A stretch of 64,000 nt of DNA, taken from the NCBI GenBank assembly GCA_951406725.2, contig OX597814.1, forward strand, positions 100,440,001-100,504,000, in the 5' to 3' direction. Both the position numbers and the translations under genes were made by a program. The notes beneath the pieces are model-generated. The model did not search any database and had not been told where the DNA came from. It worked only from the letters and a program-made list of their open reading frames with translations. This DNA is from Octopus vulgaris (lineage: Eukaryota). Numbering within the stretch: the stretch's first letter is position 1; each line of letters begins with the position of its first letter. Below, piece by piece: positions 1 to 64,000 of this stretch.

Positions 1-170
1 TACGTGCCCTTAACATTAGCGGTTCGGCAAAAGAGAACAATAGAATAAGTACCACGCTTTGCAAAAATGTAATAAGTACTAATGTCGATAAGCTCGTTTA
101 AAATTCTTCAATGTTGTTTCCCAGCAGAGGCGCAGTCTAATGAATAAAACATAGAAGAAATAAAAGAAAT
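1..170 (+). mobile_element. 3' part of SINE family A (truncated by the window start)
   Basis: 'ttagcggttcggcaaaagagaacaatagaataagtac' matches the 3' half of the fuller copies at 26704-27100 and 29948-30321. Confidence 0.75.
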
Positions 171-337
171 CAAGAAGAGAGAAACTGAAGAGTGAAAACA
201 TCACACTGCTAACACACGATAAGACAAAATATTGACTTGTAAACCTCTAATATACTTGGAAACACATTACGGTTCCGAAACGTAATACTGCGGCGTTGAC
301 AGCAATTAGATAATGAGTAATTCTACTGAATTTATAT

Positions 338-715
338 TTTATTCTATTACTTCTTTCAGTCATTTGACCGGCCATGCTGCTGCACCGCCCCGAAGGACTC
401 CAGGATGTTTTTTCTTAAAAAAGCCTAGTATTTATTCTATCAATCACTTTTGCGGAACCGCTAAGTTACGGGGACGGAAACACACCAACACCGGTTTTCA
501 AGTGGTTATGGGGCACAAACACGAATACACACACACACATGCATCTATATATACGACAAGCTTATTTCAGTTTCCGTTCACCAACTCCACTCACAAGACT
601 GTGTTAAACCTGAGCTATAGAAGAAGGCACTAACCGATGGTGCCTCGCTGTGAAAATAAACCTGGAACCATGTTGTTGGGAAGCCAGCTTCTCACCATAC
701 AGCCACGCCTGTGCC
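338..715 (-). mobile_element. SINE family A, near full length
   Basis: Reverse complement of ggcgcagg-gtggctgtgtggtaagaagc...gcggttcggcaaaag...gcatggccgcagtcaaatgactgaaac, seen in many copies across the window. Confidence 0.85.
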
Positions 716-1058
716 TATAATTCTTTATTATTTGACAAATTTATTGAAATACAAACATTATCATAATGAGATTGTATGACAGTGAAAGGGATACAATGTC
801 AAACACCAGTTTATGCAGCTGTTTATCCTTTCATACGTCTAAACACGCATGAATATTCTGTCTTTTGAAATTGTAGCAAATCCGCTCTAATAACAAATCG
901 GGTCTAAACCGAGAAACAAAGAACAAGTCACCTTCATTGGAATTTATGAGTATGCATGGGATGGGGCATTTGAATTATAACGTCGGATGTAATCAATTGA
1001 ACCACACGCGTATTTATCGTTATGGTAAAATCTGGCGTGTGATTGAGTGGATTTCATC

Positions 1059-1152
1059 CAGATAGTCTTGGCTGACGAGCTACAAATGGATTATTGTAAG
1101 TAATATTACATTTAATTCATTAATAGCGAAACAATTGTCCCAAAATAATCTG
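1059..1152 (+). ncRNA. Type I hammerhead ribozyme, copy 1 (predicted cleavage after GUC, C1139)
   Basis: Stem I CAGATAGTCTTGG/CCAAAATAATCTG; core CTGACGA 1072-1078; stem II GCTA...TAGC; GAAA 1128-1131; stem III ACAA/TTGT; GTC triplet. Confidence 0.9.
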
Positions 1153-1591
1153 TATTTTTGTTATTTTTTATTTGCCCTGTCCGTGTGAGCTAACAGTCGT
1201 ACTGGCTTTCATGGGAAACATGTATTTTCGTGGTTGAAACCTTTTGGATTAACTGGTGCTAGAGTGATCAATATAGTGACCACTCTCTTATATTTATTTT
1301 GTGAAAATATTATAATATGCTATAAAATATTATAATAATCCAGGTTTCTCGTAGCACTAGGCCACTTGGTGTGGAATAAATATACTATTAAATTAGTATC
1401 TAATTCTCTCACCCTTATTAATTAATTATAATTATGCTGCATTTATTTCTAAATGCTGTATTTGTTTTCAGTGAGAGTTTGGCGCGCTGTTAGTTGGGGC
1501 ATTTGAATTATAACGTCGGATGTAATCAATTGAACCACACGCGTATTTATCGTTATGGTAAAATCTGGCGTGTGATTGAGTGGATTTCATC

Positions 1592-1685
1592 CAGATAGTC
1601 TTGGCTGACGAGCTACAAATGGATTATTGTAAGTAATATTACATTTAATTCATTAATAGCGAAACAATTGTCCCAAAATAATCTG
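1592..1685 (+). ncRNA. Type I hammerhead ribozyme, copy 2 (predicted cleavage after C1672)
   Basis: Identical to copy 1, offset +533. Confidence 0.9.
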
Positions 1686-2122
1686 TATTTTTGTTATTTT
1701 TTATTTGCCCTGTCCGTGTGAGCTAACAGTCGTACTGGCTTTCATGGGAAACATGTATTTTCGTGGTTGAAACCTTTTGGATTAACTGGTGCTAGAGTGA
1801 TCAATATAGTGACCACTCTCTTATATTTATTTTGTGAAAATATTATAATATGCTATAAAATATTATAATAATCCAGGTTTCTCGTAGCACTAGGCCACTT
1901 GGTGTGGAATAAATATACTATTAAATTAGTATCTAATTCTCTCACCCTTATTAATTAATTATAATTATGCTGCATTTATTTCTAAATGCTGTATTTGTTT
2001 TCAGTGAGAGTTTGGCGCGCTGTTGGTTGGGGCATTTGAATTATAACGTCGGATGTAATCAATTGAACCACACGCGTATTTATCGTTATGGTAAAATCTG
2101 GCGTGTGATTAGTGATTTCATC

Positions 2123-2213
2123 CAGATAGTCTTTGACGAGCTACAAATGGATTATTGTAAGTAATATTACATTTAATTCATTAATAGCGAAACAATTGTC
2201 CCAAAATAATCTG
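2123..2213 (+). ncRNA. Hammerhead ribozyme, copy 3, damaged (GGC deleted at the stem I/core junction)
   Basis: 'gtctttgacgag' instead of 'gtcttggctgacgag'; the rest of the motif is intact. Confidence 0.7.
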
Positions 2214-2480
2214 TATTTTTGTTATTTTTTATTTGCCCTGTCCGTGTGAGCTAACAGTCGTACTGGCTTTCATGGGAAACATGTATTTTCGTGGTTGAAA
2301 CCTTTTGGATTAACTGGTGCTAGAGTGATCAATATAGTGACCATCTCTTATATTTATTTTGTGAAAATATTATAATATGCTATAAAATATTATAATAATC
2401 CAGGTTTCTCGTAGCACTAGGCCACTTGGTGTGGAATAAATATACTATTAAATAGTATCTAATTCTCTCACCCTTATTAA

Positions 2481-2532
<52 letters not shown>

Positions 2533-2534
<2 letters not shown>

Positions 2535-2843
2535 GAGACGCAATGGCCCAGTGGTTAGGGCAGCGGACTTGCGGTTATAGGATCGCGGTTTCGATTCCCA
2601 GACCGGGCGTTGTGGGTGTTTATTGAGCGAAAACACCTAAAGCTCCACGAGCCTCCGGCAGTGGTGAAGTGGGGTGATCCCTGCTGTACTCTTTCGCCGC
2701 AACTCTCTCTCGCTCTTTCTCCTGTTGGCCTACTCGCTTAACCAGCAGGATTACGTCATTTGAAGGCTAAAACAATGCAAAGAGCATTGTGACCAGCGAT
2801 GTGTAGCAACATCTGATAGCCTGGTCGGTCACGGTGATCACGG

Positions 2844-2848
<5 letters not shown>
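2533..2848 (+). mobile_element. tRNA-derived SINE family C, flanked by (TA)n on both sides
   Basis: A box 'tggcccagtgg', B box 'gtttcgattcc'. Homologous copies at 6765-6932 (-), 8202-8275 (+) and 30738-31023 (-). Confidence 0.85.
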
Positions 2849-2939
<91 letters not shown>

Positions 2940-4163
2940 TCTTAAAGGCTAGAATTTATACACGGTATAAATATGTTATTTTTACCTCATGTATCTCAGA
3001 CAAAGCGACCTCCGGCTCCATGAATATTGTGGAACATAATCTGAAGTAGCCACCATCCTCAATATTATTGCACCAGTAATCAAAAACGTCATAGTGTCCC
3101 TCTATTATAAATGCCTATTTCTGAAGAGTAAATATTATTAGTAATACTAGTTCTCGTTTTCTTTTTCAAGATCCTTCACTTAGTAAAAACTCTATCAAGT
3201 CGTTTACTTAATGCAGTTAAACTCACACCATTATATTGTTCCTTTAGTTACTCACCACAAATTCTTTCTAATTTTGTTACAAGGGCAGGGTGTGCATTGA
3301 TTACATCGACCCCCGTAAAGGCAAAAATGACCGCGGAATTTGAACTCAATATTTAAACATTTTGGAAGAATTGCTGCTAAGCAATTTGCACGACGCGTAA
3401 CGATTGTGCAACCTCGCCAACTGGAAGAATTAACATTTGTTCGGTTATTTGTCTATCCGCAACCAAGAAGAATCTGAACTTAATTGGAAACAGTCTCTCT
3501 CATTTTCAGAATAGAGAAATTTAACAAATACAATAATTTCTAAAACAAGTTGTAATACATTGATCAACGAAACAACAATTACACTTTGTATTTGAGATTT
3601 TTGACAAGTTTAACAGCTGTGATCATTAATTAAAGCAAATATATCTACAGAATTATAAATAAATATATCGAATAGATAAACCGATTTTACACCCTATTTT
3701 ACCATAGATATAAAAGCAGCCATAGAAACTCCTACACTTCACAGTCAGTATCTTTATAAATATTGCACCAAAACCATTGTTTTGGTGCAATATTCGTGCC
3801 TATATGTTCATACAGTATAAATATTGTACGGGCATAAATTCTATGCAATTTGAGTCTAACGTATAATTCGCGCTATGAAAATAGAAAGTATCGACATACG
3901 CGCACACGCGCGCGTGTGTGAGTGTAAATGCATTTTCATACGAATCGATCTGTATCATTGTACACATAAAAGGCTCCCTTCGCAACCGCATAGTGTCGGG
4001 TTCAGTCCCAGAGCAAACATGGCACCTTGAGCAAGCGTATTCCACTATAGTCTCCAACATGACAATGACTAGCAATGCATTTGGTTGGCGAAAACTATAT
4101 GGCATCCTATCATATAAATATATGTATGTGTGTGTGTGTGTATATATATATATATGTATAACG

Positions 4164-4275
<112 letters not shown>

Positions 4276-6599
4276 CATACACGTACACATGCATGCATAC
4301 GTACTTCCATATATACGTAGACGTATGCACATTGCACACTCACACAGACAGGAGAGTGTGTCTCTATAATATGAAAGATCTATCGGAAATACATCCGTCT
4401 CATTTTCAAAGTGACAGATAAAACAACAAAAATGGCAAGTAACTAATCTAATTCATATTAAATCAACACAGTTATCGGCTTTCAGACTTATTAATTTAAC
4501 TTCTTAAAACGTTCAGTAAAGGATATGAAATCAAATACATCATACGTGAAGGAGGAAATAAAGTTATCGACTAGCCGCTGTACATTAATAAGCATTACAT
4601 AAAGAGTGTCCTATATATGAAGAATGTAATGCGAAAGTTTCAGGGTCATTCAATTCATAAATATATCGTACGAATCTGAAATAGAATCTGAAGCTTTCAT
4701 CATGTAGTTGCTTATTAAATATAGTAAATCCTCAAAAACAAATTAGCAGCTAAAATAATTTTAATTTATGTATTGGTACTAGACTGAGAGAGGAGACGTA
4801 TTACAGAATGTCTAAAAAAGTGAGAGGGTTTTCACTGAAAAATAAATGACATTCATTAAAAAGTAATAGCATATATAGAGTATAATAACGTGATACGTAT
4901 CTTAAGTAGGAGATCGCCACCGAGAATCGTGGTTGACAACAAATGCAGATTTACCCTAAGTGCAAAGAGTAACTGTCATATTTCTCTATGATTGTCTCTT
5001 TCATCTACATTCACGCGCATTTAATGGAGGGTCCCACATCTTTCTCCATCTTCAACTTAATCATTAAGTAGAATTTCAAATCTGCCAATGAGAGTTGAGA
5101 CAGAAAGTTAAGTGTCTATACTAATTTCTGCCAGTCACGTTCTCTTCACAATCTTTTTCATTTTGGTCAGGAAAGAGAAAATATACATCTATGCTTATAT
5201 GTATGCATGTAAATATATATATATGTGTGTATATGTGTATGTTTCTTTTTTCCTTGAGTTTTATTTAAGAGAGTTCAAACTGGTCGTTAATACAGCGACA
5301 AGACTATTTGAGTTAAGAGACCTCCTGGTGTTTTTAAATATGTTGTCGAGTTGGCTTGTTGGTTGAGCTATCGGTGCACACACTCAAATGTGTGCATCTA
5401 AAGAATTTCAGATGGAGAATCTGATGTCTAGGTCAGGGCATACCCTCCAGTGGATAGCGTTTTCGCAACTTCGCTACAAGGACATGTAGCATCTCATGGA
5501 TATTTTGAGGTAGCTACTGATGATATGTGTACTCTCTTTCACACACAAACATCCGCACGCGATTGTATATATATACACATATATGTATGTATGCATGTAT
5601 GTATGTATGTATGTATGTATGTATGTATATAACACTGACGATATATATAGACACCAAGCTAAAAGGTCACGCGCGAAAGAGAGACTGAAGTTTTTTCGAA
5701 AAGATTCATTAGGAATTGCGTTTACCACCGACGAAAAAGTTAATTTGATTAACAGCAGATATAGAAACATTATAGAAATCCGAAAGAAAATGTGATGATT
5801 ATTAAAACCTTTAATCCCAGAAATACTCAGAAATACCAAAAAAAAAAAAAATTAGTTTAACATTATAAACAGTTGAATATCTTACATTTTTAGAAATCTT
5901 GCCAATAATGAATTAGATAGAAGTTGTTTTGAGGAATATATTAATTTCTTGCCAAAGTAAGAGGCGCAGCGCAGAAAATAATGCAGGCGTGATATCGTCA
6001 TATTGAACCCACCTTTTAAAATGAATGTAGTACGCATATTGCAAAAAATATCTTAGCTTTAATCAAAGGTGTTTGTTTTTGCCACGTACGTTTACCATAA
6101 CTAATCTAATAAAAGTAATAGCAATTGTTTACATAAAGTCAGCAGCATAATGGATGCAAATCTATTGAACTCAACATTCGGAAAAATTGACGGAAAAAAT
6201 GCATGTCTATCGACATGTGTGATTGTTTAGAAGAGAATATGATCCCAAGAAGGCAATTGTGAAAAGAGGGAAATGATGCTTGGTCGAACATTGATTGGTT
6301 ATCAAATGAGTAAACGTAAACACACACACAGAACACACAACTCAAACGCATACACAGAAAAACACCCGCCCACACAAACACACACAGAGTTACACACATC
6401 TCTTAAGCACACGCACATATACACTGCTCTAAAAGAAAACGTAAGACGTATTTTCTCGTAGAACATATTTACAAATGTAATGTGTGTGTGAGTGCATATG
6501 TACTTTAAATGATGGTTATTATCTTAAAAAGAAGTTTGAATAACAATTTTTACTGATGGTAAGACTCGATAGAGTGAAATCAAAATTTATGATACATGT

Positions 6600-6932
6600 A
6601 TGTCGTGGCACTCCGTCCGTTACGACGACGCGGGTTCAAGTTGATCCGATCAACGAAACAACCTGAGCACTCCACAGACACATGTACCCTTAACGCAGCT
6701 CTCGGGAAGATTCAGCGTGACACAGAGTGTGACAAGGCTGGCCCTTTGAAATATAGGTGCAACAAAATGAGAGAAGGTTGTAGTGAAAGAGTACAGTAGG
6801 TTTCGCTATCATCCCCAGCCTGCCGGAACCTTGTGGAGCTTTAGGTCACTTCGCTCAATAAACACTCACAACACCCGGTCTGGAAATCGAAACTGCAATG
6901 CTTCGAGCGCGAGTCCGCTTCCCTAACCACTG
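6600..6932 (-). mobile_element. Chimeric SINE: family C head joined to family D tail
   Basis: 6765-6932 is the reverse complement of the family C head; 6600-6760 is the reverse complement of the 3' half of 52677-52998. Confidence 0.7.
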
Positions 6933-6959
6933 TATTTATGATAGCATATATACATATAT

Positions 6960-7323
6960 ATATATTGTCGTATTTTGGGATGATCATTTTTTTTTTTTTG
7001 CCCAATAAACACGTGCATTATGTTTTTTTCACTCGTTTATTATAGTTCTTATTTTATTATTTCAACTCATGTCCATTGTCCAGAAATTTTTCGTCACACA
7101 CATGTGACCTCGTGAGCGACACTTTTCCTTTTCGTGTGTGTTTTTGCTCCATTACTCCATGGGAATGGACATCTGTTAAAATAAGAACAGTGATAAACGA
7201 GTGAAGAAAATAAATATATATAGTGCGTGTGTTTAAGTGGCAAAAAAATAAAAAGCGACTATCCCGAAATCAACAATATCTGTTTCAACACACGATTTCA
7301 CATCAGCAATCTTGCAAAACGAA

Positions 7324-7325
<2 letters not shown>
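6960..7325. mobile_element. Penelope-like terminal fragment in inverted arrangement, with a degenerate minimal hammerhead (7077-7121, minus strand)
   Basis: About 6962-7038 is an inverted copy of about 7195-7280 and is homologous to 8830-8940. Minus-strand motif CTCACGA-G-GTCAC-ATGTGT-GTGAC-GAAAAATTTC. Confidence 0.55.
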
Positions 7326-7362
<37 letters not shown>

Positions 7363-7390
7363 AAACACACACACATATGTATAAACATAC

Positions 7391-7423
<33 letters not shown>

Positions 7424-7849
7424 CATATGCATGTTTATATATATGTGTGTGTGTGTGTGTGCGCGTGTGTGTATTTAAGCCTGTGTTTAACAATGTATCT
7501 TGTTAATTATATGTTTAGAATATCTGAAGAACCTGCTAAACATGTCAGTTAAACAACATATTATTTAACTACCAGCGATATTTAGAACACCCAAACGTAA
7601 TAAACACCTCGCATTGAGATTTTTTGCCAAGTTCAACAGCTGTAATTATTAATAAAGCATACTGCCAGACACACACACACACAAACACGGCTTTTACTTT
7701 TCTACTAAGCCGATGGTTTTAAGTTTACTTCGGTTTCTATTTTTGTAATTTTTCTCGTATTTTCACTGTTTCTAATTTCTGTTAACAGGAAAGCAGCGAA
7801 AAAGGAAAAAAAAAATTATGAAGGGATATATATACATTCGTTTATTCTT

Positions 7850-8435
<586 letters not shown>

Positions 8436-8459
8436 GTATATATATATATATATATTTAA

Positions 8460-8940
8460 TATATACGTCAACAAAATTATATTAAATTAAATACAAAAAA
8501 AAGAAAGAACAAAAAAATAAGTAGGTATAAACACATGAACAAAATAAATAAAAGCAAATTAAACGAACGTGAATAAATAAGGGATACAGATAATGCAGAC
8601 ACCCCACACACATACGCTCTTACTAAACATAGACACACCTAGGGTTATACGCATGCGCAAATAAAGACACAGTAGAAATACAAAATACAACATGGCTAGT
8701 AAGGAAGACACACAAATAAGAAAGAAGAAAGCAAAGGACCACTGCTGACGTCACAGAAGTGTGACGAAAGAACTCTGGCCGAAATACGATTAATGTAAAA
8801 AAGAAAATTAAGCTGAAACAAATTAACACCAAATATACAGTGCGTGTTTTTTTATTGGCTAAACTGGCAACATGACCATCCCCAAATACAACAATATATG
8901 TTTCAACACACGATTTCGCATCAAGAATTTTGCAAAATAT
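8460..8940 (+). mobile_element. Penelope-like fragment with a degenerate minimal hammerhead (8736-8780)
   Basis: GGACCA-CTGCTGA-C-GTCAC-AGAAGT-GTGAC-GAAAGAACTC-TGGCC; 3' part homologous to 7205-7320; bounded by (TA)n. Confidence 0.5.
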
Positions 8941-8979
8941 ATATATATATATATATAGCTAGCTAGCTAGCTAGCTAGC

Positions 8980-9061
<82 letters not shown>

Positions 9062-9080
9062 GTTTGATAGATAGAAAGGC

Positions 9081-9151
<71 letters not shown>

Positions 9152-9630
9152 TGCCTGTGTTTTTGTTTACGCATTTGTATGTCTGTTTGTACATAAATTC
9201 ATGTACATACATTTTCATACAGACATTCCAGTATACTTGAAATTAAATATTACAACATAGGATGTTATTAATTGTGAAAAATACTCCTTCGGCAATAAGC
9301 AGCATGTCTGCCGAACTTCCGTTTTAGGCTTCAAGTCAACGTCGTATAAAACGTGTGGGAATTGCGGTCAAAGCTAAGGAAATCTACCTCAATACTATCC
9401 ATATATCATGATGCCAATGCAGAAGTCAACTAATGCGTTGCTTATTGGCTCTCACATAATTTCTGGCTTCTGACTTTTGACATCAACTCTCTCCACCCTA
9501 ACATCATTTTAGGTGTCATTCTGTGTTTTTCTCTGTCTTACCGAATGAATGTCTATTGGTGCCTATATGTAAATTATATATGTATGTAATTATGTATATA
9601 TGCATGCTTATAAATGTGTGTATCGGTGTT

Positions 9631-9684
<54 letters not shown>

Positions 9685-12209
9685 AATACATATATATATA
9701 TATATATATTTCAGTTAGTATATCTGAACTTATTCTTATTCTGTTTTTATTTATGTAACTGTAAGGCTTCTCATCCTGTATTACTCATCATCCGTTTCTT
9801 TTCTATTGGCTAATTCCCACATGTAGCTTTCTCTCCCTACACGTCTCTCTGTCTTTGTAACTAATCAGAGATTCTTACAAGTTTTCTTGCCTATTTTTCA
9901 TAATACTCGGAACTCGAACTAACGATTTCTGAAGATTCACTCTAAGTATATCAGTTTCTCTCGAATTAACGATTGCGCTCCACCCAGCAGATAAAAAGAG
10001 ATCACCAAATCTTGTAGTCCAGATAGCAAATTGCAAATAACACTGGAAGAGAACACAACTGACAGAACCATTGAGGTTGCTGGTCTCTGATGTAATTCAC
10101 AGTATATCTAGTGTAAAGGCAAACGAACTATGTTAGAATGGTACACTCTGCATACAAATGACAGGATGTAATGTTCGTTCAAATCAAAAAAATTATTGAG
10201 GTTTCAAATTGCCCATTTACACCAACATTTTACCCTGTAGAATAATGACCTTGTGAAAACTTAGTGCCGATAAATGTTGGGCTTTACAGTTTACATTTTG
10301 ACCATAGGTTCAAACACTATGTCGGTAAATCTATATTCAAAATTTCTTCTTAAGGCAGAAAGTGTATTACATACACGAAGAAGTATTTTGTTCCTAATTT
10401 GCGAAGAATTTTTATTTTATCCATTAATATGCAATGTATATGAAAACGAAATATCAGTTTAGGTAAGTAAATACGTTGTGTGTGTATGACTGGGTACGAG
10501 AGTGTATATGTGCGTGGCTGTCTGTGTGTGCGCATGTGTATCGTATGGGGTTACGTAGGAAGTCAGTTTGCAACCACGTGGGTCGAAGTTCGTTCTCATG
10601 CCGTGGCATCTTGGCATGATGTGATTAGCTGTTACCTCTTGAGTGAAACTGAGTAGGCGGAAACTGTATCGAAGCTGCATAGATTATAACTGTAATTCAA
10701 AGCTACGACCTTGTCGCACACCTTTGGAAGCAAATGATTCTGCGTGTGTGTTAAGTTGAGGGTACACGTAACCCTGGGGTACTTAGCCATTTATACCCTG
10801 ATTAAGTAATTCTGTAGACCAAACAACTGAATACTGGTTCTTAATTGACGGAGATCATCCATCTGTATAAATATTTAAATATTTTACTTGTTCCTGTCAT
10901 CGCCTTCAAAGGTTTAGTCCAACAAATCCACCACAGTATATATATTTTTAAGCTGGGATTTATTCTACCGATCAGTTTTACCTAAACAAACAAACAACGT
11001 TTGGTACAAACTCTAGGACATGCTCATATATATACATGTGTATGAGTGTGTGTCTGTGTGTGTGGGTGCGTGTGTGTGCGTGTGTGTGTGCGAGCGAGGA
11101 CACCAATGATAGTTAAGGTTGTTCATTATTTCCAATTGACAATCGGTCGTTTGAGTAAGCGGAACCATGAACGCACCAATAATGTATATCAGAAACAGCT
11201 GGGAGTCTAAGATGTACAAACAAATAAAATGTAAAGCCTATTATTTATATTTTTCCTAGTATATCACTCTATGAAAAAGACCAGGTTAACTGCAATGATG
11301 GATTCATAAAATCGACTGTTGATGGACTTCAACTTCTGATCATGCCTAAGTATTACCTCGAGTTTTATACCATCTGGAAACGTTTTGTTAACATGATGTA
11401 TTTGTGTTAGCAGAGCGCATGTGAAGTATTTTTCCCGTATTGATAATTCCTTATCAATAATTCTTTATGTGAGTATTTGTGTGTGCTTGCGTGTGTGTTT
11501 ACGACGAACTGCTTTTAGTTTCCGCATACAAATTCCAGCCATAAGTCTTGTTTGACGAGAGGTTATAGTAGAAAGTATTTGCCCAAGTTGGCTCATAGTG
11601 AGACTAAAAATGAAGCTACGTGGTTGGGAAGCAAGCTTTTTATCACAAAACCATGCCTTGCAAATTTTGTTGAAGTTGTTTAGAAATAGGTAAGAACTAT
11701 GCCACGCTAAAAACTTTCTATAAATAATATTCATTTAGGTTTTAAAATTATCTATAGAATGCCTTAAAAGGAAGCCTTTTGAGGGAAACCTTAGAATGTA
11801 TATACTAAAACGTTTTCTCAATAAATATGATAAAAGTAACGGTTGAAATATATCTTATAGCCTACGTCTGAAAAATTATGCGTAATTCAGAATTTTAAAA
11901 GAAACTCCTTCAGTAAATAAAACTGGATTGTTTTTTGTACCAATCTTAATGAGCATACATTTTGCGTTCATCATTTGAATTATATGCATTTGGGTTGTTC
12001 AAATGCTTAAATGTGTGCACCTCTACTATTACCCTAAAGTATACGGAAATTTATATAGATAATTTGATTGAAAATCACATACATTACAATAACAAGCGTT
12101 ATAACAAAACTTGTGGGATAAAAACCTAAATTTTACAATGTAATCCCTTCTGTTATACATCTGTAAATAGTGTTACATATAAGTCTCGTATCTAGTGCAT
12201 CAAATCGTA

Positions 12210-12254
<45 letters not shown>

Positions 12255-12281
12255 GTCTGTGCGTGTTGTGTATATGTATTC

Positions 12282-12342
<61 letters not shown>

Positions 12343-12370
12343 TATCTCTGTGTGTTGTGTATATGTATTC

Positions 12371-12401
<31 letters not shown>

Positions 12402-13367
12402 GCCTGTTCTTTTCAGCAAAATATTCTCATTTAAGCAGAATTGATGTGGGAACTATTTCAGGTTTCCTACTCGAAAAATTCAATGATCGGCCGCAGTTAT
12501 TTAAGGCGTATAATGTATCTGGTTTTCATGCAGACTCGTATATCATAGCTACTCAATGACTATATTTGAGAGAAAACGTAATCAAAGAAAAATATATTTT
12601 AAGAGATAAGATGTTAACTGTTTCCTTGATACCTAGGTTATTGAGCTTTAATTTGAACATAAAGATTGATATCGTAAATAAATGTCTTGCATCGTGTGTA
12701 AGACTATATTTAATACTGAATGAGTAATATATTGAAGATTGGTGAAATATATTTTATCTTTTTGAATATAGTGTTGCTTTGAGTTTTCAAGCTAGTAGCG
12801 TGGCATTGAGAGGATGTTGAGATCCATGACTAATAAGGATTTTTTGTATGGGATAATGGATGTGTATCAAAGCCGGTGAGAGAAGCGTCCTCGAGATAGA
12901 TGCATCGACAGATAGTCATACATAAAAATATAGATAATCGTAATTATGTACATGTGCATGTGGGTGTATTAGTGTGTTTGTGTGTGTGATTGTGTGAGTG
13001 TGTGTGCATGAATAGTATACTATTGTGTATAGGTTGCGTGTGAAGTGGAGGTATATGTGTATGGTTCTCTTGTATCCAAGATCTTAACATCAAAAAATTA
13101 ATGTCAAATTTTCTAACATATATGGAAATAAAGGATATATAATTATATAGACTTACATTAATATAAGCATGCATGTTTATAGACATGCATGGACATGTGG
13201 TTTGCCTGTATCTCTATCTAACTATATATCTATCGACCGATCTAACCGTCTGCCTTTCTTTCTTTCTCTCTTTCTTACTTTTTATCTATCTTTTTATATA
13301 TGTGTGTGTATAAACATACATAAATGTAATCATGTATGGGTATATATATATATATATATATATATAC

Positions 13368-13410
<43 letters not shown>

Positions 13411-27939: not shown

Positions 27940-28691
27940 TGCAGTTCCGGCAGTTGGGGGTGTTTGTCTCCCCTTCGTATGTGTATATAAGGACACAGGA
28001 TAAAATGTGTCGAAGCTGTCAGGAGGCGTTCGATGCCTCCTAGGGCTATATAACGGTGGTGTACCCCCTACTGTCACGTTCTTGTTAGATTGACAGTATA
28101 CAACCATTATATATATATATCGTTTATCACCTAATCTCTTGCACAATCGGGCAACCAATACTCCTCGCCCAGCCAGAATGGATGGAAGACGGAACTAACT
28201 TAACATCGACAATGTGGATGATGCTACTGAGATATATAGTCGCTGTGAAGCAACTGTCTGTCGGACGAAGTTCTAGCGCCACCTATCAACATGGCAACAT
28301 GAGAAATATTTATGTTTTACCATTGAAAACGAAAGCAAAGAAAACGAAAACAAATATATTTAAGCAACTGCAACTGTGACTTCAAAACAAAACAAGGAAG
28401 AAAAAACCCGGCAAAGCTAATAAATACACAGGTAAAATAAAGAAATGATATACAAAAAAAAACTATTTCTAATATAAAATTATATAAAAGCAAATAATAG
28501 TGAGGCAACATCCTGCCTATAATTCAAATCAGACAAACAAAACTAAAACTCGTGTCTGTAATTTAAATACAAATCTACTATTTATTCAGAGTGGAATATA
28601 GGTTTGCGTGAGAGACAGGGTGGGAGAGTGAGCAAGAGGGAAAATGTTAGATGGAAAAAGAGAGTGAAGTGCAAACACACATATGCATACA

Positions 28692-28743
<52 letters not shown>

Positions 28744-28766
28744 CGTTATCTGTATTATGATGATTC

Positions 28767-28853
<87 letters not shown>

Positions 28854-28861
28854 TATATATA

Positions 28862-28936
<75 letters not shown>

Positions 28937-29000
28937 AATATATATATACACACACACATATATATATATATATATCTGTATGTATGTATGTATATGTGTG

Positions 29001-29042
<42 letters not shown>

Positions 29043-29309
29043 ACAGAGAGAGTAGGATGGAGAAAGAAAAAGTGAAAATAACGAAAAGTAAGTTCAGACC
29101 GGAAATGATGCTGACTAACGTTAATGATCATTTTAGCAGAAAATAAATAAAAAAAATATTATGCCTTGTACCATGTTTGAAGCAGACATGAGACAAATAT
29201 CTTCCACAGTCCAACCTAATGTTGAATAAAATGCTCGCAAACGAATAATTATATCTAATTTTTCTTCGCTCTGATTTTTTAGTGTGTGGTATATGCTTCC
29301 ATGGTGGAG

Positions 29310-29452
29310 AGAGAGAGAAGCTGTGGTATGGTAGAAAGGAGCGCGTGTGTGAGATCATGTGAGAGAGAAAGAGAGGGAGAGAGAAGCTGGAGTGAGGTAG
29401 AAAGGAGCGAGAGTGTGAGATCATGTGAGAGTGAGAAAGAAGGGGAGAGAGA
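29310..29452 (+). repeat. Two-copy tandem repeat of about 62 bp in a GA-rich tract
   Basis: 'gagaagctg...ggtagaaaggagcg...gtgtgagatcatgtgagag' occurs twice. Confidence 0.85.
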
Positions 29453-29947
29453 AAGAAGACAGAAAGATTTTACAATGCTAGACGTAGTGAACCAAACCGA
29501 AAATAATTTTTAATTGAAATTGCAACCTTAATCAGAAGAAATTTTTAGCGCTAATGAAAATTTATTGTTATAAAGGAACAAGGGAGAGAAATGCCGAAAT
29601 TTCATTTAGCTAAACATTAAATTTAATGGAAATATGTAGAAAGGAGAAAGAAAAAAATGTCTGAACTTTTGTAGACAACGCTTAAATTCGGACCTGTTTC
29701 GTTCTTACTACATCTTTTCAGCAAAATATAGACTGCTTGTGGCTTCCAAAGTATCAAGACAGCTAATAGAAAAAAATTAATTCGGTGCTTTCTAAAGGCA
29801 TCGTGCGCATGAAGATCATTCAACTCAGTACAGATTGATATATTTGAGGTGGTGAACTGAAAATAAGTCAAATTTATTGGAATCACAGCCTTAACGAGAG
29901 AACGAAAATCTCTTTAAAGTTAATAAAAGATGTATATCAAAATTACA

Positions 29948-30321
29948 GGCGCAGGCATGGCTGCGTGGTAAAAAGCTTACTTCTCAACCACATGGTTCCG
30001 GGTTCAGTACCCCTGAGTGGCACCTTGGGCAAGTGTCTTCTACTATAGCCTCGGGCCGATCAAAGCCTTATGAGTGGATTTGGTAGACGGAAAGTCCGTC
30101 GTATATATGTATATGTGTGTGTCTGTATGTGTCTGTCCCCACCACCATCGCTTTACAACCGATGTTGTTGTGTTTACGTCCGCGTAACTTAACGGTTCGG
30201 CAAAACAGACCGATAAGTACTATGCTTACAAAGAATAAGTCCTGATGTTGATTAGTTCGACTAAAGGCGGTGCTTCAGCATAGCCACAGTCAAATGATTG
30301 AAATAAGTAAAAGAATAAAAG
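29948..30321 (+). mobile_element. SINE family A, full length
   Basis: tRNA-like head (tggctgcgtggt...ggttcagtacc), body and (aaaaga) tail. Confidence 0.9.
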
Positions 30322-30737
30322 AATCTGTATGTATGTATGTATATGTCTGTGCACAGTGGAAGGTAATGAGAAAGAAAAAAAGAGAAAGGCAAAAGAAGAG
30401 TTGTTATAGAGTGAGTTTGTATGCTCTATATTTGCTGATTTCATTTGATACAGTGATATTGAGTTAGTTAAAATGATTGCTATGCGGAAGATATATTAGC
30501 CTTTCAAAAAGACTAAAGGTTATTAACTTCACTTAAACATTTATTATTTGGCCTCAAAATTCGTCGCTCCAGTTGTGGGCTGCTCATTGATATCATTCAA
30601 CTGCAATAAACAAGCTTTGTATGTTTTTGAATGCCTAACAAGTGACTTCCACGCTGAGGCTTTTAGTTGCAACATACAGCTTCAGACCATATGTCTGACA
30701 AGTATACCTCCTAAATTTGTTGTTTGTTCCTTCTCGA

Positions 30738-31023
30738 GCTATTCCTGGCTCATAAGGACCGGTTTCCGGGTTTCCTTGGCGTATAGGTTCCCCACCTGGA
30801 CGGGACGCCGGTTTGTCGCAGGTGAGCTGCAAGATGCAGGAGGAGAGAATGAGAGAAAGGTGTGGCGAAAGAGTCAGCAGAAGTTCGCCATTACCTTCAG
30901 CCGGAGCCCCGTGGAGCTTAGGTGTTTCGCTCATAAACACACACATCGCCCGGTCTGAGATTCGAACCCACGATTCCTTGACCGCGAGTCCGCTGCTCTA
31001 ACCACTAGGCTATGTGCCTCCAC
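30738..31023 (-). mobile_element. tRNA-derived SINE family C variant
   Basis: Reverse complement head tggaggcacatagcctagtggttagagcagcggactcgcgg...gggttcgaatctc. Confidence 0.85.
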
Positions 31024-31304
31024 TGACCTCCTAAATTTACTTATCCGTGTCCACTAAAAGAGTTTAATTAGCTTTCAGCAGATCTCTGACTTTTTAAGTC
31101 ATATCTGTTTTGTCATTGGACAAATGTGTTGACTTAAGACTATGATAAAACGCCAATGAATAATTCGACAGAAGGTCGATTTATCAAGTGCATTGCAACA
31201 GAGCTTCAGATGGAAAATAGACGTTGTGATTAAGTTTGGGAAGACGAGAACATTGTGGAATACCGTTGTAATAACTGTGCTTATTCTTGGCTATTTTTCT
31301 CAAT

Positions 31305-31690
31305 CGGTTGGCAGAGGCGTTAACACGCCGGGCGAAATGCTTTGCGGTATTTCGTCTGCCGCTGCGTTCTGAGTTCAAATTCCGCCGAGGTCGACGATTA
31401 AATAAGTACCAGTTACGCACTGGCGTCGATATAATCGATTTAATCCGTTTGTCTGTCCTTGTTTGTCCTCTCTGTGTTTAGCCCCTTGTGGGTAGTAAAG
31501 AAATAGGTATTTCGTCTGCCGCTACGTTCTGAGTTCAAATTCCGCGGAGGTCGAGTTTGCCTTTCATCCTTTCTGGGTCACTTAAATAAGTTCCAGTTAC
31601 GCACTGTGGTCGATATAATAGACTTAATCCGTTTGTCTGTCCTTGTTTGTCTCTTCTGTGTGTAGCCCCTTGTGGGCAGTAAAGAAATAG
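31305..31690 (+). mobile_element. Head-to-tail dimer of SINE family B
   Basis: The second unit starts at 'gtatttcgtctgcc' directly after the tail 'gtaaagaaatag'. Confidence 0.9.
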
Positions 31691-31720
31691 GTTTTCCAAT
31701 ATAATATCACCATTTTCTCA

Positions 31721-31806
<86 letters not shown>

Positions 31807-32915
31807 TCTCTCTGCCGGTGTTCATTCCCTTGTAAGCATTTCTGACCCAAGGCTTCGGCGTGAAGGCAACTTGATATTTTTAAACGCTCTCCCTATTTCG
31901 TGGTGGTTTCGTCCTTTTACCCCGTCTATATAATTGTATCAACATCCCCGACCCGCGAACAGCATCGACAACTATATAAAAACAACATTAACAAATTATA
32001 GGAAAATGAAATAAATAGTTAACGTAATATGTACCGGAGAAGAAGCCGAAATATGTATTTATGCTTGTTAGACTGTTACTACAGTTCACACAGACTTCCT
32101 TGATCAAGTCCATCAAGTTGTAAATAGGTGCCTTGTGTGATTAGAATGTTTTTAATTTATTTTCATGGAATTGAAACCAGCAAACCTTGGTTCCTAGATC
32201 CGCACAGCTGTGCAACACTATCTATCCCTTTTACGCGAATCTATTACCGAGTGAATTTCTCAGTCGTCTGCTGAACCACTGACTCGGCTTCATATAATAA
32301 CATTTTAGAGTTGGTTAGACTATTTCTAATCTGCATATCTTTCTTGATTTTTTTTTTGTCTGTTCCACAAATAATCCAAACGAAAAGTGGTTTGGAAATC
32401 CAGGATTATTGTTTCCAGAAAAAATTTTGGGAAATTGTTAATTTGCCGAAATGTTATTTCCAGTAGGCTTGACTATTCCTTGTACTATGTGAGCAAAAAC
32501 TTTCAACCACATAGCATTGTAGAAGTATTATATATTCCTATTTTAACGTCCTAAATTTAGTTTCGTCTCGTTGTCTTAGTATTAGTAGGCAATAATAGGT
32601 CATATATGGTTACTTAAATATTTGACGTAATATAGATTTCAAATTTTAGCACACGGCCAGTAAATTTGATGTAATATTAACTCGGCCTTTTAACGAGTCG
32701 AAGTATAAATTTTTAAGGAACATTCATTAGTAATTAAGAATATTTTATGTGTATTCGCTTGCATATGAAATACTCCGTCATTATTTAATTGCTTCTGCGC
32801 TCGGGTTCAAGTTACTTTATGAAGTTTAACCTTCACTCCGCTAGTAATATCATTGTATTTCTTGAAATTGACAATACACCGCCAAAGTTTCCAAAAACAA
32901 ACGTGAAAGCATTCA

Positions 32916-33998
32916 TACGGGCTATTCTGGCTAATTTAATAGTTTGCACATAAGGAAGAGAGAACAGAATATCCCATCAAAAAATAAATGTATTTTAAAA
33001 ATAAGGAAAAATATCAACTACATTATGGCTGGCAATTTACTCAAAATAACCTCCATTAACTACTACCACGGCCTCAGACGGATTCGGAAACTTGTGAATG
33101 CGTTTCTCATCTTTGAACACCTTGATCTTGGTCACCAGCTGGCTGAGCGGTTGGTGTTTTTCTCATTTTCTGAACCGCGTCCACACATAATCTATCGGAT
33201 AACAATTCGTATAATTAGGAGGCCAGAAATTAAAACTAGGGAAATCGTAGAAATTCTCCGACAACTACTCCCTACTGTTTCCGGAGCTATAGCAAGAAGC
33301 CAAATCTTATTTCTTTATTACTTACAAGGGACTAAACATAGGGGGGACAAACAAGGACAAACAAAAGGATTAAGTCGACTACATCGACCCCAGTGCGTAA
33401 CTGGTACTTAATTTATCGACCCCGAAAGGATGAAAGGAAAAGTCGACCTCGGTGGAATTTGAACTCAGAACGTAAAGGCTGACGAAATACCGCTAAGCAT
33501 TTCGCACGGCGTGCTAACGTTTTTGCCAGCTCGCCGCCTTGAGGAGCAAAATCTTGCTGTTACACACATGTTCCACCAGGAAACTTTTCCAGCAAAGGAA
33601 TGATCTTAGTCACCAGCAGATTCACATAACCATTAGAATTGAGCCTAAAGCCCTGTTCAAAGATGAGGCGAGGCTTGACGTCACTCTCACTGTGGACACC
33701 CAAAGACCATGGTAGTTTCGAGGAGCTCGTTTTTCACAAGGTCCATGTCACGCCTTTACAGTGTTCATAGAGCTTTGAACAGCAGTCATGATGTCAACAT
33801 CTTGATACTCAACGCGAATCCTCATAATACAGATAACGCTTTTTCAATATTCACATGACTTCCACTCAGTTAACTTTTTCTCAACAACAAATTTAATCTT
33901 TATTCTCTCCAACATAGTTGACTGTTCTTTCTAAATGCATCAATCAGTTTCTGAAAGGAGACATTAAAAACCGTCAAATTTAGGCTGAACACCCCGTA
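32916..33998 (-). mobile_element. Tc1/mariner-superfamily remnant (DD37D/maT-like), internally deleted
   Basis: The minus strand reads NFWPPNYTNCYPIDYVW, a decayed WPPNSPDxNPxDY motif. Imperfect TIRs 'tacgggctattctggctaattt' and 'aaatttaggctgaacaccccgta'. Confidence 0.7.
33308..33541 (-). mobile_element. SINE family B inserted in the mariner-like remnant
   Basis: Full copy with an imperfect TSD agaagccaaatctt/aggagcaaaatctt. Confidence 0.9.
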
Positions 33999-34701
33999 TA
34001 TACGAAACGGTAGCTAATTAGCGTGTGTGTTACTTAGATATAAATATGGAGGGAGAATTTACACCCACGTGTTTCAAAATAAATTACTCAGTAAAACGGA
34101 AGGAAACGAGAATGTTTAATATTATTAAACAAACAAGGGAATTAGTTCTGCGAACGAAAGGCCGTCTAAATGAATCTCGAAATTATCAAGTAGACACTTT
34201 TACTCCTTTTTTACTTGTTTTAGTCATTTGACTGCGGCCATGCTGGAGCACCGCCTTTAGTCGAGCAAATCGACCCCATGACTTATTCTGTAATTGACTA
34301 GTCATCTCCTGCCAAATTTCAAGCGTTGTGCCTTTAGTAGAAAGGATAATGGCAAAAGCTAAGTATTTCTGAAAGCTTATTCTGACTAGCATATTCTTCA
34401 CATAAATTTCCTAATTTTTTTATCACATAAAAATCAGAAGAGAAACTTTAACAAGTTTTAGCATCTCTATACAAATTATAGAAAGTCAGAATTGGTCATT
34501 GAAGTTTAAAAGAAATAAACATCACTACATTCAAAGAACAAATACACTTAATATTTCATCGTGTTTGCGGACTCCGTTAGATTGTTACATATTCTAAATA
34601 GTCTCATATACGTGTTATTGATGTCTCTTGAAGTCTCATATACAAACCTTGTTTATGTTTGAGAACAATTTACAATTGCCATTAGGTGTTTTCTTCTGTC
34701 T

Positions 34702-36704
34702 GGAATGGAGTAGATAAGATCCGGTCTACATATATTTCGTAGCGAGCGGAACCTCGTAAGTAGTAAATATCCAAGTGTGGTGTACATTATGTTTCCTTTT
34801 ATTATGCAGGTCAATCATTCCTCAATAAAATCAAAACCTTTTGTCCGATTTTCTTGAAATTTTTTCGCGACGTGTAGGATTATGTATCCCATGTCTCGTG
34901 TACTTTTCGTCTAAATCGGTGTACACTTGAATCGGGAATAAAATAAAATCCCGTTTTGTAAGGTTTCTTTTTATTATGCTAGTTAATAAAATATTATATT
35001 ATCTGCATGCAATGCGATTTACTTATAGAACAATGCATAACCAAACCATTAATATATACGTATATCTTCCACCATATAATTATACTTACAAACAATTATG
35101 TATATATTTTACATCGTTATAGTCTCCTTTACCATATATATCTTTAAATATTCTCTCATCAGCAGTTTTTTTCAATTTCTCAACAATCTCACTTTTAATA
35201 TGACTTACAGCAGTTTTTATTGCTTCCCGTAGTAAATGCTTGTTTGGACATTGTTTACCATTAGAGTATACATATCATTTTTAAATAATTGACTCCAAAT
35301 TCTCTACTGGATTTAGATCTGGAGATTGGTGGGGTGCATTCCATTATCTTATGTTCTTTGAAACCTTTCTTAGCTAAATGGTTAATATTGAGTTTGGCAA
35401 AGTGTAAAGGGGCATGATCATGCATAAATATGCTCTTTAACTTGAAACTTCGTGATGTTGACTTGTAACATTGGAAGAAGTTATCATTTAGAAACTTTCA
35501 ATAATTTTCACCATTTATTTTTACTCCATTAGCAACTTTAAATGAACCTATAATGTCTCCTCCAACTCTAACAGCGCAAAACATGATTCTTCCACCACCC
35601 TGCTGTCTTCGTTATCGTGTTAGTTGACTTTCTTCATATAACACCCAGCCTCTTGCCTATTTCTCAGGTCTATCTAATGTTGCTCTGCACTCGTCAGTAA
35701 AAATCATATTTGTATAGTCTGTCTTCCTATATCTTTTTACCCACGTCATGTCACTCTTTTTTTCTTTGTGTACTTTATTTAAAGAAGGCAATTTTGCGAA
35801 ATTTATGACTGTGCCTATTTCTTTTAGTGTTCTACAACGTTTTTTTTCCTCTGTATGTTAGAGATTCTTGCTTCTTCAAAGATTTGTTTTCTGGTTAACC
35901 AACTTTTCTTGTATATACTTCTTTCGAGTCTTCTCTTATCTCAATTTGTGTTGACCTTGAAACCCGGTTCCTTCCTTACTCTTACTCTCTCAATGATTTG
36001 TACCGTTTTTTTATATTCTTCTGTGGTCTCTATTTAGCTTTTTAGAAATTACAATTTTTGTATCCACTTCTCGCAGCAGTTTCACAATTTCTTTCTTCTC
36101 TTTTGATGTTATATCTTTACTTCGACCCATTTCTATATTTCTTTTATCTGCAACTAAGAAAAAAAACATTTCATATATCACATGGGGAAAAGCAGTATCA
36201 TGTTAACTTGCATAATAAAAATAAGCAACCTATAAACATGTTATTTTCATTTTCGCTTTAAATGTACACTCAATTAGATGAAAAGAACATGAGGCATGGG
36301 GGTGCATAATCCTACTTATCCCGTAAAATTTCAAGAAAATCGGACAAGCGGTTTTGATTTTATTGAGAAATTATTGACCTGCATAATAAGAGGAAACATA
36401 GTGTATACCACAGGCTACTCTTCAGGCCAAGGATATCTTGATTTAATAACAGTTTACATTGTCGCAAGGAGGTACGTGTTACCACACGGAAGATTCAATC
36501 AGAATCAAATTCAATCATACATAATTTGATTGAATCGTCTATCTGTTAACATGTACCTCCTTGCAACAGTGTAAATTTTCACTTAATCAAGATATCCTTG
36601 ACCTGAAAAGTAGCCTGTGGTATACACCTCGCTTGGATATTTACCACTTCCGAGGTTCCGCTCGCTATGAAACTTATGTACCCCGGATCTTATTTACTCA
36701 GTTC
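34702..36704. mobile_element. Foldback/palindromic element (about 380 bp) split by the Tc1 insertion
   Basis: 34702-34784 is the reverse complement of about 36622-36704, and 36406-36622 is itself a long palindrome. Confidence 0.8.
34785..36403 (-). mobile_element. Tc1 (DD34E-type) transposon, full-length extent with a pseudogenised transposase
   Basis: TIRs of about 145 bp and TA flanks. Minus-strand motifs MIFTDECRA, QQGGG, IFMHDHA and SPDLNPVEN, with stops and frameshifts. Confidence 0.92.
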
Positions 36705-36910
36705 CGTAACTTTTGTATTCCTATTCGCATAACTCGCAACCCTGGTCGCCTACCGTGAAATATAATGAATTTTTTTCAATTTATCATACTTCGATAAAAA
36801 AAAATCCACACCCATCCGTCTCAATAAACCACTATTGTTCCTGAAGGTTGTTTTTCAAATTTACTACGGATTGCTTGAAGCTAACGGTCTTCCTACACCT
36901 CGAAACTTGG

Positions 36911-36968
<58 letters not shown>

Positions 36969-37724
36969 CATACATAAGAGTAAATTGATGATACATTGAC
37001 AATTAATCAATGCACAACGTTGTTTCATCTCATTCAGTGTGGCTCCTCCTATTAAAGAATGAAATCTTCAAAGTCAGAAGCTTCAAGGGCGACAGAAACT
37101 GCCTAAGTAAATACTCATAAGCTCCGGGTGAATTTAACATAGAAATCTTTCAAGGTTCAAAAATCAGAGATGAATATTTTAGAATTTGGAATATTTGGTA
37201 AACTTTGATCTTACCCACAAGACCAAGAAGTGAATTGTACAAATAAAAAAAAAATTATGAAAGTATGGAATTCATAATCTCCACCAATTATAGGTATGTT
37301 TTATTCATCGATTGAATTGTTTAGTTATTTATTATATGGTTATCGCATGTGAACCTGTATGATAACTTCACATTCGTCAACCAGTCCGATTATAGATGAT
37401 GTATCACTACTGAAGGAAAAAATGAAAAACTGTTGAAGAGAAACCAAGAAAAAAAAAATTAATACATATGTAACACATGAACAGGGAGAAAATTAAATAT
37501 AGCTCTTCGCTGAATATCAAATCATAAACAGAAAGCAATCAAAGGCATTGACAAGTTGACTGTCTAGTGCTTAGGCAAGAATATAATTTTACATTGACAA
37601 TGATTGATAATTTCATTCTACCTAGAATTTTGTAGAATATAGACCAATACACACACGCGGGCGTGTGTGCGTCAAGCACAAACGCATGATTCCGTCAGCG
37701 CGCAAACAAACAGGTATTAATGTA

Positions 37725-38749
37725 CTAGCATTATGACCAGTCGTTGCCGGGTCATAGTGCTAGTGCATGTATATATGTGTATATATATGTGTACATATTA
37801 CATGTACATCTATATATATACATCTACACATAAAATACGAAATACAAAGTTATATCTTGATATCGCTAGTGATAACTATACTCAAAATATATAACAGACT
37901 GGAATTGTAAGCCCGTCTCTTGCAATTTCGATCAATTGTATCTTGTCCTCCTACTTGTATAGAAGTGTGGCTACAATCCAGCCTACCTCAACTTCTGGGA
38001 GGGGGGCATTTTTAATTTTCATCCGGCACGTCCTACATCCCAGATATAAAGGTAAAAATAAAATATTTTCACTTTGCAAGTTCGAGTCGAGTACTCCCTT
38101 GCACGCACCGTTGACTCGAACCTTGCTTCTATTGTGGCGAATTTACCGCCTCTGGTTAGATATCTTTCATAATCGCACCAAGACACTTTTCGATGGTGCT
38201 TTCCTCCTGGTGTTCAAATCTTTTTTCTCTACATTGTATACTTTATAGACAATAGTCTTTTCTTTAATTTAATTTTTTATTATCCATCTGGACTATTCCA
38301 TTTCTGCACGCTAATTTTATTTTTAATTTATTCCCATTCATGTGAAACCACTTATTCAAGTTCAAGTCATTGATGCAACGTTATACCAATTGCTATTTTT
38401 ACTTTTGTTATATTACGATTATATTATACTTTAGTTTGATTTTAATTATTACTTACTACATATAATTCAATTGTTATTATTATTTTTATTGTTAAAGTGA
38501 AAGTATCTGTCATAAAATAGAGAAATGTTTTTGTTTTACTTTTAACACGTAATACTGAAATAGTGGAGAAGATATGATATTGCTATGGGCTCGCTCTAGG
38601 CAAGAAGTTGAACATTTGTTTGCCCATGAAACTACATGGACCCTAACTAAGGCATTTGTAAAATTTAAATGAAATTGGTTGTGTAGTTCTCAAGTTTTAG
38701 GGAAACACACAGACAGACAGACACACATTCTCAGTTTTATATATATAGA
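37725..38749 (-). mobile_element. Non-autonomous Helitron
   Basis: The minus strand begins A|TCTATATATATAAAA followed by (TGTC)n and ends with a hairpin then CTAG|T, the canonical Helitron termini at an AT target. Confidence 0.75.
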
Positions 38750-38793
38750 TTATTATAGATATCTAAGCAAACAAGCAAACAAGCACACATACA

Positions 38794-38895
<102 letters not shown>

Positions 38896-39904
38896 GAGAG
38901 AGAGAAACATAGGTACATACACATATATATTTGTATATGACATAGTGGGCAAAATTGACAAGCGCTATCAACGAGCCTCTCAGCGTCTGAGACACTTCGA
39001 AACTTCAGTTGATTGAAGATAAACCTCTCAACTTATGGCAAAAGACCGGGAATTTTGAAAGAGCTGGGCTGATCGATTACATCGACTCTACTGCTCAACA
39101 TGTATGTATTTCATCGACCCTGAAACGATGAAAGTCAGAGTGAACCTCGGCGGAATTTGACCTGAAAACGTAAATTCGACTGAAAAATTATAACAAAATC
39201 TATAGTCATATATTGAGCTTTTACGCCCTTTTTGTTCTATGAAACCTGTACATGCCTATTTGTGTATTTGAATGTATGTATGTATATTTATAGGAACATC
39301 AACCATTGGTGAGTGTTTATGAAGGCTGGATATTAATATGTTCATCTCTATCTCTTTCTGTATCTACCTACCAATCAATCTACTTTTTACCTATATATGT
39401 CTGTGTATATGAATGTGTCTGTATTTGTGTGGGAATTAAGATCCTCGGTACGTTCCGAGTTCATGTGATTCGATGAAGTCTTCTTTCCTTTCAATCTACA
39501 AAAAAAAAACGTTGAACCCTATGAATAAACGACATATTGGTAGTTTCCCATTTCACCCCTAAAGGAACAAAATAAACGAATAATATCGAAAGGCAAATTC
39601 GATTTCGGCGAAATTTGAACTCAGGAAGTAAAATGTGTAGAACAAAAATTTGAAATAAAACAATAAATATAGTCATGTATTTTTAGTATATAAGTAAGGC
39701 TGAATCCTACGAATATATTGCATATTGGTTGTTTTCCATTCCAGTTCTAAAGTAACGATATAAATGAATGATTTCAAAAAAATAGCCATTTATATTGCGT
39801 TTTTTCGCTAGAGAGAAGAAAATGCTTGCCTCATCTGGACTTTTAACATTGAACATATTTATTGTCATTTCTTCTAAGTATACAAATTGTAATACACTAC
39901 TTTC

Positions 39905-40420
39905 GCGTGTTTACGGGAAAACCTACTTTTTTCCGTCGAGGTCTTATATGCCCCTTTATTAGACTCTTCTCTTTAGTCATTGTGCTTTGATTGCGTATAA
40001 GCTTTAAGCTTATGAAATACTATTGATATTATTTACAGAATCGTAAACATTGACGCTGCTTAACAAAACCAGGGTAGTAAAAGCGTATGAAAGTCTGATT
40101 AGAAAAACAACACTGCGAACTAATTATAGTTCTTAAATTTGACGGATAGGCGTATGTTGCAGGTTAGTGTAAGTAGTAGCACAGTTGCCGCGAAAACAAA
40201 GAGATGTAGGTTCGCATCCCACGCCGACGGTAAATCCTGGGTATTTTTTTTTTCCGTCGAGGGCTGATATATACCCCATTATTAGATTGTTTTCTTTAGT
40301 CATTGCGTGTTGATCGCTTATGAGCTTGTAAAATACTAATATTATTATATGAGCTTGTAAAATACTAATATTATATATAAAAATCGACGCTGCTTGACAA
40401 AAATCATCGCAGTAAAAATG
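39905..40420 (+). repeat. Degenerate tandem of a unit of about 321 bp containing a tRNA-like segment (40156-40230)
   Basis: 'ttttccgtcgagg...tattaga...ctttagtcattg...gacgctgctt' occurs twice; A-box-like tagtgtaagtag and B box ggttcgcatcc. A third copy lies at about 23335-23470. Confidence 0.7.
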
Positions 40421-40722
40421 TATATGTATGCGCTCACTACATAACTACACGTGCAGTTAAAAGGAGACGTATGAGTCAATATGATTTTTCTTACATACTT
40501 CCAGTTGTTAGTTTAAATAAACATGGAATGGAGGTATGGCTTTAATATAATTACGTACATACATATAAAACATGCAATCTATGTCCACATGCATATACAC
40601 AAAAAAGGAAAGAAAAGCACTCCCTCACATACACTCATATATACATCTATACATACATATATATGCGCACACATCTGTTTATCTATCTTGATCTCTCTTT
40701 GTCTGTATATATATATATACAA

Positions 40723-40758
<36 letters not shown>

Positions 40759-40962
40759 ACATATATATATATATATATATATACACATAGATAGATAGAT
40801 AGATAAACAGATAGATATAGATATAGATATGTAATATATATGATATATATATATATATTATATATCATATATATACACTCTCATATATATATTCTTATAT
40901 ATATATTTATATGTATATACTTCTATATAAATGTTTGTGTGTTTGTGCACACACACACACAG

Positions 40963-41007
<45 letters not shown>

Positions 41008-41265
41008 GTTAGAGAGATAGATATGGTCATCAGTTCTCTATGTTTATAAATGTATGTATATCACCTGTCAGATAGTTAAAGTAGTGCTGCCTAAGTTGAT
41101 ACTTGCTATATTTCATTATTTGAAATGATGCTGAGAATTTGCAACGCAATAGAGCTGCTTATAGTTGATTATTACATTTGCGCACCTGTGATGTATTCAA
41201 AGCTAGGCTTTTGACAATCAGCTCACATTCTGTTTTTCCACGCCCTCAATCCTCCCACTCCTCGT

Positions 41266-41316
<51 letters not shown>

Positions 41317-41620
41317 ATCCTGCTCTTCGTCCTTTTTATTCGGTATTTACCTGCGGCACCTACCCTTGTTTATCATACTCTAAACATCTTTACTGTTTAT
41401 TACCCCACATTATGTACCCAACATTTGGTCTAGTCTCTGTGGAACTGCGGAAGTCCTTCCGTCTCCACGTTTTTCCCACAGATTCCAGTACAACTTAAAC
41501 ATCTACCACGCCAGCTTCACCTGTTCTGTTTGGGAGGGCCGGCAAGGTCTACAGGAGAGGCTTCTCTTGCTATATAAATATTATGTTTTATATACAGATA
41601 CATATATAAGCAGGCATATG

Positions 41621-41661
<41 letters not shown>

Positions 41662-41699
41662 GCAAAAAGATGTGTATGTAACTAACCACTGGGTATATG

Positions 41700-41784
<85 letters not shown>

Positions 41785-43351
41785 CATACATACATACATA
41801 AATACATACATACATACATACATACATACATACATACATACATACATACATACATGCATGCATACATACATACATGTATATATGCATACACACATGTATG
41901 TACCCATGTATGTATGCATGTATGTATATATAAATGCCACTGCATTTAAGAAGTAAGTTTTCAGTAAGGAGATTTTGCGGATACAGTTTTTTACTTCTGT
42001 TCGTTAACCTCTTACACGAAAACAGAACATGTGAACTTGTATATCATAGATAGGCTATCCGGCTCGTTCATTGTCGCTCGTCTGAGTTGTTCAGCATTTC
42101 TGAAGGTCATTACGATAAAGTTAACTTAAAGTCAACAATTACATATCACCCTGTCTGTATAATCCAGATGTTTCTTATGTTGGCTATTTTGGGTAAGATC
42201 AGCTAAACCAGAGTAAATAAAAATTTTCCTCATTGACTCTGAACAGCGTGCTTACATACATAAGTGAGCTGGCAGAATTGTTAGCATGCCGGACAACATG
42301 CTTTACCGCATTACCTCGGGCTACGCATTCTGAATTCAAATTCTGACAAGGTTGACATTATTGGTCAACCTCGGTACCTATAAAATAAGTACCAGTTGAA
42401 CGCACGCGTTGATGTGATCAATTAGCACGTTCCCTCAAAATATCAGGCCCTGTGTCTATAGCAGTGGGAATATAAGGATTAATAAAATACCTCCTGTTAT
42501 CGAACGATATAGTTCAAACTATATTCAATTTTTTTTTTTTTTTTTGGTTCTCCATCATTGTATTTCAGCAAAATATCTTCTTGCCTTCTTGTCGTTTTCT
42601 GACTCAGTATCGTAAAGTAAAAACTATAATACTAACTTCATTTCTTTCCTATAGAAGCCTCTTAAATGAATGTAATCAGCCCGATACTCAACTGATAGGA
42701 CAACAATTTGTGTACAAATATTGTCATGACAAAGTTAGATGTGGAAGAACACAGGAAATCTTGTTTGCTTCGCTCTCCCATGGGACCAGAAAAATTCGTT
42801 ATAGTCTACTTATGAGACTAAGGAAAACACATCTGTTTTGCAGTTTCTAGGATGCTACTAACTAAATGTTCCTCACTAGTTTAGAAGTTGACTCCAAGAA
42901 GCAAATAAATAAATAAATAAATTACACAGATTGACATAAAATATAAGAAAAACAAACTTTTGAGATCATATCGATGTAACATGTGGTTAAAATTCAGAAC
43001 TATTCATTAAGGAAAATATCGTTATATTTTTTGCTTATTAATTATTCATAACTCATTAGGGAGCGTCAGTAAGTTCAGAAAATAATTAAGTATGTTCATT
43101 TTGCTTTTGATTCGTTTTTCTAAAAACATATATGTGTTACATTTTAAAATTTCATTTTGGAATAGCGTATTTTAAATAAACAAAATTATGTAAAAATAAT
43201 AAAATATGTAATAGAAGTAGAAATGATTAAGAAAATACACACACACAGAGGCACACACAGACACACACACAGAAAGAGAGACAAACACATTTATATTTAT
43301 ATAGACATATGTATGTAAATATATTCGCATATATATATGTATGTATGTATA

Positions 43352-43397
<46 letters not shown>

Positions 43398-43403
43398 CAT
43401 ACA

Positions 43404-43437
<34 letters not shown>

Positions 43438-43600
43438 CATACATACACACATACATACATATATTCATACACATATATACAGATTTACGTATATGCAGAG
43501 CGATCGAATTGATTGATATACCATATGGTATCCAAGGAAGTGTGTACTGATATATATATATATATACTTATGAATATATATCTATATACATTTATATGAA

Positions 43601-43639
<39 letters not shown>

Positions 43640-44267
43640 GTATATGTATGTATGTAAAGTACTATGTATATGCATATGTCTATATATGTATATATATGTA
43701 CGTGGATATGCGTATGCGTCAATGTGAGCGTAAATGTGATGTGCGGGCATATGCGCTTTTTTGGGGTTTGTATGTATGCGCGCATTTTTGGGTTTCTATG
43801 TATAAGTTTAATGATCTTCAAAAGGATATATATGCATTACTGATAAAAAAATTTAGGTTAATTTTGCTGAAATTTCTAAGTACATGTGTTTGGTCGTTAA
43901 ATTTCCCATTCGAAATGCAAGAATTGCTTAAAAGGAGTTCTTTGTACAGACACAAATTATGGAATAATATTGATAAATTCATTACAATATTTCATTTTCT
44001 CATTTTCTTCAATCACTTTTAATTAATTCCAGCTAAATTACGAAGAGAAATTGGTTTATTTGCATAAACATCAAATCAATAATGGTCGTCTGATGTATGT
44101 CTGCATGTATGTAAGTATGTATGTACGTAAGTATGTATGTATGTGTGTATGTATGTATGTATGTGTATGTCTGTGTATACATAAACATATATGAAAATGT
44201 ACATTTACATGTGTATATTTATACACAAACATATGTGTATATAAGCATATACGTGTTTATATATATG

Positions 44268-44307
<40 letters not shown>

Positions 44308-44759
44308 TATACCTGCGTAAATGTATGTATATGTGTGTAAATATGTATGTAAATGATATGTAAATATATGTGTGCATTTCTTGATATAGATATCTATATA
44401 TACATATTTACCTTTATATGTTTTTGTGTGTGTGTTAGTTTTTGCGTGCATGTATGTATAAGCATAATACTCCTGAAGTTACAGTGTTAGCATTTCTAGT
44501 TAACATTGCCACAGAAAAGTGAGATATTTATAATATTCTAAAAAATGAAAATAATTAAATAAAATAAAATAATAATAGTCATCGACTAATAATTTATTTT
44601 TCTTCTTAATTTTGTGAGTTAACTTGTTAATATTTCTAACATTAAATATAGTAATACTACCGTAAATATATTCGTATAATTATGGCTTATTAAGGATGCA
44701 TATTTCATGAGAAACTCTACTATCTGGAGTATGTTGTTTCGAATAAAGTTGCAATAATA

Positions 44760-45320
44760 ATCTATAAACAGAACCACGGAACATGCAAAAAGTTAATATT
44801 CAGAAAACCAAAGAGAAGTTGGAAGATGAAGCAAACTCGAAGAAGCCATACAAAGGGGATCATAAAATCGCTAAATTTGTGACCTACAAGTGAGGTCTGT
44901 CGGTTTATCACAGGAGAGATTGTAACTATCATAATGGCCAATTGCTTTCGCACTCGTTGTCTTGCGTATCTCAATGACCCTGAGATGAATACCAACAAAT
45001 TCAAGCCTCAGGGGTTACCTCCCATGCTGGACATGTCAAAGTATAAATGCCAGACTAATATGGGCCGCGTCTTACCACAGGTAAAAATGTTTCCGTAGGA
45101 CCAACGCCCCTACGCAGAAAAGATACAAAGTTACTGAAGCATCGATGACAAATCAAAATCAACATGTCCTAGGAGAGGACCTAGAGACAAGATCAACAGA
45201 AGAGTCGTCGATGGCCTATGATCCATAGAGAGTGAAGTCTTAAGTTGTGAGGAAATACTATCAAATGAATAAGGGCATTTCTCTTGGTTTTGACGGAAAC
45301 AATTTTCCTGTCCACACAAC
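44760..45320 (-). mobile_element. Probable 5' region of a decayed non-LTR retrotransposon
   Basis: GC-richer segment resembling a LINE 5' UTR/endonuclease start, with no intact ORF. Assignment is from recall only. Confidence 0.3.
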
Positions 45321-45977
45321 TAAGCTAGCTGCTCGTTGAATTAATCACTTCGTAAATCACAGAGAATTTCACAGTCACGTGCATTCTTATTTTAATTATC
45401 AATCATTCTGTGAAATGCTTTGTGTAACAAAGTATAATTTGAGCTATAGGTGCAATACATCAATAGCATGATAACTTTTTTGTTGCCCAGTGTAATATAT
45501 AGCCCTATAATGGCTACATTTCTGAAGAATAGATTGCGGACATTTTTTTTTTCAGTTAATATTCAGCATGCTCAAGCTTTGTTAGAATATCTGTAATTTC
45601 TTTTATATATCAAAATATTCAAAAAAAACCTTCCCGAGGCGAAGGCTCAATAAACCGATTTCCAGGAATTTGTGGCGTACATATTCTCCTCTCCTCAACC
45701 TGCACGGGACGCTGATCCGTTACAGGATTACTCATATTTTTGCCAGCTGAGCGGACTGAGTCAACGTAAAATGAAGTGTTTTGCTTAAGAACACAACGCA
45801 TCACTCTGTCCAGGAATCGAAACTACTATCATACGATCATGAGTGCAAAACTCCCTATCCGTTAAGCCTTACAATCCACTTCGTTTTGCACACACATACA
45901 CACACACACATACACACATACCCCCACACACACACACATACACACACACACATTAATAATGCCGGGTACTAGAGATA

Positions 45978-46525
45978 GCGACAACATGATAGAATAGCAG
46001 TCAGAAACACGATTTAAGACCACAAATTTTCACTAAAACACAATGTTGAAATCGGGAGAATGGGCAAAAATAACCTCAAGACCCCATAGAAATTATTACA
46101 AAACTCGTAAATTGAAAAGCCAGACATACCCGTATTGCAGCGATTTCAAACTGTCAAAATATCACATGCTAAGCCATTGTTATTGTTGTAAACAACATCC
46201 TTATATTTTATATAATTTTTATTCACTTCGATATCTTATGAAAATAGATGCGGCATTAAAAACGGTCATCGCACACATTGGTTGAGATAGGCAAGCTTTA
46301 TGACCCTAGGTCAGTAGAGACTCGCTCAGATTGACTAAGTGATATTTTCTCAAAGTTTGAAATGACTGCGATACAGGTGTGCCTGGCTTTTCAATTTACG
46401 ACTTTTTTCGTCATATGTATAGGGTCTTAAGGTTATTTTTCCCATTCTCCTGATTTTATGTTTGTGTTATAGTGAAAATTTGTGCTCTTAAGTCGTTTAT
46501 CTCTGCCATTTTAGCATGCTGGTGA
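45978..46525. mobile_element. Foldback MITE-like element with imperfect inverted arms of about 190 bp
   Basis: 'gggagaatgggcaaaaataacctcaagaccc' pairs with 'gggtcttaaggttatttttcccattctcc'; 'tcgtaaattgaaaagccag' pairs with 'ctggcttttcaatttacga'. Confidence 0.85.
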
Positions 46526-46529
46526 TTTA

Positions 46530-47327
46530 AGAATTTTGTTAAGGCCATGAATGAAGACGTTGAAAGATTCGAATATCTCAGTGAAAAATTTGTTTCTAGC
46601 AAGAATGAAGTTAAGATCAAAGCTGGTGTTTTTAATGGAGCAGAAATTCGTACACTAATTTGTGATGAGCTTTTTCAAGAAGAATTAAATTCAGTAGAGA
46701 AAACTGATTGGGAAAGGTTTGTTTCTCTTGTAAAAAATGTTTTGTGAAATGCAAAATCATCTAACTACGTTCCAATTGATTATTTGAAAGCTTATAAGCA
46801 ACTTGGGGCAAGAATGTCTCTAAAAATTCATTTTCTCCACTCTCATGCTGACTTTTTTCCACCCAGTATGGGTGATGTAAGCAATGAGCATGGTGAACGA
46901 TTTCATCAAGAAATCAAAGAGCCAGAAAGCCGATACAGTGGCAGACTTACAGCAAACATGCTGGTTATAAAACGAGAAACGGACATGCAACTTAAGCGTA
47001 AAAGAAGAATCCAAAGCCATTTTTGAAAAACATAAAATTAATAATATTCACTTTACACTTTGTTTTGTGTTTTGTTGGTTTTAGCGCTACTTGCCCACCT
47101 AGTTGCTATTGTTCATATACCAAATAAGGGCAATTTACGCTTAACATAACATTCATTTTATTTGTCATGCATTTTCACATTATTATAATTTTGATAGCAG
47201 TATAATATTGATAGTGCAAAAATGTGACGTGCTAGAGCAAAAATGATTGCAGATTCGGAATCAGCGCTCCCTAATTACTTATGAGCATCATTTCGTCTAA
47301 TAGTAGCAAAAATGTTGTTGCCTGGTG
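46530..47327 (+). mobile_element. Chapaev3-like (CMC) DNA transposon 3' remnant, transposase pseudogene
   Basis: ORF fragments KIKAGVFNGAEIR and MSLKIHFLHSHADFFPPSMGDVSNEHGERFHQEI; terminus 'gattcggaatcagcgc...ttgttgcctggtg'. Confidence 0.8.
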
Positions 47328-48090
47328 TTATTTATGCATCTAAGTTTTGATATTTGCTTTGTAAAAAAAATTCATATAAAAAGTTTGAAATTGAGGGCAT
47401 GCTTTACAAAATGTTCGTAATTAGAATTGATATAATATTTCACAGTAATGCTTTATATGGTTAAGCATGTGGGAAAGGAAACTCATACACCATATCTGTT
47501 TCCTTTCTCTCTTTCCCTTTCCCTTTCCCTCTTAATCTACTAATCGCTCTCTATCAATCTAGCTATTTATCCGTGTGCATGTAATGCGATCCATTTTTTC
47601 CTACTCGTTTTAATTGATCCTCTATTCCCGCCCATATGCAAACTATATGAACTCTTCTTATTAGGAAACAATTTTCATAGGAAATAGCCATATACGATTT
47701 CTATTGTCTTACATTGTTCATTATGTGGAATTATGAAATAAACACATGGAAACTGGCGCAGTTATCTTATCATTTCTAGATTTAGGACTTTAACATTTGA
47801 ATGAAAAACCGCGTAGGTGTGATTCATTACGAATGTTACTGGTAAAGCATGTTTGTGACAGGATATTTATGAAAGCCTTTTAACCGTGTAAATTAATCAT
47901 TTCCTATTACTGCGGTATATAAATGAGCGCTATTCTATATACAATAATGTGAAATTACATAAAGTTTAACACATTTAGTTTATCTTTAATATTCCAATTA
48001 TATTTCATCGTGCAGAAAATCTTGCTTCTCATCATTTATTAAACACTTCAAAGGTACTTAAGTTTGTGCGATAGAATTATGTCAAATACT

Positions 48091-48299
48091 GGCAGAACGT
48101 TAGCACGCCGGGCGAAATGCTTAGCGGTATTTCGTCTGCCGTTACGTTCTGAGTTCAAATTCCGCCGAGGTCGACTTTGCCTTTCATCCTTTCGGGGTCG
48201 ATAAATTAAGCACCAGTTACACACTGGGGTCGATGTAATCGATTTAATGTCCTTGTTTGTCCCCTCTATGTTTATCCCCTTGTGGGCAATAGAGAAATA
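48091..48299 (+). mobile_element. Young SINE family B monomer with an 18-bp TSD
   Basis: agaattatgtcaaatact (48073-48090) and agaattatgtcaaatgct (48300-48317). Confidence 0.93.
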
Positions 48300-50089
48300 A
48301 GAATTATGTCAAATGCTACTGAATTCGACGCTCGCGTACAAAAGTTTAATCTGAAAAGCTTTAAAAATACGACGTCCCTATTTGGCTGCAATTTATTTAA
48401 TGAAGCACAAAATAACTTTCATCATATAACTATAAGGTTTTTCGTTCTGGTTTGCAAGATTCTTCATGTGAATTTTTGTGTTGAAGCAAATTATGCTGTG
48501 TCTGGGTGAGTTATATTGTCTTAATACCTTTATTATGTAACACATCCACCGGTTCGATTTCCACTCATTTATTATTTATGGGAATCCGTAGTAAACATCC
48601 ATATACAAAGTCAACATCTATTGATAAGGTACCCAATACCTAGGGTCTATTTCTCGTATTCAATCTCATCTACAACAAGCCGTTACAAACTCTGCATATA
48701 TCTGATAATCTGTCACTACGTCCTTATCACCAATGTGCATCACTTATATCCATCTTACATACCGACATTCCACAGAGAGCGCTGGGGTGCATCATGTCAG
48801 CTATTTGATCTGATCTCCGCTAGTTGATCCATCAGAAATAGATGGCCTAAAACAATCGACTTGGAATTGTTACCGCCCACTTACTAATACACAACTAAAA
48901 CTCACAGCTCGAAGTTTCCCTAGTGATTAATTGCTGCATCTACAAACTATGACCACCACAATATCACCTGCAAGGCCATTATCTGAAATGAAATTGATGC
49001 CTGCGTGCATCGTACAGCTTCCCAAACCGTAGTCGATCCTTTGGATCGCTTGCCAAAATGATTTCTACTAATTTTGCGGAATCTTCCTTTGTTCTACTCG
49101 TCAAACATGATTGTTTGTTGAGAAGTCACCTCCCAGAAGCCCAAAGTTTCATTACTCGCTATGCGCTCTTCTCTACACACATTAGATAAACCTCTTCCAA
49201 ACCTACCCACTTCGTCCCTACCGACTTCATTATCACACACGCATAGATACTATGTGCGAAAGTACTCTCGGTCGCTTCATTTCAAAAACTTCACCAGCTT
49301 TCACAATGTCTTTTTAATAATCCTTAAACAAAGCATCCAGAAATAGTACATATTGCCACCAAACAACTAAATATCTCTTTCCTTTTTCTCTCTCTCTCCC
49401 TCGCTCTTTCTCTTTCTCTCTCGTTCTCTCAAGCTCTCTCGCTCTCTCTCGCTTTCTCTCTGTCTGTTTTTCTATTTATCTCTCTCTCCCTCTCTCTAAA
49501 CATAAATGTTTCTCGTTCTTTGGAAATAGTTTACAATATGTTCCCATTCCTAGAAGAGCAACGATTCTTACAGTGGTAACTATTATCCTATCATGTTCAT
49601 TTATTTTCATTTCGAATGTGTTTGAGGCAGCTTTTAAAGATAACCTTCTCTCTCTTTCTCTCTCACAACCTGATAATCGCTAGTACGGTTTCGGAAATCC
49701 AGATTTATAGGAGTCCTACTTTTCTATGTCACTCACCACTGACGTTACCATTGACATCAACAGAATGTGTCTGAAATGAAAATTTTCTGGCAAAAGCCCA
49801 CACCCTTGACACCCTACAAACCCCTGTCTCTTGGAAAGTTGACTTTATCACAATCCATAATGTATAAAATCTGGTTTGTCCAACAGTTTGGTTTAACATT
49901 TTTATCATATATTCAAGTATTTATGATTTTAAAATACCTCTATAACATTAATCATACCTTGAGCTAGCACTATTTTATACAGATTAAAATGTTAATTTCC
50001 TAATGCTAATATTACAGTGAGAGGGCAGTGGTATATGCAAACTGGATAGTTAATTAGTATTACACATTTTGTTTACTGAAGAGGAAGAA

Positions 50090-50950
50090 AATTAGTTTAT
50101 AAATAAGGATAACATACTAATATTCGTATTTCTAATATTCTTTTCTATGGCTTTGATAGTAACCGTAATATCCTGACTGTAATAGCTCTCCAGATGTTCT
50201 CTTTTCTTAAGCGAGGAAGCATGTGTATGAACGTGTTCTTCAAGTCAGATATGCAGCTTATGAATGTTGCCACCGGTGTAAGACTCGCCAACTTCTTTCA
50301 AAGCCATGTTGTACATCACGTAGACCTGTAAATGTTAGCTCACATTGTTAATGAGGCCATTGCCTAATACACATGTATTTTTGCCGTGCGTGGGCCCACT
50401 CCGACATAAACATTTTTTTTTTTTTAAGCTTTACAGTGTATCAGCTGTATACTCAATCAGCACTCTACAACTAACCTGACTAATTATAGTAATTGTTCTC
50501 TCATTAGAGTGCAGCAGTTTTAGAAGACAAAGATTCTTGTTGAAGGTGTGAAGTTTCAACGTTTTAATTATTTCAAACTAGGTTAGTTATTCATTTTTCT
50601 GACCGTAGTGAGACTAAGTAGCATTAGACTATAGCTATTAATAGTGCACATAAACTCAGACAGAATTGAATTGTTTAGACCTAATTTGCATAACATTGTA
50701 ATTGTGGAAAATGGGTATAAATAATTACGAGAAACACAACACAAAGTTTTTACACAGATCTAAGGTTGACTTACAAGTGTACATTTTTCATAAAATCAAG
50801 TATTTAGCTTTTCTGTAAAAGTACATATTGCTGTAAAATGATATATGTGACAGAGATTTGCCTGATTGGGCGAAGGAGATCAGCCTGAAGATATTCAAAG
50901 ATTTAGTGCCATTTCCTCAAATCTTCTTGGCTTACTTTTCCTGACTGCAC
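50090..50950 (-). pseudogene. Decayed Penelope-like element RT C-terminus plus GIY-YIG endonuclease
   Basis: Minus frame VYVMYNMALKEVGESYTGGNIHKLHI*LEEHVHTHASSLKKREHL...ITVTIKAIEK resembles the PLE VY..YIG..R..EH pattern. Upstream FYRKAK..KS.L resembles the PLE RT thumb. Confidence 0.55.
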
Positions 50951-51257
50951 AGAAAACAATAGCTTATAGATATCTATGCCAGACACAATTTGGTACAGAA
51001 ACACACTGACTTAATGAAGCGCCGAAACTATTCAGGACAATATATTTTTCTAGTCACAGGAAGTAAAATAAGAGTATTTTCTTTTCACAGCAATACTGAA
51101 ATAGTTTATAAGAAAACTTACATCAGTAAACCTGCTTAACATCTCTCTCTTACACTCTCTCTCACCCTCTTTTCCTCACTATCTCTCTCTCCCTCTGTCT
51201 TTCTCTCTCTCTTCTGCTTCTGTCTCTACCTCTCCCTTCCGCTCTCATCTTCTCTCC

Positions 51258-51293
<36 letters not shown>

Positions 51294-51371
51294 CTATGCC
51301 CGTCAATAACTTTTTCAGTATCTTTTTGAATAGATATACTTATATATGCATGCATGTAAATATATATATAC

Positions 51372-51405
<34 letters not shown>

Positions 51406-51957
51406 ATGTGTGTGTATGTGTGTGTGTATGTATGTGTATGTGTGTGTGTGTTTATGTATGTATGTATATATTCAGATGGAGAGCAAGAGAGAAAAAAAGA
51501 GATGCAGACAGACTAATGTAGAGAATGAATGCATCTATATAAAGAAAAAAACACAAGCACACACACACAAACACAAACACACGCACACACACACACACAC
51601 TCAAGCCCAAATAACAGGGGCGTTGAAAGTCCAACAGGAAATTACTTAACCTTAGAACCGTCCCTAAAACATGTAGCTGGGGGACGAATCAAAAGTGATA
51701 TATCAACCTACTACATCATACACTTTTCACCGCCTCTTGGAGTCGGGGTCCGGTATCTGGGATTTAATATGAAACAGATGATGATTGTAGAAACTAAGTT
51801 AACGCTGCCTGGCAAAAGATAAACACGAATTGCTTGAGTGGGTAACACAAAAACGGAAGAGAGTAAAATATTTCTAAAGGTGGGCAGGAAGGTAGGTAGT
51901 AGGCATGTAGATATACAGATGAATACGATAGACACATCAGTAAATAAATATACAATA

Positions 51958-52510
<553 letters not shown>

Positions 52511-52676
52511 ATATGAGTGGCTATGTGCATTTACTTACAAATATACTAAGAGGGAAAGGCTGATATATATAGAAAAAGAGATCATGAATAGCCGAATAGA
52601 TATATTGGCAATTTCAGGGAGTAAATAATCTTCAGAAATTACCGGAAATGTCACCACTGTACATATACGGTACTCT

Positions 52677-52998
52677 GAAGGCGCGTGGAATTGTGGTTAG
52701 GGTATTCGTCTAACGATCGTAAAGTCGTGAGTTCAATTCTCGGCGACGCGCTGTATCCTTGAGCAAGACACGTTATTTCACATTGCTCCAGTCCACTCAG
52801 TTGGCAAAAATAAGCAGTACCTGTATTTCAAAGGCCCGTTTTGTCACACACTGTGTTACGCTGAATCTTCCTGAGAACTATGTTAAGGGTACACGTGTCT
52901 GTGAAGCGCTCAGCCACTTGCACGTTAATTTCACGAGCAGGCTCTTCCGTTGATCGGATTAACTGGAGCCCTTGTCGTCTTAAGCGACGGAATGCAAC
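52677..52998 (+). mobile_element. tRNA-derived SINE family D, full length
   Basis: tRNA-like head with gagttcaattc B box and 'tccttgagcaagacac' core; homologue at 62510-62760. Confidence 0.88.
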
Positions 52999-53846
52999 TA
53001 TTAAACCTATTCGGTATAAGAATTTTTTGAAAGCGTTAGAAGTGAAAGATGTAATTATGTAACGACAGATTTCGGAGTCATGATTTTTTTTAATTGAATA
53101 AAAGTAATAGAATTGAGTTTTTGCTTCTGTTTTGGCGAGGGTGGGGAGAAACCAAATGAATATATATAATATAAAGTAATTTAGTGGTTTCCAAGTTTAT
53201 TTGTTGAAACCAAGTGCAGGAATTCCGTTGGTTTTATTGTTCAAAACATTTTGTTCTATTAGCACAAGTTACATTTTTGGAAACATCTACGAGGACACGT
53301 GTGCATTATGTTAGTTTTACTTATAGGCGATGTTAGGCTATAGTGGTGATAATGTGAGGGCGGACAAATTGCCATGATTAATAAACTTACATTAGTTTTA
53401 AGCTTTTTCTTCTAAGCTAGTACCATGGCAAATAAAGAAGAATTATACGACTGCAAAATCTATTAATAAAACAAGAGGAAGTGAAGAAATTATGTTAATA
53501 TCTGGGATTGGGTGCCTAGGGTTTGTCTCAGCAAGTCTGTGCTTATATTCAACTGAACAGAAATTAGAAATAATTAATGAATTTGGAAATGTAAGATATC
53601 TTTTACATATGTACCTAGTCTTATTCCTCTCTTAATAAGTATAAAGACACACTTTGACTTAATGCTTATATAAACAAAGTAGTTGGCTATCTGGCAGAAA
53701 GAATTGTTAGAGCCTCCGAAAAAATACCTTATGGCACTTGTTCCGGCTTCTTGTATTCGAATGCTACCAAGAGTTCGAGTCCCACCAAGGTCAGCCTTAC
53801 CCTTCACCATACGAGTGTAGTGTGAGATCGATGGTGTCGACTAAAT

Positions 53847-56800
53847 CAAGCCTTTGGTAAACTTCTGACAATGGAGTGCCAAAAACATTGCACGTTCCAA
53901 CCTCATATAATTACTTTTAGTAATAGAGTTTATGCTTTTGAAACTTGTTATATCAGAAATCTATTTTATTAATCTTTTAATAGTTTAATGGAAACAAATA
54001 AAATTTTGTTTAAAAAAATCAATTTTTAAAAAATGTTAAAATTATAAACAACAGTACAAAATTATAAACAACAGTTACATTAAATTTCTATAAATTAACA
54101 AGAACATTGTCCCTGTAGATTTTTGGTTAATTTCTCAATATCAGGTGCATAATTTGTTACTTAGTTTTAAGCAAGCTTCCGAATGTTGAACTGTCAGACA
54201 ACTTCTTTGTGGACTCAGATTTCATATAGGAAAAAATTTGGTCGCGTGTATATGTTGAGCCAAAGGCTGAAAGTTGAGCATATGAGATTTTCTTCGAAAA
54301 ATTGAATCTTTCAGGCCACGACATCCAGCAATTAATGTTGGCAACGGACTTCTCCAAACAGCTTATTTCAAGAGTTTTTCGTAATTCCACAAATTTTGTT
54401 TTCCACAATTCTGAAGTTGTTAATTCAATCATTTCGATTTCAAAACTATTGTCGTGCATCCACTCAAAAAGTGATAGATCACATGCGTTCGTTTTCAAAT
54501 CAATCAAGTCGGCTTTGATGAGAGAGGAAAATATAGGAGCGTAAGTTTTCAAATCTTTACTTCGCTTGTAAAATTCTTCTTTCAACGTTGTAATATATTT
54601 TTGAAGTTCATTTTTATTAACATTAAATCGATTTGAACAAGCTTTTACATTTGGAAAGTATTTGTAAGTGTTGCTAAGTATATCACGCCAAAAGATATCT
54701 AATTTTAACAAAAATCCTCTCCAGTATTCAAAAAGATCAAGTACTATTTGATCTCTCCCTTGTAAATGCTAATTTAAATCATTCAAGTATTTGCTTATGT
54801 CAGTTAGAAACATCAATTTAAATAACCAGTCTTCATTGTTCAATTCTGGGAAATGTTTCTCTTCAAGAAATATTTTGATATCTTCCAATAATGTTACAAA
54901 TCTGATCAAAACATTAAACCCGACTAAGCCAACGGACATTGCTGTGTCGTGGGAGGTCTGTATATTCGCTGTCCAATACTTGCAGAAGGGACTTGAATTG
55001 TCTGTTAGTCATTGAAGAGAGAGAAACTTTGAAGTTAACTATTTTAACAACAGTCTCCATGATAGAACTCTAGTTTTGTGACGAATATTTTGCAACTAGA
55101 TTTTTTTATTATATGATGCAGTTAAAATTCATTACATTGTGTCCAATATGATTTTCAAGAAGCTTAACAAATCCTTTTTTGCTTTCCAACCATTGAACGT
55201 GCACCATCATTAGTAATATAAAATATTTTATTTATATGAATTGTTTGATTTTCGAAATAATTTACAAATAGTCAGAATGTCCTGTAGTTGTATTGGTAAT
55301 ATGAATCAAAGAACATAATTCTTCGTAAAACGATCATTGTTACTGTATCTTGCAACAATTGCTAGGCGCACCATTTCATTCACGCCAGTACTTCCAACGA
55401 TAGTGACACTGAATGCAGCAGCTTTTTGTAATACAACTTTTTGTTTTATTGTTATATTTTCAGCTATCTCAGTTATACGGTTATCGGTTGATCTTGCAAA
55501 GCTAGTATTTACTCTCTCTTTTACTCTTTTACTTGTTTCAGTCATTTGACTGCGGCCATGCTGGAGCACCGCCTTTAATCGAGCAACTCGACCCCGGGAC
55601 TTATTCTTTTGTAAGCCCAGTACTTATTCTATCGGTCTCTTTTGCCGAACCGCTAAACTACGGGGACAGAAACACACCAGCATCGGCTGTCAAGCAATGC
55701 TAGGGGGACAAAAACAGACACTCAAGCATAGATACGGATACATATATATACATATATACGACGGGCTTCTTTCAGTTTCCGTCTACCAAATCCACTCACA
55801 AGGCTTTGGTCGGCACGAGGCCATAGTAGAAGACACTTGCCCAAGGTGCCACGCAGTGGGACTGAACCCGGAACCATGTGGTTGGTAAACAAGCTACTTA
55901 CCACACAGCCACGCCTGCGCCTTGAATTCGAGGAAGTATTGTTTCAGCTTTTGGTAAAGCACTGAATAAAATTTTAGCACTTCTCAGAAAAGCTTTTTTG
56001 ATAAATTCTCCAACTGTAACAGGTTAACTTTCTCAGCTATACATTGAGCAATTGTGTAACTCTATTCATTGGCTTTATTTTTGGTACCAAGCATTTGAAC
56101 AAAAGCAGAAGTGTATTTTTGTAACTAGAAATAGCTCTTTTTGGCTTCACGTTTCTCATCAGAGTTTTTAAATGCAGTCTGGTGTCTAGTTTGATAGTGT
56201 CTTTGTACACAGCAGAATGCACACAGAGCACGATCATTTTGTTGTACAAATCTATACTCAGTTCTCCAGAAATCTTGAAATGAACGAACGTCAAGCTTTT
56301 GTCTTCTGTTATTTATCTTAGGGCACTATGCATTGATAATTAATATTAACAGGTATATAAATCCTTAAAACAGATTCTACAAATAGAAGTAAAAATTGAA
56401 TAAAAATAATTAGAAGAAAATAAATAGCAAAAAATATAAAAAACAAAAATGATATAAATTTGATGAATAAATTTTCGTAATAAAAATAATTATATTAAAA
56501 TATAAGGTAAGAATAAACAGAAAAAAAAAGAAAGACACTCAAAAATCAGACAACTTGACTCACAAAGGAGGAATTGAAATCAAAGCAAATAAGTACATTC
56601 ATGTATGTTTGTCTTTGAAAACCCTTCTCACTACCGTTTTTTTTTTTTCTGTTTAATACAAAACTGACCTCAGAATGAGATAATTTTAAAAGAGTCTACT
56701 TATAGATGAACCGCAAAGTAGGATCCCCTTTTTTAGAGTTTGTTTATTTAGAATGGCCGCTGTAAGGTGGTTAACTAATTTTAACATATCATGATCTGCA

Positions 56801-57173
56801 CTTCTAATTATAGAACTGATTTAAAAAAATAAGCGTTTGCGGCTCTAGCTCTTGGTTTAAGTAATAAAGTACATATAAATGCTTTCAGCGCCAACTTACG
56901 AACCACAAGTGGTATCCACAGAATTATTTGTGTTCAGTAGTACTATATTTTTAAGGAAATGTAATACTACCAAATACAGCTAACTTCAGCTAGTTTAGCT
57001 TAAAATAGATAGATCATAAAACAAGACATATAATTTAATTATTATGGTATCGTTTTCTGCAATATAGTTATAAACAAAAATTTACGTTAATTTTTTACCT
57101 AGAGGCGTGCGTGCCATTGTTAATTGGTCCGCGTGCCTCACACGGCACGCGTGCTGTAGATTGCCGACGCCTG
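53847..57173 (-). mobile_element. hAT transposon (Charlie/SPIN-like) remnant with a decayed transposase
   Basis: ORF 54157-54711 ends in FGSTYTRDQIFS (hAT dimerisation motif); DGARSMVG and WLFKLMFLTDI fragments; terminus rc CAGGCGTCGGCAATCT...GCACGCGTGCC. Confidence 0.85.
55508..55921 (-). mobile_element. Young full-length SINE family A inside the hAT transposase
   Basis: Best-preserved family A copy; it interrupts hAT coding remnants. Confidence 0.92.
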
Positions 57174-57284
57174 AACTAACCCAACTTTTCAGATGTATTA
57201 GTCATGCGACTAAGTCAGGAATCATTCAAAAAGTTGTTTCTTCTGAGAACTTTGCAATTTGTTTATCAATAAAAGTCTAGCTCT

Positions 57285-57480
57285 AAGGTGGTGAATTGGC
57301 AGAACCGTTAACACGCCTGACAGAATGCTTAGCAGCATCTGGCCCGTATTTCCGTTCTGAGTTCAAAATCCGCCGAGGTCAACTTTCATCCTTTCGAGTT
57401 CGATAAATTAAGAGCAAGTTAAGCACGGGTGTCTGTCTAATCGACTTATTCGCTCCTCCAAATGTTCTGGCCTTGTGCCA
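57285..57480 (+). mobile_element. SINE family B, older copy
   Basis: ggtggtgaattggcagaaccgttaacacgcc...ttctgagttcaaaatccgccgaggtc. Other old copies near 3285, 16715, 19230, 19865, 39065, 42264 and 53690. Confidence 0.8.
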
Positions 57481-58724
57481 AACTTTAAAACCAGTACAAG
57501 TTTAAATTGAACTTGGTGAATATTCTAGGCCTTGGAAATACAGGAGCTCGTTCTTCTTCGATATTTAATCAATGTAGGATAACAGGGAATTTTCATTAAG
57601 TTTACAGTGCTGCCATTGATGGAGCCGTAAGACATTCTACCTACTCCATGTGAATTGCTTTATGACAAACCAGAGATTTGTGTCTTGAAATATGATAGGA
57701 AATATTTTGTTGAACATACAACTAATTCGGTCGTCTGCAGTACTCAAATGCACACTTTCGGATACACCTGCTAACACATACATTAGACACAATACCACAT
57801 ACATTCATAGTCACAATTCCGTTGAAATGAAATACAGTTATTATAAATTGCTGTTTGTTTCTTTTTTTCCACTCTCTTCACACTCATATTAGTTTTTGTG
57901 TGTGTATGTATATGTAAATTTGTGTAACACACAAATATAATAGTTTGTGTGTGTGTGATTTACATGATGTTCTTACATTCTGTTTATACGTTCTTAGTAC
58001 TACTTTTTTCCCATTATTTTCTTTAGATGATATTTCTTCTTTAGCGACTACAGAATTGAGACTGAATTTATTCAAGTGTAATTTCCAAGTTACAGCTGTT
58101 TTTCCGGTTAAAATTCATTTGGATTCCAATTTATCTAACATATTCGCTCCCGAGCAGCCCTCAGTGTTTTTTCTTCACACTTATTCAAGTTTTATCTGAA
58201 CTTGCTATTGAATTTATCAAATGTTTTACCAGCCAAGCTGAAGAACACTATTTTCCATGTGAGATGAAATGAAAGGCGAATCAAGTAGAAACTAGACTCG
58301 GATGGAAGCTAAGGGTGGTGTTTAGTTGCTTTGGGTATTTTATGGGACAGTGGGTGTAGGGATGGTTATGAATATGGTGATTTTGTTGGTGAATGCGATT
58401 GTTAATGATGGCTATGGTAGTGACGGTCCATAGTGGAATGTTTATAAGTGTCGGTGTACGATTGAAGCTATATTTTACAGTCTTCGTTTATAAAATTGAA
58501 ACACAAATTTCCAAACTCACCATCTACGCTTACATGTGGCTTTATAGAAAACAAAAGTACACAGTCATGCAAACGCACGCATATATTATACACAAGCCTT
58601 TGTATGTGTATTTTTGTATGTATGCATGCATCTATTTCTCTTTGTTTGTCTGTCTTTCTTTCTCACGTTTTACACACACACACTCATATATACATAAATA
58701 AATATGTGTGTGTGTATATATATG

Positions 58725-58797
<73 letters not shown>

Positions 58798-59029
58798 CAA
58801 TGCAATTACCGGTCTGTCGGATGCAGCTGTACACCGTTGGTCACAATGCACTTCCTCACATTGTTGTAGCTTTGAAATTGTACCAGTCCGTCGCAGGTTT
58901 ATCCATTTTCATCTTATTGGTCTGGAGTAACGTGAAATTGTTGCTCAAGAGTATAATGCCAGACTGAGAATCGAAAACCGGTTTCCTAAATCACTAGGTC
59001 ACACGCCTTCATAAGCACGCACACTCACA

Positions 59030-59091
<62 letters not shown>

Positions 59092-59289
59092 AAAAAGTAT
59101 GGGATAAAGAGAGATTCAAACCAGATACTTTATGAGACCAAAATATATTTATATATATATATGTATGTGTGTGTGAATATATATATAATACATACAGGCA
59201 TTTATATTTTATATTTATGTGTTGTATATATAGTATGCGAGTGTGTTTATGTGTTTCTCTGTGTGTATGCATTATTGCACGAGGGTGTA

Positions 59290-59540
59290 CGCTTCTTGAT
59301 GTCGAAGGTCGGTAAACTTTGATAAACAATGTCAGAAAGAAATCTACAACTAATTCACCGAAATGATTGCTTAGTCTTCCGGATAACTTGTTAAAGCTGA
59401 TGAAGGCGGCGTTATATATTAATGTTAAGGGTGACGTTATTTGGCGATGATAGTAACGGTGTTGTTTTGTAGCGAGAAGTATGGTGTTTTGTTTATTGTA
59501 GAGGCAGTGCATGATATTCAGAACACACGACAAGAGAAAC
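59290..59540 (-). pseudogene. Possible second decayed PLE GIY-YIG fragment
   Basis: YYHRQITSPLTLIYNAAFISFNK...LSNHFGEL loosely resembles YIG.T...K.RYN.H..SF...LS.HIW.L. Confidence 0.3.
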
Positions 59541-60189
59541 GAAAATATATATTTTTTAAAAATGAACCGTAAGATTTAGAGAATTAAAAACGGCTTATTG
59601 TTTACCAAAATAATAGCTTTTGAACAAAAACACTCTTAGCAGTGAGTCTTTGAGCAGCTATGGATATGTATTGTCATTCTCCTACAGAACTTTAATGAAT
59701 TTGTTTTGACAAGTATCATATTTGTCGACCGTTCATCGAAGGTCAGACATTAAATAAAATTTAGTTACAATGGGTAGATTTTTCTCATATTAGGTGAATT
59801 AGTCGATGGCCTGATTAAAAAATAGGCATATACATACTACACAACTTTTATCAAAAACCCATAGCAGTTAAAATAGTTTAAAAGAATTAAAGTCTTTCTT
59901 TAAACCTTTCTATTGAGAAACTCCAAATACATTTGAATATACCTTGTCATGACATGGTAGCACATATGAGGTCAAATACTTTCCCATCTTTTTCCTACGA
60001 AATTGCCTTATAGCAATTACAACTTAAATCAAACATAAACGAGAATTTAGCTAGCGTGTGTAATTTTTTGTTCAAATTACATTCAAATAGCTGTTCCAAG
60101 CACCTACGAAATACCCATCGCATCACGCCGGTGCATTCGCAAAGGTTTATTCTGTCACTGTTTTTTTTGCTCTGTTAGTAGTCGACATA

Positions 60190-60930
60190 ATTATGACGCA
60201 GTGCATGATTAACCTGGTCGCTTTAATATTAGCGGGACACACTAGACTGATGGATCTTGATTTTGCAGACAATATCTTTCTACCCCTAAAATTATGCAAG
60301 AGATATCAGTTTTCTTCGTCTTATAAGATCAGCCCCCAACATGGCCACATATCAGTTGCCAAGTTTCACCAAAATCCATTAAGTTTGTCAATTCTTTTAT
60401 ATACGAAGTTAATAACATTGGCAGAAATGGAAAAGCAGAAATTGATGTGAATACTAGACTTGTGAAAGCGGTGACAGTTTTCCAGGGTGTGAGACAGTTA
60501 TGGTAATGCTCTTCCATTCATCAAAAGATTAAACTTTGACTGTATGCACCTAATTTCATTCCTACAGCATTGAAATTCAGACAGACAGAGTTTGCAATTT
60601 GGAGATTGATTTTCATACCCAGTGCCTTAGAAATGAGGTCACCTGCTGTGACCATATCACAAACGACGAAATCACGAGAAGAGCTAGCCCAAGTAAAAAC
60701 TGCAAAATATTTTCAACGATAGACGAAGAAAACTGATATTGCGCTTACCATTCAAGAGACAGGTGAAGGCACGTGTCGAGCGGACAGTTAAACGAAGTCG
60801 AGAAAGCCAGGCAGATGAACATGTATTAAAGGATTATGCGTGAAGACTTGACCGAGATCAATATCACTTGAGAAGAAGTGTGCAGTTTGGCTCAAAATGG
60901 TATCGCCTGGAGAACTTTCATCACCCGATA
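60190..60930 (+). mobile_element. Decayed RTE-like LINE RT 3' fragment
   Basis: RLMDLDFADNI matches the LDFADD RT catalytic motif, followed by frameshifted sequence. Confidence 0.65.
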
Positions 60931-61662
60931 AAAGTTTTCGGAGCATAACGTAATAAAATCCCAGCTGTAGCAACGACTTTAATTCAAGGTTTCTACGTTC
61001 GTCCCTATTATCAAGTTATATAATATTATGTGTATCTGTGCGGCTTTTTCTATATTATCCTACTTGGTATATTGAAATATTTTAAATCCTTCCTTTACTC
61101 AGATTTAACACAAAAATATTCTCCATATTCTTTAGAAATGTAATATTTCAAAATAAGAATGTCACTGATAGGACATCTGTTTCTTTTTTATGCTAGTGAA
61201 ATAAATGCTGTCTCCTGCATATGATATGAATACCCCATTTCTGTAAAGCTGCTAATATATTTTCATGACATTGAACACTAGTTCTGAATATTGCCATAGT
61301 ATTTTGTAAACACTGCATGAGATTGTGAATACATTAAATATAACTGAGATTCATTAAACCCAAATTAATTATATTTAATTGAAAATACTGGTAATTGTGA
61401 TTATATTTTTAAGAAAAGCTTAGTTTACTAAATCTCGTACAAATTTGACTGCATTATGTATGGGGCTATCGTTTCAAACCTTAGAGCAATCTCATAACTG
61501 ATATAAAATCCGGATCAAACAAATGAAGAATTATAAAACAATTTTATGCCCGACGTTTTGTATAAATATTCTATCGTTGTTGTTCAATAATTAATTGGTT
61601 ATCTTTCTACAATACCTTCTGCAATGTTTAATTACCGCAAAATAAAAAGTATCTTTGTCTGA

Positions 61663-61745
61663 GTATTTGGTGAAGAAATGTGAGATTTCAGGATCATCTA
61701 CTTCAGTAGATGATCCTGAAATCCCATTATCCTTTCACCAAGTAT
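61663..61745. other. Long hairpin with a 19-bp perfect core
   Basis: GATTTCAGGATCATCTACT-TC-AGTAGATGATCCTGAAATC (61684-61723), extended by GTATTTGGTGAA/TTCACCAAGTAT. Confidence 0.9.
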
Positions 61746-61970
61746 CTGATATCTATCAGATTTTTATTCAGCAATAATAAATATTTTTTCTTGTATACTT
61801 TTAAAAAGGAAAAGTCAAGAAACAGTTTTTCTTTTCTCTAAATTTCGGCAGATGCGATAGCAAAGGCATGTTCTGCCATTGAAACAGGGTTCTTTAACTG
61901 GTTGACGCGGTAGATATGAAAATATCAGTTTAATAACTTCAAATCTTCTAGCTTGGAAGAACATTCTTAC

Positions 61971-62003
<33 letters not shown>

Positions 62004-62509
62004 CTTTTTTCACAGTCTGTCTACATTCCTCTCTCCTTTCCAATCTGTTTTTCTCTCTTTTTAGCACTGGACTTTGCCTTTATCAGTGGATTCAAGGGTT
62101 CACTTTTATGTGGAAAAGAAGAAAGGCGAGAAGGGAAATCAATAGCGACTTCGAAGGCATAAGGTAAGTAGATGAATTGTATGAATAGAGAGGTATTATC
62201 AACATATCGTGGTATTGCTTCTTTCTGTGTTGTCATTACAGCTGAAAAGCAAATATTTCGAAAACAAAAAAAAGACAACAACTCTACAACACATTTTACA
62301 AGAGCGGCGAAATGAGAAAATAAGCATCACATAAATGATAATTTTAGAATTGTAGGGCATGATTCTAAGCATAATAAACGTGGTGTTTGCAGAAGAGAAT
62401 GCCAAATAGTGAAATTCTCCGTTGAAGTGTGGCTATAATACCTTAATTTTAAACAGGACATTTCGTTGCACGCATACAAATAAACAGATTCTATATTCAG
62501 GAAACATTG

Positions 62510-62760
62510 TGTTACGGGTGTTCGGTGCGTTGTGTCCCTCTGCAAAATACTTTATTTCACGTTGCTCTAGTCCACCCAGCTGGCAAAATTGAATACTATT
62601 TTTATTGTCTGTGGCCAGTTGCCACACAACTGTCACGCTGAAACTTGAGTGCTTTAAATTTATATATCTGTCTCAGCCATTGCACGTAATTTCACAAAGC
62701 AGGCTGTTCCGTTGATCGGATCAACTGGAACTCTTATCGTTGTGACCGACGGAATGCCCA
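62510..62760 (+). mobile_element. SINE family D, degenerate
   Basis: Homologous to 52677-52998, including the tail 'gcaggctgttccgttgatcggatcaactgg'. Confidence 0.8.
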
Positions 62761-63493
62761 CTATTCTAATGACAATATAGCAAATTGGACCTAGTCAAAA
62801 AGCACTATTTTTTCTATCTAGACATCTCCCGTGCATATAACTTGTGTAAAAAAAGCCTGTTTTTCTTATACAATCTGGAAGAAATTCATAATCTCCATTT
62901 AATAGTTTCCTCCGGAGATTTCCTTCAAGTGCGGTGTAAAAGAAATTAGATTAGTATTGTTAGTGCTGTTTTTATTTTTCTGTAAAAGAGAGGAAGAAAC
63001 AGATAACCCTCTAATTACAGGAAACTGTCCTACTATGCTTATACATTAACAGCAGATTAATTTATTTCTTAATTACACGGAGGTTATTCTAGAAGAAATG
63101 AAAGACAAATGGTTTCGTAATTGAAAAGTTATTTGCCGAGTTACCACCACGATTTTGTTAAATGTTATATGATATGAATGTAATTAAAAAAGACATCAGA
63201 AATGTTATGTAAATATAGACAGAAATTCTTATGGCGTGGCGAGTTAATAAGTAAGAAACATAGTCATAAATATAATTATTTATGAGTTTAATATGCTGCA
63301 ATATATTTTCTGTTAAGTTAGACGTCCACTGAGAAAGAATTATGAACTCACATATTATTCTATTGTAACTAAGTTTACGATGTTTGCATCACTATCATTA
63401 AGATACAAGCCTATCTATCTATGTCTCTACCTCTTGCTGGGTGCGTGTACGCACACAACCGCACACAGTCAGACAAGCAGACACACACACTCA

Positions 63494-63563
<70 letters not shown>

Positions 63564-64000
63564 ATGTTTGCGTGTGTGTATGTGGTAAAGAATACTTCAT
63601 TCCTCTAGACACAGCAATTTTGCTGTACATTTTATACACACACACACACACACGCCCAAATACATATATGCAACGAAATTACTGTTTATTTGAGTGAAAT
63701 ACTGGTTTCTGATTCTTTATTGTTAAGATAAAGTGGACTTCTAAAATATCTCCCAAATTGGCTGCAGATTAATGGGAAATCGCAAACCGTGTAGACATAC
63801 GTGTATGTCTGAAAATTAGGAGAGAGATCTGAAAATGAAGAATTATAAATAAAAAGAGGCCCTGGCGGGTAAAATAGAGTGAAAACTTGAGTTAATATCA
63901 ACATTGAAAGATAAAAAATGGCATTATTTAAATACGAAAGAGTAGGAGTGAGGGAGTAGAAAGAAAACTTCTATTCAAACTTGTTATTACCTTGATTCTG

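Follow-up and report, generated by a model that had tools for sequence, protein, structure and literature searches.

The window examined here, a stretch of 64,000 nucleotides of the Octopus vulgaris genome (contig OX597814.1), holds near its start a tandem array of non-coding units with hammerhead ribozyme motifs. The first-pass annotation, made from the sequence by eye, called it retrozyme-like. The locus raises two questions: what class of element it belongs to, and by what machinery and from what template it was pasted into its site.

The array and its hammerhead motifs

The array (962-2489, + strand) consists of 2.9 head-to-tail, non-coding copies with a period of 533 bp, which bears out the period and copy number first annotated. 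The annotation's nearly identical copies 1 and 2, each with a complete plus-strand hammerhead and no conserved ORF, are likewise confirmed. The two copies differ at a single base (1492/2025), a type I descriptor matches the window at two places on the + strand and none on the - strand (and none of 5000 shuffled units), and no frame of at least 70 aa overlaps the array. Copy 3 has four small deletions, one of which takes out GGC, which is half of proximal stem I plus C3. TRF overlooked the array because its longest period was 500. The features are as follows, with unit positions numbered from the base after the predicted cut.

962-2489 (+): single-armed insertion, 2.9 units of 533 bp, 5′-truncated inside the unit, 3′ end at family end B
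1059-1152 (+): type I hammerhead, copy 1; core 1072-1078, predicted cut after C1139
1592-1685 (+): type I hammerhead, copy 2, no different from that of copy 1 and predicted to be cut after C1672
2123-2213 (+): hammerhead copy 3, broken by the 3-nt deletion and predicted to be inactive
1140-1672 (+): predicted monomer between the two cut sites
1260-1302 (+): hairpin and family 3′ end A (unit position 158-163; also 1830-1835), putative first RT start site
1303-1430 (+): PLE-type 'tail' of about 131 nt between ends A and B, end B being the putative second RT start site
1430 and 1963 (+): end B (unit position 286-291); the real end of the array is at 2489
2486-2531 (no strand): (TA)23 microsatellite, the target of the family, at the 3′ junction of the array

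The 5′ junction is not TA and has no target-site duplication. Two variants, at 1320 and 1470, are private to this locus and fixed there. On both sides of the array (2531-2830 and about 280-715) lie what we take to be tRNA-type SINE-like repeats, neither of which points into it. Elsewhere in the window, a 186-bp SINE-like unit stands in three tandem copies (14467-15022), and a frame of 203 aa on the minus strand (54157-54768) presumably resembles a remnant of a hAT/SPIN-type transposase.

In copy 1 the bulged stem I pairs CAGAT (1059-1063) with ATCTG (1148-1152) and TTGG (1068-1071) with CCAA (1140-1143). The core CTGACGA lies at 1072-1078, GAAA at 1128-1131 and C17 at 1139 (1672 in copy 2). 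Stem II, GCTA (1079-1082) with TAGC (1124-1127), closes an extended hairpin of 49 nt (1079-1127). Stem/loop III is palindromic, ACAATTGT, and stem III has 2 bp in a monomer and 8 bp in a dimer. The predicted structure thus has the type I core CUGANGA, GAAA, NUH and stems I-III. Its local fold gave z = -4.3, with none of 200 shuffles equally stable. Folded as a circle, the 533-nt monomer gave z = -6.9 and a branched shape in which hammerhead stems I and II are formed, with pair probabilities of 0.7-1.0 for all of their pairs except one terminal pair.

Rfam hammerhead models, proposed in the annotation as a check, did not reproduce the motif: the array gave no match at the gathering score, nor at E<=10. 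The long stem II is probably the reason. An intron in the terminal repeat, with ATG and GTAAGT in stem II and an acceptor at 1471, was considered and rejected because the AG at 1470-1471 is a private mutation; the position is C in 157 of 159 segments of the family.

The genome-wide family and its insertion footprint

A search of the genome with the unit, also proposed at first pass for copy number and linkage to PLE ORFs, revealed a dispersed multicopy family. It returned 246 matches with identity up to 99%, from the 40 candidates scored among 953. An exact 29-mer over the cut site has 2,111 copies in the 2.8 Gb genome, and exact junctions of end B with (TA)n number 849. The first 100 29-mers listed are spread over 33 loci in 97 Mb; scaled up, this gives about a thousand loci in the genome. 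We worked with two sets, which together make up about 7% of the estimated loci: set 1 is the 40 best-scoring of the 953 candidates, and set 2 is the 30 loci of the 33 that are absent from set 1. At none of these 70 loci is an ORF joined to the array. The annotation took the near identity of neighbouring copies as a sign of recent activity. That argument does not hold, because the copying event itself produces such likeness; the recency does, on the 99% identity between loci.

The annotation named failure of the hammerhead core to be conserved among genomic copies as evidence against itself. The core is intact in 168 of the 172 segments of set 1. Set 2 was picked via the exact 29-mer, which covers GAAA and the cut site, so that part is unusable for scoring conservation there. 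Among young copies no signal of purifying selection was seen, rare substitutions standing at 0.12% in the hammerhead and 0.11% elsewhere.

Sister families of about 506 bp (family 2) and about 537 bp (family 3), and more distant ones, have a like layout, and ends A and B are kept in families 2 and 3. Counting these two, the related retrozyme-like families number at least four (L121-L140, L141-L160, L074, L269:7930-8430, L273:8950-9270, L185). Across sister families stem I covaries (TTGG/CCAA, TTCGG/TCGAA, ATCACA/TGTGAT, CTACG/CGTAG, CTGTG/CACAG), and N7 of the core varies while the remaining core is kept. Family 3 has no clean pair at the base of stem II, which we count against the explanation favoured below.

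Arrays of the family end at A or at B, 131 nt apart, into (TA)n. Set 1 contains 26 complete inverted two-armed loci, 13 single-armed loci and one interrupted by an N gap (L052), which was left out of the end count. In set 2, BLAST gave 12 two-armed loci, and a thirteenth two-armed insertion lies inside L237 beside a separate single arm. The inverted two-armed form thus accounts for over half of the sampled loci; neither it nor the pair of fixed 3′ ends had been noticed in the annotation. Every two-armed insertion has one A end and one B end (26/26 in set 1, 13/13 in set 2, 39/39 together, counting L062, where the A arm is degraded), and all 39 have the inverted 5′-truncated arm with the tail at one end; the locus in the window is single-armed. 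Among 100 B ends listed of the 849, inspection by eye found no second B end within 10 kb. The 31 single-armed loci all end at A or B, 30 of them into a TA run. Where the two arms meet they overlap by 1-6 nt in 16 of 22 junctions measured (2 or more nt in 10), and L055, with 13 bp, is the one case of a target duplication. Arrays reach 12-14 units.

This is the PLE pattern of a tail at one end. Insertions of endonuclease-bearing PLEs show partial tandems, an inverted 5′-truncated copy, a tail that is often at one end only, and AT-rich or (TA)n targets (PMC8557442; PMC3846280). For an anole PLE, the tail was traced to two internal RT start sites, with both strands nicked and extended (PMC11167929). 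The octopus arrays are alike in the inverted 5′-truncated arm, the one-end tail, the (TA)n targets and the two start sites that we infer, whereas they differ in having no ORF, a tail of 131 nt against 30-40 nt, and multimers in both arms. The anole enzyme showed no strand difference in its start site in vitro (PMC11167929), in contrast to the strict one-of-each rule of the octopus family. We consider it very probable that PLE machinery mobilised the arrays.

The same loci bear on whether the arrays belong, as pseudo-LTR arrays or as truncated ends, to an autonomous PLE outside those found. The genome searches scored the best candidates only, and many Hydra-type subfamilies exist of which part were examined, which favours such a reading. 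It is contradicted by the 70 loci free of a joined ORF, by a unit that closes on itself each 533 bp, and by the 5′ flanks of the 31 single-armed loci, which on comparison shared a single match, SINE-like. The nearest PLE fragment (274 bp, in L069) is a separate insertion beyond a TA run. We regard this origin as highly improbable. At 470-1400 of L069, next to the retrozyme array and in one TA run with it, lies a small two-armed insertion that is Hydra-type, belongs to another family and has the core CCGAAGA.

The template that was copied

The 65 5′ ends that we collected by hand are uniform over the unit (KS p = 0.87), and none lies at unit positions 1-3. Genome-wide, no pile-up was found at the cut site, with five ends there (two of them one-base deletions) and three at a control site. 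Since the cDNA reads through the cut site, the template was either ligated or uncut.

Variants within arrays carry more information. Set 2 has 170 variants that are fixed, being shared by every covering unit of the locus, against four partial and 33 single; in set 1, 18 are fixed, four partial and 48 single. In six set 1 loci (L050, L053-L056, L059) locus-private variants are fixed across both arms, reaching 7 of 7 covering units in L054. Divergence is 0.28% between opposite arms, 0.33% between units within one arm and 2.9% between loci. Three arrays (L056, L060, L242) have mixed haplotypes, which count against a circle and need a multimeric template, template switching or gene conversion. Some variants recur in non-adjacent units of one array: position 247 in L253 (4 of 13 units), position 361 in L244 and position 226 in L069. 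Such recurrence may come from a single template base having been misread repeatedly, from gene conversion or from an error in the assembly.

Haplotype purity is most simply explained by a bottleneck of one unit and subsequent amplification, both of which a circle would supply. The purity and the read-through, both read from genomic copies, favour a monomeric circular template over later satellite expansion. In the expansion model, a route already in print (10.64898/2026.07.22.740005), solo PLE terminal repeats inserted first and then grew as minisatellites by unequal crossing-over. Adjacent units with a common variant in L036 and L046 are what it would leave, whereas the 5′ ends are not confined to any part of the unit, the two inverted arms are each multimeric and resemble one another as closely as units of a single arm do, and no sampled locus runs on into PLE body sequence. 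Hundreds of independent expansions at 99% identity would also be required, and we give this model very little credence.

Copying of a cleaved linear monomer, with the tandem built up as reverse transcription jumps again and again from one monomer's 5′ end to another's 3′ end, is to our judgement equally far-fetched. It would explain purity when one donor dominates, plus the occasional mixed array. It also predicts a pile-up at the cut site, where the ends number 0 of 65 by hand and five against three genome-wide, and untidy unit junctions, in place of which there are 2,111 exact junction-spanning 29-mers.

A more serious alternative, which we still hold unlikely, is a PLE insertion whose template is a linear multimer, transcribed from a donor array and left uncut, so that old arrays are copied into new and the hammerhead acts slowly or can be dispensed with. 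Here too cDNA would be expected to run through the cut site, and a heterogeneous multimer would suit the mixed arrays L056 and L060. For the anole PLE in vitro, unprocessed RNA was the dominant and preferred substrate and hammerhead mutants were still inserted (PMC11167929), which we count against the explanation favoured below. With about 7% of loci sampled, a pure donor array may lie outside the sample. However, a linear multimer alone can neither lengthen arrays nor fix a new mutation in every unit, so an extra amplification step is needed for arrays of 12-14 units and for private variants fixed in up to 7/7 units over both arms (L054). A dispensable hammerhead is also at odds with a core and stem I kept across diverged families. 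On these grounds circular RNA is the probable template.

Some sequencing runs contain the unit; of the 21 listed, none of them on record as RNA, eight were compared with it, all as contigs whose depths are not copy numbers. Two that we guess to be RNA (X1, X17) gave a closed contig of 563 nt (533+30), which fits a circle or a tandem equally, and contigs from runs so guessed contain the majority alleles of the family. Run X18, under another organism label, gave a contig of 135 nt. Of its 20 differences, 14 are listed as A>G and are spread across stem II and A1131; loose ends in the run are the unit with T>C changes (regions 1061-1191 and 979-1029 of the window). The X18 changes, clustered A>G on one strand and T>C on the other in low-depth contigs without matched DNA, hint that double-stranded transcripts, a core adenosine included, undergo A-to-I hyper-editing on both strands. 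No A>G/T>C bias was seen in the genomic copies.

Known relatives and a candidate enzyme

Judged by its sequence, the element is a retrozyme, a new one in a class already known, and the footprint of its insertion is unusually clear. Like metazoan non-LTR retrozymes, it has tandem non-coding AT-rich units with a type I hammerhead each, no LTR, PBS or ORF, and a predicted circle that leaves the hammerhead free to fold. Unlike them, it has the 49-nt stem II that Rfam missed. In the available text on retrozymes there is no mention of fixed double 3′ ends, of arrays with two inverted arms or of (TA)n targeting, whereas the octopus family has all three. The annotation's remark that 533 bp is longer than most retrozyme units is not borne out, published metazoan non-LTR units spanning 51-972 bp (10.64898/2026.07.22.740005). 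In Xenopus many retrozyme families match pLTR by sequence (10.64898/2026.07.22.740005), in contrast to the octopus unit, for which no pLTR match was found. Retrozyme circles have been demonstrated in coral, mussel and axolotl (PMC7229834; 10.64898/2026.07.22.740005), and mobilisation from circRNA by PLEs stands as a proposal in the available text of the same two sources. Of nine Xenopus retrozyme dimers one was cleaved in vitro (10.64898/2026.07.22.740005), which we also count against the favoured explanation. Our search of the open-access literature found no paper on cephalopod retrozymes or two-armed retrozyme arrays; the supplements of Craig et al. (S1/S2), Cervera 2020 and Li 2026, and Repbase, may list cephalopod families.

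Intact PLE ORFs with RT and GIY-YIG are numerous in the octopus genome, where they fall into a two-ORF family, a Neptune-like one and no fewer than five Hydra-type families. The last are assigned by motifs (RWK, DKT, CxCX5C, CxxC, CxH). Their terminal repeats have type I hammerheads with a long stem II, TA targets and tails of about 121, 124, 153 and 180 nt. Two-armed loci of the Hydra-type family H1, selected through end B, have one end of each kind in 13 of 13 distinct loci, leaving out L229 (at a region end) and duplicates. Full-length Hydra-type PLEs (L227:2660-7980 on the minus strand, L286, L278, L279) have frames of 984-1091 aa with long asparagine-rich stretches, and tails of about 120 nt; the clade has been described as <3 kb, which they exceed.

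The other two families were also seen in number. The two-ORF family (L101-L113) is abundant and intact, with ORFs of about 479 aa and 781 aa (RT-GIY-YIG), a degenerate minimal hammerhead and a 40-nt tail. The Neptune-like family (L162-L191) is young and very abundant, with 19,660 candidates and 97-99% protein identity among the 150 scored. It has a minimal hammerhead and shares the TA target, and in L043 and L065 its 3′ end holds nested retrozyme arrays.

The octopus unit is like Hydra-clade PLEs in its canonical type I hammerhead and (TA)n target (PMC8557442), and like L227, L278, L279 and L286 in its long stem II, near-palindromic 8-nt loop III and tail of 120-180 nt. Unlike the unit, Hydra-clade PLEs encode RT and GIY-YIG, and they have no significant sequence similarity to it. 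Against seven PLE terminal regions the unit reached a best z of 2.9, where sister families 2 and 3 gave 32-53. No terminal repeat matching the unit turned up in the GIY-YIG search, the Neptune-like family or the Hydra-type families examined, and among the best-scoring candidates the unit was not found as a flank of an RT and GIY-YIG ORF, nor as a match to such a flank. Two leads were dropped: a 'GTAT..TTCCG' likeness of the unit to the H1b leader, noticed by eye, was not significant (z 2.6), and the DNA upstream of an old relative, considered as a helper source, is single copy. As no autonomous element shares sequence with the unit, the Hydra link is one of architecture; by that analogy, the helper enzyme would more probably than otherwise be Hydra-type.

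Non-autonomous Chlamys PLEs such as MRC1 are a precedent for a protein-free, multicopy, head-to-tail element made by PLEs (PMC8557442). They belong to green algae, their 3′ end is generally similar to that of an autonomous family, and canonical hammerheads are mostly absent from their clade, according to the available text of that paper.

Our favoured explanation, which we think likely, is that 962-2489 is one insertion of a non-coding hammerhead retrozyme, pasted in trans by a Hydra-clade PLE enzyme rolling round a self-cut circular RNA of 533 nt. Read-through transcripts of arrays would self-cleave, probably as dimers via the palindromic loop III, and a host ligase would close the monomers into circles. 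The PLE protein, probably a dimer, would nick both strands of a TA run and prime each from a site of its own, A for one and B for the other. Each cDNA would roll for 0.2-12 units, and the pair would be joined head to head, in many cases across a short stretch of common bases; alternatively one arm alone would survive, as at 962-2489. The retrozyme reading of the first pass has thus been upheld and strengthened by a dispersed family free of linked ORFs, by PLE-type ends, and by purity and read-through that fit a circular template.

A bolder version, which we put forward tentatively and with less than even confidence, has a Hydra-clade enzyme dimer gripping one self-made RNA circle of 533 nt, priming both strands from sites 131 nt apart and rolling on both at once. 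The arrays would then be a genomic record of rolling-circle TPRT, the L253 and L244 variants misreadings of the template, and A-to-I hyper-editing of fold-back transcripts a host brake.

The footprints of this family can be counted, and they separate a PLE circle model from later satellite expansion. The strict rule of one A end and one B end bears on an open question, the origin of the inverted ends and tails of PLEs. A substrate for the bench is also at hand in the 533-nt unit with its two predicted start sites and TA target, and the genome itself supplies intact candidate enzymes.

Follow-up and report, generated by a model that had tools for sequence, protein, structure and literature searches.

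A type I hammerhead ribozyme with a long, covarying stem II in a probably PLE-mobilised retrozyme of Octopus vulgaris

Non-LTR retrozymes are non-coding, low-GC tandem elements that carry one type I hammerhead per unit and share their genomes with PLEs, from which they have already been proposed to derive as non-autonomous elements (PMC7229834; bioRxiv 2026.07.22.740005). In metazoan hammerheads, a helix III of 1 to 2 bp with a palindromic loop is usual, and the idea that the transition between monomer and dimer regulates cleavage has been put forward for them (Cervera and De la Pena 2014, PMC4209133). The axolotl hammerhead HHR_Amex1, with a single base pair and a palindromic tetraloop, reaches 6% cleavage within 1 h in monomeric form, and its dimers cleave much better (PMC7229834). 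The canonical spacing is 6 bp for helix I and 4 bp for helix II (PMC4209133), and the canonical tertiary contact pairs the 5' U of loop 1 with the 3' A of loop 2 (PMC2632901). Minimal PLE hammerheads, in contrast, have a short helix I, an ill-defined loop 1 and no tertiary contacts (PMC4209133). Among PLEs, the Hydra clade (Craig et al. 2021, PMC8557442) inserts into (TA)n and leaves an inverted, 5'-truncated partner and a tail of 30 to 40 nt. Its published families are mostly under 3 kb, their hammerhead stem II measures 3 to 7 bp, and many of the listed motifs have a U-U at the base of stem II; among the tabulated motifs, long loop-2 regions, of 29 to 35 nt, are found only in two of Selaginella PLE-X, and several PLE motifs read as loopless palindromes in the supplement (PMC8557442).

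The window analyzed here, a stretch of 64,000 nucleotides, belongs to a microsatellite-rich assembly of 2.8 Gb. Repeat and locus comparison revealed on its + strand an array of 2.9 head-to-tail units of 533 bp (positions 962 to 2489). In unit numbering, where q is the window position minus 1489, the array is 5'-truncated at q6 and ends at a long 3' end, q474, and the target at its 3' junction is a (TA)n microsatellite (2486 to 2531, no strand assigned). At least two consecutive units contain a complete type I hammerhead. The GC content is 0.35 over window positions 1 to 2000, no stop-free frame of at least 150 aa is listed within 962 to 2489, and no LTR, PBS or PPT was seen by eye. The family is dispersed over many contigs at 99% identity. 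A 33-mer from the hammerhead had 2,016 exact genomic matches against 0 for the control, and in a DNA search the 40 candidates scored out of 996 gave 243 matches, mostly 99% identical. Older subfamilies, with 1,598 and 447 pattern matches, are 70 to 97% identical to the 533-bp unit.

On these features, the 533-bp element is best classed as a non-LTR retrozyme, in a genome that, as in the described cases, also contains PLEs. Its unit is larger than the 150 to 450 bp of the 2020 paper (PMC7229834) and lies within the 51 to 972 bp of the preprint of Li et al. (bioRxiv 2026.07.22.740005); its 49-nt stem II is a difference from the described retrozymes. The element is not an autonomous PLE, having no RT and GIY-YIG ORF flanked by pLTRs. 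A reading of the locus from its letters only (the sequence-only reading) had stated that the long stem II departs from minimal PLE hammerheads; for a non-coding tandem retrozyme this is the wrong class of comparison, and the octopus family keeps the canonical spacing and loop nucleotides that minimal PLE hammerheads lack. For the 533-nt circle, a high degree of pairing and a very stable fold are predicted (z = -6.6, 60 shuffles), with hammerhead helices I and II still formed. Literature searches directed at octopus and at the Hydra clade yielded no account of the 533-bp family, and similar motifs may stand in paper supplements. Elsewhere in the window, three tandem 186-bp units were observed at 14467 to 15022, which resemble a common SINE-type repeat.

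The first hammerhead copy of the array is intact and spans positions 1059 to 1152 of the + strand, as delimited by sequence, fold and covariation. It presents the core elements CUGANGA, GAAA and UH in type I order: the catalytic core CUGACGA (CTGACGA in the DNA) at 1072 to 1078, GAAA at 1128 to 1131, the stem III segment CAAUUG at 1132 to 1137 and the cleavage site UC at 1138 to 1139, with cleavage predicted 3' of C1139, a cut that falls at q183/184 of the unit. As the selection patterns demanded CTGA.GA, the invariance of the core among copies is not independent evidence. All helices named in the sequence-only reading were found at their positions. The strands of helix I, read from the sequence, lie at 1059 to 1071 and 1140 to 1152, and their 13 positions form 11 pairs, including one G-U, along with a C-A and an A-A mismatch. 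Stem I had been described as 13 bp with two mismatches; both strands are indeed present, but covariation divides them into 6 bp, an internal loop and a further 2 to 3 bp. Within the 3' strand, alignment and covariation put six helix positions ahead of U1146, the candidate for U1 of loop 1. The segment 1059 to 1152 folds with z = -4.7, and 0 of 200 shuffles were equally stable. An Rfam scan of the motif gave no hammerhead match, either at the gathering threshold or at E ≤ 10, which is probably due to the long stem II. The second copy (1592 to 1685, + strand), established by repeat comparison and fold, is intact, identical to the first and its predicted dimer partner. The third (2123 to 2213, + strand) lacks 3 nt at the junction of helix I and the core according to the unit alignment; either this copy is inactive, as is likely, or its deletion is an assembly error. 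Copies 1 and 2 are thus the only intact hammerheads of the window array.

The extended stem II comprises 49 nt (1079 to 1127, + strand) and was analyzed by sequence, fold, alignment and covariation. From the core outward, it consists of a basal 4-bp helix, GCTA/TAGC (1079 to 1082 and 1124 to 1127), a 2x2 internal loop, CA/AA (C1083 and A1084 opposite A1122 and A1123), a 9-bp helix with one G-U, AATGGATTA/TAATTCATT (1085 to 1093 and 1113 to 1121), a 5-bp helix, TGTAA/TTACA (1095 to 1099 and 1106 to 1110), and the hexaloop GTAATA, GUAAUA in the RNA (1100 to 1105). Alone, this stem folds with z = -5.1, a stability reached by 0 of 200 shuffles. To the window copy we aligned 35 of the 50 distinct listed copies; the 15 rows left out (internal deletions, truncations and near-duplicates) make the resulting 36-copy alignment favourable to structure. 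Pairing held in 91.2% of 935 pair cells and changes on both sides were seen in 15 of 26 pairs, a count that overstates independent events since the rows are related. Neither the pairing nor the covariation score was reached by any of 500 shuffles, and control structures slid along the alignment paired in 34 to 41% only. The extended stem II has accordingly passed the covariation check that the sequence-only reading had proposed for it.

The signal is strongest in helix I, where all 6 of 6 pairs covary, and in basal stem II, whose three inner pairs covary in 10 to 17 rows each. RNAalifold, unaided, recovered helix I, the basal and middle parts of stem II and the apical helix. By one measure, the occurrence of further pair types, the alignment did not stand out from shuffles (225 of 500). 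Changes in distal stem II are mostly one-sided and of the G-U wobble type, and conserved sequence could explain part of the signal there. The register of middle stem II aligns poorly, with pair 45-65 unpaired in 15 of the 36 copies, and at the helix base pair 10.1-11.1 is non-Watson-Crick in 23 of 36, 17 of which were read by eye as U-U. The apical hexaloop is conserved as GUAAUA, GUAAAA or GUAUAA without having been imposed by the search. As a separate observation, the apex (GTRAGT) resembles a 5' splice site, and TTTTCAG at about 1471 is similar to an acceptor; the contigs of 4 of the 24 listed sequencing runs contained no skipping joint, so a role of the apex as splice donor is unsupported.

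The sequence-only reading had held that such a long stem II leaves the contact between loops 1 and 2 unexplained. This objection is weakened by the 2x2 internal loop, which lies 4 bp from the core and ends in A1123, a candidate for the canonical 3' A of loop 2. In 38 distinct copies, chosen independently of the downstream pattern, the loop-1 U at +7 and the A closing the internal loop are each present in 38 of 38, both at canonical spacing. There is a precedent in the CChMVd(-) hammerhead, whose extended helix II has an internal loop as loop 2 and which likewise has the loop-1 5' U and loop-2 3' A (Dufour et al., PMC2632901). Its loop 1, however, is apical and its internal loop 2 of the 2:6 type, whereas in the octopus type I motif both loops would be internal (3x3 and 2x2). 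We infer that a long stem II need not cost the hammerhead its tertiary contact, as an internal loop 2 may dock on loop 1. The octopus motif agrees with newt satellite 2 and axolotl HHR_Amex1 in its spacing, with 6 bp in helix I and 4 bp in basal helix II, and many older octopus copies resemble Amex2 in having a basal U-U in helix II. Loop 2 is apical in newt and axolotl, whereas in octopus the 2x2 internal loop takes its place and a hairpin of about 37 nt is added. Our literature search yielded no account of a hammerhead in which a long stem II is combined with an internal loop, a negative of little weight, and we regard this outline as a structural variant with partial precedent.

The sequence-only reading had also called stem III a loopless palindrome and atypical. 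The palindrome CAATTG is present, but in the monomer it is not loopless: stem III consists of the core A15.1-U16.1 pair and one C-G pair closed by an AAUU tetraloop. Nor is it atypical, given that one C-G pair with a palindromic tetraloop is the published architecture of newt satellite 2 and HHR_Amex1. Between two copies, CAAUUG can form a 6-bp stem III. That hammerheads with a short palindromic stem III cleave as dimers, as the same reading stated, is an already published model (PMC4209133, PMC7229834); dimer cleavage of the octopus hammerhead would be the published default, plausible and without novelty.

Constrained folds of a two-unit RNA are consistent with dimer pairing. The double hammerhead reached -178.9 kcal/mol and two single hammerheads -170.2 kcal/mol, so that the double form was favoured by 8.7 kcal/mol. 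In the same model, the pairing probability of stem III was 0.39 between units and 0.01 within a unit, that of basal stem II was only about 0.4, and the unconstrained minimum (-185.5 kcal/mol) was a third, inactive fold with neither hammerhead form. Within the lineage of the 533-bp element, CAATTG was imposed by the search patterns, and its invariance there is no evidence. We therefore considered other families with loop 3 left free. This pattern had 3,625 matches, against 29 for the control, and in a hand count 96 of the 100 matches listed were self-complementary, representing few independent events. Among these 100, loop 3 was AATT in 42, GATC in 30, GATT in 22 and ATAT and GCGT in 1 each; GATT, which wobble pairing tolerates, is thus common, whereas AATC, which it does not, is rare (2). 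The maintenance of self-complementarity in other families provides genomic support for pairing between copies.

These data bear on a different account, in which the monomer cleaves well because the retained contact and the long stem II stabilise it, so that the palindrome is incidental and the tandem arrangement no switch. The candidate contact nucleotides, conserved in every copy, would suit it, as would newt and salamander monomers that can cleave with helix I extensions that contain internal loops (PMC6155905). HHR_Amex1, however, has the same stem III and full contacts and still cleaves at 6% per hour (PMC7229834), the self-complementarity is kept elsewhere by compensatory and wobble changes, and pairing of stem III within a unit is hardly predicted. 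We consider this account improbable.

Long stems II are widespread in this genome. The pattern CTGANGA-N28-58-GAAACAATTGT had 4,020 genomic matches against 22 for its reversed control, spread over several unrelated families. One of these led to PLEs with intact ORFs of 970 to 1,091 aa. In the ORF of locus L131 we read DKT, a CxCX5C linker, a C-terminal EN, CxxC and CxH; together with the (TA)n target these are Hydra-clade features, and by their motifs the intact ORFs appear to be of Hydra type. A Pfam search with a Hydra-type ORF gave no match. The terminal repeats of these PLEs contain hammerheads with a stem II of roughly 55 to 60 nt and CAATTG, CGATCG or CGATTG in stem III, and the elements show a two-end pattern at +35 and +155 nt from the cut. 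Young and intact PLEs of Hydra type occupy loci L126 to L145 (for example, L131:3496-6450); their unit, at about 4.6 kb, exceeds the size of the published Hydra families, and their tail measures about 120 nt. Other, unrelated hammerhead families in which a long stem II goes with stem III CAATTG were observed at L095, L096, L097 and L098. Another family (L130:8571-8755, L136:7381, L141:1343) has a long stem II, CACGTG in stem III and ends at about +65 and +220; it sits beside or inside Hydra insertions and is possibly a second non-autonomous family.

The search for the PLE partner of the array element covered 70 loci in two groups, namely, 40 loci of one Hydra-type group (L106 to L145) and 30 loci of a decayed GIY-YIG family (L176 to L205), and the exact partner was not found among them. 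A tblastn search with the Hydra-type ORF gave no match in the window or the array loci. Homology to the unit in the 70 loci was confined to AT-rich matches of 44 to 47 nt around the cut site, and the Hydra copies scored about 1 SD above shuffles against the 3'-flank profile, which we did not count as homology. The decayed GIY-YIG family (Pfam PF01541; L094:5107-5625 and L176 to L205) is abundant, and no convincing hammerhead was found within 1.5 kb of it. With the Hydra clade as described (PMC8557442), the octopus family shares the (TA)n target, the inverted 5'-truncated partner and the tail, but its unit is without an ORF and without clear sequence homology, its stem II is longer, and its tail is of 100 to 130 nt.

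The insertion footprint was established with 29 loci (the window plus 19 long and 9 short stretches), which were taken from the top hits and so favour long or inverted arrays. In 21 of them the array has two head-to-head arms. In all 20 two-armed loci in which both ends are visible, one arm ends at q341 to q346 and the other at q472 to q476; measured from the cut, the 3' ends of young copies lie at +160 and +288, and those of older subfamilies at about +155 to 160 and +250 to 265. In copy 2 of the window, a hairpin AGAGTG...CACTCT is directly followed by the short 3' end, q343/344 (1794 to 1833, + strand, from locus and fold data), and the tail of about 130 nt extends from there (q344) to the long 3' end, q474 (1834 to 1963, + strand). 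The hairpin is a candidate for the first internal RT start site and for an RT-recognition element; as read by eye in subfamilies about 30% diverged (L102 to L105), the hairpin preceding the short 3' end appears to be kept with compensatory changes. Array ends nearly always adjoin (TA)n. At L047, both array ends lie in a non-(TA)n site with a 14-bp target duplication.

The arms are 5'-truncated with no clustering of their ends at the cut site, which holds 2 of 47 ends against 1.9 expected (the 47 ends were read by hand, a few short or ambiguous ones being omitted), and arrays pass through this site as many as about 11 times. Since the copies read through the cut site and do not begin there, the template was not a linear cleaved monomer. 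Across 106 units, those of one arm differed on average by 0.78 SNV, those of opposite arms by 1.15 and those of different loci by 2.94, and some variants private to a locus are fixed in all units of both arms (for example, C246T in L038, A497T in L047 and T506G in L040). This homogeneity, along with the private variants, fits repeated copying of one circular monomer. The footprint as a whole fits internal priming and repeated copying of one template, which was likely circular. It matches PLEs in the inverted partner and tail (bioRxiv 2021.04.23.441226), in the microsatellite target and in the use of internal start sites, two of which were shown in vitro for a PLE of Anolis (PMC11167929). A paired two-end, head-to-head footprint is not described in the relevant sections of the retrozyme papers. 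At L039:6341-7767, one arm has many internal deletions, even through the hammerhead, and the opposite arm is nearly intact, possibly owing to an assembly error or to repair at insertion.

The arrays could alternatively be an ordinary satellite whose hammerhead is a relic and which arose by DNA-level amplification of an old terminal repeat of a PLE; in favour of this are bioRxiv 2026.07.22.740005, which discusses how satellites may be born from pLTRs by unequal crossover, and the damage to window copy 3. Such an origin is strongly disfavoured and very improbable in view of the fixed pairs of 3' ends, the (TA)n junctions, the random 5' truncation, the dispersal at 99% identity, the target duplication at L047 and the covariation.

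The element might instead be mobilised by a PLE from an uncleaved multimeric transcript, with a hammerhead that is slow or helped by protein and with circles dispensable. The RT of the Anolis PLE PAc starts internally on unprocessed RNA, hammerhead mutants of this PLE insert normally, and its hammerhead cleavage needed protein (PMC11167929); moreover, cleavage in vitro was absent in 8 of 9 Xenopus retrozyme dimers (bioRxiv 2026.07.22.740005). In the octopus arrays, unit variants recur with period 3 in L035 and period 2 in L034, which suggests multimeric templates or later local duplication and would fit an uncleaved multimer. Against this stand the locus-private variants fixed in all units of both arms, which indicate a one-unit bottleneck, and the helix covariation over subfamilies about 30% diverged, which shows long selection on the ribozyme fold. 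We judge an uncleaved template to be rather unlikely.

Hints of expression came from four sequencing runs, which were only guessed to be RNA, no run listed being on record as such. In run X1, the unit appeared as one cyclic contig of 563 nt, a form that tandem DNA can also give. In run X12, two low-depth contigs showed clustered A>G changes on the + strand over window positions 1490 to 2022, a pattern that resembles ADAR hyper-editing. None of 373 genomic alignments, overlapping loci included, had G at two or more of the 11 X12 sites. These changes hint at edited sense-strand transcripts.

Considering the ribozyme fold, the stem III pairing and the insertion footprint, the reading that we favour, and hold to be likely, is a type I hammerhead in a young non-LTR retrozyme that is likely cleaved as a double hammerhead, likely forms circles and is likely reinserted by a PLE, probably of the Hydra clade. 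The array would be transcribed from the + strand. Two CAAUUG segments would then pair into a 6-bp stem III with the strands of helix I swapped, each core cutting the site of its neighbour, and a lone or circular monomer would cut slowly. Lying 4 bp from the core, the 2x2 internal loop would take the place of the apical loop 2 and dock on the internal loop of helix I through A1123 and U1146, and the rest of stem II would be an added hairpin. The PLE protein would nick (TA)n, reverse transcription would start from q344 and q474, and the RT would circle the template several times, giving rise to homogeneous, 5'-truncated, head-to-head arrays. More tentatively, and with less confidence than in its alternatives taken together, we propose a new hammerhead lineage in which both contact loops are internal and the added stem II hairpin, with its conserved hexaloop, may be a protein or RT handle, the lineage belonging to an active retrozyme whose insertions record two-site priming by a PLE-type enzyme on a circle.

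The dimer switch was known; what is new is a covariation-backed variant whose contact apparently involves two internal loops, an outline common to several families of the octopus genome. Until now, the case for PLE mobilisation of animal retrozymes has been built on co-occurrence and on pLTR similarity (PMC7229834, bioRxiv 2026.07.22.740005), and the paired ends, random 5' truncation and within-locus homogeneity observed here match the internal priming of a PLE in vitro (PMC11167929). If the more tentative reading is true, these insertions would be direct genomic evidence for rolling-circle retrotransposition of animal ribozyme circles, and the intact Hydra ORFs in the same genome make the hypothesis of a circular PLE template directly testable. 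The insertion footprint is thus the most useful addition, as through it PLE-driven rolling-circle copying becomes testable.
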